Below, one piece after another: positions 1 to 64,000 of a stretch of DNA of 64,000 nucleotides (position 1 is its first letter; the number at the start of each line of letters is the position of its first letter). A model generated the notes under the pieces. The model searched no databases. It worked only from the letters and a program-made list of their open reading frames with translations, and had not been told where the DNA came from. Location of the stretch: assembly GCA_000002435.2 (NCBI GenBank), contig CM018789.1. The stretch is one strand, 5' to 3'. Origin of the DNA: Giardia intestinalis. Taxonomy: Eukaryota. The position numbers were made by a program, and so were the translations under genes.

Positions 1-667
1 TCAGAATAGTAAGCTCGTAGACGATGACCCCGAGGCTCCACACATCGGAGGCAGGGCTGGTCTCGTTGTGGAGGAGCACCTCGGGGGCCATGTACGGCCT
101 TGTTATCGCGGTGATGCTCCCGCCTCTCAGGGCGTTCCTGCAGAGGCCGAGACCAGCGATGACGAAGTACTCACCATCTGCGCTGATAAATATATTGGCA
201 GGCCTGAGGTCGCGGTGGACGAGCCCCCTAGTACCTATCCCACTGAGGCCGTAGAGATAGGCGAGGGCGGCAGCGACCTGCCTCAGGACGGAGAGAATCA
301 CAGCGATAGGGACGGGGATCTTCCTTCGCTTGTGTTCAGTGAGGAGGCACTCGAGAGTCTTGTCGTGGCGGTCCGTGACGACGTAGATGAAGTCATCATC
401 CTCGACCACTTGATGGTGCTTGAGGACCCCCGGATGGGAGAGGTCGAGAAGGGTGGCCAGCTCTAGTCTGATGGTGTCCAGATCCCCCTTGTCCAGGCCG
501 TCGAGCAGGACCTCCTTTACGGCGAGGCCCAGATAATCCTTGAGAGAGTAGACTGTTCCCGCGGGACTTTCATTAAGCACGTCATTCAGTTGCTTGTAGA
601 GCCCTCTGAGAGTGAACGGTGGGACACTGAAAGCTATTGTTGCGGATCCAGACGAAGCAGCGTGCAT
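1..667 (-). CDS. NEK-family serine/threonine protein kinase, 3' end cut off by the window edge. It is a predicted pseudokinase because GLG replaces the DFG motif.
   Basis: ATG at 667..665 follows ACCAAAATAATAAAACCAGG, and an in-frame TAG lies just upstream. The minus-strand translation reads MHAASSGS...LAVKEVLL...HRDLRPANIFISADGEYFVIAGLGLCRNALRGGSITAITRPYMAPEVLLHNETSPASDVWSLGVIVYEL. The VAIK-like Lys, HRD loop, APE and the DxWSLG motif are present. The frame is open to position 1. Confidence 0.75.
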   Translation of the reverse strand, partial: MHAASSGSATIAFSVPPFTLRGLYKQLNDVLNESPAGTVYSLKDYLGLAVKEVLLDGLDKGDLDTIRLELATLLDLSHPGVLKHHQVVEDDDFIYVVTDRHDKTLECLLTEHKRRKIPVPIAVILSVLRQVAAALAYLYGLSGIGTRGLVHRDLRPANIFISADGEYFVIAGLGLCRNALRGGSITAITRPYMAPEVLLHNETSPASDVWSLGVIVYELTIL

Positions 668-973
668 CCTGGTTTTATTATTTTGGTAATCTACAGTTTT
701 GGAAACGATCCGTTTCCACAGGAGTTTATGTCTACAGATCTGTAGTGGTCCAATACTTGCGGAGGGCTTCTGCATCAGGAGCGAGAAGGCCACCTGTGCG
801 ACCGTTTCACCCACCGGTGTCCTAGCGCTGACCGAGGGTGAGAAGGTCTGTTCCCCCTGGCCTCTGCGGAAACGGGTGGCTGTGTGACCCACTAACAGCC
901 ACCACTTCATTAGGGTGTCTGTTTGCTGCACAGCTTGAGGGGAATCCGATCTATCATCAAATGCAACCAACAG

Positions 974-1642
974 TTAGGCGCGTTCACTCACGGGCTTTCT
1001 GGGCGGCATCCGTAGACAGGGCTCCTCCAGTCCAACGCCTTCACTCTTGAGAAGAGACACCACTTTGGAATGACCGTTCATATCAGCTACGCAAAGAGCA
1101 GACCTGCTGCTTATGTACTTCTCCTTCTCCAACAGCAATTTGACACACTCCAAACAACCAAAGTATGCTGCAATTGTGAGGGCAGTCCAGCCCCTGTCCC
1201 TCTCCATGCAGCCCTCAGCATCCAGGAGTAGCCTCACAACCTCGATACGCTCGTTGGCTGTCGCCCACATGAGGGCCGTGTACTCATTGTTACTCCTCAT
1301 GCAACGCTCGTGCTTCATCAGCAGCTTCACCGCCTCAACGTGTCCGAGCACCGCGGCGACCATCATGGCTGTCCCCTCGTATATCTCTACCATCCCTGCC
1401 CTGACAAGCTTCGCCACCATCCTTGCCTGCTGAGGAATGTAGCGCTTCACTGCATCCACGTCGTTTCGCTTGGCCGCCTTCATGAGGTCGGTGACGCCAT
1501 CCTCATCCTCACCAATTGCTCGCGGAGGCCTAGCGGGGCTGTTCTCGCCCACATCCTCCTCATCTGTGTCCTTCTCAGACATGAGGGGCGGGGTGTCGTC
1601 GTGCTCCTGAGAGCAGTGATCTGAATCATCTGTAGACGACAT
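974..1642 (-). CDS. Ankyrin-repeat protein (Giardia protein 21.1-like)
   Basis: Repeated ...TALMWA..G..E.V..LL... units match the ankyrin consensus (EYTALMWATANERIEVVRLLLDAEG, GWTALTIAAYFGCLECVKLLLEK, GTAMMVAAVLGHVEAVKLLM). The maximal ORF is 974..1714. The preferred start is the ATG at 1642 because GGAATAAAAATG lies directly upstream, whereas the 1714 ATG has no AT-rich context. Confidence 0.7.
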   Translation of the reverse strand: MSSTDDSDHCSQEHDDTPPLMSEKDTDEEDVGENSPARPPRAIGEDEDGVTDLMKAAKRNDVDAVKRYIPQQARMVAKLVRAGMVEIYEGTAMMVAAVLGHVEAVKLLMKHERCMRSNNEYTALMWATANERIEVVRLLLDAEGCMERDRGWTALTIAAYFGCLECVKLLLEKEKYISSRSALCVADMNGHSKVVSLLKSEGVGLEEPCLRMPPRKPVSERA

Positions 1643-2418
1643 TTTTATTCCATGGTCACAAAGGAAACGCGTGCACTGGTAAACTTGCGATTCACGGTAT
1701 TGTTTACAGATCATCCAGATAGCGCACCAAACACAGATTGTACGCCCTGGATCCCCTCTGCCCTTCTTGCCTTGTGTGGTAAGTGAACAGTAAGGGTGGC
1801 CTCGGCCATGATGTCAGGAACGCTGTGAGCAGAAGAATTTACTCTGTTTCATCGAAGTTTGTTTTTCAGCTGCCGTTCGAGCAACTCCATCCATGCGGGC
1901 CATCATGCTGGGCGGGTTTCTTGTTCATTCACCCATTCGAGATTCAAACTTCGCAAGTCAGATTATCATCCACTTCTGACGGAAGAAGAACTTTATGCCT
2001 CCCTCCAAGGTGATAATGAATGCACCGGAGAATCTGCAGCTGGCAGTGGATGCGCCAGTCACCCACCAGCCAAACCGAACTGGTCGAGATAGACTCACCA
2101 CGCGACCCCTACGGATCCCTCGGAGGGCAGGCCTGCCCTGTGGACGCCTGGCTCGGGCAGAAGCGGACCGAGCTCCTGGCTACGCAGGACAGCGGCGGTC
2201 GGGAGTCCACCACAAGCAGCTGCGCGGTGCTTGACACCTCGACGTGAGACGTGGCATCACAGCAGGCTGCCGAGCGGGACGGCCCGTGGTGGGCAACGCA
2301 TCATACACGAACAGTGCCCTGACCGCCCCGATGCTCCCGGACATGCCCCTCGAAGAGCTGTGGCCGGGCCAGCCTCTCCAGCTGAACGACCCATGGCTCC
2401 ACGTACACTCTGCGGCAC

Positions 2419-2681
2419 GGATGGGTGCAGACCACACCAGCCGAGCCGGCACACTGCACAGGGTGTGTGCCTGCGAGTGTGTACTGGCTGCTGACCATCT
2501 GGCACCACAGGTGCACTACGGTTCATGAGCAGAAGGGCGGGCCGGGCATCTCCTCCGCGCCAACCAAGGGTCGACATGGGGGTCCATGGACACATGCTAC
2601 AGTCCAGGAGGACACATGGCGAGCGCACCCCGACAGCAGGACCGATGGTCCACTCCACGAGGAGGCGAGGAGGAACCCGAG
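2419..2681 (+). repeat. Copy 1 of a dispersed roughly 260-bp GC-rich repeat. It lies inside a 1.3-kb GC-rich gene-free island (about 1715-3059).
   Basis: Shares blocks with 57203..57466 in the same order: cac(a/g)ctgcacagggtg; catga(g/a)cagaagg..ggcc; ctacagtccaggaggacacatggcgagcgcacccc versus ctatgactccaggatagaggcatacggggagcgcaccctcc; and gatggtccactccacgaggaggcgaggaggaacccgag versus gatggtgccctccacgaagagacgaagaggcaccccgag. Only short ORFs overlap it, in all six frames. Confidence 0.6.
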
Positions 2682-3059
2682 TCGACACTTGAGGCTATGA
2701 CACGTACGATCTTCGTTATGGAGCGCCAACACAACAAGGTGACCTTGGGCTACATGGCCAAGATCGTTGCCACAACTGACGGTAGGCCCCCTGGGGCTGG
2801 CCATAGAGGGGGAAGTCCTTAGAAGGCACTGCAGGAAACCTGCAACACCTCCCAAGAGAGATGAACATAAAGTTCTTCCCCTCCCGCCGGAATCCAAGAG
2901 CATCAAATTTTCGGGTTCTGGATTTCAGACAGATGGACAAGCAGGAGACCCGCTTGGTGAAGCGGCCCGCACAAGGAGATTTACTCAGACAATAGCTAGC
3001 AAACTAACCTTGACAATTACTTGTAAACTAGGCCATGAACCTGTGCGACTATGTAAATT

Positions 3060-3464
3060 TTATTGACCTCCGAAGAGTTCTATAATTGCAGTACGGGTCT
3101 GCTTGAAAGTATCCTGCATAGACATCAGAGCTTGTGTTTCAAACCTTGCGCTTTCTAATTCCGCGTTTTGCAGAGATAGCTTTAGAAGGTTAACGCCGGC
3201 AGAGTGAGCAGCTGAGACGTCCTGGGCAGCGATACTCATTGACAGACTAAGAGCAAGCTTCCGCTTAGCTTCTGCTTCCGCTGACACGTCTTCGAGCTGT
3301 GTGTGGATGTAAGAAGATGCTTGGTCAAACTCTCCGAGAGCCTCCTGATATTCTGAAGCAATCGCGACAATATCCTCAGCAGCCTTTCTGTGAGCCACGT
3401 GCAGGATGCGCACGCGCTGATCGTCGTCAAACATAATGCAGCCATCAGAAGCCGATTCTGTCAT
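3060..3464 (-). CDS. Hypothetical protein (134 aa, predicted coiled coil)
   Basis: ATG-initiated ORF in a Giardia-like compact context. The translation has no recognisable family motifs. Confidence 0.45.
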   Translation of the reverse strand: MTESASDGCIMFDDDQRVRILHVAHRKAAEDIVAIASEYQEALGEFDQASSYIHTQLEDVSAEAEAKRKLALSLSMSIAAQDVSAAHSAGVNLLKLSLQNAELESARFETQALMSMQDTFKQTRTAIIELFGGQ

Positions 3465-3512
3465 TTTTGGGCTGTTTGCAATTTACTATCTCATTGTGAG
3501 TCGCTACATAGC

Positions 3513-4598
3513 TCAAAGCACCTGGAGGATCATCGCTGTGAGGACCTGACTTAGATGATTGTCTTGGCACTCTGCCATAAAGACCTCCAGGGCAGAATCC
3601 GAGTTCATCCCCCGATGAATCTTTACTATCGCCCGCTTGGCCGCAGCCAGAGTCTGCTGGTCTGATGTGCTCCTAAGAAACTCATCCATCCTGTCAATCA
3701 GTTCCTCTGACAAGTCTAGCGCCTGATGATGGGGCCTGTAAACCCGCTTGACTATCGAGTTACTTTCCATAAAGGACTGAGTAAGAGTACTGACACTGCT
3801 GTCGATGTTCGAATGACCAGGGTTGCGTATTGCTCGGAGTCCTTGAAATAGATCCTCTAAGTCAGCAACTAGTGCGGCCTCGTCTCCTAGAAACGCGCCA
3901 GAGTGCCTCTTTGGTCGCTGCCTCCCTGGTGCGGGACCATCTGTGATCTGAGAGGACGCCACAACAGCTGTTCGGGAGTCATGGATGTCTGGCACGTCGT
4001 ATTCACCGCTCTGCAGAGAGTATTGCACATTGCTGTTAGAACCTTCTCCTCGCTGATTATACTGAGTTGTCTCGTACCCCTTGTATGCCTGGTCCCGCTG
4101 GCTCTTAGACCCAGCCATCGCCGCTGACTGCACGTCGTAAACATCCCGCCGGCCAGGTTTTCCGCTTCCGTTGAACTGATGATCACGAGTACCACGTTCT
4201 GTACGATGGCGATTTTCTATGTACTGAAGCAGCTCTTCATCCTCCATTTCCCTGTTATGTTGTGACCTAGCGTTATATCGGGGTGGTGGACTGCCCTCCT
4301 GGCCATAGTACTCGGTAGTCCCCGCGGCATCATAAAGATATGGCCTGCTGCCCCCTGGTCCCATGCTTCTAGATCCGTGACCCCGGGAAGCACGTGATCC
4401 CCTAGAGAGAAACGAGGCGGACGGAGAAGAAACGCGGGTGCCATCTGTCCCGGAAATGTACTGCGCCGGTTTACCAAAGCGCTCTTGAATCGTCCGCTGC
4501 ATATTGTTAAACCGACGCACGTGTTCTTTGAACATGAATCCGTCGGACACAAAAGGAAGACGACTTGTACGATTCTGCACACTTGGTGACAAGGGCAT
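3513..4598 (-). CDS. Hypothetical protein (361 aa, low complexity, Ser/Gly/Arg-rich)
   Basis: ATG at 4598 is preceded by AAAATTAAAAATCTGACAAA. Only 12 bp separate it from the stop of the upstream gene. Confidence 0.55.
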   Translation of the reverse strand: MPLSPSVQNRTSRLPFVSDGFMFKEHVRRFNNMQRTIQERFGKPAQYISGTDGTRVSSPSASFLSRGSRASRGHGSRSMGPGGSRPYLYDAAGTTEYYGQEGSPPPRYNARSQHNREMEDEELLQYIENRHRTERGTRDHQFNGSGKPGRRDVYDVQSAAMAGSKSQRDQAYKGYETTQYNQRGEGSNSNVQYSLQSGEYDVPDIHDSRTAVVASSQITDGPAPGRQRPKRHSGAFLGDEAALVADLEDLFQGLRAIRNPGHSNIDSSVSTLTQSFMESNSIVKRVYRPHHQALDLSEELIDRMDEFLRSTSDQQTLAAAKRAIVKIHRGMNSDSALEVFMAECQDNHLSQVLTAMILQVL

Positions 4599-4610
4599 TT
4601 TGTCAGATTT
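4599..4610 (-). promoter_or_regulatory. 12-bp intergenic spacer. The AT-rich initiator of gene 3513..4598 overlaps the stop of gene 4611..6548.
   Basis: Minus-strand sequence is GAAAATTAAAAATCTGACAAAATG. The TAA of the upstream gene lies inside the A/T-rich element of the downstream gene. Confidence 0.5.
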
Positions 4611-6548
4611 TTAATTTTCCGCCGATTCACAATTTAATGCGGAGTCAGACGCTACATTGCGCCGCGTTGGACTTCCCAGCACAGGGATTCCAAAGAAACC
4701 AAGGTGAAGTGAAAAGATTGACGCCAGGTCACGAAGGTGTCTTTTTGACATCTTTGTGTCTTGACAAACAAGTGCTGTAAGCCACGGAGTAGACGCCCCA
4801 TAGCGCTGCACTATGAGAATAGCAACATGAAGTGCCACAAAGGAGCATCCAGTTTGGGTCAACACTTCGAGTTGAGCTAGATCGAGCACAAATGAGTTCA
4901 AAAATGGAGCAAGCGGGCTAGTTACATATTGATTGATCAGTTCTGTCTTTACTTTATCGCAATCTATCTCCTTTTTAATTATCTGTATTGCACAATCATA
5001 ATCCAGACACCTCCCTGCTTCTGTAAGAGCGGCTATGTACCAATTTAAATTTGTGCCAGATGGATCAGGATTTATAGAAGGTGCGGTATTCCAACTGTAT
5101 TTGCATCTGCACAATGAGCACAAGCTTGGCTCCACACATTTGCTGCCAAATATGCAGTGCTCAGCTCCAGCTTTGTGGGTCTGCTTAGAGCGCTCACAGA
5201 GCGCTAAGAAATAGACGGAGCAAAAGGGCGAGTTATGGGCTGTCAACATAAAAAAGGAGGAGCCGGAAGAAGCCAACGCAGTTATTCCGATTGGCTTCAC
5301 CTTTGTGGATTGCATGCTAATGCAATTCTGTAGCGACATCCGTTTCAGCTGTGATTTGGATAACGGTGGGAACCTAGCTGTCAACCGAAAGCACTCATCT
5401 CCGCAGGAATACACAACTGCCAGAGTGTTTCCCATAATATTACTAGATAGTATTCGTGAAGAAAAAGCATCCAACAGGTCCAAATCAGCTGTTGATGATA
5501 TAACAATCGAATAAGCTGTATCTCCATAGATTAAGATAATCAGTCCGCGAAGAAGCAAGAGAACTCCTTGTTTATCAACTGTTTGCTGGATTTGTAGAAC
5601 GGCGTTGTACGTGGTCAAAGTATCTCCGTGGCTGGTACAGAGATAAGCGGTCATATTGGAACGAAGAATGGCGTACGCAACTTTCTTCCCAGATACAGCA
5701 ACAAGCGAGACAATGCTATTGCTCTCAAAACTGCACACCCGCACTAATCCACTGCATGTTCCACTGTACACCGTTCCTGTCGAAGACATGGCATGAACCT
5801 CTGTGTAGTCAGTTGATATATGGGTCAGTACCTTAGCCCCATGCGGAACTAAGTGCGGTTGCAGTTGCAGTGGCGGCACAACGTGCACACTATTAAGTTC
5901 TGTGGAGTATAGACGACCATTAGAGAGAAAGTAGAGGGTATTTTGGAGCATAGAACACATTGTTACGTTATATCCAAGGACAACCTTGGAGGATAAGATG
6001 CGTGAACTCATAGATATCATGCACAGAAGAAGGGACCCGGCAGATGTTACAAGGACAACATGACATATATTGTCTTTGACAGTTACAGATACAATACAGA
6101 CGGGCACATCTGCGTCGGTCAGTGCATGCATTGGATGACACATGTCAACAAGAAAATCAGTGCATCCTTTAGCATCACCTCCATGACAACCCTGGGATGG
6201 GATCTCCACTCTCATGTGAACGGAAAAGGGAAGCTGAAGTAAGGACATTGGTTGTGTAACAGCACAAGATTCGATACTTATGAGGGTAGCCCCTGACCTA
6301 GATGTCCAGATGGGAACATCGTGAAGCGTGAGGCTTGATGCATTGGCTAATAGTCTGCTTTTTGCCTTGCGCTCATGAGGAAGACGACTATAAGGCATTC
6401 GATGTGATAATCCCGTGATGGATAAGTGCACATTTTCTTGTACGCTGGCCGGCAGAGCTGCAATTATTTGGCTGAGTTGTACACGTGTTGCTGTTGTCGT
6501 TGCTTCTGGTGCAATTGGATCGCACGTTTCCTCGAGATTGCCAGGCAT
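4611..6548 (-). CDS. Hypothetical protein (645 aa) with a C-terminal Cys-rich zinc-finger-like cluster
   Basis: ATG at 6548 is preceded by ATAAAGTTAAAAG. The Cys cluster reads CERSKQTHKAGAEHCIFGSKCVEPSLCSLCRCKY. The TAA stop is embedded in the AT-rich initiator of the next gene. Confidence 0.55.
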   Translation of the reverse strand: MPGNLEETCDPIAPEATTTATRVQLSQIIAALPASVQENVHLSITGLSHRMPYSRLPHERKAKSRLLANASSLTLHDVPIWTSRSGATLISIESCAVTQPMSLLQLPFSVHMRVEIPSQGCHGGDAKGCTDFLVDMCHPMHALTDADVPVCIVSVTVKDNICHVVLVTSAGSLLLCMISMSSRILSSKVVLGYNVTMCSMLQNTLYFLSNGRLYSTELNSVHVVPPLQLQPHLVPHGAKVLTHISTDYTEVHAMSSTGTVYSGTCSGLVRVCSFESNSIVSLVAVSGKKVAYAILRSNMTAYLCTSHGDTLTTYNAVLQIQQTVDKQGVLLLLRGLIILIYGDTAYSIVISSTADLDLLDAFSSRILSSNIMGNTLAVVYSCGDECFRLTARFPPLSKSQLKRMSLQNCISMQSTKVKPIGITALASSGSSFFMLTAHNSPFCSVYFLALCERSKQTHKAGAEHCIFGSKCVEPSLCSLCRCKYSWNTAPSINPDPSGTNLNWYIAALTEAGRCLDYDCAIQIIKKEIDCDKVKTELINQYVTSPLAPFLNSFVLDLAQLEVLTQTGCSFVALHVAILIVQRYGASTPWLTALVCQDTKMSKRHLRDLASIFSLHLGFFGIPVLGSPTRRNVASDSALNCESAEN

Positions 6549-6725
6549 CTTTTAACTTTATACTACGATTGGCTAGTAGGGCTAGCTTGGCTCCCTTTTG
6601 AGCGCTTGGCCCACGGATTAATTGCACTGAATGATAAATAGCAAAGCATAACGTGCATAATTTGACATTCCACCTTGTAATTCCTGTTTCATGATTCTAT
6701 TAATTTGCCCAATAATTCTTTTCCT

Positions 6726-9077
6726 ATGGCTCCTCTTGTAGACAACATCAGCGGGAAGCTGCTCAAGATGTCTGGGAGGGAGCTTCTGCAAGTGGACCCT
6801 CTCCTGCAAGACTATGTGGGCGTTGTGGAATCAAGGTGGGAAGACTTCAAGCACATGCTTAGTTACATTTCTGATGACCTTGGAGGCTTTGACAGCGTTT
6901 CAAACTACGTTGATTATGGCTTCTACGTAGAGGTAGATGATGCCCGGTACAGTCTTAATCAACTTTCGGACCTGGATGACATCTGTAAAGATGTCGCCAC
7001 TTACAACGGCCGCATTCATCTTATTTACAAGGAGTGGGCAGAGAACGCCGTGTTCTTATCTATTATAGGTGACTTCAATTTCTGGGACAAGGCTGCACAC
7101 CCAGGAGTCAATAAAGGATACGGGATCTGGGAGTGTCGGATCCCTTTTTACGTCAACCAGGAGTTGAATATGCTTCACTGCCCAATTCACCATAAGGCAA
7201 AGTTCAAGGTCTTCATGGTGACACGTGACAAGAATGAAGAAATCTATCGCATGCCCCAACGAACACTCTATGCTGTTCATAACCATGAGAGGTGTCAGTT
7301 GGAACCCTTGTTCTATTGTCACGCAGCAGACGCAGATGCAAGAAAAAGAGAAGAGCTCACACGACCATACGCATTCAAGTCACAGAGTCCACAAGGGTTG
7401 CGCAAGAAGGTACACAGGATTTACGAGTGCCACGTTGGCATGAGCTCTACTGAGCCAAAGATAAATACCTACAGAGAGTTTGCAGACATTCTCCTCCCCA
7501 TCATCAAAGAAAAGGGCTACAATGTAATACAACTAATGGCAATCCAAGAGCACTCTTATTATGGGTCGTTTGGTTATCAGGTCACGTCATTCTTTGCCCC
7601 CAGTTCAAGATTTGGGACGCCCGACGATCTAAAATACCTTGTAGACAAAGCACATGAGGCAGGTATTGCTGTTCTTCTCGATTTAGTTCACTCACATGCA
7701 TCGAAGAACGTTGAGGACGGGATCGCAGACTGGGACGGTAGTACGATGTTCTTTTATAAGGAGGACCATCCCCTGTGGGACAGCAAGATTTTCAACTACA
7801 AGAACCCGGAGACTCTTCGTTTTTTGCTCCAAAATGTGCGCTGGTGGCTCCAGGAGTTTAAGATCGACGGCTTCAGGTTTGACGGGGTGATGTCTCTCAT
7901 GTACTATCACAGGAGTGCAGGTGTTGGGTATACAGGCCGTTACGGAGAGTACTTTGACGAGCCCCAATCAGCGGTTGATGTTGGTGGACTAACATACTTG
8001 CGATTGGCTCATGTCCTCATTAAGATGATTGAGCAGACTGAAGGCCGTGACATCCTGACAATAGCAGAGGACGTCTCAGGCTACCCGTGCATGGCGACAC
8101 CAATACTAGATGGGGGTATAGGATTTGACTATCGTTTTCAAATGGCTGTCCCAGATCTGTGGATCAACATGATGAAACATGGCTTTGACACAGGTCTCAA
8201 TGACTTCGAAAGTATTGATGTCAAAAAAATAACGCACACACTCACAAACCGTAGGTGGCAAGAGAAGCATATCGTCTATTGTGAGTGCCACGATCAGGCT
8301 CTGGTTGGTGACAAGACATTGAGCATGTGGCTACTAAACGAGAATATATATGATCAGATGAGTATTCTGCACCAGGCAAATGAAAGAACTCTACGTGCGA
8401 TCCGTCTCCACAAAGTTATTCGTCTGTTAACGATGGGTCTTGGAGGTGAGGGATACCTCACTTTCTTTGGCAATGAATTCGGACACCCAGAATGGATTGA
8501 CTTTCCACGCGTAGGTAATAGCTGGAGCTACCATTACTGTCGAAGGCAGTGGAACCTCGACTATTGGGGGAAGGACGGTCAAACAACACGCTATGCAGAC
8601 CTCGGCCGATTTGACAGGGATCTTATGCACCTCAATGCCTGCCATGAATGGAACGTGGAAAGGGAATATATTACCCGTGATGATAACGAGGAGAAGCTCA
8701 TAGTTTTCGAGCGGAAGAATCTTCTTTTTGTATGCAGCCTTCACCCCTTTAACCCTGACTATGAGGCCATTATACCTGTTCGTCAACAGGGAACATATCG
8801 AGTTATCTTCCACACAAATAGTATTCAATATGGAGGAGATGAATCGGGGACCACGGAAGGGAATGAACTGGTAACACGCAACAAGATGAATAAAGAAAGT
8901 AATGACTTAAAGGAAGATCAGTGGGATAGAAAGATGAATGGGTTGCAATATTACATTAAATTATGGATAAAGCGCCAATGTGGCTATGTTCTTGAGCTTT
9001 CTAAGGGGACTGTCTCCATTCCAGATACTGTTAAGAGCTTTGAGGAGCTATTTCCCAAGAAGAATCCACCATTATAG
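6726..9077 (+). CDS. 1,4-alpha-glucan (glycogen) branching enzyme, GH13
   Basis: The translation carries branching-enzyme blocks NVIQLMAIQEHSYYGSFGYQVTSFFAPSSRFGTPDDLKYLVDKAHEAGIAVLLDLVHSHAS, KIDGFRFDGVMSLMY, IAEDVSGYP and GNEFGHPEW. The listed start at 6705 is TTG, and the first ATG is at 6726 (MAPLVD...). Confidence 0.9.
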   Translation: MAPLVDNISGKLLKMSGRELLQVDPLLQDYVGVVESRWEDFKHMLSYISDDLGGFDSVSNYVDYGFYVEVDDARYSLNQLSDLDDICKDVATYNGRIHLIYKEWAENAVFLSIIGDFNFWDKAAHPGVNKGYGIWECRIPFYVNQELNMLHCPIHHKAKFKVFMVTRDKNEEIYRMPQRTLYAVHNHERCQLEPLFYCHAADADARKREELTRPYAFKSQSPQGLRKKVHRIYECHVGMSSTEPKINTYREFADILLPIIKEKGYNVIQLMAIQEHSYYGSFGYQVTSFFAPSSRFGTPDDLKYLVDKAHEAGIAVLLDLVHSHASKNVEDGIADWDGSTMFFYKEDHPLWDSKIFNYKNPETLRFLLQNVRWWLQEFKIDGFRFDGVMSLMYYHRSAGVGYTGRYGEYFDEPQSAVDVGGLTYLRLAHVLIKMIEQTEGRDILTIAEDVSGYPCMATPILDGGIGFDYRFQMAVPDLWINMMKHGFDTGLNDFESIDVKKITHTLTNRRWQEKHIVYCECHDQALVGDKTLSMWLLNENIYDQMSILHQANERTLRAIRLHKVIRLLTMGLGGEGYLTFFGNEFGHPEWIDFPRVGNSWSYHYCRRQWNLDYWGKDGQTTRYADLGRFDRDLMHLNACHEWNVEREYITRDDNEEKLIVFERKNLLFVCSLHPFNPDYEAIIPVRQQGTYRVIFHTNSIQYGGDESGTTEGNELVTRNKMNKESNDLKEDQWDRKMNGLQYYIKLWIKRQCGYVLELSKGTVSIPDTVKSFEELFPKKNPPL

Positions 9078-9150
9078 AATTGGCAGAGTTCCTCTAGCAT
9101 TTGAAGCTCAAGAGATTTTGTGCTCTGGAGTAAAATTATCAATTTTGCGG

Positions 9151-10638
9151 ATGGCAGAGGTGCAGCAGCTGCCGTCAAAGTTCATCTCCGTCCACGGTCT
9201 TTCGGCTGCTCGTGGGAAGAAGTACCTCTGCGTGATCTGCAATTCAGAAGGGTCCTTTCTCTGTACACAGTGCCGGAGTTGCTATTGTTGTCGCGAGCAC
9301 TTGCTGCTGGATGACCTTGCATGCCATTCATTGCTTTGCGACAGGCAGTCAGCCATACGAGAGATAATGAAACTCCCTCTGGCCACACGTACTCGGCCAG
9401 AGATTGCTACAAAGCTTACCATTCTTCAGGACGAGTGTCGGCGCGTTGCATATTTGGAATCACGACGGCATGTACTAGAAGGGAACAATGAACTGGCCCT
9501 TCCGGCAGCTGAGCGCTCTCTGATTTTTGCAAAGGCTGTCCATGGGGACAACTCTATAGAATTAATACCACCCCTCCTAGCCCTTGCTGATGTGGCGTGT
9601 CTGGCAGGAGCACAAGACGCGGCACGTGGATACGCTTCGCGAGCAAGGTGGCTACTTCTAGGCAAAGAGACAGAACTGCGGTTGCTGGTGGAGACTCACC
9701 TGAGACCTTATGTCCGTCAATGCAACGAGGTGGTGAATAGGCTTACTGGACGGAATACTGGCTGCCTTTCAGCGAAGCTATCTAATACAAAGTCGCAAGG
9801 ATTGCAAAAGCTAACAAAACCCTTTGGAAAAGCGTTCTCCAGCACTAGTACTCGTCTAAAATTACCATCTCATCCTGTGAGTAAGGATCTATCTACAGAG
9901 AAGCTGCAGAAGGCTGAGGAGTCTTCGAGCTCTGAGCTATACCTAGACAATTGCATTAGTGACGAAATATTTCGAACGAAAGAAGGGATTCGACTTGCCT
10001 TTCTATCGTGCCGCTATTGGTCCACAGAGACTCGTCTTAGAGCAGCCGAGAACCTATATGTGGAGGCTTTGGACACAGCAGCTATAGCTTGCTACTTTGC
10101 TGCACTGGCATCCGGCCCCACTAGCATGTCAACGTGTTTGCAATTGTACGCTGTTTCTAAGCTTCTTATTCTTTCTATGGTATCCCAGGAGTCTCATGCG
10201 GTTTCAGTAATGCTGCAAGCACAGGACATGCTGCGGGGGACAATTATCCAGTTTTACGCACCATATGTTATCGGGATACAGCACTACTGCACTGATAATA
10301 GCTGTGAGCCAGATAGTCAGATACTTAGCAAGTTCATGGCAGAGTTCCAACGATCAGATAGAAGGCGCGAGGAAGACGAACGGTTGGCTTTCCGCGCAGA
10401 CATCAAGGAGGCTGTGCAATATATCTTATTTACTGTGGACTATCTAGAACGACACTACGGTCACAAAGCCAAGTGCTTTATCGAGTGCGTCATGTGTCTG
10501 GCTCTGTGCCTAGAAATAGTGGAAGATGCCAGTAGAAGCGAATACATCACAAAGGCATGGGAGCTTGTTCGCAGCGTCGACGAGACGATAATCAATCCAG
10601 TCTTATTCAAAATCTTTATCTTCACTTTTCCAGTTTAA
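9151..10638 (+). CDS. zf-MYND domain-containing protein
   Basis: MAEVQQLPSKF... is followed by CVICNSEGSFLCTQCRSCYCCREHLLLDDLACHSLLC, a C-x2-C...C-x2-C...C-x3-C...H-x3-C MYND pattern. The listed ORF start at 8980 is GTG and overlaps the branching-enzyme CDS. The ATG at 9151 is preceded by TAAAATTATCAATTTTGCGG. Confidence 0.6.
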   Translation: MAEVQQLPSKFISVHGLSAARGKKYLCVICNSEGSFLCTQCRSCYCCREHLLLDDLACHSLLCDRQSAIREIMKLPLATRTRPEIATKLTILQDECRRVAYLESRRHVLEGNNELALPAAERSLIFAKAVHGDNSIELIPPLLALADVACLAGAQDAARGYASRARWLLLGKETELRLLVETHLRPYVRQCNEVVNRLTGRNTGCLSAKLSNTKSQGLQKLTKPFGKAFSSTSTRLKLPSHPVSKDLSTEKLQKAEESSSSELYLDNCISDEIFRTKEGIRLAFLSCRYWSTETRLRAAENLYVEALDTAAIACYFAALASGPTSMSTCLQLYAVSKLLILSMVSQESHAVSVMLQAQDMLRGTIIQFYAPYVIGIQHYCTDNSCEPDSQILSKFMAEFQRSDRRREEDERLAFRADIKEAVQYILFTVDYLERHYGHKAKCFIECVMCLALCLEIVEDASRSEYITKAWELVRSVDETIINPVLFKIFIFTFPV

Positions 10639-10726
10639 GCAGACCTATCTATAGTCCTACAGAATCCCAAAACAGGTATTAATAAATATGGGTGTGCGAA
10701 TGGTTGAGGGTAGTTTGGCAGTAAAT

Positions 10727-11410
10727 TCAGTGACTGACGTGGAGTCCATAAACGTTAGAATCGTCGTCAAAACCGAAGGCAAGAGCTTCATCCCGCGTGA
10801 CATGATGGGCAATTTGTGCTACTGTCTCCGCTAGCTCCCGACTCACTGGATCTAAGCGGCGAACACTATTGGCAATGTCTGGATCCTTGCTGCGAGTCAG
10901 GCTGGTGATTTCGGGGTTCTTCGGTATATCTGTGTATGCATAGACTCTGTCAAGGTTTGCTTGGGAGCGTTTGGTATTATCCGCTATTCTAGACAAAACG
11001 CTCTTAGGCGTGAGCTTATCCTTGGGGGTCCCCTCACAGAGAGAAGAAGCGAGAGCTGACGCATATTTATGGACAGAAAACAGGCCTGGCTTCCTCTGGA
11101 ACGCACGCACCGACCGTGGAGACATGACAGACATACTCGCTTCGGAAAGGGCACTCCTATTCATAGAATCCACTAGTGCAAGGTTCCGCTCTGAAAGGGA
11201 GCCCACGGGTGAATTTCTATAAAAGACACGAGTGCCAAGGTCTCGAACTGAGCGTGTTGCCCCTGTAGGATTCAACCGGGCCGAAGTGTGCATTCGCGAG
11301 GAAGCTAGTGACCACGGGGTCCGCGAATCTGCCACTTCTTGAGATATGCATGAAGAAGACTCGCTGTTGCTAACTGAAAAGGAATGCTGCTGCTCTTCGG
11401 CAAAATTCAT
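10727..11410 (-). CDS. Hypothetical Ser-rich protein. The start is uncertain: alternative ATG at 11515, and the listed start at 11560 is GTG.
   Basis: The ATG at 11410 (MNFAEEQQ...) is preceded by CCTTTAAATTAATCGCCAGAGCGCGA. It lies 49 bp downstream of the stop of the same-strand Ser-rich ORF 11460..13697 in another frame, so the two may be one gene split by a frameshift. Confidence 0.4.
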   Translation of the reverse strand: MNFAEEQQHSFSVSNSESSSCISQEVADSRTPWSLASSRMHTSARLNPTGATRSVRDLGTRVFYRNSPVGSLSERNLALVDSMNRSALSEASMSVMSPRSVRAFQRKPGLFSVHKYASALASSLCEGTPKDKLTPKSVLSRIADNTKRSQANLDRVYAYTDIPKNPEITSLTRSKDPDIANSVRRLDPVSRELAETVAQIAHHVTRDEALAFGFDDDSNVYGLHVSH

Positions 11411-11459
11411 TCGCGCTCTGGCGATTAATTTAAAGGATAGGCGCTCATCTCCCCTGTAC

Positions 11460-13697
11460 TCATATACGCATTCGAGGAGATGATGCAGATTTTGGCCTCT
11501 TTCTGCGCCTCTCATACGTCGTGCCACTGCTGGTTGCACGCCTTTGCGGGGTTTGCACACGCGCCTGGAAAAAGATTGAAGATTGGTCGTGAGGCTGCGG
11601 CTTAATAGCCGATATCTTCAGAGCATCTATGTTATAGTTTAATTCCTTCATTATCTCAGGAAGCTGGGCCAGTGTTATAGTCTCTCCTTGTTTATAGTAA
11701 AAGTACGGTAACAGATTGACAACATCTAGCTTGGTAGAAGAACGATTTAGCGCTGACTCTCTTAAATCAAAGACTCCAGAGATGATGTTGGAAGAACCAG
11801 GGGCTACATATTGAGGTGTGGAGGAATTATGCCTGTCCTCCAAATCTTCTAATACCACGTGTTTTGCCTCTTGCTCTACCTCTTTACTAACATGTCGCAA
11901 CAGTGGTTGATTTGCAGTGGTGCTAGAGTTCGATGGGGACCTTTTATATATTTGCAGGTTGTGATTTGGCGGAGGAATAGGTCGAGCAGGTCGCGCTGGA
12001 GGCTTAATGGTTTGTGGAGGGACAATTCTTTGCCCTGCTTTAGTATACATCGGCTTACTGGGCCGTTCTCCCTGCAGTTTTATGTCTAGAGATCTATCTA
12101 AGGTCATGGCATTCGGCTCCATTGTGGCTGTGGTGGCGCGTCTGGGCTCAATAACCATGGTTCGTTTGGCTGATGCTGCATTCACTAAATCTTCATCTAT
12201 GCTTCCGGTCCTCTGTGGGTACACTAGGGAGGGATTAGGGCTATACAATGTAACGTCGGTCATGTCCATGTTTCTAATGGGAGAGGGCGCAATGGGCTGT
12301 GCATATGTTGGCGATAAAGCAACATAATGCGGGGAGCAACGAAGTTCACCACTCCGTCCTTTGGGTGTGTGGTCCTGATCATCTGTATAGCATGCCTCCT
12401 GCGCTGGTATCCACTGCTGCTTTGGCTTGACTCTAGGTGAGGCTATCCGTTGTGGTCCAGTAAATATACAAAAAGAGGTCTTCTGGGCAGACAACGATCG
12501 TCGAGCGCTGGCATCTCTGGAAGCTGAGGCATTCCGGTGAAGTGTTGCAAAACTCAGAGCTCTCCCATTTAACTGGTCACTAATCCATGTGGTTTCTCGA
12601 CGCATTCTCTTGTGTGCAAGTGCCTGGCGCTCACGTGGAGTAAGTTGATGGCGCTTTGGTGGGACTGGAAAGACGAGACGCGCAGCTGGCTTGATTGATG
12701 TTCGAGCATCACTACTGACGGACCTAATGTGTGGTTGGCTGCTAATTCGGGGTGGCTGTATTTTGGTAGATGTACTACGTGGTCTGCTAAAGGAAGAATC
12801 ACGTCCACTAGAACTCAATGGCCGAAATAATTCTGGCGGCTGCTTTCTAATTGCTGATGCAGAAACACCTGGTGTACCAGAGCTCTTGCTAAAGGGTATC
12901 TGAGGTACAATATTTCCTCGCACGCTAAGAGCCCGAGCTGCCTTTGAGCAATAAAGCAGACCCCTATCAGGAGATGCTTCAGATGCTATAAACCGGCGTG
13001 CCTGGGCTTGCATAAATGACTTCTTTGGGTCGATGAATACCAGATCGGTCTCTGACAGCCGGTCGCTGTCTTTGGATTGGACATCAGCGGGAAAACTACA
13101 TTCAGCCTTAGTTGACATATTCTGCAATGATGTTCGTTGAATATTAGTTGTCTCAGAAATAGACTCGGACGGAGATTGGATCTCGCCATGCATACTTCTC
13201 AGCTGTACTGCATTGATCTCCTCTACCAAGTCAGGTACAGGGCGAGATCGAAGCTCTCCGCTTTCATCTAACGTAGACTGTGTCGAATAATACATTGAAT
13301 TAGATCCTTCTGCACGGGTCTTGATAAATGTCACGTTTGCAAAGCATTTGCCAAGTTCTCTACTGCGTGCGGACCGCGTTGGCCGTGGGGACCGTCTATT
13401 GCTCATCACTGGCCTTGGCTGGTTAGCATCGATAAGACTCATCAGACTAGAACCAGGTGGTTTCTTGAGTGGAGACACGGCACGCGAAGAAATACTTTGC
13501 GAAAGTGCCGATGCCGTGCGTCCTAGAAGAACGTTCTCCAGCCTGCCCCTAGTAAGGGTCGCCCCTTGAGACTCAGCCCTTATTCCAGAAACTACCGCCG
13601 TCATATGCTGAACGGCTCGAACGGCAGAACGAGGAGATCCAGGGTCGCGTTTCGGAGATTTTCTAACCCGACCTGTGGGCGAAACTATCCGCTCCAT
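11460..13697 (-). CDS. Hypothetical Ser/Pro/Arg-rich low-complexity protein (about 745 aa)
   Basis: The long ORF's listed start at 13703 is TTG. The first ATG, at 13697, is preceded by GTACAATAAATTCTAATTTTTGTCA. Confidence 0.55.
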   Translation of the reverse strand: MERIVSPTGRVRKSPKRDPGSPRSAVRAVQHMTAVVSGIRAESQGATLTRGRLENVLLGRTASALSQSISSRAVSPLKKPPGSSLMSLIDANQPRPVMSNRRSPRPTRSARSRELGKCFANVTFIKTRAEGSNSMYYSTQSTLDESGELRSRPVPDLVEEINAVQLRSMHGEIQSPSESISETTNIQRTSLQNMSTKAECSFPADVQSKDSDRLSETDLVFIDPKKSFMQAQARRFIASEASPDRGLLYCSKAARALSVRGNIVPQIPFSKSSGTPGVSASAIRKQPPELFRPLSSSGRDSSFSRPRSTSTKIQPPRISSQPHIRSVSSDARTSIKPAARLVFPVPPKRHQLTPRERQALAHKRMRRETTWISDQLNGRALSFATLHRNASASRDASARRSLSAQKTSFCIFTGPQRIASPRVKPKQQWIPAQEACYTDDQDHTPKGRSGELRCSPHYVALSPTYAQPIAPSPIRNMDMTDVTLYSPNPSLVYPQRTGSIDEDLVNAASAKRTMVIEPRRATTATMEPNAMTLDRSLDIKLQGERPSKPMYTKAGQRIVPPQTIKPPARPARPIPPPNHNLQIYKRSPSNSSTTANQPLLRHVSKEVEQEAKHVVLEDLEDRHNSSTPQYVAPGSSNIISGVFDLRESALNRSSTKLDVVNLLPYFYYKQGETITLAQLPEIMKELNYNIDALKISAIKPQPHDQSSIFFQARVQTPQRRATSSGTTYERRRKRPKSASSPRMRI

Positions 13698-13825
13698 TGA
13701 CAAAAATTAGAATTTATTGTACTTGCTTGGAGTACGTTTCTGCAAGAACCATCGTAAACAAAAACAATATCAAACAGCAAGTTATTGTAGAACTAAGATG
13801 GCGCAATACCGAGCGGCGAGACACT

Positions 13826-14089
13826 CTAGTGCCACTTTTTAAAGGGGACTATTTCTGCTAAGTCATCTGTCTTCCCCAGCATAGAATCTGCAATCTCTGT
13901 GAACACAGACCCAAACTTCTGAGCAAACGCCTTGATCTGCTCCTTTTGGGTGTCTGTCAGAGTCCCTTGTCTTGGTCGTAAGGGGACATACAATTCAAAG
14001 GCAAGGCGCGTTACAACGTCTTGGTATTTTTGTTTAAAATCGTCCATCAGTGCGTCTTTTAAACGCTGAACCTCTCTTGGCAGCCTCAT
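13826..14089 (-). CDS. Small hypothetical protein (87 aa)
   Basis: The listed ORF start at 14179 is GTG. The first ATG, at 14089 (MRLPREVQRLKDALMDDFKQKYQDVV...), is divergent from gene 14153..15253 and shares an AT-rich element with it. Confidence 0.4.
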   Translation of the reverse strand: MRLPREVQRLKDALMDDFKQKYQDVVTRLAFELYVPLRPRQGTLTDTQKEQIKAFAQKFGSVFTEIADSMLGKTDDLAEIVPFKKWH

Positions 14090-14152
14090 AAAGACAGCTC
14101 CCTGCTCCGTCCGATAAGAAGAAATTTTTAATCGTCTTTGGAGCTCCAGTAC
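14090..14152. promoter_or_regulatory. Candidate bidirectional AT-rich promoter/initiator between divergent genes
   Basis: A 63-bp spacer containing GATAAGAAGAAATTTTTAATCG separates the divergent ATGs at 14089 (-) and 14153 (+). Confidence 0.45.
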
Positions 14153-15253
14153 ATGGAGTTTATTTTTCCAGATGATCACAGATCAAATGAGCCTGCCTCT
14201 GAGCACATTGAGTCTGCGCATATTGACCAACAAGATTGTGACAGTAAAAAGTCCGCAGTCCACGTTGCAACGCCTTTGGTAAATGAGCCAACCAGAGCTT
14301 CGAAAAGCCTGCAGTCTCTAAGTACAGCACTTCGCAGAACATTCGACTCCATACGAGAGAAGAAGGGCGATCATGACCCATCCATCCTCTCCTTCACAGA
14401 GGCAAGTATAGTCCTTCCATATTATCAGGTAGGAAAGACTGACATGCGGCGAGTCAGTCTCGGTCTTTATGCTATATACGTCTTCTTAGCATCAAGCTGG
14501 GTGGCCAACAAACTGGAATTTGGGTTTGAATACAGCAACAAGGTGTATACTCTGGATGAGGCGTCTACGGCACCGGGTTTAGCAGCAGTGATTCGAAAGA
14601 CACTCCCTGCCGAGAAGTTTCTGTTTCGATTCACTGAGCCGTTTGACAATTCCATAGATTGTGCGCTTGCTAATGCAATCCGTGCTGCTCCATCCCTGAT
14701 TCAATATCCTAAAGGGTTCTACTCTCTAACCGGGGTGTTTGCGGATCCAGGACTTAACCGTTACTTAATAGATGAAGCGCTGAGTTATCAGTATGGGATC
14801 TTGGACGGTCTTGTGGCCCGGGGAGTTGTGCAAAGAAAAAAGCGGCTCTTTTCTACGTCGTATCAGTTTTCGTCCACCATCATACCCGTGCTAACATGCC
14901 TAGTGCTGCATGTACGGAGCATAATGTTATCTAATTTTAGCTCTAACAGGCAGGATGATGAGAGCGAATTCAGCAAGTTAGATTGTGAAACATACAAATT
15001 GGCGGCGTTGTACTCTGCTTTCAGTATTTCTAAGCTTTCAGTAGACTACGATCCCAGCTTCCAGATTCCTCGGGCCAACAAGTCCAGACTGTCGGACCGC
15101 GTACGCATGCTTGCTAGCATGGCGGTGTTTCTTTGGAAATCTCCAGCTTTGATGTTACAGCCAGAGAACGTAAAGGCTCGAGACGCTGTAGGGGCTTCCC
15201 TGCTAGGGGAAGCGATGGCACTGGGCGTCCGCGTCTCCAATAGCGTGTTGTGA
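14153..15253 (+). CDS. Hypothetical protein (about 366 aa)
   Basis: The listed start at 14138 is TTG. The first ATG is at 14153 (MEFIFPDD...). No family motif was recognised. Confidence 0.5.
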   Translation: MEFIFPDDHRSNEPASEHIESAHIDQQDCDSKKSAVHVATPLVNEPTRASKSLQSLSTALRRTFDSIREKKGDHDPSILSFTEASIVLPYYQVGKTDMRRVSLGLYAIYVFLASSWVANKLEFGFEYSNKVYTLDEASTAPGLAAVIRKTLPAEKFLFRFTEPFDNSIDCALANAIRAAPSLIQYPKGFYSLTGVFADPGLNRYLIDEALSYQYGILDGLVARGVVQRKKRLFSTSYQFSSTIIPVLTCLVLHVRSIMLSNFSSNRQDDESEFSKLDCETYKLAALYSAFSISKLSVDYDPSFQIPRANKSRLSDRVRMLASMAVFLWKSPALMLQPENVKARDAVGASLLGEAMALGVRVSNSVL

Positions 15254-15313
15254 TCGTAAATTTAAGCAAAACATTGGAGTCTTTAAGGTCAAGGCTTTAG
15301 GTTGGTGCGCTCA

Positions 15314-17185
15314 ATGGGAGACATTAAGACGGCTACTTTCAAAGACTTATGCCCAGAGGATCGGGCGAAGATCCAAAAGCTACTTGGCGAGCTGGTCACA
15401 GTAAAGAAAGAGAAGGAGCTCCTAGAAGAGTCTGTGCGCGTTCAGTCGAGTAACCATCGTCGTGAGTTAGCCAAGATGAAAGCAGATAACCGCAACTTAA
15501 TGGATAGACTCCGGCATTACATGTCTGTAGTGTCCCAAAGTACTGCAGGGGATGGCTCCCTATCTTCTTCAACAAATGGTCGACCAAAGTCCGCAGGCTC
15601 AATAAAGCAGAATAACGCAGACAGTTTACGAGACATACTGAGTTCAAAGAAGCCAGATACTGCGTGTAGAGGTACTCTTACGGAGATCAGTATGCAGAGC
15701 GGGCGGGTGGCAGAGGTGCAAACAGTGTCCTACCCCTTCTCTAGTTCAGGGCGTGACCTTCCTCCCATGGGCCCTGGTACTCACTTAATCTATCCGTACC
15801 CGCTTCAGCCTATGCTTGTAGGTGCTGACCAGTACAGCCACGAGTTGATGGCTCTCAAAGCGCAGGTGGCTGCCCTCTCTAGCGCTGTACCTACAGTTAA
15901 GTTTACTGGTGTGGATAGAGAAGAACGCGTAAAAGCCTTCTCCCCCAAATCGGCCACAATTAACAATATTAAGCTTAGCAGCACGTCTGCACGCGCACTG
16001 GGTGCGTTGCCGAGCGTTGAGGACCTCAATAGATCTCTTCCGACACTTTCCTTGGCCAACTCATCACATCTTATGACGAGCATGGATGCCGAAGGCAGGG
16101 CAACACAAGAGAAGAGCGCTTTCTCTACTGATTCGCTTAATATTTCTACATATACTCCATACGTACCAATCTCAGGTTCCATTTTGGATGCCATTCAAGA
16201 GACACTCCCGAATTTGAATTATATTGGAGGTTATCATCAAAATGTTAGTTCTCATCCAACAATGCCAAAAACTGACGATCAATACCTGGAGTCACCGCTC
16301 CAAGCTGCTGATAAAGCAACTAGTGTGTTATCTGATATTGCACGGCCAAATATCTCTACTTCATCATATCCTAGCAAACCGTATGACTTCTCCCAGTCAC
16401 AAAGCGAAAGTCTTGTAGAACGACACCGAGATCCCAGCAAGGAACTTCTTTCATTAATTAACCACACCCATAATTTTGTCACACCCCCGTCTCAGTGTTC
16501 GACCCTTCCAGAAGACAGTCATAATATGGATACGCCCCAAGGGCCCGTCTCAGAAGCGTCTGCCTTAACTGGTACAGCAACCCGCCCACTGCGCAAGGTA
16601 CATACGCCACAGAGTGTGCACAAAGACAAGGATGTGTATGACATCATGGAACCTCCTGGAGCGAGCTTTACCACTCCCCAGGTATACTGCGCCACTGCAC
16701 AAAGGGGTGTAGAGACGCCAGTGAAGCTAGAAGTCATTGAGCCTCCGTCAATGCTAAGGAACACGCCTTCTCCGGTTGTAGAGCAACTAATTAGCAGATC
16801 ACCCACAAGCTCAAGCATGCAGCCTATGGTCACGTTACCAGGGTCTGATCGTGGATATCACGAGCCACTTGATCGTCTTTCTGTCGAAAGTGCACAAACT
16901 TTACCAAGAGACATGATCAATCTTCACACAAACAATCAAGATCAATTATACCCTCATGAGTACTTGCTAGACTTTACTGAAAGACGCCCATTTCCATCAG
17001 ACTTTGATCCCTCTCCACCTGCTGCTCCTGTGCAACTCAAAGGAACCCGGCCTAACCAAGATATCATAGTAAAGAGCATGACCAAAGCTAGTGCAGAAGG
17101 TTGGAGAGGCGGGGGGAATCACTACATACATAGTACACAGATCAGCGACGATACACAGACAGTGGTGCGATTTCTCAATTCCTAA
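15314..17185 (+). CDS. Hypothetical protein with an N-terminal coiled coil and a Ser/Pro-rich C-terminal region (about 623 aa)
   Basis: The listed start at 15302 is TTG. The first ATG is at 15314 (MGDIKTATFKDLCPEDRAKIQKLLGELVTVKKEKELLEE...). Confidence 0.5.
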   Translation: MGDIKTATFKDLCPEDRAKIQKLLGELVTVKKEKELLEESVRVQSSNHRRELAKMKADNRNLMDRLRHYMSVVSQSTAGDGSLSSSTNGRPKSAGSIKQNNADSLRDILSSKKPDTACRGTLTEISMQSGRVAEVQTVSYPFSSSGRDLPPMGPGTHLIYPYPLQPMLVGADQYSHELMALKAQVAALSSAVPTVKFTGVDREERVKAFSPKSATINNIKLSSTSARALGALPSVEDLNRSLPTLSLANSSHLMTSMDAEGRATQEKSAFSTDSLNISTYTPYVPISGSILDAIQETLPNLNYIGGYHQNVSSHPTMPKTDDQYLESPLQAADKATSVLSDIARPNISTSSYPSKPYDFSQSQSESLVERHRDPSKELLSLINHTHNFVTPPSQCSTLPEDSHNMDTPQGPVSEASALTGTATRPLRKVHTPQSVHKDKDVYDIMEPPGASFTTPQVYCATAQRGVETPVKLEVIEPPSMLRNTPSPVVEQLISRSPTSSSMQPMVTLPGSDRGYHEPLDRLSVESAQTLPRDMINLHTNNQDQLYPHEYLLDFTERRPFPSDFDPSPPAAPVQLKGTRPNQDIIVKSMTKASAEGWRGGGNHYIHSTQISDDTQTVVRFLNS

Positions 17186-17214
17186 CTTGTATCTCTGTAA
17201 ATCGAAAACTGACA

Positions 17215-18315
17215 ATGACCTTCTTGGCGCTTTTTCTCCTTATAGGCCTTGCCTCTATTTTTTGTGGCTCAGTATTGTCATCGCTAACCCTGCGGCTCAT
17301 ACTGGAACTAGCTCCCAAGCTGGAAAAGGCCGGTTTGTCTGGCAGAGACCTGAACAAGGCTGTCTCTGAGAAGATCCCTGAGGACGCTGGCCTGGGGCCC
17401 TCTGCGATGTTTTTACTTACTATATCTCTTTGGAGTCTCGTAATGCCCCGCTCTTCTACGCTTCTGAGCGCTGGGTTCAGCATCATGGCATCTTCATTCC
17501 TGGGGTTTGTGGACGACGTAGTGAATCTCAGATGGCGTTACAAACTTATCGTGCCCTCCATAACCTTGCTCCCTTTGGTAGGTGCATACAGTGGTAGTGG
17601 ACTATCTCTAGGGCCTCTTCGGCTTACCTCCTCTATGACAAAGCTGTATTGTCTTCTGTTTGCCATCTTTTCCCAGAACGCGGTTAATATTTATGCAGGC
17701 ATTAACGGCCTGGAGGTGGGACAGTCCATAGTCGCGTGCACTTTTCTTCTTCCAATAGTTCTTTACAAGCTCTATGTGGCATTAGATACCACACGCTATG
17801 CAGAACATCTTGCTCCCTGGCAGCGACTTCTGTCACATCCTTCTTTATTGTCATCCTTGGTGATTATAGTATGCTTTCTGGCAGTTTCTCATCCTGTGTA
17901 TTTACTAAACAGATATCCTAGCAGAGTGTTTGTTGGGGACATCTACGCTTACTTTGCAGGGTCTGTCTTTGCATCAGCGTGCATTCTTAGCGACACTCTT
18001 ATTGCAGGTCCTCTCTTGTTTCTTCCGCAAATACTTAACTTCGTTCTTTCAGTACCGCAATTATTTGGCATTGTGCCTTGTCCCCGACACCGTCTTCCCC
18101 GTTTTTCACAGGACCATGGAACTCTAACGGGCGTGGCCACACACCTCAATCTTATAAACCAGTATCTCCGCATCCGCGGACCCCTTTCTGAAAAGAGGTT
18201 ATGCCGTGAGCTTCTCTCTATTCAGGCAATTATCAGCGCTTTTGTTGTATTGTTCTTCGTGCTTGCGCGAGGGAAGGTTGAAAATAGTTTTGTCGGCGTT
18301 CACCGAAAGCTCTAG
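17215..18315 (+). CDS. ALG7: UDP-GlcNAc:dolichyl-phosphate GlcNAc-1-phosphate transferase (ALG7/DPAGT1 family)
   Basis: Polytopic protein with family motifs FVDDVVNLRWRYKLIVP, NAVNIYAGINGLEVGQS and VFVGDIYAYFAG. The ATG at 17215 is preceded by CTGTAAATCGAAAACTGACA. Confidence 0.85.
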   Translation: MTFLALFLLIGLASIFCGSVLSSLTLRLILELAPKLEKAGLSGRDLNKAVSEKIPEDAGLGPSAMFLLTISLWSLVMPRSSTLLSAGFSIMASSFLGFVDDVVNLRWRYKLIVPSITLLPLVGAYSGSGLSLGPLRLTSSMTKLYCLLFAIFSQNAVNIYAGINGLEVGQSIVACTFLLPIVLYKLYVALDTTRYAEHLAPWQRLLSHPSLLSSLVIIVCFLAVSHPVYLLNRYPSRVFVGDIYAYFAGSVFASACILSDTLIAGPLLFLPQILNFVLSVPQLFGIVPCPRHRLPRFSQDHGTLTGVATHLNLINQYLRIRGPLSEKRLCRELLSIQAIISAFVVLFFVLARGKVENSFVGVHRKL

Positions 18316-18394
18316 ACTCTAAGCTGTGACTGCTCAACCAACTGCAACAGCCACTGAATCATTCCTTCATATTGGAACGCTGGAAGGCAGCCCT

Positions 18395-18401
18395 GTTTAC
18401 T
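18395..18401 (-). promoter_or_regulatory. Polyadenylation signal AGTAAAC overlapping the SBDS stop codon
   Basis: Minus-strand sequence AAAAAGTAAACAGG. The TAA stop is part of AGTAAAC. Confidence 0.55.
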
Positions 18402-19158
18402 TTTTCTTTCCCTTACTCTTGTTCTTTTTTCCTGGATTGGCCTCCTCAACTTGTTCAACTGCTCCGCTTGATAGGGTACACTCATACTCCCCTTTGCACA
18501 AGCTCTCCAACAAACTCATAAGCTGGTCAACGCCCTTGGGGCTAACAGAAAACTTCACGGACCAGCCTGTAGAGGTATATTCCCCGTCACCCAGGAAGTT
18601 TACGCCTATTTTCACAGCTGTCGCCTGGAGTTTGGAGACCGCGCTATATGGAACCGACAAAGAGCCCTCTATACCTCCTGGGTGCAGTAAAATGATATCC
18701 TTCTTTTCTAACATCTCTACAATCCCCGGTGCCTGCGCACTTGCTTCTATAAAGGGATCTATCTTAAGCCCAATGACTTGGTCCATAGCCGCAAGAATCC
18801 GGGCAACCGGGACTATGGAGTTGGTGTTGCTCAAGTAGTTATTGTGTAAGAAGCCTGCTATCTCTTGCTTCTTTTCTTCCACACGCCGCCGGCGCTCCTG
18901 AGTCGACAGGGACACGTGGCCGCGAGTTAGTATTTCCTGGATGGCCTCTGCCTCTGTTGCGCCCGCTTCCTTAATAGCAGCATCTGTGGCGCGCTCCCCT
19001 TGCTTTGCATCGGAGTATATCACATTTGTCACCAAGACGTTGTCCAGACTCGTGCTCTTGTTTTCTCTCCACTTGATCACAGCATCCTGATAGCAAATAA
19101 CCTCGAGCACGTTCTTGGAGAGCTTTAAGGAAACAACCTGGTGGTTTGCTGTAGCCAT
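18397..19158 (-). CDS. SBDS: SBDS/Sdo1 ribosome maturation factor
   Basis: MATANHQVVSLKLSKNVLEVICYQDAVIKWRENKS aligns to SBDS FEIACYKNKVVGWRSG. AIQEILTRGHVSLSTQERRRR aligns to ICKQILTKGEVQVSDKER. The tail is Lys-rich. The ATG at 19158 is preceded by AAAGAATTTTAAAGGACTCGACA. The listed longer ORF start at 19275 has no such context. AGTAAAC overlaps the stop. Confidence 0.85.
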   Translation of the reverse strand: MATANHQVVSLKLSKNVLEVICYQDAVIKWRENKSTSLDNVLVTNVIYSDAKQGERATDAAIKEAGATEAEAIQEILTRGHVSLSTQERRRRVEEKKQEIAGFLHNNYLSNTNSIVPVARILAAMDQVIGLKIDPFIEASAQAPGIVEMLEKKDIILLHPGGIEGSLSVPYSAVSKLQATAVKIGVNFLGDGEYTSTGWSVKFSVSPKGVDQLMSLLESLCKGEYECTLSSGAVEQVEEANPGKKNKSKGKKK

Positions 19159-19204
19159 TGTCGAGTCCTTTAAAATTCTTTTTGCGTAAGAAGGACAATG
19201 ACAA

Positions 19205-19759
19205 CTAAAAACTGTCTGAGTCATCGGGGTCCCTATGACCAAAAATGGAGGTACTCTGCCGTTCTCTGCTAACATAATTGATGATCCCAGTCTTTGCTAG
19301 AGCCACTTGCAACAATTCGGCACTCGGTTTATCGCCTCCAAACTCGTCAAATCCGAGAAACTTCTTCTTAAGGATGCCTTTGTCAAAGACACAAAGGGTG
19401 GGGAGGGTCTTTATCTTCAGTTTATTGACGAAAAATCCCGCTCCTAGGGCATTAATCTTGATAAATCGGACCTTAAGGTGTATTGACGCCACATTTTCTA
19501 GAATGTCATTCAGAACTTTGCATGTATTAAACTCAGGGTGGAAGAAGTGACACACTACAACCTCAGACTGTTTGATACTGTCCAGAAACACAGCCTCCTC
19601 GACTTCCAGGAGCTTCCCATGATTATGCTCCAGAACCTCCTTTTGCAGGTTAAACTCATTCTGCAACTCTTCTCTGCGCTTCATTATGTACACATCTAAA
19701 CTATTATCGATAGCTAGGTCATCATCTGAGCTACTGAACGAGGGAGTAGAGGACGCCAT
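19205..19759 (-). CDS. Thioredoxin domain-containing protein 9 / phosducin-like protein 3 (PhLP3)
   Basis: EVVVCHFFHPEFNTCKVLNDIL, IKTLPTLCVFDKGILKKKFLGFDEFGG and the acidic tail DPDDSDSF match TXNDC9 (NVVCHFYRDSTFRCKILDRHL ... [26 protein letters not shown] ... DSDSDDD). ATG at 19759. Confidence 0.85.
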   Translation of the reverse strand: MASSTPSFSSSDDDLAIDNSLDVYIMKRREELQNEFNLQKEVLEHNHGKLLEVEEAVFLDSIKQSEVVVCHFFHPEFNTCKVLNDILENVASIHLKVRFIKINALGAGFFVNKLKIKTLPTLCVFDKGILKKKFLGFDEFGGDKPSAELLQVALAKTGIINYVSRERQSTSIFGHRDPDDSDSF

Positions 19760-19800
19760 GATTCAAATTTCAATAGTTCAAATTTCAAATTTATATGCAA
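19760..19800 (-). promoter_or_regulatory. AT-rich initiator region with tandem AAATTTGAA-like motifs upstream of the TXNDC9-like gene
   Basis: Minus-strand sequence TTGCATATAAATTTGAAATTTGAACTATTGAAATTTGAATCATG, with three copies of AAATTTGAA(A/C) within 40 bp of the ATG. Confidence 0.45.
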
Positions 19801-20543
19801 CCTTGTTCTTTTATGCAGTTGTTCCTTCCACGGTTTAGTTACGACTTCTTACTGTCCGGCTTCTAATCTATAGTTTAAAATTTGAACTCTGGACTGGTAA
19901 GTCTCGGGATTCATGTCCTGCTGGACTTACTATGCGCTGGCCATCTATATCTTTATACAGAGAGTGCATCCATTGACTCCTTTCTCTGTCTCGGGCGTTG
20001 CTGTGTAACTGCAGGCTAGACATCTTTGCCCTGTGGACGTTCAGAAATCTACAATGCCTAGTCACGGAGTTTTTTCCAAGGGTGTCTACCTCTGCCTCTA
20101 GGCTTGCTCTATCAGCAGTTATTGTGCTTACCTATAGCTATGGTCAGCATACTACCTCCATTTCAATGGTTCTCTCCTAACAATCCGATAACTCAGTCAT
20201 TAACCTAATCTGCTCTTCTACGGTAGATAAGCCTTTGTACCACCTATGACTAACTATTGCTAGTTCTGTCTTACATACTATATAGGATGCACGTAACTAC
20301 ATGCAGTTAGGTTCCTTGCATTTACCATTAGCAGTCAACCGCGAGCGCTCTGTACTAGCTGTCGTCTCCACATTGCACTTTGCTTAGTCAAAGTGCATGC
20401 TCTAGCTAAGATGAGGTCGATTTCTTCGCAGAAAACACAGCAAAGGCTGATAGGACAACGAGCAGAGTACACGAGCTGTCGCCAGTGACTGTCTGAGGCG
20501 CTTCTACCGGCAGGACTATAGACTCATGATATTCAGTGGCTCC

Positions 20544-20550
20544 GTTTACT
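20544..20550 (-). promoter_or_regulatory. Polyadenylation signal AGTAAAC of the HCMP gene
   Basis: Minus-strand sequence TGACCCAGTAAACGG directly follows the TGA stop. Confidence 0.55.
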
Positions 20551-20553
20551 GGG

Positions 20554-23052
20554 TCATATCAGGGACTGGCGGTAGTCGTAGGACTCGCCCCGCATGAGCG
20601 ATGTGTACTTCGCCCCGCGCTTGGGCCGGCCGCCCCTCCTGAAGACGAACCACCAGACGAGGAAGCCGGCGACGGCCAGGACGAGGAGGACGACGATGAC
20701 GATGGCGGCGATTGCTCCCCCGCCGAGCCCGCCCCGCCGGTAGTAGCCGGGGTCGAGGCAGTTGACGCTCCCGCCGCCCTTGTCGGTCAGCTCGCAGGTC
20801 GTGCACCCCGCGAGGCCCACCCAGCCGTCCATGCCCCCGGTGTCGCTGCAGCCCATGCACGCCGTGTGGTAGACGTCCGGGGAGATGGGGACGGCGTTCT
20901 CCGCGCAGCTCTCGCACTTGAGCCCCGTCGCGCAGACCCGGCAGTTCGCGATGTCGCACGGCTGGCACTCCCCGAGGTCCTCGTCGGGGTACGTCGAGCC
21001 GCCGCAGCTGGCGCAGTCCTTCGTGCACGCCGCCGTCCGCGGGCAGAGGTACGCGCCGGCCGTGCAGTGCTCGCATCTATTGGGGTCGTCGGCCACGCAC
21101 AGAGCGCACAGCTCCACGGTGCATGTGGGCGGGGGCGCCTCGCAGACGGTCTTGCCCTGGTCCGTCTCCTTGAGATACCCGTCCTTGCACTTCTGGCAGA
21201 CGACGTTCTTGGCTCCCCCGTCCCCCACGGTGCTGCGGCAGACGATGCAGTGCTGGACGCCTACATAACCGTTTCCATCGGAGTCACACTTCACGCACTG
21301 CCCAGGCTGCCCTCTTCTCTCAGTCGCGATGTAGTATCCGAAGAGACACGTCGTGCAACCCGTGCTGCTGCCGTCATTACACGTTGAGCACCCGGCGGCG
21401 CACGGCCTGCACGCCCCCGTCGAGGAGTCGCTGCCGGACACCTCGAGGTAGTACCCGTCTGCGCACCGGGAGCACGAGGTCCCGTCTACACAGGAGAGGC
21501 AGTTCTCCGCGCAGCGCGCACAGGCCCCGCTGGCGTTGTAGTAGCCCGGGCCCAGCGCCAGGCAGCTCCCGAAGCACTTCGTCTTGTCCTCCTTCATGAT
21601 GAGAGGCTCGAAACAGGCGTCGCACGTCGTGGCAGAGTCCTTCAAGCACGCCTGGCAGCCCTGGACGGCACACCCTTCGGGCGTTGCGGGCGGGAGGGCC
21701 CGGGGGCACGCGCCATCCTCGCCGGGCTCCGTCGAGTCCGAACACCTGGTGCACACAACCTTGGCGGGGTCATCACTGGCGAGCGAGCAGCCCCCACAGT
21801 TGGCCACTCCCCCCACCGTGTCGTCCCAGCAGGCGAGGCACTTGGATGACTGGCCATCTGCAGTGATGGTTATCACACTCGAGGAGTCCGAGGACGCACA
21901 TGTAGTGCAGACCCCACCGACCACTGCGGAGCAGATCGACTTCCCGATGGGGTGGGTGATGTCGTAGCAGCCGCCGTAGAACAGGAAGAACTCGGGGGTA
22001 CCGTCTGCGGTCTGCTTGGTGCTGCAGGCCGTGCACGACCCGCCGCTGCACGTGTGTCCGTCGGTCCCGTCCGAGCTCTGGCCGATGCAGACGCCGTTCA
22101 GGGGGTAGTGGTCGGGCTGGGCGCACCTCTTGCAGAGCACCCGGCCGTTGACGTAGATCTGGTCCTCGGCCGCGCAGATGGCCTGGGCGAGGGGGCCGTC
22201 GACGGAGTAGCAGCTCCCGTAGAAGAGCATGAAGCCGGAGGAGCACGCGTCGCAGAGCCCGTTGCCCCGGGGGTCGGAGCACCCGGCGAGCGCGGCCAGG
22301 GCGGAATAGTTGGAGAGGCACCGGCCGTCGACGGGCACGTAGCCTATTTTGCACTGCGTGCAGAGGGTGGGCTTCGAATCTGCGCTCGTGAGCACGTTCA
22401 TCCGGCAGCGCTCGCAGAAGAGGGTCCCGTCCAGCCCGTAGCACGCGAGGCAGGAGGTGGCAGACGAGCTCGCACTGGGGTTCCTGAGGAACTTCGACCC
22501 GCAAGAGCCGCAGACAGAGCCAGTGGTGTCAGATTGATTAGGACACACAATGCTGCCGGGAGAACTATCAAACTTGTAGCACGACCCGTAGTGGAGGAAG
22601 TAGCCGTTGCCACATGTCGTGCACACGCCCTTACTGCATGTGTTCCCCGCAGCACTCCCAGCCGGCACGCACACCCCGTCGATCGGGACGTCGCCCTCGA
22701 TGGCGCATGCCCCGCAGTACATCCCCTCCTCGACGATGTGCTTCTCCTTGCATATGGCGTTGATCAGGGATGCCGTGCGGTAGCACCCGCCCCTGTAGAA
22801 GAGGAAGTCCCGGATGCAGCCCGAGCAGGAGCCCGGAGTGGGGTTGCTGCCCGTGGGCACTATGCATATGCTCCGCGAGAGGCTCAGCAGCCTGCAGTCT
22901 CCGTTGACGGGGACCCGCGCTCCGTCGCACTTGGAGCAGTACTTCTTGCCGCCGATCGTGACGTTGCAGACGCCGGTCGCACCCCCGCAGTCGCTGTCCT
23001 GGGTGCACTCTGAGAAAATACCGTGCAGAAGAAGAAGGATGAGAGCCCTCAT
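20554..23052 (-). CDS. High-cysteine membrane protein (HCMP; VSP-like but not CRGKA-tailed)
   Basis: Signal peptide MRALILLLLHGIFSEC. The 832-aa protein carries dozens of CxxC/CxC motifs (GGCY, CTxC, CxxCxxGY). It has a single C-terminal transmembrane segment, AIAAIVIVVLLVLAVAGFLVWWFVF. The cytoplasmic tail is longer and basic, RRGGRPKRGAKYTSLMRGESYDYRQSLI. The ATG at 23052 is preceded by ACATTAAAAACTTGTATCC. AGTAAAC lies 3 nt after the stop. Confidence 0.85.
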   Translation of the reverse strand: MRALILLLLHGIFSECTQDSDCGGATGVCNVTIGGKKYCSKCDGARVPVNGDCRLLSLSRSICIVPTGSNPTPGSCSGCIRDFLFYRGGCYRTASLINAICKEKHIVEEGMYCGACAIEGDVPIDGVCVPAGSAAGNTCSKGVCTTCGNGYFLHYGSCYKFDSSPGSIVCPNQSDTTGSVCGSCGSKFLRNPSASSSATSCLACYGLDGTLFCERCRMNVLTSADSKPTLCTQCKIGYVPVDGRCLSNYSALAALAGCSDPRGNGLCDACSSGFMLFYGSCYSVDGPLAQAICAAEDQIYVNGRVLCKRCAQPDHYPLNGVCIGQSSDGTDGHTCSGGSCTACSTKQTADGTPEFFLFYGGCYDITHPIGKSICSAVVGGVCTTCASSDSSSVITITADGQSSKCLACWDDTVGGVANCGGCSLASDDPAKVVCTRCSDSTEPGEDGACPRALPPATPEGCAVQGCQACLKDSATTCDACFEPLIMKEDKTKCFGSCLALGPGYYNASGACARCAENCLSCVDGTSCSRCADGYYLEVSGSDSSTGACRPCAAGCSTCNDGSSTGCTTCLFGYYIATERRGQPGQCVKCDSDGNGYVGVQHCIVCRSTVGDGGAKNVVCQKCKDGYLKETDQGKTVCEAPPPTCTVELCALCVADDPNRCEHCTAGAYLCPRTAACTKDCASCGGSTYPDEDLGECQPCDIANCRVCATGLKCESCAENAVPISPDVYHTACMGCSDTGGMDGWVGLAGCTTCELTDKGGGSVNCLDPGYYRRGGLGGGAIAAIVIVVLLVLAVAGFLVWWFVFRRGGRPKRGAKYTSLMRGESYDYRQSLI

Positions 23053-24982
23053 GTGAATCCCTGAGGATACAAGTTTTTAATGTGTCCGGATCAGCAAGGA
23101 TCCGCCACACTACCTCTGCTGTGGAGGCTCCCGGACGCCCAACCTCCGCATGGTCGAACGGCGGCCCCGGAGTCGGCACGGAGCAATCCTCGGAGGGCGA
23201 GTCGAGCCCTGTCCCTCGGGGCTGCACAGGTCCTGCCACTCCGTGTGCCGGTCTTTTGCAGAGGCCAGCCGAGCGGACCGAGTGGGCGGCGCCTGCACGC
23301 AACGGCCGGGCGGCGGGTCCGAGCCACCCGGTGCAGGGACCGCCCATGCTGCGCCGGCCTCCCACGGCTGCAGGCGTGGCTCGGCGCCTATGCTACGCAG
23401 TCGAGCACCCGATGCTTCGGCAGGCCGGGGAGCGCCATCGAGCGACGCGCTATTTTAAATCCACGGCCGAGCTGTCCACTGCTCTGCACATCAGGCATTG
23501 CCTCCGGGGGTTCCGGGCCAGAGCGGGTCTGTTGCAGTGGGAGGGGCAGCACTGAGCGCTCCGACGCACCCGTGCCAACTGATAGGGGCCGTCGGGGGAT
23601 CCAAAAGTGCATTACGTCCAGAGTGCAGATTGACGGGACAGCCGGGCCTGGTTCGTCTCCGTCTTCACACAAGAGCGGGGAGGTGGGTTTACTCGTGAGA
23701 CCCTTGGACCGCGGCTGCAGGGGGCTCAGTACTAGAGCGCTAGAAATAGCTGGCTGTCGAAGTAAATCGTCGCTTTCCGGGGATGACATCTTCCTCGACC
23801 AGGGCAGCAGAAGAGACCCTCAATGCATCTGCCGGTGTTGGGGTGCATCCTACCCGTCAGCGGCGCTTCATGGCTCCACCGGAAAGCCCGATCGTCCGCT
23901 TCTTGCTGTGCTCAGAGGACAGAGAACTAGGCAGGCGTAATCCCATCCGCCCACCGGAGGGCTATGAGTGCCCCCCTCGTCCCATCGAGCAGCACCAGGC
24001 GCAGAAGAGGTCTGCCGGAAATGCGCCAGATGCAGTCAACGCTTTTCTGGGTGTAGTGTTAACAGAATCACACGCTACGACGCGTCCCAGACAGGCTCCA
24101 CCTGGCAGCGGCGCCCCAGAGACGGGCCCCGGGGGACAAAGTATCTCCGGCTCTGCCCCTGCTCCAATGCGAGCGGCCCGCGGACAGAGCCAGGGACGGG
24201 GGCCAGTGCTCGGCCTGCTGCTGGTGCGGTAGCGCCGGGAGACCACCGGACCATCGACTCGGCCGCGGCAACCGGCGGAGCGCCCTGGGCTGCTGCTGTG
24301 TCCACACGCCTGGAGTGCACCGCAACAGCCCGGGATGGGTCCGCAGACAGGCGTGCCGCCCCAGCCGTCCCGGGGGCCGGCTCCTCGTGGCGGGCGGTCC
24401 TGCTCCCTTTGACTTTTCAAATGGAGAACGCAGTTATGGATCCTAGCCCTGCTGCAGAAGGTGCCTTATGAGACGCAGCACAGTCACACCAAGCAGTATT
24501 GGGGCTGAACACTCCTTGGGACGGGCTCCTGACGCATCTGAGAGACGCTCGTTGCTGTGCACTGCCTCTCGGGCCTTGGATGCATGTTGTGCAGAGCTGC
24601 AGGGGTCGCCCTTGCAGTTGTCGGTGGGCCGTTGATGGGGCCATTGAAAGCTCTGGACCGCTACTGGGCCGTGCTGTCCCAGTGCACGTGTGGCAGCTTT
24701 GGCTCGCACTGGATGGTCCGCAGAGATTGCAACGGAGCCACGAGGTGCACTAGTATGACATCCACATTGAGACAGTCGCAGTTCTATTCGGCTCAATCCA
24801 CCTCCTTCTGGCCCTGTGCCGAGATTGCAGATTGCAGAGTAGTGTTCGCGATAGACCCGGTGAGTGTTGATTCCATCAGCGCCTGTGGTCAACGTGTGTC
24901 CGAAGGATCAATCAACTGCATCAATCGACGTGGATTGACTGATGTACCGCGAGTATGTTCCTACCAATCTATCAATCGGGCA
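23053..24982. other. 1.9-kb GC-rich, gene-free spacer between the divergent HCMP and VSP genes
   Basis: The segment appears to be roughly 65-70% GC by inspection (not computed). It has only short, mutually overlapping ORFs in all six frames, with Arg/Pro/Ala/Gly-rich translations typical of non-coding GC-rich DNA. AT-rich initiators occur only at its two ends. Confidence 0.5.
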
Positions 24983-27181
24983 ATGTTTGGCAGTTTTGTT
25001 CTCGCGGGGGTACTCGTCCAGATTGCATGGGCAGAAAAAGTAGCAGAGCGCGCGGCTCAATGCGCAGATAACACTAATTGCGCAGCAGAAGCATGCAACG
25101 TTCTGATTGATGGTAAATTGTATTGCTCTAAATGCAAGACAGAGCTCGTTGGTCACGCTCCTGTCAACGGGGTATGCGCAGATGTGTCGTCAAGCAAGGA
25201 AATATGTAAAATAAACGCAGAAGGAAAATGTACTGAATGCGCTGGGCAATCCTTCATGTACAAAGGCGGCTGCTACCAAACGAGTCAAGCACCTGGCAGT
25301 AGCATGTGTCAAGCGGCAGATGCTGGTAAATGCACGACAGCTCCCGAATCGAAGGCTTACTTTGTAGTTCCAGAAGTAGATAGGAAGCCAACCGGACAGA
25401 CCGTTGTTTCGTGCGGAGACGCGACGGGCGTGACGCTTGCTGACAAGACGTACAAAGGCGTGGATGGGTGCACGAAGTGCGAGGCACCTGCGCCAGCCGA
25501 TGCCAGCGGGGCTAAGGCGGCGACGTGTACTGCGTGCCAGGCGGATAAGTATCTGAAGACAACTACGGACTCAGCCACCTCCTGCGTAACAGAAAAAGAG
25601 TGCACGGATGCCGCAGGCTTCTTCGTCGATACAACGGGCGGTAAAAAATGCAGCAAGTGCGATCCTGGTTGCAAGACCTGTAAGACCGAGGCTGCGAAGT
25701 GCACCTCTTGCAAGGACGACAAGCCGTACCTGAAGAAGGATGCCGGTGACACTGGCACGTGCGTCACTGAAGCTGATTGCAAGAATGGAAACACCCACTA
25801 CGCCGACGACACTGAGCCGAAGACGTGCAAGACGTGCGCCGAGGGGACCTCCGACGGGTGTGCGACGTGCGAGAAGAGCGCCGATGGAGCAGTCGCCTGC
25901 AAGACGTGCGGAAACCAGAAGAAGGTCCAGCCAAACAAGAAGGGGTGCATAGCAAAGTGCCCGGAGACGGTGAGTGCCGAGAAGGATGGCGTTTGTGAGT
26001 GCGTTGAGGGCTACGTTCCCGACAACGCGGGCACCGGGTGCACGAAGAAATCCGACCCCCAGTGCAACACCCCCGGCTGCAAGACGTGCAGTGAGCCGAA
26101 GACAAGCAAGGAGGTGTGCACAGAGTGCGAAGACGCTAAGGCCCTCACGCCCACGGGCCAGTGCATCGATAACTGCGGAGATCTGGGAGGCTACTACGCG
26201 GGCACCAACGAGGGGGGCAAGAAGGCCTGCAAGAAGTGCGAGGTCGAGAACTGCCTCCTGTGCAATGGGCAGGGACAGTGCGAGACCTGCAAGGACGGGT
26301 ACTACAAGAGCGGAGCCGCCTGTGCCAAGTGCGATACCTCGTGTAAGACGTGCGCGAACGGGAACTCCAACGGGTGCACGAGCTGCGAGTCTAGCAAGGC
26401 CCTCAGCTACGAAGGAGAGGGCACGGGGACGTGCAAACCAGGATGCGAGCCAAATGCTAACAACTGCGAGAAGTGCGAGCTGACAGTCGATGGCACGGCC
26501 TACTGCTCCAAGTGCAAGGACGCCAGCCAGTTCCCGCAGAACGGAGTCTGCTCGGCGGCGGCCGGAAAGGCTATTACGTGCACTACTCAAAGAGATGGTG
26601 TCTGCAACAAATGCGCCAACGGATTCCTTCGTATGAACGGGGGCTGCTATGAGACGACCAAGTTCCCCGGAAAGAGCGTCTGCAAAGAGGTACTGCAGAA
26701 TGGGGATACCTGTCAGACTCTGGCCGACGGATACAAGCTGGATAACGGTGCGCTCACCACTTGCTCGGCCGGATGTAAAACGTGCACTAGTAACACCGTG
26801 TGTACTGAATGCATGTATGGGTATGCAAAGACTAATAATGAGTGCAAAGTATGCACCACTGGCTGTGCTACGTGTGCAGGATCCACCTCAAATTGCGACA
26901 TTTGCAGCACTGGGTACTACAAATCTGGGAGTACCTGTGTGTCTTGCACAGCAAATACCGCTGATGGCACCATCACCGGCGTCGCCAACTGCGCCAACTG
27001 CGCTCCTCCACTTAACGATAAAGGGTCTGTCCTCTGCTACCTCGTACAGAGTGGCGAGAACACCAACAAGAGCGGTCTCAGCGCGGGCGCTATCGCGGGT
27101 ATCTCCGTCGCAGTCATCATTGTTGTCGGCGGTCTTGTTGGGTTCCTCTGCTGGTGGTTTATGTGCAGAGGCAAGGCGTAG
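24983..27181 (+). CDS. Variant-specific surface protein (VSP)
   Basis: Signal peptide MFGSFVLAGVLVQIAWA. The roughly 730-aa protein is saturated with CxxC motifs and GGCY/GYYK motifs. It has a C-terminal transmembrane segment, and the invariant VSP tail ...GFLCWWFMCRGKA ends at the stop. AGTAAAT lies 9 nt after the stop. The listed ORF start at 24557 is GTG and reflects only the absence of a stop in GC-rich upstream sequence. Confidence 0.9.
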   Translation: MFGSFVLAGVLVQIAWAEKVAERAAQCADNTNCAAEACNVLIDGKLYCSKCKTELVGHAPVNGVCADVSSSKEICKINAEGKCTECAGQSFMYKGGCYQTSQAPGSSMCQAADAGKCTTAPESKAYFVVPEVDRKPTGQTVVSCGDATGVTLADKTYKGVDGCTKCEAPAPADASGAKAATCTACQADKYLKTTTDSATSCVTEKECTDAAGFFVDTTGGKKCSKCDPGCKTCKTEAAKCTSCKDDKPYLKKDAGDTGTCVTEADCKNGNTHYADDTEPKTCKTCAEGTSDGCATCEKSADGAVACKTCGNQKKVQPNKKGCIAKCPETVSAEKDGVCECVEGYVPDNAGTGCTKKSDPQCNTPGCKTCSEPKTSKEVCTECEDAKALTPTGQCIDNCGDLGGYYAGTNEGGKKACKKCEVENCLLCNGQGQCETCKDGYYKSGAACAKCDTSCKTCANGNSNGCTSCESSKALSYEGEGTGTCKPGCEPNANNCEKCELTVDGTAYCSKCKDASQFPQNGVCSAAAGKAITCTTQRDGVCNKCANGFLRMNGGCYETTKFPGKSVCKEVLQNGDTCQTLADGYKLDNGALTTCSAGCKTCTSNTVCTECMYGYAKTNNECKVCTTGCATCAGSTSNCDICSTGYYKSGSTCVSCTANTADGTITGVANCANCAPPLNDKGSVLCYLVQSGENTNKSGLSAGAIAGISVAVIIVVGGLVGFLCWWFMCRGKA

Positions 27182-27189
27182 ACTTAGAT

Positions 27190-27196
27190 AGTAAAT
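27190..27196 (+). promoter_or_regulatory. Polyadenylation signal AGTAAAT of the VSP gene
   Basis: TAG ACTTAGAT AGTAAAT GCG. Confidence 0.55.
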
Positions 27197-27914
27197 GCGT
27201 CGACGAATTCTGTTTGTGGGTCTGACCTAGAGCCACACAGGCAAACTGTCCCAGTATGGTCTCTCTAACCGCAAAGTGAGTCAGTGTACGGGACCACCGT
27301 CCCTAAGAGAAGCAGGCCCTCTAAAGATGCCTTCCACCTGTTTTAGCTTTCAAGAAGAGCATGCGCTCCGACCACAGAGCTGCGATCCGAACATGATGCG
27401 GACGATAACTGTACCCAGTGCTAAATGAGTAGAAGGCCTGTTACAGTATGTTGCCGGGCCAGACATGGGCATCGTCCAGTAGCTAAATCGCTAAGTCTAA
27501 TGAAATATAGAATAAGGTACCTCTGAATATCTACAAGAAACGGCCTTCTTCGCCCTCAAGTCAAAGAACATGATATTCCACAAAGCATAACAAACTAAGT
27601 AAGAAAAGACTGTGTCTATAGCTTGGCTTCAAAGGTACTCTCAAGTCAATAAAAAGAACAGACACCGAGTAACACTTGACATACGAGCCCTGGTCAGACA
27701 TGGATGCCACCGAGAGATTCCAAAAATGCATTGGTATCGAAGTGCAAAACTGGCGGGAGAAACCCAAATCTGTGATCTCCCCGTACTTTTGAAAAGGCTA
27801 CAAAGGAAGGGGATTTACCTGTGCGACTTCTAAATCAGTTCTGTAGACAAAGGGCTCAGTAACCCACTACTAGAGCTAACCAGTGTATGGAGTGAACCTT
27901 TCTTAAAAATAAAA

Positions 27915-28520
27915 ATGAATCTTCCAGACCTAAAGGAGCTCCGGATCTTCGGGGTCTCAAATTGTAACTCAAGCATCTTAACAAGCAAGCAGTTTCCTTT
28001 GTATCTGGACCTAGGATACCACATGGGATTGATGACCGGGGCCCAAAGGGAATACATCGACACTCTCTGCGACCACGCTTCTGTGCAGCGTAAAAAGGTG
28101 AGAGATCTCCAGTGCACTCTGCGAAAAAAATGTGAGGGTGCCGCAAACATATCACACTCGTATACCTTGGAAAAGTGTTCGTCACTACGACTCAGCAATC
28201 TGCAAAACACACAACCTAATGTCCAATCAACTCCTGTCAAGCCATATCTTTCTTTTAAGTATAATAAGAATACAGAACTCCCCGTAATAATAGACTGTTT
28301 TGCTGACTCTGATGAAGATTTTTCAAGCCTTTTAGGAAAGATAGCAGAAAGAAGGTCTCTCAGTCCGTCAGCCATCAGAGAAGAATGGTTCTTCAAACGA
28401 TCTGTCTCTCCAGAGCGGCAGGATAAGCTCCCGAAACTCGGCTACACGAAGCTTCGAGAAAAGCTCTCTCCCCCCAAGTGCCATAGCACATCCATACCAT
28501 CTTTACCTCCCCTAGAATAG
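27915..28520 (+). CDS. Hypothetical protein (201 aa). The competing antisense ORF 27830..28396 is judged less likely.
   Basis: The ATG is preceded by TCTTAAAAATAAAAATG, a textbook Giardia initiator context. The antisense ORF starts with TTG and its first ATG lacks AT-rich context. Confidence 0.45.
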   Translation: MNLPDLKELRIFGVSNCNSSILTSKQFPLYLDLGYHMGLMTGAQREYIDTLCDHASVQRKKVRDLQCTLRKKCEGAANISHSYTLEKCSSLRLSNLQNTQPNVQSTPVKPYLSFKYNKNTELPVIIDCFADSDEDFSSLLGKIAERRSLSPSAIREEWFFKRSVSPERQDKLPKLGYTKLREKLSPPKCHSTSIPSLPPLE

Positions 28521-28563
28521 ATGTGATCTAAGCAGTTATTACAATCAACTTACAACGTCGCAT

Positions 28564-30648
28564 TTATTTCCCTTGGAGAGCCAATAGAATGTTCGCACAC
28601 ACACCAACGGCAAGATCTAAGTAGCACGGCTCAGCGCCGGTAGAATCTACGAGAGTATAGCCCTCATCGCTTTGACGTATCAACGCGCCGCAGTGAAGCA
28701 TGCGTGGCTTCCTGCGCTTCTCTAAGATGGCACGACGGGCAACCCACTCATCAGTGACCTCCGTTAACTCACTGAAAAATCGCTGGGCATCAGTATAATT
28801 TGCTGACGCCTTGTACGTTGCTATATGCAGAAGAAGCTTGTTCACGGCGTTGAGAATGATAGGAACAGCCTCCTTCTTGATAACAACTTTGAAGATACCA
28901 TCACCTGTCTCCGGGAATTCTATGGTCTCCGGAGCCCACTTTAGGCACGCCTGAAGAATAGCATAGCGCGCCTGGCAATGCGCCTGCAGCCACTTTTTAC
29001 TTTCCGGCGAGTAATGGATCAATCCCATCACTCCAGAGAGAATCATTTGATAGACGCTAAAGTAAGGCAGCCTCTCTGCATCGTCCGGACTAAGCTGGAA
29101 TATCTGATGCACCACCTTAGATGTGCAGAGGTGTAAGGACGTCGTCTCTGCTTTGCACTCCTCGAAGGCATTGCTCATTGCCCCAAAGACGCTTGAGTAC
29201 GTCTCTCCATCCTTGTAGCATGTTGTTAGCTTTCCTCCATTCTCATCTAGAGGATTCAAAATCCCGTTCTGCAGATCGCTCTCCTGTAGGAGCTTTGTTG
29301 TCCCGTGCCCGAAGAGTTCGTGGAGTGCGACATTTATTGTTAAGGTCATAAGCGCATACTTCATATAATCATTGACGATATCATCAGGAAGGTAGTCTGT
29401 GGTGGTTCGTGAGGTCGAAGAGGCCTGCATAACGTTAAGAAGGCTCACATTCTTGAATCCAGTGTTCGTGCGGACATCATCGTAGTTGGGAATATTAATT
29501 CCAATGGGCATGCCTGTAGCTGGAAAGACCATAATATTGATAGCGTTGTAGACGGGCGGGATAAACTTGTCTCTCTCCAGGGCGCGTGGGTAGGGAAGAA
29601 GGGGGAGTATCTCTGAGGCACGCTCCACCAAGTTGTGCAGGGCCTTGGAGACATCGGGGTCGACACATGCGACGAAGGCCTCATACTCGGCGCGAACACC
29701 GCTGGGGTCGCGGTACGTCTCCACGAAGCCTTGGTACGTTTCAACAGTGACGTCCTTATCCTGGACCCAGTGCTCCGAGTATCTCTTGTGGAGGTCGCAG
29801 TCCCCTGTCCTGTAGTGCTCGACGAGGGCATCAAGCATCTTCCTCTGCGAGTCGTTGTCGGCGAAGTCTCGCGCCTTCTTGAGCCAGTAGCATGCCTTGG
29901 CCAGCTCTGCAGACCCTCGTCCGCGGGTCACGTGAACCTCCTTGCCGTTGCAAACTCCTATTGGCTCACCCCTCTCTGCAACCTCAACGGAGGCGAGGGA
30001 GATCTCGTACCAGGTGTCGTGGCGTATCACATGAGAGTTTTCATGCATCATCTTCTTCGCCGTCATCAGATCGTTGATCTGCTTGGCCTCGCTCTCTGAG
30101 AAGTCCGCCGGCTGGTAGTATGCTGTGCATCCCGCTGGGTGGAAGCCAAGCGAAAGCTGCTCGGGCGCTGTATCGTACATTCCGTCCCTCGCTGTATAGA
30201 AAGCATCAACGAGCCCTGTTCCCTTGTGTGTTGACTCTCCCAGAAGCTTGACCACGACTTCTAAGCTCTCCTTAGTGCAGCGTGGGATGAATTTCGTATC
30301 CCCAAACCCAAGATACTCAGAGCAATTGAAGTAAAAGTGTCCAGCGTAGTCGTGCAGATACTGGAGTGTTTCGCGGTTATCTACCCCAACTGCAGTCTCA
30401 ACAGTCTTCAGTGCGGCTCCCCTGTCAGGCGCCTCTATGTGGATCTTCAAGTACTCCGCAAGGAACGCGTGGATGCGGCGCGTGTGCTGGGAGCATTGAT
30501 CGAAGAGGACGGGGGCTCCAGCAAAGGCGGCGAGGGAGAGGAACGTAGCATACTGCTGCTGCCGCTCAGTGAGCTTAGCGAAGCTCTGCGATGGCTTCAA
30601 GTTAGAAACGGGTCCATCTGTCGGGCAAATATACTTCTCAGGCAGCAT
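28564..30648 (-). CDS. Dipeptidyl-peptidase III (M49 metallopeptidase)
   Basis: M49 signature HELFGHG (HELLGH) followed by EECKAE (EECRAE) at the expected spacing. The ATG at 30648 is preceded by GGAATATAAATTTCC. Confidence 0.85.
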   Translation of the reverse strand: MLPEKYICPTDGPVSNLKPSQSFAKLTERQQQYATFLSLAAFAGAPVLFDQCSQHTRRIHAFLAEYLKIHIEAPDRGAALKTVETAVGVDNRETLQYLHDYAGHFYFNCSEYLGFGDTKFIPRCTKESLEVVVKLLGESTHKGTGLVDAFYTARDGMYDTAPEQLSLGFHPAGCTAYYQPADFSESEAKQINDLMTAKKMMHENSHVIRHDTWYEISLASVEVAERGEPIGVCNGKEVHVTRGRGSAELAKACYWLKKARDFADNDSQRKMLDALVEHYRTGDCDLHKRYSEHWVQDKDVTVETYQGFVETYRDPSGVRAEYEAFVACVDPDVSKALHNLVERASEILPLLPYPRALERDKFIPPVYNAINIMVFPATGMPIGINIPNYDDVRTNTGFKNVSLLNVMQASSTSRTTTDYLPDDIVNDYMKYALMTLTINVALHELFGHGTTKLLQESDLQNGILNPLDENGGKLTTCYKDGETYSSVFGAMSNAFEECKAETTSLHLCTSKVVHQIFQLSPDDAERLPYFSVYQMILSGVMGLIHYSPESKKWLQAHCQARYAILQACLKWAPETIEFPETGDGIFKVVIKKEAVPIILNAVNKLLLHIATYKASANYTDAQRFFSELTEVTDEWVARRAILEKRRKPRMLHCGALIRQSDEGYTLVDSTGAEPCYLDLAVGVCANILLALQGK

Positions 30649-30794
30649 GGAAATTTATATTCCCCCCTCAGAGGCTTTTTAGTCTTTTTTGAAATGGCAC
30701 TAAGAGACTCAAGCACATGACTCCCTACTTGTTTACTAGAGTGCTGGTGAAGTAATAATACCTACGGGTCATGAATGTATGTCCTTAGATGAGT

Positions 30795-33266
30795 TTATTT
30801 GTACCAGGCCTGCGTACGGTTGACTGCAGATGTAAAGCAAAAAAGATCTCTCAACGCTGCGTGTACATCTCTGCTGAGTTTGTGGGATTGAACTTTTAGA
30901 AGCAGAAACTCAAGGATTGTTTGGGGACGCTGAAACCATGGAATAAAATATCTAAGATACCTTTCAACAACTACATTTCCACATGCATACGAAAAGAGAG
31001 TGCTAAGGGATGTGGGCTCGTGAGACTCCACAGGAGAGTGTCCGAATAGTGTCCACACTGTCGTGAATATACAATTTAGCTCGTTGGTGACATCGTATGC
31101 TAACCACATATGACACAATAATGAAGTAAATAAACCACCAAATGGGTAAGCCCGCAGGGACTCTGTGACACAAGACAGTACTCTGCAGAACAAGGAGATA
31201 GGAATCTTGTATTCATGAAAGGCCTTAAGCAGAGTGTAAACTTCAGGATTGTGGATTGCGAGTTGTGTATATCGACGTTGCATTACATTGAGAATATTAT
31301 AAAACCTAATACACAGGTGTTTTGCTTGTATCACAGAGTCAAAGGCAAGAGGTGAGACGCAAGTATCAAGGGTTCCGCAATTGAAATGGAAGTATCCATC
31401 AAGTGACTTTCTATAGTGGTAATCCAGGACATAATCATACCTATCATCAAGCCTGCATGTCCGCAACGGATCTCCAAAAAGCTCCCTGTAGATTAAATCA
31501 TGTAGAGCTATGTCGATGGTGTCTTCAATGGCACAGTGAGCTTGTTTTGTTTTTCTATTTCTTGTAGAAGCAGATGTCCCGCCACTCACTGTTCGGCCTC
31601 GCCTACGCTTGATCTGTGGCTCAGCAACCTCAAGTAGGGTCGATAGTAGGCTGGCAGATGAGTTATCCACATATCTACAGACTTGAGGACCTCTCAAGAG
31701 AGCGACCTGATTAGACAAATATGAATGCAGTGTCTCATATGTCGGAAACCTTTGGACGGTCTCACTAGACGACTCCATTGTCGTAGCCTCGTCCTTCGTA
31801 AGCATCATATCTTGGCTCTCTAAGGTTGCGCCTTGAAGGGTATTGTCGAACACTATGTCATAGAAGCCTTTGGACTCCTCTGTTGAGGTTTCGCGGAGGG
31901 AACCGCAGCAGAATACAGGGCTGATGTCCACAGCATAGTCGTAAGAAGAAAAGTAGCATTGCTGCGAATCAAGATATGTATTGGAGACGTCGCCTAATAA
32001 GTTCCTCAGAGTGTGGGATTGGACACTACTGGGGATGTATGGAACGGGAGAGTTCGCTGCCAATGAACAGTACGGATAAACCAAGAAGTCATATGTACGG
32101 GCCAGCTCAACCACTTGTGATGGAAGAGGTCCCACCAAGCATTGATTACCCAAAGCACTCTTTCTATCTCCACTGGATTGTCTAATTGTAGAACAGTTAG
32201 AGACAAGTGTGGATTTATATTTATCAATTGTTTTGACATAGTCTGCAAGAATGGTCAGTAGTTTGGTAAAGGAGATTGTCTCTGCAAAGAAACCCTCCGA
32301 GATTGCATATACCTTCTGGTGATTAGAGGCTCTCAACCAGCCCATTAGATAGGAGCTCACCAAGATCTCCTCAGCGTGCACTTGAAAAGTGTACTTTGTA
32401 CAGAGGTGAGAGTAGGAGCTCTTGCAAGGGACGGTGCCATGGCTAGCAGTAATGCAGGAGGAGCCGTCAAATTGAGTGTGTCTTTTACGGTAGATGGTGG
32501 TAGCAGGAGACCACGTGTGGACGCCCTTGGTGAAGTTAGCTTCCGAGTATATGACTATAAGCTCGCCGATCACAAAAGGCCACCAGTGCTCCATAGAGCT
32601 GTACGTGCTAGCAACCCGCTCCAAGGAATACGTGTGGAAGGGCGGTCGGCAGAAGCGGTCTCCCAGCTTCATCTGATCAACGATCTTGATGGATATACCG
32701 GGCGGGGTGGTTGTGTTGTCAACAACGAGGTATGCCCGTTTCCTGGATGAGAATATATCGTGATACAACAACTGTGAGGGCAGCGCACTACAAACCAAGT
32801 CCCCGTGTGCCGGAGAGTACTCGTTGCAGGCAGTTCTTCGTAACCGAGCTTTTTCCGCGCGTGCTTTTTCAAGGTAGATAGAAACGCTACTATTTAGATG
32901 CGGATGCTCTACTTCAGCTTTCAATGCAGTATGTGATGCGATAACAGGCTGGGCTGGACTCAGATCACACGTTCTAAGCTCGCCAACAATGTCATGCGGT
33001 AGAGCGAAGATCATAACTCCTCCAGAGCAGATTTCCGAGTATCCCGCTTCTAGTAGAGAATTAACACGCTCGGAAGTATACGTAGCACCCTCGGAGCCCA
33101 GGACTTCGCGCTTAGATTTCTTTGAGCTGCCCGTGTTCGCCTCCTTAGAAACACGCAGCATAGCCTCAAGAAGCTCTACCCTTTTCGTATGATCTATGCG
33201 ACTTGCACTATCAGGCCCCAAAATGCTGTGGAAGCAAGAAGCAACGGGGGCGAGCTCATAAGGCAT
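30795..33266 (-). CDS. Hypothetical protein (823 aa)
   Basis: Long ATG-initiated ORF. No motif was recognised by eye. Confidence 0.55.
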   Translation of the reverse strand: MPYELAPVASCFHSILGPDSASRIDHTKRVELLEAMLRVSKEANTGSSKKSKREVLGSEGATYTSERVNSLLEAGYSEICSGGVMIFALPHDIVGELRTCDLSPAQPVIASHTALKAEVEHPHLNSSVSIYLEKARAEKARLRRTACNEYSPAHGDLVCSALPSQLLYHDIFSSRKRAYLVVDNTTTPPGISIKIVDQMKLGDRFCRPPFHTYSLERVASTYSSMEHWWPFVIGELIVIYSEANFTKGVHTWSPATTIYRKRHTQFDGSSCITASHGTVPCKSSYSHLCTKYTFQVHAEEILVSSYLMGWLRASNHQKVYAISEGFFAETISFTKLLTILADYVKTIDKYKSTLVSNCSTIRQSSGDRKSALGNQCLVGPLPSQVVELARTYDFLVYPYCSLAANSPVPYIPSSVQSHTLRNLLGDVSNTYLDSQQCYFSSYDYAVDISPVFCCGSLRETSTEESKGFYDIVFDNTLQGATLESQDMMLTKDEATTMESSSETVQRFPTYETLHSYLSNQVALLRGPQVCRYVDNSSASLLSTLLEVAEPQIKRRRGRTVSGGTSASTRNRKTKQAHCAIEDTIDIALHDLIYRELFGDPLRTCRLDDRYDYVLDYHYRKSLDGYFHFNCGTLDTCVSPLAFDSVIQAKHLCIRFYNILNVMQRRYTQLAIHNPEVYTLLKAFHEYKIPISLFCRVLSCVTESLRAYPFGGLFTSLLCHMWLAYDVTNELNCIFTTVWTLFGHSPVESHEPTSLSTLFSYACGNVVVERYLRYFIPWFQRPQTILEFLLLKVQSHKLSRDVHAALRDLFCFTSAVNRTQAWYK

Positions 33267-33336
33267 GCATTTTCGTTTAAGCTCATGTTCAGAGTGCTTG
33301 ATTCAACGGATTGGAAAGGACAGAGTCACCCAGGGA

Positions 33337-34368
33337 TCAGTTTATTACAACATTCCACAGCTTGATACATGCATCTTTACCCCATGTTAGAAGAAGGGTG
33401 GAGGATACCTTTCCGGGGTCATAGAGGGATGTGACGTGATGGAGATCCTGATCCATAAATAGCATGCCCATCACCTCGTCCGTGTGAGTATGGAAAGATC
33501 CGATAGCGGCAGAGCAAAGGACGTCCCACACACAGACCGACATGTCTTTGCCACAGCTATAGAGTAGTTTAGAACTGTCGCTCCAGAGAACGCACCGTAT
33601 CTTGTTGCCTTTGTGACCCACGAGCTGGCCAATAGGGGGCTGAGGGACTTCATTCCCTGGCTCCCCTGCCTGAAAGATGAGAATCTTTCCAGAGTGGTCA
33701 CAGGTAAATATATACCGGGAAACAGGGTGGAAATCTATCCAGCGAATAGGAGACCCATGGTTCGGGGCCTTCTTATCATTTCCTAAGCGAAACGCGAGTA
33801 CGGGAGGCGCATTGACTACCTGTCGAGGCTCTTCCAGATTGAAGACAGGTATTCCGAGACCCTCGTGAGTACCCAAATAGAGCTTCCCCCCGACATCGTC
33901 GTAGTAAATGTGCCGTATAAACTCCGATGCAACTGTGTAGCTACAGAGAACCTTGTTAGATACACAGTCATAGAATAGTAGCCGCCGGTCGAAGCCTGCA
34001 GTGATTATCATGTCGTGATGGGGCAAATAGAGAATGGACGAGCACTCGCGGGTGTGCCATTTGTTACTCGACCGGCGCCTGAGCTCCAGAGTAGGAGTTA
34101 ACTCGAAGATGTCCACCGTTCCAAGAAAGCAACCCACATATATTCTTCGACGTGTGTAGTCGTACTCCACTGTCTTTGCCTTGTTGGTGCATGTGGCCTT
34201 AGCAATAACTTCATAGAGTTTGCTAGAGGCATTCCAGATCATGACTGCTAGCAGCTTGTCATCTCCCACAGACATCAGGTACCCGTCCCTAGTCTTGATG
34301 ACCTGGTTGACCCCCTTGCGGTGGTGCATGAGGGTGCTCCGGAGAATAAATGTACACGTCTTAGGCAT
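33337..34368 (-). CDS. WD40-repeat protein
   Basis: Repeated beta-propeller blade signatures: ...SCGKDMSVCVWDV, WGKDACIKLWNV, CDHSGKILIFQ, AGFDRRLLFYD and VGDDKLLAVMIWN. Confidence 0.7.
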   Translation of the reverse strand: MPKTCTFILRSTLMHHRKGVNQVIKTRDGYLMSVGDDKLLAVMIWNASSKLYEVIAKATCTNKAKTVEYDYTRRRIYVGCFLGTVDIFELTPTLELRRRSSNKWHTRECSSILYLPHHDMIITAGFDRRLLFYDCVSNKVLCSYTVASEFIRHIYYDDVGGKLYLGTHEGLGIPVFNLEEPRQVVNAPPVLAFRLGNDKKAPNHGSPIRWIDFHPVSRYIFTCDHSGKILIFQAGEPGNEVPQPPIGQLVGHKGNKIRCVLWSDSSKLLYSCGKDMSVCVWDVLCSAAIGSFHTHTDEVMGMLFMDQDLHHVTSLYDPGKVSSTLLLTWGKDACIKLWNVVIN

Positions 34369-34479
34369 TTTATTCTCAGCTTATGCAAATGGTTATGCAG
34401 ATGGGCCAAGACGTCACTGCCTCTCGAGTGTTGCTATTTATGAAATTCAATTCAAAAAAAGCAAAATTTGACTGCCCGT

Positions 34480-37062
34480 ATGATTCAGCCCGAGGCATTG
34501 CACCAGCTGATCTATGATCATGTGTATGTGAAGTATGGGCACCAGCTGGCTTTTACGATCAGAGCATTGCTTAATGCAAAGGAGCGATGCATGAGCAAAC
34601 TTGTAGCCTCAGAGTCTGAGCCTTCTGCTCTGGAGCTCCTTGTAACATATGGTTTTACAGAAGGAGATAGCGTGCACATTAAGACATTCACACAGTGTAA
34701 CGATGCTCTTCTGGTGACAGGTTCTTCTATAGAGCCGACGGTCGATGTGCTACAAACCCACCAGGACCCGCCATTGCCCCAGGAAATTAATATCACACAA
34801 AACATCATGGGAGATCAAGCTATCAGCATGGTCGTGGAAGGCAAGAAACAACTGCGCGACACGTGTATGACGTGTGATGCTGGAGATTTTGACCGGTGCT
34901 TATCTAGTAGCAAGCACCATCCGTCTGCAGACGTGGCTGTCTCCTCCACTGCAAAAGTCGTCCCTTCTGTGAATGCAACAGAGCTAGTCCTGATGTCAGA
35001 CACTGCACAGGCACAATCACCCACAGAAGAGTTTTACCCTATCCCGGCCACTACCATCCCATGTGAGTTCAAGCCACTTAACGCTGTATACCTTGCGTAC
35101 CATGACATTGTCGCGACGGAAAACGTACTGCAGAACGGGAAGCTCGGTCCTACGCCATTCTCCTACTTCTATGACCGCACGCTGAAGGTAGATAGCAACT
35201 GCGAAAGAGTGGGGTACACTATGTACCCCGCGTGTAGCGACTACTGGGTAAAGCATAGACACTCTGGAAATGATGCCCTGGGAAACGAGAGCACAGACGA
35301 ATACAGTCAACCAGACGATCCCGGACGAATTGTGTACACGTATGATTATGACAACGACAACATCCTTAATTCCACTTTTGAGATTGAGCTACATTCCTTT
35401 GCCCAGGTCATGCAGGAAATGGGTTCCAATCCCCTGGGAACCGATGACCTTCTTCCAGTCGAGAAACCCGCCGTTGCTCTTGGCGATCAGTACACCACTG
35501 TCACCCCAACCTCTCCACAGGCACATGGTGACAACACGATAGCCGAGGTGGAGTTTACTGCTGATGATGAGGGTGCCATGGATAACAGCACAGATGAGCA
35601 GGCTCCAGGGTACGTCCCTGTCGGAGATAACATGGATCCAGGCCTGATTGACCAACAGGTACTCCATAATGCCGAAGCCCCGGGGTTAAACAGAGAGAAG
35701 GCTCCCGAACACATGCCCGAGGCCGCATTTAAATCTCATATAGCAAAGAAGATAGAGGAAACTGAGCGGGCCGTAACGCCTTATGTGGTCCGCAAGCAAT
35801 CTGCGATACGCCATCGTGATAAGGATAGACAGTACATAGTTACCGGGGACACCATGCGGGCAGATGTGCTCCAACAGATCTACAAGGGAGAGACAAGAAA
35901 CTCAAAGTTACTGGATCTTGTAGGGTTTTATAATATTCCTCTATATTATGGTTTGTATAGCGAGTTCAAGGGTCTCCATGAAATGCGCTTTAAGAAGGGC
36001 GCCGTGCTGGCTGGGAGGTACGAGATTTATAAGACAATCTTCGAGGATTCGGCCTTCAGTGTGACTCTGAAGGCTCGGGACTTAAAGGAAGGAAAAGATG
36101 TCTGCTTAAAGGTCGTAAATAATGAGAAGGACACACTGGACCAGTGTCTCAATGAGATTCGCTTGCTCACATATATTAATAAGCATGATCCAACAGGGAA
36201 ACATTTTGTGCGCATGACTGATTACTTCTACTACGGCCATCGTCTCATAATTATATTTGAGCTCCTAACCAGTAACCTCTTCTCGTACTACTCTGCGCGC
36301 GAGGCTGCCCTACCACGTACGCTCCTTAATCCGCTTGCAACAATCTTCACTATGCCGAGGCTTCAGCATATTGCCCGCCAGATTCTGGAGAGTTTGGACT
36401 TCCTTCATAGGCTCAACATCCTGCACCTTGATCTCAAACATGAAAACTTACTTCTGGTCAACGAAGACGACGACTCCTTCGATATTAGGCTTGTCGATAT
36501 AGGGTCTTCGGCCTTCTTGTATGACGAGTGTAGTACATATGTTCAATCCAGGTCCTACCGCTGTCCTGAGGTCATCCTCGGCTTGCCATATGACGGCCGT
36601 GCAGACGTGTGGTCGCTCGGTCCCATCCTCACTGAGCTCATCACTGGGAAGGTCATGTTCCCGATACCCCAAAAGGCAGATGAGGATCACAAGCCCTATG
36701 CCTCTATGCTGGCCAAGCTGATTGGCATCATAGGTCCTATCCCACGTGATATGATTTTAGCTGGGCGTGAATCACATAAGCTCTTCACGAAGGATCTGTT
36801 CCTCTTTGAAACGCGTGAGGCTATTCTTGGAAACAGGGACAAGGCTGAGGGTCTTAGACATGCAGAAATAAAGGGAGAAGACTACGTTTATGTGTTACCG
36901 AAAAAGACGACCATTAAGGCTATGCTCGGCTGGGATTCCCATCCAGAGTACTGCGACGACTTGTTCTTAGACTTTATCGAGACGATAATGAGGATTGATC
37001 CTCGAAAGAGACCCACTGCTGCGGAAGCGCTAGAACATCCGTGGCTCAAGCATGTGTACTAG
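34480..37062 (+). CDS. DYRK-family dual-specificity protein kinase with an approximately 500-aa N-terminal extension
   Basis: The C-terminal kinase domain has LHLDLKHENLLLV (catalytic loop), VDIGSSAF (a DFG variant), and the DYRK activation segment STYVQSRSYRCPEVILGLPYDGRADVWSLG (compare YIQSRFYRSPEVLLGMPY). The listed start at 34468 is TTG, and the ATG is at 34480. AGTAAAC lies 16 nt after the stop. Confidence 0.85.
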   Translation: MIQPEALHQLIYDHVYVKYGHQLAFTIRALLNAKERCMSKLVASESEPSALELLVTYGFTEGDSVHIKTFTQCNDALLVTGSSIEPTVDVLQTHQDPPLPQEINITQNIMGDQAISMVVEGKKQLRDTCMTCDAGDFDRCLSSSKHHPSADVAVSSTAKVVPSVNATELVLMSDTAQAQSPTEEFYPIPATTIPCEFKPLNAVYLAYHDIVATENVLQNGKLGPTPFSYFYDRTLKVDSNCERVGYTMYPACSDYWVKHRHSGNDALGNESTDEYSQPDDPGRIVYTYDYDNDNILNSTFEIELHSFAQVMQEMGSNPLGTDDLLPVEKPAVALGDQYTTVTPTSPQAHGDNTIAEVEFTADDEGAMDNSTDEQAPGYVPVGDNMDPGLIDQQVLHNAEAPGLNREKAPEHMPEAAFKSHIAKKIEETERAVTPYVVRKQSAIRHRDKDRQYIVTGDTMRADVLQQIYKGETRNSKLLDLVGFYNIPLYYGLYSEFKGLHEMRFKKGAVLAGRYEIYKTIFEDSAFSVTLKARDLKEGKDVCLKVVNNEKDTLDQCLNEIRLLTYINKHDPTGKHFVRMTDYFYYGHRLIIIFELLTSNLFSYYSAREAALPRTLLNPLATIFTMPRLQHIARQILESLDFLHRLNILHLDLKHENLLLVNEDDDSFDIRLVDIGSSAFLYDECSTYVQSRSYRCPEVILGLPYDGRADVWSLGPILTELITGKVMFPIPQKADEDHKPYASMLAKLIGIIGPIPRDMILAGRESHKLFTKDLFLFETREAILGNRDKAEGLRHAEIKGEDYVYVLPKKTTIKAMLGWDSHPEYCDDLFLDFIETIMRIDPRKRPTAAEALEHPWLKHVY

Positions 37063-37077
37063 TCTATTTGCTGGGGT

Positions 37078-37084
37078 AGTAAAC
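37078..37084 (+). promoter_or_regulatory. Polyadenylation signal AGTAAAC of the DYRK gene
   Basis: TAG TCTATTTGCTGGGGT AGTAAAC. Confidence 0.5.
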
Positions 37085-37145
37085 GTACGGTAGATTATTC
37101 ACGGTCACCTTCCTTCCTCTCTTCCCTCAGCCCAAGCAAAAATTG

Positions 37146-38054
37146 ATGCCCCTCCTCAAAGAGATCCTACGTGATGTCTCCGGTGAGCTGGCCGGAAATC
37201 CGGATGAGTGTAAAGCACTCGTTTTCAACCTGCTTACAGAGAGCTCTGCGAACCCCGATGCGCTGCAGGAGGAACTGCTTTGCTTACTTGGATACAGCAA
37301 CATAGATGTGATAGGTAGTTTATTAACAAACAGGCATCAGATATTGAGGGAGGAGCTCAACCTTACAGAAAAAGAGTATCTAGATGCACTGACTGCAGAT
37401 GTGGATGGCTCTGATGATGCATATGCGAACATGTCCGACGCGGAGCGGCTTGTCCTCTTCATTATGGAGAACACTGGACTTACAGAACACATTTCCACCC
37501 ATCTTCTACAGCTGCATGATTGGGATCCCTTGGTGGCTCTAGATGACTACACTGCCAGGACTGTAGACCAAAGTGATTGGAGCGAGCAAAGCGTGGAGCA
37601 CTCTGATACCTCTACAGAAACCTCAGCAGACCTCCAAGACAATTGGGTAATAGCTAACAAATCTTTTCAGCCATATGATAGAAAGTTTTGTGCCCCATAC
37701 TCCTTTGCAGAGCCTGATAAGCGACTATATGCTCTTAGCCCAGTTATTACGACAAAGGTCGTTGGCAAAAAAGAGTCTGATCTCCATTATATGCGAGTCT
37801 CGGAGGCAGAAGAGCACGTTAGGCGCACCATAAATCAACTGATAGACAAACTGGCTAAGCGGTCTGATAAGGATCGCTGCATTTACTATTACCACATAAT
37901 CACTGGCAGAGGCCTGCACTCTTCATCTGGCCCGGCCATAAAGAATGCAATCACTACTATGCTTTCTCAAAACGGAATACGTTACCGCATCAACAATACC
38001 AACGGGGGAGGGAGCATCAACGCCACGATAACAGGGTCCACACATTATCTTTGA
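37146..38054 (+). CDS. Smr (small MutS-related) domain protein
   Basis: The C-terminal segment DKDRCIYYYHIITGRGLHSSSGPAIKNAITTMLSQNGIRY fits the Smr fold signature (I-TGKG-HS...G...L...V). The listed start at 37143 is TTG, and the ATG is at 37146. Confidence 0.6.
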   Translation: MPLLKEILRDVSGELAGNPDECKALVFNLLTESSANPDALQEELLCLLGYSNIDVIGSLLTNRHQILREELNLTEKEYLDALTADVDGSDDAYANMSDAERLVLFIMENTGLTEHISTHLLQLHDWDPLVALDDYTARTVDQSDWSEQSVEHSDTSTETSADLQDNWVIANKSFQPYDRKFCAPYSFAEPDKRLYALSPVITTKVVGKKESDLHYMRVSEAEEHVRRTINQLIDKLAKRSDKDRCIYYYHIITGRGLHSSSGPAIKNAITTMLSQNGIRYRINNTNGGGSINATITGSTHYL

Positions 38055-38103
38055 ACTAAACCGGAATTCACTTCGTCAAAACTTCATTGAATATAGAGCG
38101 AAC

Positions 38104-38361
38104 TCACTTTCTAGATGGATCCACCGTTATCTGCGGCTTGATAAGGGGGTTTATTTGTATTGCATATGTGCAGAACCACATGAGCCAAAAGCATAGCGTC
38201 GTGCCGCATGCGGTTACGATAACGGTCGATTTGTGGCCCTTCTTAGCTGAGAAGCTAAGAAGCACTGCAATTGCTCCAAGAGCAAAAAATATTCCTGTTG
38301 TAACACCCAGCTCTGTCCACTGTATCTTCACGCTATGCGGTACTCGGTTGTCACTCGCCAT
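38104..38361 (-). CDS. V-type H+-ATPase V0 subunit e
   Basis: 85-aa protein with two transmembrane helices. CFWLMWFCTYAIQINPLIKPQI parallels the conserved subunit-e stretch [22 protein letters not shown]. The ATG at 38361 is preceded by GAATTTTCAAAAAATTAAGAAGG. The listed longer ORF start at 38418 has no AT-rich element. Confidence 0.65.
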   Translation of the reverse strand: MASDNRVPHSVKIQWTELGVTTGIFFALGAIAVLLSFSAKKGHKSTVIVTACGTTLCFWLMWFCTYAIQINPLIKPQITVDPSRK

Positions 38362-38451
38362 GCAGACCTGCTCCTTCTTAATTTTTTGAAAATTCGTCAA
38401 ACCAAACGTAGCTATCAAAATTGCCTGGTTGTAATTCTGAGGAAGGGTCGG

Positions 38452-41400
38452 CTATTTATATATGAGCTTTGCGATGTAACCCACCTTGACCACCTCCTTG
38501 TTTAATTGCCACATAAGGATCTGGCGCAAGGTCAGTAGAATGATAACTTCAGCGACGACAATCCAAAGCGAAATCACAGTCACCTGCTGAGAAAATCCAC
38601 TATTATAATCCGTTAACAGAAGAAGGAAGTTTTGTAGCTTCCCTAGTGCACCTCCCAGCGAGGATAACCACGTTATATAATCATGATAGAATGAAGTGGA
38701 CGCTTTGACGTGGTTGCCAATCTTATAGGTGCAGTCTATGAACTGAGTAAAGGTTGGTCCGGACTCCATGATGCTGCCATAGATCCTTTCTTTAGTCTCT
38801 GTTTGTTCTACTTTCTTGGACACCACATTGATCAGCATGGAGAGGGCATTGATATCGTGTACGAGCATGTCTTTTGTTAGCTCTCCGTACTGTCCCTGAG
38901 AGAGTACAACTATATGTTTGAAAGAGCTTCCTATGGCTCTCCGGAAATAGTAGAGAAACTGTGCCATCATGGAATAAAGTTGAAGATCAATCTCGGCGGC
39001 AGAAAGACGGATAATAGAGTAGGCCATTATAAAAACTATCGTAAAGATTACGAGCGAAAATATCGACGCATATACTATGAGAGTCGACGTACTGTACTGG
39101 AATATCAGAGGCTTGGTGCTGAAGATATTGCAAAGTTTTTTCAACGAGGCCACGAAGTTCTGTGAGACATTCTTTAGTTTTTGTGCTTGCAAATGGCACC
39201 TAAAAGGTGATTGCGAGCGTGCTTTATTTATTTCAAAAACGGCTCTCATGTCCACTGGATCTTTTTCTTCAGTTTCTCTGTTTGGTGCTATCTGATTTCC
39301 ACCGGGTGTCTCAAACCAACCCTGTTGCTGCTCACTCTTCAAGTTCTCTACATTTTCCACAGTTTCCACACACTCGTGGCATCTATACAATGGTATGGCA
39401 TGCTTGCACTTATACATGTGCTTTGTATTTGCATGCAGGAAGCCCGTTGGAAGAAACTGTACCGCGTTAGGAAGATGCTTTAGATATGCTTTGCTACACT
39501 GCAAATGCTTTATTGCGTGATAGGAGCAGGACGTGCCCTTGTCATTGAGGTATACCACCTCGGATATGAGACCATCTAGGCAGCTCGCGCAAAGATGCTT
39601 TGGAAATAGCATGCGTACAAATGCAGGGTATATCTTTATCTCATTACAATGCTTGTATAGATATTTTTGCAGGATCTTCTTTGAGTTTGTGTGCAGAGAC
39701 AGTTCAGGTCCAGTGCGGCAGTAGTCCACCGCAATTTCCATGTCGCCTGCGTCGGGGTATACCAGAACAGCAGTAAAATCCGGCCGTTCTGTGATGAGCT
39801 TTTCAGGATTATAGGATATTCGCTGCTGGATCTCGCTCCGTACCAATTCTCTCATTTCCGTGGTTAGCTTAATATACTGGTAGAGGTCAGCATCTGGAAT
39901 TTCCGTGATGCTTACTACTCTGTACACATTATTACTTTTAGATAGAATTACAATAAAGGCGGGCTTGAGGTATCGCTTGCCTTCAATGATGAGGTCTGGT
40001 GTCCCCAGAGTATCGTAATAAATAAGCGATCCAGATTGCATAAAGAAAGCAATGAGCAAGAGCACAATGATAGCCATGGTATACGCTATTATCCGCACAT
40101 ATGGAGGCGTCAAGCGCATCTTTTTCTCTACCATTTGGGCTAGACTAGCAAGGGACGCATTAGTGACTATTACCTTCTTGCCATGTGTGCGTATAAAGTA
40201 TAGTTCCTCGTGCTCCTTGTTGACGCTAATCCTATCAGCAACGTTCATTACAGCGCCTTTGATCATGGCTGAATAAATATCGAAAGTGTTGGATAGACTA
40301 CTATATGTGTAGACAAGAGCTAATTTCACGTCATCGAGCCTGTGCACGTGAAGCCCCAGCGCCATTTCATTGAGTCGTAAATCCGCTTCCGGTAGATACA
40401 GCAACGAGCTTTCGGTAGATGGAAGCATACTTGAAGCAACTGAGGATCTGAGCAAGCTGTTTATAACGTGATAGTAGTATTCATAAATCATGCTACAAAG
40501 AGTTAGACTGTGTGAGCTATTGTAATGAACCAGTTCAAGAAGCTTCTCGACATGGGTGGGATTGCCTTGAGCAGAGGAAGCGATAGTGTGCAGAAGAGCT
40601 TGAACACCCTCATCTGCTATGATATTTGTGTAGACGCCGGTGTGTGGCATTATTTTGATGTCTTCAGTAGCAAATAAGGGCATGCTCAGATTCAAGTTGA
40701 GGAGGACGGAATGAAACTCAACAAATCTAGTTCTAGTTTGTGATCTGTTCGACATTGTCAGGTTGAGGAGCGTCAAAGTATTGATGTCGCCCAACAAGTT
40801 TTGATATAACTGCATTGTATCCATAAACATGACTATATCGGGTTCAGCCCGTGTGTACGTGAGATTCTTCAACGATCGGATATCTATGATAAGGAAGGCA
40901 AGGACAACAAACTCCAAGATCCAACGGAGCACGCTAATCGATCCAAAGATGTACTGGGGAAGTGTGAAGCTGTGAAAAACACGTCTTAGGAGCAATAATG
41001 TAAGAAAAATGTCACAACATATCATCGAGGACAGCATCACACACAGAACCGTCACCGTCAACAGCCTATCAGCCTTGATGATTGTTACTTGAGACGCCTT
41101 TTCATAGGTTAGTTTGTTTATTGCAGCGTAATGATCAAAGATCGGGGTGAGATACTCTAGCGCAGACATGTATTGAAATATGGTTTGCTTATTAATTTTG
41201 TCAAATTTTTTTGGACAATCTGTGTATATGAACCCTAGCGCCGTATTGGATTGAACTGTTTTTTGACAAAAAATATTAGCCATGGCGATTCTCATTTGTA
41301 TGGCCTCTGCAATCACTTTGTACGCATAACTATTGGGCGGCTGCAGTGAGTCGAAGACAGCTGCGCATGAACTAAATTCGGGATTGAAGGACAAGTAAGA

Positions 41401-44400
41401 TGACATGTTGTTATTTCCAAAATAATCAGTAATGGCATCAGACACCAATGTCTTATGCCATTGATCTTCCGGGGGCTTATTTGTGAACTTTATCGCTAGG
41501 GACTCTGCGATGTAGTCCTTTCCGTATAGAGTGAACAACTCACCAAAAGCCTGATCAAAGTAATGCTCCGTTGTTGCTCGCTGGATAAGATCGTTATAAA
41601 AGCCACCATCTGGGCACATAAAAGCTAATGTATACCCCATGGAACGCAATTCGCTATTCAAAAGCTCCATGTTATACTCTGCAAGTTTCAAGATAATGCT
41701 AGAGGACTCTGGATACAGGGTCATCATCGCTTCTATTTGAAACTGTATCCCAGTGTTAAGTTCTGCCCAATCTGAAACTGTAGTGGGGGTACCAAAGAAG
41801 GAATAACTCATAGCTTTGGATGATCTTTGTAGCAATAAAGCGTAGACATTTGCTAGGTCATATGAATATGAGTTCTGCCTCAACTTATCGTTATAGTATG
41901 CACGTTGGTTGATGTAGCGCATGTCATCCAGAAAAGCTAGCGAGATCCAGAAAATGAAGAACAGAATTCCAATCAGAAAGCGCCAGCCCCACTGCTGCTT
42001 CCAAACGACAGTTTTACACCTAGAGCAGTTTGCTACATCCTGGGTCTGCTCGTTGAAATCACGCCATTCGTTTTGTAGACAAGCCGAGATGTCTTCTGAA
42101 AACGCCCCTAACTTGAAGCTGACGGTATCTGTCATAGCATCATCAATATTGAGGTTAACTCGCTGAGAAAGCGGCTCACTTTCGACAGACAAAATGCTCT
42201 GACTAGTTTGAGAACAACATGGTGAGAGATTAGAAAGTTGTGTGGCCGCGCTGGTTGCGGGCGGGATCAGCTCGGATTGTATTTGCATTCTTGCATAATC
42301 GTTACTAACATTGGAAGAGGAGTGGCTGATGTTAGTTCCATTTAGAAGCTGCTTCATAGTGAAGAGCATGGTTGCGTGGTTGGCCAGGACGTTGTTCTTC
42401 TTGTATACTGGGTTAGTGTCCAGGTCATAGAGCCCGCCTATACCGTAATTGTCAATCACATCCATTAAATAATTAGATAAGATGCATCGAAGGCTGTTAT
42501 TTTTCCTAAAAAGCCAGTAAAGCAATCTTGTTGTGTACACACACGCAAATAATACGCACACAATCTGTGCTAAAAGAGGAATAACTACTAATGACGGGTT
42601 AAAGCCGATTACCTGCTCTTCCATGCTATGCAAGGAGAGTGTGAGGTAGTCGTCAACATCTCTGCTTGTCAAGGGCGTTTGGTAAAATGTAAAGGTGTTG
42701 ATACCTGGGAAGAATGACAGCAAGATATCCCCTATCTTCTGTTCATAAGTTAGCTTATTAGTGATCGACGATGGCACGGTGTCTTGGTCAAGCAAACTAC
42801 TATAGTACATATATTGCAGCTTGTTTAAGAGGAAGGATTGCTGTGCTTGCTCCAGGGTGTCCTTGTAGAGGCCCTTATCAGAGACAGATTGAAAGTGCAT
42901 TTCTGTTTGATAACAATTAAGCTCATTGACAAATTTGGCAAAAATGCTTTTTCCATCTGAGTCAGTGATTGTATTAAGGAGGGAGTAGGTATTCTGTTCT
43001 GTGTCCTGATAGTAGGTGATGTTCAGTTTCTTGTAGAGTCCGCTGAGGGCATAGATGATGCCGCTACCAAAATTTATTAAAATATCTGAAATGGGTGACC
43101 AAGACACAAAAACTGGCATATCTAAATGGAAAAATTGACGGAAGTACTGCCTGCTATCTAGTCTTTTTTCCATATCTTCTTGCGTTGTATCTACATATGA
43201 CTCCAATAGAGAGTAATCAACTATATTGATCAAAAACGTATTTTCCAACGTACGTGGCTGCATGCTATAAGCTATTTCACTAAATGGGTGTGCAGCAAAC
43301 GTCAAGTACCTACCTTCTGGATCGTATCGAAGGGACGGGCATGATAATAGGAGTATAGGGTCTGAAATATAGGCTTTCGGGGTGAGATTCATGTCACGTA
43401 CACCGCTGTATACGTTAGCAAACTCTGGGGACACGTTGTAGGCTGGGCATGCGGCAAGCGAAAGGTCAATGATGTGCTCCAATTCGTGGGAGACTGGAAT
43501 GTACAGCTGAAACAACACCGCAAATACTATTGTTAGGGTGGAAAGAATATGCGAGAGATAAAGCTTCATGAAGAGAAGCAGCTTAACATATGCATTTTTG
43601 ATGGTGACCAAACTAGAGTGTGTGAGCCCGTCCAGAATCAAGTTAGGTTGCCCAGCACCTGTGGAAAACTCAGTAAATGGACTAGGCGAAGAAGGCGTTG
43701 CCGCTGTCGTATTCAAGAGCGTCATCATCAACTTGGCTATATATTTCTGGTACTGATCTCCAATGATACTGAGTAGATAATCTCGGTTATAGAACCGTGT
43801 GTCTAACTTCTTAAACGCGTAAGAGACAGAGTTATTCTCAGGTTGGAACCAGATGTTATCGAACTGTGCGTTCTGTTTAGTGTCATGTTTCAGAACTGAA
43901 AACAATGCCTCCATGACAGGGTCGTCCGCTGAGACAGGGAGAACGTAATTGGGGAGAGCAGAGACAGAGGAGTATAGACCACGATAGTAGGACAGGGCCA
44001 TTAGCTGCCCCATAAGGTTAAGAATTGGCACATATCTACTGAGTTGTTTAACAAGTGCCAGGTACCACGTAAAGAAAAAGAGGATAAGCAGGATCACCAC
44101 CAGTGCAAAGACGGCAATAAAATGGCCTAGCTCTGCGTACTCTTGCCGCATTCGCTGAATCAGATTGAACTCTACCTCGCGGTCAATCCCCTTAAAGACC
44201 CCAATAGGCTTCACGTCATTATTGCGTGTTTTACCTGTGTGTGTCTCTGCAAGTGCATCATCTTCCACATCCCCCGGGGCACTGGGAAGCAGCTGGGGTG
44301 TGAGAGCAGGTGGTCCTCTGATAAAGCGGATGGGGAAGTAGCAGGGGTAGATCCTTGATGAGACGTCGTTGATTGCCTGATATATGGTGCACAGCGCTGT

Positions 44401-47400
44401 TTTGACGCTCATTCCGATAGTTCCAGTGTTTGAGCTAAGCAGTACCAGCTTGCACACAATCTGCGATACACATTTGCTATTGCGAAAGCCTGAAAACGTA
44501 GCTACGATCTTCTCAAAGTAAAAGTTGAACTCGTGCTTTGTCTTGACGGTTGTCAAAAGCTTGGTTGCCGTTTTAGCCAAATCAGAGCAGATTCTTATGA
44601 ACCGTAACTGAGACCGCTGAATCCTGTTGGTTTTGCTTGAGATGGATATAACCTGAAATAGACTGTCATCAAAAAGACGTGTTGCGACTTCAGCACGTTC
44701 ACAAGCAAGTTGTTCGGTAGACTTAGAAAGCGGGACATGTCTGTTGGGCCTTATACCGTAGTTCTCACTGGTCAGCTCGAGATTTGCTGTGTTCCTTAGA
44801 GCGTCCAATGAGCTTCCAGGCCTCTTATTAGGCCTTTTAGGCTCTGCTCTGGGCATATTAACATAGACGTTCAGGCTTGCCGTTGCACTATCGCTGAAGA
44901 GAAAGTCGTGAATAGTCAGAGGGTACCTGTGATGGTCCTTACCTTTGAGTATGTCAAAAAGCTGTGCATAGGTTCCATTTCCCTTTAGCATGAGGACTGC
45001 GATTCTTTTGTGAATAGAGCATCGGCCAAGAAGAGACTCTCGACAAAGATGGCACGCAGAGGTGAGGGATTCTGCCGAATTCCTAAGTACACCGACATAG
45101 TGATCAAGATCAGGACCATTGCGCTTGATCAAGTGCATGATGTGACGTGCATTGGTGTTCCGAAAGGCTTCGGCCACTGTTGTGAAGGATGGAGTTAACG
45201 GAGTCCCATTCTGGGCCGTGACGCTATTGCTCATATCACTCTGAGCTCTATCCTTGAAGTGTAACGAGTTAATTATAAGGTCTCGAGTTGCGTTCTTTTT
45301 CTCAATAAATGGTCTGCGATTAAGGTCGGACATTATGTAGTCTAGTAACAAGGTGCTAAGATGTATGTTTTGTGCCTTGGAATTAGGTGGGGCAGTGCTT
45401 GTGGCAAACTGTTCGCTGGTAAAGTATCCTGCTCCTAAAACCTGTAGGGCACACGCTTGCTCGTACTGAATCAGATGCTTTTTACGCCAAGAGTAGGGCA
45501 GCATATTGTAGAAGTAACTATTGTAGTCGATGCGGTGCACCAAAGTAGAGAGATACTCTGGCGTTACACGGGAGCAATTGTATTTTGATATCGGACCATA
45601 GATATCAAAGATGTTGTCAGTAGAGTAGAAGCTTAACAAGTATGTATAGATGTTCTCCAAGGCTGTTCTATTGTGAAAGTCCCGATGCTTGATAGAGTTC
45701 ATGGATGCCTTGAAATTAACCAGTGGAAGATAGAACGAAAGAGACTCCAGATGAAATTCATATCTGAGCGTCTCTAGCAAGACTAGTATCGTGGGATTGT
45801 CGAGTTCTTCTTGGAATAGAGTGAGGTAGAGCTTCAGACAGTGCTTGAGTGCTGCTTGATAAGCATTGAGTTCTATCTTTAAAAAGCGCATCACCTTGAC
45901 CGAGTCAAAGTCGGTGTACATGTGACTAATCGTAGAAAACATGGAAGAAATGACTGGGTTTGCTTTATGCTTGCTAAGACGTAGATGTGATGAGATCATG
46001 AACGCATACATTTTTATCTTGAACAAGTGCTCAATGGCTTGCTTATAAAATCCACTGGCCTGCTTGAACAGCATTCTTCCGCAAATGGTGTGGTTTTGCG
46101 AGGGACTAATAAAGTGATGCAGAGAGTTTAGCTCTGCATACAAGACCTTTAAGCGGGGGCTTTCGCGAGACAGTATTTTCATACCCTTTCTAAAGCATAG
46201 GCCATTGGTCAGTTTCGAGAAGGCAGAAGGGTCCGACATGGAGTTAGTTGATGTCACAATGTGATCCTTCATCTTTAGTTGCCTCAGATTTTCCTCTAGA
46301 AAGGCGTAACCGTATTGCCTCGTAGGATCATCATCTCCGCAAGACGGCGCCTCTTCTTCTCCGTCGCTTCCAGGCTTCCACTGAGTGGCTACCTTCACAT
46401 GCGTGGGGCTCTCGCTAAGCCTGGTTGCGCCGCCTTCCATCATTGAGTCAAGAAATTCGTAGAAATTGGTTCTACAAAAGATTTGAAATTCCTTTACCCC
46501 TTCTAGCTCAAAGTTGCTGATAAGAAAGAGAATAAATTGATAGTACAACTGGCTCACTTCGTAGAGCAGAGAGAATAGTTTGAACTGTTGTGCGATCAAG
46601 TATGCCAGATTCTCGGGGGTTGTGAACAACTCAGGGCCCATGTAAATTTGTGTTAGCTGCGACAGAACAACCTCGTATGCTTGAAACCAATTTTGCACAT
46701 CCTTACTTTTCCGCTGGAACTCCTTGTGCATGGAAAAATAGTCCAACTCTGGAGGCAGGAAATCGGTGTCATCTTTGCCAGAGCCTCCACTTCTGGAAAT
46801 AGATCTAGAGTTAGGAAAGTCTTTGCTGGCAGCCCCGGCACCAGTGCTGGCACTCCTATCAGCTGCAAATCCGGATCTAGGTTCAGATCCAAAGGGAGAC
46901 GGTTGGTCAGGGATCTTTGCATTTGGGTGGACCTGGCAAGATGCTTTAGTCTCCAGTTCCTCAATCGCCTTGAGCACCCCATAAACCTCATTTTTTGTGA
47001 TGACATCAGATAACTTTATCAGCTGAACTCTGCACTGCATCTCCAGCCGCCGTTTAACTAACTTGTTAATAAACAATGCAAAGTAGTTTGTCCTGGGCGC
47101 AATATCCACGGTGTTCAGAAGTTGGTAGCAGTCCAGCAAACGGTGGTAGGCAGTTAGGTATTGGATATAGTGAGAGCCCTGCTTACAGAAGTGGGGACGA
47201 TTCTTTATCATGAAAATGGTGCGCTTGAAAATCTCAAACAAAAAGACGTGGACAAGAAACATGCTAAAGATGATTCTTTCAAGCTGATAGTTAAGTTGAA
47301 GAAGCAGAACGTCGGTAATATGGTTAGAAGACGATGACCTGTGTAGCGAGCTACGCCCAAAATTGAGAAGGCTTTCTCTGTTCGTAAGCAGCCCTTCATA

Positions 47401-50160
47401 GCAGTGCTTGTAGAAGGCGCACATTCTAATCCACGGGAGAGCCGCCGATGACATTGTGCCCAGAGATCCTCTTAGTATTCGCATATAGATGATGTGCATC
47501 ATCTTCTTTACCGACTTAGGATTTCGCAAAGAATGGGTAAGAACGGTCGATGCCGCAGGTGGCGGAGACTTGGCTTGTTCAAAATAACTTTCATTACTAT
47601 CACTGGTAGTAGACCCATTGCTAAAAAGCTCACTGTCGACTGGGTTCTCCTGATCTACGCATGCTTGGTCGTGCCCTGACGTAGGCATCTCTGTATCACG
47701 AAGAATGTCCGGCATGTGATAACTGAAAAAATTGCGGTAATAGCTCGAGTTGGAGTATACTAAGGCAAACATAGCAGTAGAAAAACTGTACAGAAGGAAC
47801 AAGTGGTTATCCGAAAACTCCAGGTCAGTCCGCCGAAGGGCAGGAAGATGCAAATCAGTCCTAATATTTGCTTCGTCTGTAATGTTATTAACGAAAAGAG
47901 TATCCTCAATAAACTCTCGTAACTTCTGTATAACTCTGTTTTGAAAGAACTGATGCACAGAATCGGGCCCTTTGAAGTCTTCTGCCACACCTTTTAAAGC
48001 GTCTATATTGACATTACCATTAATATCCTGTGACGATACGTTGTTTGTAAGGCCTTTACCCTCATTTGCGCCTCCATCGATCTCAACCTCATCAGTGTCT
48101 AAAGGCATCGAGCTCACCTCATCTAGTACTGAATCACCCGGACCCCCACTTGTGGTACCTAAACAACTAGTATCCTCTGAATATGAAATAGTGTTCAACA
48201 TGTATGTGCATAGCACGATCTTAGTATAGTTGGACGTATAGTCTCGGAGCCAGGAAAACTGCAGCAGAGACATCACGTACTGCTGCAACTTATTAATTAC
48301 CATCATATCGATTATGTTTTGATAAACAGACCCTCTAATGGTTAATTTAGAAAGAGCCATTCCCTTTCTAGAGAAGGTTTCAATTAGATCAGAAGTGGAT
48401 TTAATACTGCTGAGACACGTCAGTATATACGCTGCAGCAGTTGGAAGATATGTGGTGGAGATGCCAAAGCTTCTAACGCTGTCAAGATAACCCTGCACAT
48501 CTAATTCGCTTATAGATAGATAGTTTGGCAAGAAGATTCGTGGCACCTTAGACATATACATATTCTTGAGTACATGGTGCATCAGAAAATCACCTGGAAT
48601 GGTGGTGAACTCTACTCTCTGGTGAAAAGACGCTGCCTCACTCTCGGAGTTAGCGGTATTATCATGGGATGAAAGGCTTATAGAAGAGCGTTTGTTGAAC
48701 GTAAATGTGTGCAGGTAGGGACTCTCTATAAGATTTGCGTCAGGATCGTATGTCATCTCTCCCAGAGCGCCATATCCTGGTCCTCTAGACATGGTCCACC
48801 TTTCGTCGTCCAACGTTGTAGCAGTTATGTCTGAGGCCAATGGAGAGCTTCTGTTTGCAGTGATGTTGGGAGTTAGGTTGGCAGAGGTGACGAGTGCGCT
48901 AGCGGTCCTAGGTTCCTGCAGGAGTGACATGCCCTCGGCAAGATCGAGTCTGCTTTCAATAAGGTCGCGTGAATACAGTATATTAGTATCTAGAAAAGTG
49001 TCACGGAACTTTGTGAAGATCTTCTCGGTGTATTTGTAGTTGTAGGTAGGGCTGTGATGAGAAAAGGTAAAGCCGTGGACTCCGAGAAGCCTTTGGATAA
49101 TTTTAACAGAAGCCAAGTTAGCTGTTGTATTTGGCAACCCACGGATTCGGAGAAAAATATTGTGATACAAGTAGGGTAAATAGAGGGTCACCCGAGAGAT
49201 GAGCTTCATTTCATGAAACACCTTTAGGAGTCTAATATTTAACCGGATATAAAAGGTAATGACGGAGATAGCTACAACAACAAAGATTAAACCAGTAGAG
49301 ACTCCCAGAGCCAACTCATAATTGGCGAACGGAAAACAAAACAATAGGGTAGGAATGGCAGCTAGAGATCCAATGAAAGTAATTAGTCCCACAAAGTACA
49401 GATCCAGACCAGTATTTCCAATGAGTGTGGGCGAACTTGCAGCTAGTGTCAAATGACAGCCCATAATAAATGCAAGCAAGAATGCCGACAGCTGTGGATA
49501 CGGCTCAGCGATAGAGCGCAATAAATGAATAAGAATAAAAGTAAACCCGTACGCTATATCTGCAAGGGGATACGTGGGTAAGAACTCCGTATTCAGCTGA
49601 AGCATTGGGAGAACAAAAATATTGAGAAAAACCTCCTGACAGAGGATAATCAAGAGGGTAAGAATATGCATATTCAAGTACACGACCTTCCAGAAGGAGG
49701 TAAAGGCTTGATAGAAGAATAGCTGATCAAGAAGGTAGGGGGCAAGGCAAATTTGCGTAAAACAGATTGACCACATAACCAGAAGACGATACTTATGCTG
49801 CACAATGCCGTGGTTCTTCTTGATGATCACTAGAATAACGATGGCAGGAAAGATGATGGCAAGAAAGACAATGAGAAGCGTCAGGATGGCGTTCCGTACC
49901 GTTACTGCAGGAATCTGAAGAAGAAAGGACACAGCATAGTAGATTAGCTTTTGAAATTTGGTGAAAGGCCTCGCGTCATCCAGGGAATAAACTATCAGAG
50001 TATAAGCCGGAATTACAAGGCGAAGAGTCGAAAAGTAAGACAAGGTATTAATGAAAGCAATTATCCATCGTGTGCTTTTAAGAGATGCAGTGCTGAAGAG
50101 CTCAATAAGCAAAGATCCGAACGTTGAATTCCAAGACGATGGAATGTTAGAAAATGGCAT
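38452..50160 (-). CDS. Giant (3,902 aa) polytopic membrane protein of unknown function
   Basis: A single uninterrupted 11,709-nt ATG-initiated ORF. About 10 hydrophobic helices fall in the first roughly 330 aa. A soluble region of about 1,500 aa follows, and further helix clusters then recur through to the C-terminus (for example FIAVFALVVILLILFFFTWYLALV, VVIPLLAQIVCVLFACVYTTRLLYWLF, FLIGILFFIFWISLAFL, LTVTVLCVMLSSMICCDIFLTLLLL, IIAYTMAIIVLLLIAFFM, LIVYASIFSLVIFTIVFIMAYSII and VISLWIVVAEVIILLTLRQIL). No P-loop or other catalytic motif was recognised. Confidence 0.8.
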   Translation of the reverse strand: MPFSNIPSSWNSTFGSLLIELFSTASLKSTRWIIAFINTLSYFSTLRLVIPAYTLIVYSLDDARPFTKFQKLIYYAVSFLLQIPAVTVRNAILTLLIVFLAIIFPAIVILVIIKKNHGIVQHKYRLLVMWSICFTQICLAPYLLDQLFFYQAFTSFWKVVYLNMHILTLLIILCQEVFLNIFVLPMLQLNTEFLPTYPLADIAYGFTFILIHLLRSIAEPYPQLSAFLLAFIMGCHLTLAASSPTLIGNTGLDLYFVGLITFIGSLAAIPTLLFCFPFANYELALGVSTGLIFVVVAISVITFYIRLNIRLLKVFHEMKLISRVTLYLPYLYHNIFLRIRGLPNTTANLASVKIIQRLLGVHGFTFSHHSPTYNYKYTEKIFTKFRDTFLDTNILYSRDLIESRLDLAEGMSLLQEPRTASALVTSANLTPNITANRSSPLASDITATTLDDERWTMSRGPGYGALGEMTYDPDANLIESPYLHTFTFNKRSSISLSSHDNTANSESEAASFHQRVEFTTIPGDFLMHHVLKNMYMSKVPRIFLPNYLSISELDVQGYLDSVRSFGISTTYLPTAAAYILTCLSSIKSTSDLIETFSRKGMALSKLTIRGSVYQNIIDMMVINKLQQYVMSLLQFSWLRDYTSNYTKIVLCTYMLNTISYSEDTSCLGTTSGGPGDSVLDEVSSMPLDTDEVEIDGGANEGKGLTNNVSSQDINGNVNIDALKGVAEDFKGPDSVHQFFQNRVIQKLREFIEDTLFVNNITDEANIRTDLHLPALRRTDLEFSDNHLFLLYSFSTAMFALVYSNSSYYRNFFSYHMPDILRDTEMPTSGHDQACVDQENPVDSELFSNGSTTSDSNESYFEQAKSPPPAASTVLTHSLRNPKSVKKMMHIIYMRILRGSLGTMSSAALPWIRMCAFYKHCYEGLLTNRESLLNFGRSSLHRSSSSNHITDVLLLQLNYQLERIIFSMFLVHVFLFEIFKRTIFMIKNRPHFCKQGSHYIQYLTAYHRLLDCYQLLNTVDIAPRTNYFALFINKLVKRRLEMQCRVQLIKLSDVITKNEVYGVLKAIEELETKASCQVHPNAKIPDQPSPFGSEPRSGFAADRSASTGAGAASKDFPNSRSISRSGGSGKDDTDFLPPELDYFSMHKEFQRKSKDVQNWFQAYEVVLSQLTQIYMGPELFTTPENLAYLIAQQFKLFSLLYEVSQLYYQFILFLISNFELEGVKEFQIFCRTNFYEFLDSMMEGGATRLSESPTHVKVATQWKPGSDGEEEAPSCGDDDPTRQYGYAFLEENLRQLKMKDHIVTSTNSMSDPSAFSKLTNGLCFRKGMKILSRESPRLKVLYAELNSLHHFISPSQNHTICGRMLFKQASGFYKQAIEHLFKIKMYAFMISSHLRLSKHKANPVISSMFSTISHMYTDFDSVKVMRFLKIELNAYQAALKHCLKLYLTLFQEELDNPTILVLLETLRYEFHLESLSFYLPLVNFKASMNSIKHRDFHNRTALENIYTYLLSFYSTDNIFDIYGPISKYNCSRVTPEYLSTLVHRIDYNSYFYNMLPYSWRKKHLIQYEQACALQVLGAGYFTSEQFATSTAPPNSKAQNIHLSTLLLDYIMSDLNRRPFIEKKNATRDLIINSLHFKDRAQSDMSNSVTAQNGTPLTPSFTTVAEAFRNTNARHIMHLIKRNGPDLDHYVGVLRNSAESLTSACHLCRESLLGRCSIHKRIAVLMLKGNGTYAQLFDILKGKDHHRYPLTIHDFLFSDSATASLNVYVNMPRAEPKRPNKRPGSSLDALRNTANLELTSENYGIRPNRHVPLSKSTEQLACERAEVATRLFDDSLFQVISISSKTNRIQRSQLRFIRICSDLAKTATKLLTTVKTKHEFNFYFEKIVATFSGFRNSKCVSQIVCKLVLLSSNTGTIGMSVKTALCTIYQAINDVSSRIYPCYFPIRFIRGPPALTPQLLPSAPGDVEDDALAETHTGKTRNNDVKPIGVFKGIDREVEFNLIQRMRQEYAELGHFIAVFALVVILLILFFFTWYLALVKQLSRYVPILNLMGQLMALSYYRGLYSSVSALPNYVLPVSADDPVMEALFSVLKHDTKQNAQFDNIWFQPENNSVSYAFKKLDTRFYNRDYLLSIIGDQYQKYIAKLMMTLLNTTAATPSSPSPFTEFSTGAGQPNLILDGLTHSSLVTIKNAYVKLLLFMKLYLSHILSTLTIVFAVLFQLYIPVSHELEHIIDLSLAACPAYNVSPEFANVYSGVRDMNLTPKAYISDPILLLSCPSLRYDPEGRYLTFAAHPFSEIAYSMQPRTLENTFLINIVDYSLLESYVDTTQEDMEKRLDSRQYFRQFFHLDMPVFVSWSPISDILINFGSGIIYALSGLYKKLNITYYQDTEQNTYSLLNTITDSDGKSIFAKFVNELNCYQTEMHFQSVSDKGLYKDTLEQAQQSFLLNKLQYMYYSSLLDQDTVPSSITNKLTYEQKIGDILLSFFPGINTFTFYQTPLTSRDVDDYLTLSLHSMEEQVIGFNPSLVVIPLLAQIVCVLFACVYTTRLLYWLFRKNNSLRCILSNYLMDVIDNYGIGGLYDLDTNPVYKKNNVLANHATMLFTMKQLLNGTNISHSSSNVSNDYARMQIQSELIPPATSAATQLSNLSPCCSQTSQSILSVESEPLSQRVNLNIDDAMTDTVSFKLGAFSEDISACLQNEWRDFNEQTQDVANCSRCKTVVWKQQWGWRFLIGILFFIFWISLAFLDDMRYINQRAYYNDKLRQNSYSYDLANVYALLLQRSSKAMSYSFFGTPTTVSDWAELNTGIQFQIEAMMTLYPESSSIILKLAEYNMELLNSELRSMGYTLAFMCPDGGFYNDLIQRATTEHYFDQAFGELFTLYGKDYIAESLAIKFTNKPPEDQWHKTLVSDAITDYFGNNNMSSYLSFNPEFSSCAAVFDSLQPPNSYAYKVIAEAIQMRIAMANIFCQKTVQSNTALGFIYTDCPKKFDKINKQTIFQYMSALEYLTPIFDHYAAINKLTYEKASQVTIIKADRLLTVTVLCVMLSSMICCDIFLTLLLLRRVFHSFTLPQYIFGSISVLRWILEFVVLAFLIIDIRSLKNLTYTRAEPDIVMFMDTMQLYQNLLGDINTLTLLNLTMSNRSQTRTRFVEFHSVLLNLNLSMPLFATEDIKIMPHTGVYTNIIADEGVQALLHTIASSAQGNPTHVEKLLELVHYNSSHSLTLCSMIYEYYYHVINSLLRSSVASSMLPSTESSLLYLPEADLRLNEMALGLHVHRLDDVKLALVYTYSSLSNTFDIYSAMIKGAVMNVADRISVNKEHEELYFIRTHGKKVIVTNASLASLAQMVEKKMRLTPPYVRIIAYTMAIIVLLLIAFFMQSGSLIYYDTLGTPDLIIEGKRYLKPAFIVILSKSNNVYRVVSITEIPDADLYQYIKLTTEMRELVRSEIQQRISYNPEKLITERPDFTAVLVYPDAGDMEIAVDYCRTGPELSLHTNSKKILQKYLYKHCNEIKIYPAFVRMLFPKHLCASCLDGLISEVVYLNDKGTSCSYHAIKHLQCSKAYLKHLPNAVQFLPTGFLHANTKHMYKCKHAIPLYRCHECVETVENVENLKSEQQQGWFETPGGNQIAPNRETEEKDPVDMRAVFEINKARSQSPFRCHLQAQKLKNVSQNFVASLKKLCNIFSTKPLIFQYSTSTLIVYASIFSLVIFTIVFIMAYSIIRLSAAEIDLQLYSMMAQFLYYFRRAIGSSFKHIVVLSQGQYGELTKDMLVHDINALSMLINVVSKKVEQTETKERIYGSIMESGPTFTQFIDCTYKIGNHVKASTSFYHDYITWLSSLGGALGKLQNFLLLLTDYNSGFSQQVTVISLWIVVAEVIILLTLRQILMWQLNKEVVKVGYIAKLIYK

Positions 50161-50286
50161 ATACTAAGTGCAACGAAACTCTAGGTGGCACGAACACCTT
50201 TAGAAACAGTATGGCTTGTGGAAACGCCGGTTACAGAGCAACGGCACACTCCGGAACTTTCTTTTACAAAAAAGGTTTGTTAGAGC

Positions 50287-51603
50287 ATGGGTTGTGCCGC
50301 ATCAACTCCCGATGTTGCTGATGCCACGGCAGTAATGGGAAACCACGGCCCGGAAAAGCATCGTGCTAAGGGTATGTCTAATAAAGGCATATCTCTGAAG
50401 TCTATGGAGAGCATTAGATCTGCCATTGAATCTCTCTTGATTAACGAGCCTGAACTGACCAAGCTGATGACGTCTTTCAGCAAGGAACATCTGTTTATGT
50501 TTGCAAAGGATTATCAGACTCAAACGGGGACAGACCTGCTATCCCTTCTGCGCGAAAAACTAAATGGTCCTCTGGAGAAGCTCATTCTTTCTTCTTTCAA
50601 GCCAGACGTTACTCTGCGGACAGAGCTGATCAGAGAGTCTCTTCAGGGAAAGGCAACAGATATTGAACAACTCACAGACGTTGTCCTTACTCTAAGTGAG
50701 TCTAGGGCCTGTGAAATAGTTCAGAACTACGATTTACTGTACGGTGGCTCTGTCATTACAGACATCAGACACGACTACAACGGCGATAAGCTCTGGCAGA
50801 GGCTGATTACCCGGATTCTATCTTCTAAACGTGTGTCCAGGTCGTCCCTTGCTATGCAGAGCACTACTTTGGCCTCCGATGGTGATGTCGATACACATGC
50901 AGTGGGTGCGGAGGCCAACACTGGTACTCTGGGAAAGTTACTGGTGGCGGACGCAGAAAGGCTTGTGATGGACATTCGCGAACGCAACTTTGAACATCTC
51001 CTGCTCCTCATGGCCACTGCGCTCCCCGCAGAGTACGTCTCTATCTGCAAGAAGTACTTTGAAATGAAGGGAACTGTACTACGCCAGGATATTGCAGATG
51101 CGCTTGAGCATCGTCCTGAAGAACGGTATGCACTGCTTCTTGCACACGATTACCTGCATAGTCCTGCCGCTGCCTATGCATTCATGGCCCACACGGCCCT
51201 GGTGGCAGGGATCTCCAGAGACGATGCTCGGCTGACTCGGGCTGCCATATTGAGCTACGAAGAACACCCCGATGTTCCAGCGGTTTATCGTGAGCTATAT
51301 GGCGTTACCCTAGAGGATGCAATTGAGAAGACAGGGACTGGGAGCTACGAATCCACGCTTCTAATACTTTGGAAGATAGACAGACCAAAGGATCCTGCGG
51401 CAGGACCCGAGGCCGAGAACGGTCCCGCAGAGACCGCTGCGCACGCTGGAAATAAGGCAAAGCAATCGTCAAAGGGAAACAAGAAGAGCGACAGCAAGGC
51501 GGACAAAGAGGGTGCGGCGACGCCCGTTCTGCAGAATGACACGGTGGAGGAGAGGCTGCCTACGCCTGCAGCGAGCGAATCCTCGACTCCCCGCGGCGAC
51601 TGA
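50287..51603 (+). CDS. Annexin-like alpha-giardin family protein with an N-terminal dual-acylation motif (MGCxxS)
   Basis: The N-terminus MGCAAS carries a Gly2 myristoylation site and a Cys3 palmitoylation site. Annexin-repeat signatures include KDYQTQTGTDLLSLL and YRELYGVTLEDAIEKTGTGSYESTLLILW. The tail is Lys/Ser-rich. AGTGAAC lies 2 nt after the stop. Confidence 0.55.
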   Translation: MGCAASTPDVADATAVMGNHGPEKHRAKGMSNKGISLKSMESIRSAIESLLINEPELTKLMTSFSKEHLFMFAKDYQTQTGTDLLSLLREKLNGPLEKLILSSFKPDVTLRTELIRESLQGKATDIEQLTDVVLTLSESRACEIVQNYDLLYGGSVITDIRHDYNGDKLWQRLITRILSSKRVSRSSLAMQSTTLASDGDVDTHAVGAEANTGTLGKLLVADAERLVMDIRERNFEHLLLLMATALPAEYVSICKKYFEMKGTVLRQDIADALEHRPEERYALLLAHDYLHSPAAAYAFMAHTALVAGISRDDARLTRAAILSYEEHPDVPAVYRELYGVTLEDAIEKTGTGSYESTLLILWKIDRPKDPAAGPEAENGPAETAAHAGNKAKQSSKGNKKSDSKADKEGAATPVLQNDTVEERLPTPAASESSTPRGD

Positions 51604-51605
51604 CA

Positions 51606-51612
51606 AGTGAAC
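51606..51612 (+). promoter_or_regulatory. Polyadenylation signal AGTGAAC
   Basis: TGA CA AGTGAAC TCG. Confidence 0.5.
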
Positions 51613-52050
51613 TCGATGGACGGAGAGCGGGGAGGAGGCGCTCAAGTAAGCTTGAGTAAAGGACTGTGCGGGCCCGGATTGAGGATGGACGGGATCCGCT
51701 CCCCACCTATGACCCTGGATGTAGGCCTGTGCACGCTCGCAAGCGCCAGCGGGCAGCTGCACCGGCCACGCGTTTAGAAAAGGACTATAGGGGCGGTGAT
51801 TAGGCTGCGTGGCGCAGCCGTGCCTTCCGCTCCGCCTGTGTCCTGGGGATTGCTCAGTGCCCCGGATCCTCACCACGAGTAAACCCGCGGCTCAAAGAAG
51901 CGCATTATCCCAGGAGGTCTAGAAACTGACCTCCATTTTTGTCTTTCGCAAGAAATGGTTTTTAAATAATTTACTATTGGCTAAAGTCCTGCACAACCTA
52001 TTTGCCCATGAGCTTTGGGAATCCCTTACTTTGGTTAATATTCGAGTCCT

Positions 52051-55000
52051 TTAAAACGGCAATAAGTCAAATAGTGCTAGCAAGCGATATTCAGCCCCGG
52101 CAAGCACTCCAAAGTCAATACACACGGACCACCCGTGAATGTTAGCATCGATTGCTCTACTCGATATTCTTGCAATATGCTTGTGGTCTTGAGATTTGGA
52201 GGAGAGCTTTAAGGCTATCTTTTTGTCCACGTATGTAAAAAGATTGTTTGCCTCACTTTCTACCTCAAGCCATGACCGAAAGTAGTTCCGCAAAGAAACT
52301 GGGAGCGTTGACAAAGCTGCTGAAGAGGATATGACCTCTTTTAACTTTGCAATATCATTAGTGATTGCCTGCTCCTTCATGCGTGCCAAGCAGCTTTGCA
52401 GATGTACAGAGGACGTACTTTTTTCACCATGCTTTTGTACTGTGTGCTCGGTTGTTCGAGCTACTGTTCTTTTTAACCTTCTGTTGATTGTTTTGTATGC
52501 AGTGTAGCGCAATTTAACCAGGTCACTTAAGGTTGCATCAGCACCGGTTAAGGCATCTATAAATCTTGACCGAAACTCAGCTATTTCTCGCCGAATAGCA
52601 GGTAGCTCTGTATCTCCACTGGGGAAGTCCTTAATTGTTTGCTCATATGCTTGTTTGAGCTCAGCTGCACGTTTGGCTAATTCGCGTTGACAAAGAGCAG
52701 ACTTAATCGACCTACGCTTTTTCAACACACCGCTTTGAGGCCTTTCAGACTCGGTTATCGAACTAGTGGTTATATTCGAAGCCTTGTTGCAAGCGAAAGG
52801 CAAGGATAGTCCTGGTACGCTTTTTGGCCTAGGAGGAAGGCCAAGCATAGGTGGATGAGGGAGAATGGCGGATTGTTGCTCCTTTATATCGTTTTCGCTA
52901 TGCACAATAGTGCTATTTATATCCTTCTCCTCCTGTTCTTTAACCACAAGGAACTGTGTAGCACGGAACTCATTCTCTGCAGTGAAGACATCGATATTGA
53001 TTGGACGTCTGCAAGCATGCTCTATCCCGGAAACAAATTCATCGTACGCCAATGCTCTTGTCAAACTCGGGTACAGAATGTTCAACTCACACGTGTATTT
53101 CTCTAGGTCGTCACGTGCGCCAATAATACCTCTTTGGATAAGTAGTTGGGACGTATCATATACACCATTGTTTGGTACGGAAGAAGCAGGAGAGGACGCC
53201 GTTTTCCAGGTGCTTTGGTTGGTATCATACATATTGGAGCAGATTGTTTCATCTACTTGCGCAGAAATGCTTTGTATATTATATAACGCATTAGAGCTAT
53301 TTTCTGAGTCTTTGGGGGGATGTGGACACGGCCGCGCAGATGCCGGTGAGGGCAGCTTGTCTACTCGCTTCCTTGTCAGCTTTTGCCGGAGCACCTGTTC
53401 TGCATACTGTGTGAGAGGTGCACCTTTACTATGATCACTGTTTAAAGGAAATCGCCCATATGGCTGTCCGGCTTTGTGCTTGGGCGTGAGGAATCCCGTT
53501 TGCGGCGTACTGGCCTGACCTTCCAGATAGTTGTCGGCTTCTTTGTTAAGGTTGATAGCTATACTATTTCTGCGTGCTCTACTCTTCTGTTCTTGCCGAG
53601 ATGACAGCGCCGCCTGGGAATGGGGGTAGAATATTCCATTGCGGATGTACACCGAAAGGATGTGTTGACACTTTCCAGATGCAGCCAAGAACAACAGCGA
53701 ATGTTTTCTGCACACATATGTGCCACAGACCTCTTTCAACTCTTTAATTTTTTCTTGTGGAAGAAGCGTCATTATGCGGTCTGCCTGTCTAGATGAAACT
53801 GACAATATATCTTGGATTAGATAGTTAGTTAGGCGTGCATATCCAGATCCAACAGATTTTGCGCTTGTTTGACGCAAGTCGAGGGGGAGACTGGGTAGCT
53901 GTAAGTACTGATTCTGCCTTGCTCCATTGCGGCGATCAATCTGACCCACAAAGCTTTCATTTTTTGCCACAATCTGATTAAATTCAGATTTAAACTGCTT
54001 AAGTTGCTTGGTTTTCCCGCCGATCTTGGCCTGGATTGCACGCGACTCGTTTGTGATGGCGTCCAGCAAGTCAGACATCTGTGATAGCTTTGCTTCCAAA
54101 AATGCAGCTACATCATATGCATTACTCATTTGTTCTTCTGTAACAGAGAACTTCACAGGCATCAAAGGCCAATCTCTTATACTATCCTTGTATATCGGAC
54201 ACAGGGCATTAATTCCGTGAGGGCAATACACCCTAAGTTCGCCCAACATTGTCTGCATTTCCTTCATGGCTTCACAGTAGGAGATGAAGTTTTCCTTGGG
54301 AAATTGCTTCTCCTCTATTCCCAATGCACTAAGGTCAGTACTTCTCTTTATTGTCGACCCTTTAAATTGCAACATGCCGATACTCTGCACCTCGCTCAAT
54401 AACTGAAGGATCTGAGGCTTAATAGCCAACGACTTCAGATGCCGTACTTCAATCTGTTTCATCTGTGAGTTCTTCAAATTATTTGTGCATTGACTCGTTG
54501 CTCCTTCCTCTGTGGTTGCCTTGTCAATCCTGTCGAACTCATGTCGTACAATAGAAACCGCAGAGTCGGTTAACTCTATGAACATTTCCTGGAGAGAGGT
54601 ATCGCTGGTATGCTGCACGCTTTCGTTTATGTCGCCTGGTTGTGCACATATAGTACGCCCATCTTCAGAGATAAACGCCTGTTCTACCACTGTTTGGGTT
54701 TCTAGAAAGGATGGAAGAGCCCTGAGCGGCAAGGAGCGCAATAGATTGACAAAGGTAGAAACACACTCAATGAACTCAAATCGATGAACTTGGTCTTGAT
54801 AGTCCATGGACAGTATCTCCTCTTCCACCTCCATAATCTTCTCTTTCAAAAGCATCAATTGCTCCATGTAGGCATACCTCATGCGCGAGATCATTTCTGT
54901 AAATATTTCTGGAAAGATTGATTTATTGTCGAGAAGAAATTCCAGGATTGCCCGTACATTTTCGTCCTCATCACCAACATTTTCTACTAAAAAGTCTCGC

Positions 55001-56598
55001 ACAGCGTCAGAGCTTTCTTTTATCCGTGCGATCCCTTCGTGAACATCTATGACACTCTTCCTTTCCTTGATATTTAACATTATATCCTTGAGATTGTTTG
55101 CAGTTACATACAGCCGTTTGGAGCCGGTTTCCGGCCAATAGGTTGATTTGACCTTTGCACAGTCCAGATTATGGTGCTCTTTTTTAATATCTTGGTTGTC
55201 TATACTTGTTTCAGGATACTGATTGCTTTGTTGTCCTGAGACTAGATATCGTTCCAGTTTGCAAACGGCAGCACTTGCGTCCTCAAGAAGAACAGCTACT
55301 GCGCATCTGCTTTCATTCCATGTCTCGAAAATCATCTCCGCTTCTATAGTTGTCTTAGAACCAATGCTTTGTAATTGATCGAAAAGAGCCCTGTTACCCT
55401 GCTCTATAGCGTCTACAAGATCATCTGAGGAGAGTGTTTGGAAGATAGCGACGGGGAACAACATATCACACTCTGCCTTATGCAGTGCAGAGTAGCTACG
55501 GGCACAGTCGGTGCAGCAGCCAATTGCGCAGCCGCAGCGATGGCAGATAGTGTAGCTTTCCACAGACATCGAACTGCATACAGGACACGCGATGGGTGTC
55601 ACCACATCGCGGCATGCTTTCGTAATGACAGAAATCTGAGCTTGAAGCGGCATGTCAATCCACATAAGAAGATCGTGTCTGAGAGTGTCCAAAAGTAGAC
55701 TGTATGCTTTGATAACAGCATAATGATCTTGTGCATACTCATAGCAGTTATGTGTAGACTGGTTGGGTGGAAGAGGTACACCATAGTCACCAACACCCAT
55801 ACTCGTGAGCTGCTCCTCTGACCAGCCAATTGGCATTCTATTGTCTTTATGCTGTCGCTTAGCCCTCTGTGCTATGGGGAGCCTAGCATTTTGATACGCA
55901 GGAGGTAGTCTAAGACTTTTTAGCTCACCAATCCTAGTATCACATTCCTGTCCAATCTGTTCAAGAATTAAATCTGAGCCTTCCTCATCAGTGTACTCCC
56001 TCTTGGTGCGTGGATCAATGGAGTGCTTAAGGCTCACTGCCAACAGAAGTGAGCGATTGGCAAGAGAGGTGTAAATATTAGTGAGCGCTTTAAACGGACA
56101 AAGTGCGTTTCTGTGTGCTGCTCGATGCTGCAAGGTGCTTTCGTTAACACGACTAGTAACAAGAATATCTGAAATGCTCAAACAGTAAGGATCATCGGCC
56201 AGTTTCCGGGGAAGAATAAAGATTTGAAAAGCTTTGGTCTGAACCATGTTTAGAAGGGATTCGATAGCCATGTCATGCATAACTGTCCTGAATTGATTGC
56301 TATTCAGAAAGGCAACTTCCAACTTAAGTATCACCGGTTGAAAAAGGTCGTTAAATGTCAGTCCACTGGAAAGCAGACATGTTATTTGGGTACTAATTGA
56401 CTTATCTGTTATTCCAATAGCAGGACTGGCTGTGCACTTGATTTTAGGAGTTGCCTCTGTTCTAATTCTAAACGCCACTCCTGACCGTTTAACAGTGGTC
56501 TTGAAAGAGCAGGATATCGTGTTTCTGATTGTCTCAATGGAAAGAAAGCGGCCATATTCGCTGTCAAATACAAATATTACACGCTCATTGTGGAGCAT
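52051..56598 (-). CDS. Hypothetical protein (1,515 aa) with a Cys/His-rich zinc-finger-like cluster
   Basis: ATG-initiated long ORF. The cluster reads CPVCSSMSVESYTICHRCGCAIGCCTDCARSYSALHKAEC. The protein has extensive predicted coiled coil. Confidence 0.6.
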   Translation of the reverse strand: MLHNERVIFVFDSEYGRFLSIETIRNTISCSFKTTVKRSGVAFRIRTEATPKIKCTASPAIGITDKSISTQITCLLSSGLTFNDLFQPVILKLEVAFLNSNQFRTVMHDMAIESLLNMVQTKAFQIFILPRKLADDPYCLSISDILVTSRVNESTLQHRAAHRNALCPFKALTNIYTSLANRSLLLAVSLKHSIDPRTKREYTDEEGSDLILEQIGQECDTRIGELKSLRLPPAYQNARLPIAQRAKRQHKDNRMPIGWSEEQLTSMGVGDYGVPLPPNQSTHNCYEYAQDHYAVIKAYSLLLDTLRHDLLMWIDMPLQAQISVITKACRDVVTPIACPVCSSMSVESYTICHRCGCAIGCCTDCARSYSALHKAECDMLFPVAIFQTLSSDDLVDAIEQGNRALFDQLQSIGSKTTIEAEMIFETWNESRCAVAVLLEDASAAVCKLERYLVSGQQSNQYPETSIDNQDIKKEHHNLDCAKVKSTYWPETGSKRLYVTANNLKDIMLNIKERKSVIDVHEGIARIKESSDAVRDFLVENVGDEDENVRAILEFLLDNKSIFPEIFTEMISRMRYAYMEQLMLLKEKIMEVEEEILSMDYQDQVHRFEFIECVSTFVNLLRSLPLRALPSFLETQTVVEQAFISEDGRTICAQPGDINESVQHTSDTSLQEMFIELTDSAVSIVRHEFDRIDKATTEEGATSQCTNNLKNSQMKQIEVRHLKSLAIKPQILQLLSEVQSIGMLQFKGSTIKRSTDLSALGIEEKQFPKENFISYCEAMKEMQTMLGELRVYCPHGINALCPIYKDSIRDWPLMPVKFSVTEEQMSNAYDVAAFLEAKLSQMSDLLDAITNESRAIQAKIGGKTKQLKQFKSEFNQIVAKNESFVGQIDRRNGARQNQYLQLPSLPLDLRQTSAKSVGSGYARLTNYLIQDILSVSSRQADRIMTLLPQEKIKELKEVCGTYVCRKHSLLFLAASGKCQHILSVYIRNGIFYPHSQAALSSRQEQKSRARRNSIAINLNKEADNYLEGQASTPQTGFLTPKHKAGQPYGRFPLNSDHSKGAPLTQYAEQVLRQKLTRKRVDKLPSPASARPCPHPPKDSENSSNALYNIQSISAQVDETICSNMYDTNQSTWKTASSPASSVPNNGVYDTSQLLIQRGIIGARDDLEKYTCELNILYPSLTRALAYDEFVSGIEHACRRPINIDVFTAENEFRATQFLVVKEQEEKDINSTIVHSENDIKEQQSAILPHPPMLGLPPRPKSVPGLSLPFACNKASNITTSSITESERPQSGVLKKRRSIKSALCQRELAKRAAELKQAYEQTIKDFPSGDTELPAIRREIAEFRSRFIDALTGADATLSDLVKLRYTAYKTINRRLKRTVARTTEHTVQKHGEKSTSSVHLQSCLARMKEQAITNDIAKLKEVISSSAALSTLPVSLRNYFRSWLEVESEANNLFTYVDKKIALKLSSKSQDHKHIARISSRAIDANIHGWSVCIDFGVLAGAEYRLLALFDLLPF

Positions 56599-57202
56599 TC
56601 AGTTTTACTTCCGGAATCTTTACTGCGGTTTGCTACTCTCTTTAGTGAGATACCCGTTTACTCGTCGTTTCACTGGGGTGAGGTTGTCCCCTGCTACCTG
56701 ACCAGGTCCTCCATGCGAGCCACCGCCGCCCTAGGCTGACAACCTCTCGCTCGTTCACTAGCTGAGACCCAGAATCCGAAAGTCGGATGTCGTCCAGTTC
56801 TGACGGGGAAGATTTATGCCCCCTCCCTCGAGGTGATAGCGAATGCAGATGAGCGTTCGAGGCTGGTAATGGCACCAATCACTCGCCCCGCTTGTCGAGA
56901 TGGACCCGCACGTGACCCATGTGAATCCCTCGGCAAGAGATGGGAGCCCTGGGGTGCTTGGCTAACAGAGGCGGATTGATCCTGACCGTACCGAAGAGTG
57001 GTGACCTGGGCCACCTGCCGGGTGTCTGCTGCAGCAACTGGCAGTGCCTGACATCCTTGAGTGGACAGGCGCCGGTTGTAGAGAGACGACCAAGCGGTGA
57101 ACCGGCCCTGATCGCTCCTGGTGCCTCGGATGACGCCTCTTAGAGAGGTGACCCTGGACCGACGCCTCGGTGGACCGACGCATCACCCCAAGTGTGCTGT
57201 GC

Positions 57203-57466
57203 AGATGGACCAGCCCACAGGTCAGCTAAGCCAGACACGCTGCACAGGGTGAGCGTCGATGTGATCTCGTGCTGGGTGACGGAGCACCTCTGCGATCCAT
57301 GAACAGAGGACTGGACCTCTCCCCTGATACCAGCGCATGGGAGTACTCCGCCGGCATCTACGAACGCGTACTATGACTCCAGGATAGAGGCATACGGGGA
57401 GCGCACCCTCCCGGTCATACTCGGGACTGATGGTGCCCTCCACGAAGAGACGAAGAGGCACCCCGA
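57203..57466 (+). repeat. Copy 2 of the dispersed roughly 260-bp GC-rich repeat. It lies inside a 1.25-kb GC-rich gene-free island (56599-57847).
   Basis: See copy 1 (2419..2681). The blocks occur in the same order and orientation, at an estimated 70-80% identity by eye. Only short ORFs overlap it, in several frames. Confidence 0.6.
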
Positions 57467-57847
57467 GGAACGGGGTAGACACCCGGGGTCGTGGCGTGGG
57501 ATCTTCGTCATGGAGCACCAGGGTCCCGGGCCACGTGGAGGCCAGACTGCTGTGACCGACGCAAGGCCCGAGACAGCAAGTGCTCACTAGATGCCAGACA
57601 GTAGCTGATCTCATGGGATCTGAGTGAAGAAGTGAAAGGCCCAAACCAATATCGCGAAGGACAGAATAATGACTTCCAGACCGAGGGAGCAGATACTTCC
57701 CCTTTTCCCCAGAACTACATCATTCAGATCTTGGATTCTGAATGCAATGAACAAGGATACAGTTAAATGTGGTGGCTTGCGGATGAATTTACTGGCGTAA
57801 ATTCCTTGAAAAACCAAATTTAAGATAAAATCCGAAAAATCTCGAGA

Positions 57848-59350
57848 ATGTTTCTAGGATGCAACAAATACGACCCTACCATAAGCCATGAGCTGAACAT
57901 GCGCCGACGAGATGAATCTCAACGGCAATTCTACGAAGCGACCGTCAAAGAGGATTTTAACAATCGCTGTCTAGCAGAGTTTGAACACCGCTCAATTATT
58001 AAGGGCAAGATAGCGTATGTGAATATGCGTATGGCAGACCTTATACAGAAGAACAAAATGGCTATCGAGGGGCGTCGTGCAGCCCTTAAGAAACTTTACG
58101 ACGCAGAATTTCGTGCCTATCAGGATGCTGTAAAGGCCTCTATTCCAACAGAAGAAGATAAAATACGGGCTATGGAAGCAGAATATGCGTCCGTCATTCA
58201 GAGAAATACTGCTGTGAAGAATCAAAGAGTTGACGTGGCTCGCGAGAGGCAATGGGAGATCAATTGTGATGAGCTCCGATCAGCAGCCTCTATGCTAAAT
58301 GCCCGTGCTTGCAAGCTAGCATGGGACGTTGCGAACTGCGAACGTGTGCAGAAGCGCCAGCGTGACCGAGAAGAGAAAGCTGCATGGCAAAAACAGGTGA
58401 ATGACAACCATGCTAATTTCCTCAAGGATGAGGAAAGCAGGATCGCTGGCGAACACGAGCGCATGATGAAGAACAGACAAGAGCTAGAGCAGCAGTTGAC
58501 AGAACGGGAGAGACAGAAGGCAGAGGAAGCGTATCAACGGGCTCTTGAAAATGAGAAGTGGAACGAAAACCGCAGACTTGGGGACGAGATAGACAAGCTT
58601 GAGCGCGAAAAACAGGAGCAGGAGAAGTTCTATAATCAGCAACAGCTCCTAATGCGTATGCACATCGAAAACCTCCAACGTGCGCACAACAAAGAAGTGA
58701 GTAGAAATGATGGAAAAGAGATGATGGCTAAAATAGAGGCCGAGATACGTGAGGAAGCTGAACGAGACCGCAAAAATAAGGAAAACCTTAGAAATGAGCA
58801 ACTCCTCTACTTAGAAATCTTGAGAGCCAGAAAGGAAAAGGCCTTAATGGAATCCAAAGCCAGGGATGACTACTTAATGGGCTTAATGCTCGATGCAGAA
58901 AAGAGACTGTCTCAGCGGGAGCACGACGATTTGCAGCGCCGTAAGCGCATGGCAGAAGATTGTAAGGACTTCAATTATAGCCGCATGAACTCTGGGGCAG
59001 AGGTGAAGGAGGCAGCGAAGCGTGAAAAGGAAGCTGAGCTGGCTGCTGCATTGGCTGACTTGGAGGCCTTTGAAAAAGAAAAGCTGGAAGAGCTAAAGAA
59101 GCAATATGACGAGGCAAAGCGCTTTGAAGAGTTTCTGCTGATGCAGTCAGACGAACACAAACAGCGGATCCAGGCAGAAAAGGATGCAGAAGCTAAATAT
59201 CAACAAAGAAAGAAGGATGAAGCTGCTGCAGACATGCAGAGAATTAATGCAAGACTAGGGTCACTAGAATCAAAGATAAGAGAAGTCAATGAGGTCCAAT
59301 TCTGGGACAATGAACGCCCAAGGCCAAAGAAACAGTGGTACAACGTGTGA
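57848..59350 (+). CDS. Coiled-coil protein with a Glu/Arg/Lys-rich trichohyalin-plectin-homology-like region. It is possibly axonemal (MNS1/CFAP53-like).
   Basis: The 500-aa protein is dominated by ER/K-rich heptad repeat sequence such as ERERQKAEEAYQRALENEKWNENRRLGDEIDKLEREKQEQEKF. The ATG is preceded by AAATTTAAGATAAAATCCGAAAAATCTCGAGA. Confidence 0.5.
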   Translation: MFLGCNKYDPTISHELNMRRRDESQRQFYEATVKEDFNNRCLAEFEHRSIIKGKIAYVNMRMADLIQKNKMAIEGRRAALKKLYDAEFRAYQDAVKASIPTEEDKIRAMEAEYASVIQRNTAVKNQRVDVARERQWEINCDELRSAASMLNARACKLAWDVANCERVQKRQRDREEKAAWQKQVNDNHANFLKDEESRIAGEHERMMKNRQELEQQLTERERQKAEEAYQRALENEKWNENRRLGDEIDKLEREKQEQEKFYNQQQLLMRMHIENLQRAHNKEVSRNDGKEMMAKIEAEIREEAERDRKNKENLRNEQLLYLEILRARKEKALMESKARDDYLMGLMLDAEKRLSQREHDDLQRRKRMAEDCKDFNYSRMNSGAEVKEAAKREKEAELAAALADLEAFEKEKLEELKKQYDEAKRFEEFLLMQSDEHKQRIQAEKDAEAKYQQRKKDEAAADMQRINARLGSLESKIREVNEVQFWDNERPRPKKQWYNV

Positions 59351-59368
59351 ATTCAGGACAATCACTCC

Positions 59369-61246
59369 TTATTTTAATCGGCGACTCTCAACTCTGGTTT
59401 CAAAGATTAGGAGTTGAAGTTCGAAAATAACCAGCGGAAGCAATACAACGCCACAAATGCACAAGATTATGTCGGCTATTAATAAAGGATAAGAAAAGTC
59501 AGAGAACTGCTTTTGGAGCTCCCATATGTAAACAAGTGCGACACACCCTGCTGTTAGTGAGATGAACTTCACTGTAGAGCCAATCAATATACGCCCACGT
59601 TGCTCCAAAAATGCATCTACCATATAGAAAAGGCTAAGGAGCGGTGATAACAAGGCTTCCAGTCGGAGAATTGTAGTATTATCCGACAGTTCGGACTTTG
59701 TGAGTTGCAGACCAAGCTCTAAATAATATTTAGTAAATTGTGGAGACAATAGAAGGTAAAAGATTGCACCAAGTAGACTAGAGATAGTAAGTGCTATAAA
59801 GAGGTAGTAGTAAAATGCAATGGCTATCTTTCTATAGTGCTTATCACGCGAGTTAAAAAAGTAGATCTGCTTGAAGATATACGAAATGGGGATAGTAAGA
59901 GAAAGAAGGGCTTGCCTCACAAAGACGTAGACTCCACAAATATTAATGTTGAGAAGAAAAAGATTGATATCCTTAATATTTATATAAAGAAACACGATAA
60001 TAAAAAGGGCCAAACCAACATGACCGAGCCTACTCAACCAGCGATAAAATAAATCTATCATAAGAGTAATAAGCAACTTAGTATTTTTGGGAAATAGCTT
60101 GCCATACCTGAACATTAGAAGAAACGGAAGATCATGCTGGTAAGGGGTATCAGAGTATGGTCTTCGGGTGAGGATGGTCGATCTCTGAAACGCACGCAAA
60201 ACTTGGAGGTGAGATGCAGTCTCCTGAGATGGGAGAGCCGCAACATCGTGCTTCCTAATGAGAGAGACAGTAGTAAGCTTTTCTGAGGCAGCAGAATGAA
60301 AGCTTCCAGAGGTGCTAGCGAATTGAAGATCATATGGGAAATGTTGCTCTTGGGGCGGTGTGATGACAGTATTCAGTTCTATCGGAAATCTATGATTATA
60401 GCACTCTTTGTAAGATTCATAAGAAAACATGCGCAGAACGTTTAAGCACAGAAAGATCGAATCTGGAATTAATATGGCTATGATAATCGGGTAGAGAAAC
60501 ACTGAGCCGCTGAAGTATTTCGGCACGATGGTGAGTAGAGAATGCTGATCATCACTCGAGTCGTCTATAAGAGTACTGTACAGAAGTGGAAACAGATACC
60601 CCAAGCTAAGAAGTACGGCTGTACCAAAGTAGCTGATAAGGCGCTGGATTGTTATCACAAAGAAAAAACCTGTCCTTTCCAGAAGGGCATTTGATAGATG
60701 AAGGAAAGGGGAAACAAACGGAGCGATAGTAAGATAGATAGACAAATCCTTGAACGAGTACTCATACTTAGATCTAAAGTATGGGGTAATATAAACTTGC
60801 TTAAAGAGAAGACCGACAATGAACATGACCAATGAATAGTATAACGTCATGAATATGGAGAGAGAATAGAAGCGGTGCACATCTTCAATATCATTATGCT
60901 CGTGCATTAGTCCCTCGGTTATCTGCAGAACGATATTATCCCCCAGAAGCTCTAACGGTAAGGTCAGGAAAGAATAGTGGAAAAGAAGTAAGGTGTCTAG
61001 TGCCCCTACAGTTGCATACGGGGCCATCTGGACAGTGCTGATGTGTACATATATGGTGAGAAGACTGGAGAGAAGAGACGTGAGACCAAGTATGGGGAAT
61101 TTGTACCAAAGCAGGCGATGAAGTGACTGCTTGAGAAATGTCTGCCTCGTCTCTTCCCCGCGGAGAATCATCAAGCTTCCTGTTTCCATAATCCACTCCT
61201 GGAGGAACTTTGCATCAAATCCCGCTCCAGATTCTAATTTGGCCAT
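59369..61246 (-). CDS. Polytopic membrane protein (625 aa, about 12 predicted transmembrane helices), function unknown
   Basis: ATG-initiated ORF preceded by CAGAAATAAATCCAGACTTTTTATCT. Hydrophobic helices occur throughout. No diagnostic motif such as WWDYG or DxD was recognised. Confidence 0.6.
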   Translation of the reverse strand: MAKLESGAGFDAKFLQEWIMETGSLMILRGEETRQTFLKQSLHRLLWYKFPILGLTSLLSSLLTIYVHISTVQMAPYATVGALDTLLLFHYSFLTLPLELLGDNIVLQITEGLMHEHNDIEDVHRFYSLSIFMTLYYSLVMFIVGLLFKQVYITPYFRSKYEYSFKDLSIYLTIAPFVSPFLHLSNALLERTGFFFVITIQRLISYFGTAVLLSLGYLFPLLYSTLIDDSSDDQHSLLTIVPKYFSGSVFLYPIIIAILIPDSIFLCLNVLRMFSYESYKECYNHRFPIELNTVITPPQEQHFPYDLQFASTSGSFHSAASEKLTTVSLIRKHDVAALPSQETASHLQVLRAFQRSTILTRRPYSDTPYQHDLPFLLMFRYGKLFPKNTKLLITLMIDLFYRWLSRLGHVGLALFIIVFLYINIKDINLFLLNINICGVYVFVRQALLSLTIPISYIFKQIYFFNSRDKHYRKIAIAFYYYLFIALTISSLLGAIFYLLLSPQFTKYYLELGLQLTKSELSDNTTILRLEALLSPLLSLFYMVDAFLEQRGRILIGSTVKFISLTAGCVALVYIWELQKQFSDFSYPLLIADIILCICGVVLLPLVIFELQLLIFETRVESRRLK

Positions 61247-61426
61247 AGATAAAAAGTCTGGATTTATTTCTGAAAGGCACGGCTAGTGTTGGCAGCCTAG
61301 AAAGTGGTCCAACATAAATCAGTATTTGTGGCCTATAAAAGGGATCGATTGATGAACCCATTAAGTATTCAGATTTATGACGAAGGCTAGACAAAAATAA
61401 AAGTATAACTGGTTAATCGAGGAATC

Positions 61427-63283
61427 CTAGCACTTACTCTTAGTCACGGATTGTTCTAGCTCATCAATCTGCCTTGCCATGTCCAGTAGCTCCTTTTCTG
61501 TCGGTGTCGAGTCTCCCAGCTTAGCAAGGAGCTGAGAGACAAGTTCTTTCGAAGGGCCTTCTTCGATGACAGAGTTGGCGATTTTATACAGTTTCTCCTC
61601 TAATGAGTTACGCATCTGACTACGCCGTAGAGCAGTTCTTTCTAATGTTACAAGATTATTATTTATGTGTTCTAGATCCTTTCTGAAGGCCTCAAAGTAA
61701 CCAATGTCCGGTTGTGTACGTGTTATCTCCTTAATATGCTTATCATCAACACAGATAGATTCTAGGGTAATCTCACGGGAAAACGATAGTTGAAACACCA
61801 AAGCTACAGTAACAAGTTTCGACCCATGGAAGCTACTCAATCGTGGAACAACGATTTTAAATTCTGCTAGGATCTCTTTACTATCACTATGGATACGAGC
61901 CAAGAAAGCAGCATCACTGGCAACTTTAACCATTACTGACTTTTGGTCTGGGAAGTGATCTCCTGCGGAAAACACATATGTTCCCATACAATATTGCTGA
62001 GTCTCATCAGCAGACACACAATCTAAGAGAATGTTATGGAAGCAAACGTCCCGTATAGTGTAGCTAACTTTTCTAGGGAATTTGTCTAGCGTTAGTATCG
62101 CAAGCCAAGCAGCTCCCTCAGCTAAAGCAGTATCTGGATTAACTGTTTTGTCTATCTGAATGGTGTAACCTGGCCTTGCCTTCTCCTCGACTACCCGCAT
62201 TACTGCAGATCTAAGGCATGGAATGCGGCTCCCGCCGCCGGTGAACTGCAACATGGACACGTCTCTGAATATGTTTGTCGAGGCTAGGTGTGCTATTTCT
62301 GCACATAAATGCTTTGCAGAATCCTCAAACTCCGCAAGGCTTACCCCAAACGAGATTGTCTCGGCCATCTCTCCAACACCCTCCACGGTCATTACCGCAG
62401 ATCTGTTCACTGTAAGGATTTTCTTGGCTTCTCTAGCAGCTAAGAAAAGGCGGAGGGCGAGCTTTTTCGCAGGACCACTGGGGTTTTCAAACTGGAATTC
62501 GCTGTAAAGATGCCGTTGCGGTGAATTCAATAACCGCTTGAGAAAAATGTCGCAAAGACAGATGTCAAAGTCTCGTGCACCAAGCTCTGTCTGGTAATTA
62601 ATGTAGATTGTTTCCAACAACGTAGGCCCGAGTCTATAAATAGCACAGAATGAAGAGAATTCCCCGACATCTATGAGGCCCACAAGGATATTTTCGTTAT
62701 TCAAGCGATCCTTATTCTTTTGCATAAGCGTAATCAGACTGTTAGCACCCAAGGCCAAATGGGAGGAAAACATCCCAAGACATTTCTTTCCAAGGGCTTC
62801 TGTTGTTACAATAAGGCGACGAAGCTTGTGAAGCCGCCAATATGGCTGATATGTGAGAACAATGCTGTCTGAATTGTGGGATTCTTCTGCAACGAGGTCC
62901 AAAGCATGGGACAATAATGACAGAAGGAGAAACTCAGAGGGACAAGTGAGCTTATTAATGGCTATTCCAAGTGTATGATCTGAGGCTTCAGTAAAGGTTC
63001 CCCCAATATATGAACAAAAACGCAAAAATCGGGACGTACGTAAAAAAGAAGCGTCTTCAGCGGCCACGAAAGGCGCAGCTGTATACACTGACTCGTGGTG
63101 ATGAACCAATGCAGCAGCGGCCTCACTGCCATAAACTCTACCATTATCAGTGAATCTTACTGCAGTTTGCAAGAGGCGACCAGCAGTACCTAGTTGACAC
63201 AGCGACGGTCCTGTGTTACGAGCCAATACTAACCTTAGATTGCTGTTTCCCATGTCGACACAGACAATGGATGGATTAAGCAT
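61427..63283 (-). CDS. Divergent Hsp70-superfamily (actin-like ATPase) protein, possibly Hsp110/HspA14-like
   Basis: N-terminal IVCVDMGNSNLRLVLARN matches the Hsp70 phosphate-1 motif (IDLGTTNS). GLIDVGEFSSF matches the connect-1 motif. LQFTGGGSRIPCLRSAV matches the phosphate-2/adenosine motif GGSTRIP. NPDTALAEGAAWLAIL matches NPDEAVAYGAA. A C-terminal helical region follows. Confidence 0.7.
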   Translation of the reverse strand: MLNPSIVCVDMGNSNLRLVLARNTGPSLCQLGTAGRLLQTAVRFTDNGRVYGSEAAAALVHHHESVYTAAPFVAAEDASFLRTSRFLRFCSYIGGTFTEASDHTLGIAINKLTCPSEFLLLSLLSHALDLVAEESHNSDSIVLTYQPYWRLHKLRRLIVTTEALGKKCLGMFSSHLALGANSLITLMQKNKDRLNNENILVGLIDVGEFSSFCAIYRLGPTLLETIYINYQTELGARDFDICLCDIFLKRLLNSPQRHLYSEFQFENPSGPAKKLALRLFLAAREAKKILTVNRSAVMTVEGVGEMAETISFGVSLAEFEDSAKHLCAEIAHLASTNIFRDVSMLQFTGGGSRIPCLRSAVMRVVEEKARPGYTIQIDKTVNPDTALAEGAAWLAILTLDKFPRKVSYTIRDVCFHNILLDCVSADETQQYCMGTYVFSAGDHFPDQKSVMVKVASDAAFLARIHSDSKEILAEFKIVVPRLSSFHGSKLVTVALVFQLSFSREITLESICVDDKHIKEITRTQPDIGYFEAFRKDLEHINNNLVTLERTALRRSQMRNSLEEKLYKIANSVIEEGPSKELVSQLLAKLGDSTPTEKELLDMARQIDELEQSVTKSKC

Positions 63284-63386
63284 TTTAAAAGTATGCAGTC
63301 GCTAAAGCCGCGGCTTCTACAGTCTGTACAACCAACATTAGTGGGGTCCACCGAAAACTCCTCTTTTCCTAGTCAGCCTCGCTCTA

Positions 63387-64000
63387 TGGCTAGAAAACTA
63401 GCTGCCATGGGGTCTCTCAAATTCTTAGTTTATGCTATTCGGAAGGCTCTGGAAACTATGCCACAGCCTTGGGAGGCGGTCAGGTATGTGACTGTAGCAC
63501 ACCAGAAGGCGGGGGCACTGACATATATTTTGAGCAAAAGTACTTCAAGCGAACACGACCTCATTAGGCAATGGACACGTGTTTGTGACTCTATCCCAAA
63601 AGATGCTGCCCCTCCGTCTTATCCTATATTTGATGGTACAGCCCCATATATGTGCTACAGGGACAATCTGGCCTTTGCACGACCCTTGCCACTCTTCAAG
63701 ACAAATGCCATCATCAGATTTCATCGACTAAAAAATCTATGTGCTGATCTAAGTGCTACGCAGAAAATATTGCTGAGTGATTCACGTAGAAGTTTAAAGA
63801 GTCGAGATAAATTTTCGTTCGAGCAACACCTACCATCAGTATTTACTAACCTCTCCTCTTTCCATGGTGATGACAACTTTTTAATGTACCAGCACGTTTA
63901 CCTTTATCATGCTTATACAGAAGATCAGTTGCTCACTTATCCAGCCCTATACTACCCCATCTCCATGCATCCTCCAGCTAATCTCCCTATCTTTCTTTCA
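63387..64000 (+). CDS. Hypothetical protein, 3' end cut off by the window edge
   Basis: The first ATG after an in-frame TAG opens MARKLAAMGSLKFLVYAIRKALETMPQPWEAV... and the frame stays open for 614 nt to the window end. It is divergent from the Hsp70-like gene, 104 bp away. Confidence 0.4.

Follow-up and report, generated by a model that had tools for sequence, protein, structure and literature searches.

Two fast-evolving intergenic islands of Giardia intestinalis are old copies of one non-coding repeat with degenerate inverted ends

Results

Genes and gaps in the window

The stretch of DNA analysed here, referred to as the window, comprises 64,000 nt of contig CM018789.1 of Giardia intestinalis WB; its proteins are identical to WB C6 entries, and a short-read contig of a WB-like isolate is 100% identical to it. 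It holds two gene-free gaps, island A of 1345 bp and island B of 1249 bp, bordered by the genes given in Table 1; the literature puts the mean intergenic distance of Giardia at 477 bp. Genes near the islands have a GC3 of 0.49 and a GC content of 0.44 at four-fold degenerate sites. The loci of DH and of other isolates were fetched by way of the flanking proteins. WB belongs to sub-assemblage A1 and DH to sub-assemblage A2, and over the first 9 kb DH is 96.6% identical to the window.

Several neighbours of the islands have features of their own. The ankyrin-repeat gene beside island A is at least 90% identical to a paralogue on the same chromosome, KAE8301230 (GL50803_112937), which lies about 22 genes upstream and whose locus might hold a further copy of the repeat described below. 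At the left edge of the window stands an ankyrin/kinase (NEK-type) gene that is 18–24% diverged between WB and DH with few gaps, the next genes being about 0.5% diverged; this pattern points to replacement by a paralogue or to a family member that evolves very fast. Further along, two VSP genes are arranged divergently; the ORFs in the spacer between them all lack a Pfam match, and this spacer is unrelated to the element studied here and could represent either a VSP pseudogene or a further island of high GC content. Rfam identifies the box H/ACA snoRNA GlsR18 and the C/D snoRNA GlsR17 (the miR2 precursor) in a head-to-tail overlap, and the 447-bp intergenic region that holds them has diverged by only 1.1% between WB and DH.

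Table 1. Features of the window. Positions are those of the whole 64,000-nt stretch; the arms and cores are the parts of the two repeat copies described in the text.
Feature	Position	Strand	Remarks
Ankyrin/kinase (NEK-type) gene	1-1000		left edge of the window
Ankyrin-repeat gene	974-1714	minus	one border of island A
Copy A, 5' arm (left terminal inverted repeat)	1838-2029	plus	arm HMM E=7e-47; 64% identical to the 5' arm of copy B
Copy A, core	2030-2840	plus	GC 0.64, T 14%; non-palindromic, non-coding; holds the block 2419-2681
Copy A, 3' arm (right terminal inverted repeat)	2841-3027	plus	about 30 nt short of the stop codon of the IFT20-like gene
IFT20-like gene	3060-3464	minus	other border of island A
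VSP gene	20554-23052	minus	GC3 0.88
Spacer between the VSP genes	23053-24556		1.5 kb, 65% GC
VSP gene	24557-27181	plus	
Single ORF of 3902 aa	38452-50160	minus	
GlsR18 and GlsR17 snoRNAs	51665-51844	minus	
Gene for a 1515-aa protein	52051-56598	minus	one border of island B
Copy B, 5' arm	56657-56849	plus	begins 58 nt upstream of the start codon of the 1515-aa gene
Copy B, core	56850-57660	plus	GC 0.61; holds the block 57203-57466; central ~350 nt (~57000-57400) hypervariable among isolates
Copy B, 3' arm	57661-57838	plus	ends ~10-25 nt before the start of the TPH-domain gene
TPH-domain gene	57848-59350	plus	other border of island B

A diverged repeat that nearly fills both islands

A sequence-only reading of the window had pointed to a diverged repeat of about 260 bp shared by the two islands. 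The blocks it quoted are present at 2419-2681 and 57203-57466, and the minus-strand peptides that it compared, RLLVEWTIGPA and RLFVEGTISPE, are in the sequence and truly similar. Pairwise alignment of the two segments (263 and 264 nt) gives a local score of 36, compared to 11.0 +/- 1.7 for 300 dinucleotide shuffles, among which the highest score was 17 (z=15). As had been proposed, the islands belong to a single family of homologous sequences and lack a convincing ORF; the extent of about 260 bp was set too short. Collinear homology on the same strand spans about 1.17 kb, from 1838-3027 in copy A and from 56657-57838 in copy B, fills nearly both intergenic gaps, and has the reported block as its best-kept part.

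Smith-Waterman alignment of 1850-3000 with 56650-57850 scores 91, compared to 13.5 +/- 1.7 for shuffled sequence (z=45), and covers 849 columns with an identity of 61% when gaps are counted and 71% when they are not. By nhmmer, 1838-3012 pairs with 56657-57822 on the same strand at E=1.4e-46. Standard blastn recovers a single 40-nt piece (2639-2678 with 57424-57463, 82.5% identity), and since it detects this piece alone the copies must be old.

Profiles built from the pair, from the arms and from six sequences found no third copy in the window or in the 24 fetched loci, and one metagenome scan with the most conserved block yielded no further copy. The putative family as known thus comprises two loci and one variant contig (L010), whose core is 89-92% identical to that of copy A, whose 3' arm is only 57% identical, and whose flank is unrelated. 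A search of the literature turned up no earlier description of such an element in Giardia.

Inverted arms around a unique core

The sequence-only description had missed both the 1.2-kb extent and the terminal inverted repeats. In each copy, a unique core of about 810 bp is enclosed by arms of about 170-190 bp, the second arm inverted relative to the first, so that the element ends in degenerate terminal inverted repeats. By nhmmer, copy A matches its own reverse strand (E=2e-10) as well as the opposite end of copy B. When the 5' arm is aligned with the reverse complement of the 3' arm, z is 10.7 within copy A and 5.4 within copy B; across the copies, the 5' arm of B with the 3' arm of A gives 10.1, and the 5' arm of A with the 3' arm of B gives 2.8. 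All four arms, together with the arm of L010, form one aligned family with pairwise identities of 44-64%, inverted partners being 47-54% identical. Run over the window, the arm profile matched exactly the four arms (the 3' arm of copy B at 57838-57667, minus strand, E=2e-30).

A palindrome of the whole element was considered and rejected. Inversion is limited to the arms, and neither the cores nor their halves are inverted copies: core A aligns with core B at z=30.6, compared to z=0.8 for core with reverse-complemented core. Base composition differs along the element as well, with 61-64% GC and only 14-17% T in the cores and 40-58% GC in the arms.

The heptamer (A/T)TTTACT occurs near the left end and ~35-50 nt inside the right end of both copies (1838-1844, 2977-2983 (ATTTACT), 56657-56663 and 57787-57793). 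Read on the minus strand as AGTAAA(T/A), it resembles the Giardia polyadenylation signal, and the heptamer at 2977 may serve the IFT20-like mRNA.

Coding potential and RNA structure

Are the islands remnants of a protein-coding gene, as the sequence-only reading had offered as one explanation, or of a fast-evolving orphan gene on the minus strand? We regard an orphan gene, or a pseudogene of one, as very improbable, in spite of the peptide similarity and of minus-strand ORFs of 242 aa (DH), 177 aa (DH, locus B), 230 aa (L018) and 159 aa (L010). Such ORFs are expected, because the T-poor, A-rich plus strand depletes stops on the minus strand; in core B, the three minus-strand frames contain 5, 2 and 6 stops and the plus-strand frames 9, 13 and 11. 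The WB frame is broken at both loci. Translated similarity between copies A and B is weak and spread over both strands and several frames (best E 2e-5 on the minus and 1e-4 on the plus strand). Codon periodicity is absent: substitutions between WB and DH fall 13/15/20 on the three phases of the DH 242-aa ORF, compared to 12/5/3 in the flanking genes, and allelic indels of 1, 2, 5, 7, 11 and 71 nt, next to others of 3, 18 and 30 nt, are mostly not multiples of three. Pfam matched no family in six frames of both copies at E<=1, transposase and reverse transcriptase remnants included, nor in the ORFs called in DH and L018. When the element-A ORFs (the DH 242-aa ORF and the window ORF 2257-2688) were searched against 5.8 and 1.8 billion proteins, the only matches were same-locus ORFs of other isolates and that of L010. 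The pseudogene explanation therefore fails for want of codon phase, in-frame indels, a Pfam domain or outside protein relatives. Two particular genes were also considered as the source and rejected: the element shows no tblastn or nhmmer similarity to the two VSP genes of the window, and no protein or DNA similarity to the MYST acetyltransferase gene described below.

A conserved non-coding RNA had been the other proposal. In their GC-richness the islands are like other structural RNAs of Giardia, such as the snoRNA region at 51.6-51.9 kb. The cores nonetheless evolve 4-6 times faster than four-fold degenerate sites and carry large indels, and Rfam matched neither copy even at E<=1. Across the window, Rfam at gathering and permissive thresholds found only the two snoRNAs elsewhere and one chance match, and a tRNA scan found no tRNA. 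Folding of 300-nt core windows is close to that of shuffled sequence, with z mostly from +0.8 to -1.6 and a few windows reaching -2 to -3. Nor did a look at structural covariation between the copies, which the same reading had suggested, bear the proposal out: the RNAalifold consensus of five sequences, effectively two lineages, has an energy of -191 kcal/mol, about 40% of that of the single-sequence folds (about -458 to -475 kcal/mol), with a covariation term of only -6.3. These results largely refute a conserved structured RNA family, to which we give next to no credence.

Could the arms act together in a transcript? A non-coding unit that makes dsRNA would fold as a panhandle, its arms forming a long imperfect stem for Giardia Dicer to process into endo-siRNAs, or would serve as a sterile transcript. 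The arms are indeed complementary as RNA beyond chance (cofolding against shuffled partners gives z=-4.2 to -6.9), the MFE fold of each copy brings the 5' arm together with the 3' arm, and the minus-strand AGTAAAT, presumably a polyadenylation signal, stands near the left end and just inside the right end. Yet the most stable of the four arm pairs is a non-cognate one, the 5' arm of B with the 3' arm of A, and the former pairs better there than with its own 3' arm. Because of this the complementarity looks inherited and not maintained; the lack of cognate preference, and hence of arm co-evolution, fits similarity by descent and not selection for pairing. The low identity of partner arms and an element that outpaces silent sites also count against the dsRNA unit, and we judge it unlikely, even though three subtypes of endo-siRNA from defined genomic regions have been reported for WB (Liao et al. 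2014, as cited in PMC11080815). The old WB annotation, in which a link to published siRNA gene-ID lists was sought, has no ORF inside either island. Homology and an inverted-repeat architecture are thus found together with an absence of coding or structural-RNA constraint.

Divergence and mosaic alleles

The two islands are the fastest-evolving DNA in the window. At locus A, WB and DH differ at 1.16% of the four-fold sites of flanking genes and at 6.9% of core positions; at locus B the values are 4.15% and 16.6%, with a further 78 window bases opposite gaps. The excess is confined to the element and begins and ends at its borders. A divergence of 4-6 times that of silent sites, together with the mosaics described below, is beyond what neutrality alone predicts.

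Differences between WB and DH at locus A are clustered, with 18 in 2292-2353 and none in the adjoining stretches of 106 and 130 nt; 12 changes of the WB lineage fall in the same interval. With L010 as the third lineage, polarised changes comprise 28 from GC to AT and 16 from AT to GC, which argues against ongoing GC-biased conversion. The GC-rich core is drifting toward AT, with a bias close to that predicted for neutral decay toward the local composition of four-fold sites.

At locus B, the A2 isolate DH and the metagenome scaffold L018, also A2, are 99.98% identical over the flanking 4.5-kb gene and identical over most of the element. In its central ~350 nt they are separated by 39 mismatches and 91 gap columns, and nowhere else in the element. 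Some A-type states have been kept by DH and lost in both WB and L018. At locus A, contig L003, which over 6.2 kb has 5 mismatches to DH, carries DH-like states in one part of the element and WB-like states in the next, the switch taking place within ~20 nt. Evolution of the islands is therefore not only very fast but mosaic. In many isolates, Logan short-read contigs break off within the elements or at their borders (2615-2691, 56786, 57075, 57517 and 57846), which fits heterozygosity or repeats and also mundane causes.

The two loci in other assemblages

Where assemblage A has copy A, P15 (assemblage E) and a second non-A lineage have a gene for a MYST acetyltransferase of 420 aa, which follows the IFT20-like gene. 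The GC content of this MYST gene is 41-44%, it has no similarity to the element, and the genes beyond it also differ. Assemblages E and B carry at this place the MYST histone acetyltransferase gene (loci L005, 6427-7689, and L006, 6417-7682) and a 580-aa ankyrin gene; assemblage A has, at the same break (~3030-3060), element A and the 246-aa ankyrin gene. Gene order in E and B thus departs from that of A immediately beyond the IFT20-like gene, which places copy A against a synteny breakpoint.

In another assemblage, the DNA upstream of the TPH gene is non-coding for at least 504 nt and is GC-rich at its distal end, where the contig stops. This DNA can be aligned to copy B only over the last ~70 nt beside the gene, and it gave no alignment with the family profile; an element that changes at this pace would leave no recognisable orthologues between assemblages. 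It could represent an island that is positionally conserved, which would be unexpected of junk. None of the fetched loci offers a clean empty site: locus A is rearranged in B and E, and the contig of the other assemblage breaks off at locus B.

Discussion

Where do the islands come from? They are old, diverged copies of one dispersed non-coding repeat of ~1.2 kb, and we favour, at about even confidence, the view that they are relics of a dead mobile element. The source would have been an element of a non-autonomous TIR type or an internally deleted relative of the dead retrotransposon family of Giardia, and its two copies would have arisen by transposition and not by another kind of duplication. 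Exchange between alleles or with unseen paralogous copies, and/or a locally raised mutation rate, may account for the excess divergence and the allele mosaics, and the element may have helped bring about the rearrangement of assemblage A at its right edge. Today the copies most likely have no sequence-specific role and would be tolerated spacers in an otherwise compact genome. No target-site duplication is recognisable at either copy: the flanks AGAAGAA and CTAGGCC (A), and GATACCCG and ATAAAATC (B), do not match, the ends being fuzzy by ~40 nt, so that decay is possible.

Might the islands instead owe their persistence to their position? They could be a chromosomal feature that was never mobile, such as a hotspot of recombination or gene conversion or a GC-rich hypermutable island, its copies stemming from an old local duplication. 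The mosaic of DH and L018 in the centre of copy B, the abrupt switch of L003 in copy A and the clustered changes of the WB lineage are what such a feature would produce, although local errors are possible in the DH (454) and metagenome assemblies. The contigs of many isolates that end in or at the islands point the same way but have mundane causes too. Position itself argues for it, with copy A at a synteny break and, in another assemblage, GC-rich non-coding DNA in the equivalent position ahead of the TPH gene. Ongoing GC-biased conversion would, however, push substitutions toward GC, and they run toward AT; moreover, terminal inverted repeats around a collinear core are left unexplained. On balance we consider a purely positional origin improbable. 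Somewhat less doubtful, and still a minority view, is a bolder version of the mobile-element reading, namely that Giardia has here its first recognised elements of the TIR type (DNA-transposon-like or foldback), which would at the same time be hypervariable islands that turn over by exchange between alleles or paralogues.

If the favoured reading of a dead mobile element is right, to which known elements might the relics belong? Genie 2/GilD is a dead family of non-LTR retrotransposons, with copies of ~3 kb that retain reverse-transcriptase coding remnants. All degenerate Genie 2 copies in Giardia are said to carry inverted repeats of up to 172 bp, and the dead GilD family is reportedly riddled with internal deletions. 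Judged by these descriptions, the element is possibly related to Genie 2/GilD. Both occur in Giardia as degenerate, non-functional copies with internal deletions at chromosome-internal sites, and the reported inverted repeats of up to ~172 bp compare with the ~170-190 bp seen here and in L010. Unlike Genie 2/GilD, however, the present element measures 1.2 kb and gives no reverse transcriptase signal in any frame, and its two copies are only ~56% identical to each other. We have not filed it as Genie 2 because reverse transcriptase remnants are absent.

TIR DNA transposons and foldback (MITE-like) elements share with it the terminal inverted repeats around a non-coding core, the short length, the intergenic and dispersed location, and the association with a rearrangement breakpoint. 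They differ in that no target-site duplication, autonomous partner or transposase was found here, and in that the inverted repeats are unusually long and degenerate. To our knowledge, no DNA transposon has been reported in Giardia. The primer sites of Genie-1 and Girep-1 are absent from both elements. Like the transcribed intergenic repeat Girep-1 and the endo-siRNA generating regions (eSGRs; Liao et al. 2014), the islands are non-coding repeats in ORF-dense regions of Giardia with a potential to form dsRNA; unlike Girep-1, in which units of 222 nt with complementarity to VSP genes are repeated in tandem (Chen et al. 2007, PMC1950533), the element is not tandem and has no VSP similarity.

The compact Giardia genome is reported to contain only three retrotransposon families and no transposase-related sequences. 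The element probably represents a dead repeat family that had escaped annotation and whose evolution is unusually fast and mosaic, and an additional unannotated family flanked by inverted repeats would refine the mobile-element inventory of this organism. If the islands are dead elements and no more, they amount to ordinary junk and serve mainly as a warning not to annotate the ORFs of 150-240 aa that gene callers predict there. If fast mosaic evolution holds genome-wide, such islands would be useful high-resolution typing markers, natural places to seek recombination or allelic heterozygosity, and candidate causes of the rearrangements between assemblages. And should the TIR-type reading with allele or paralogue exchange prove true, they would bear the direct traces of recombination in a parasite that is supposed to be nearly clonal, and would mark synteny breakpoints between its assemblages.
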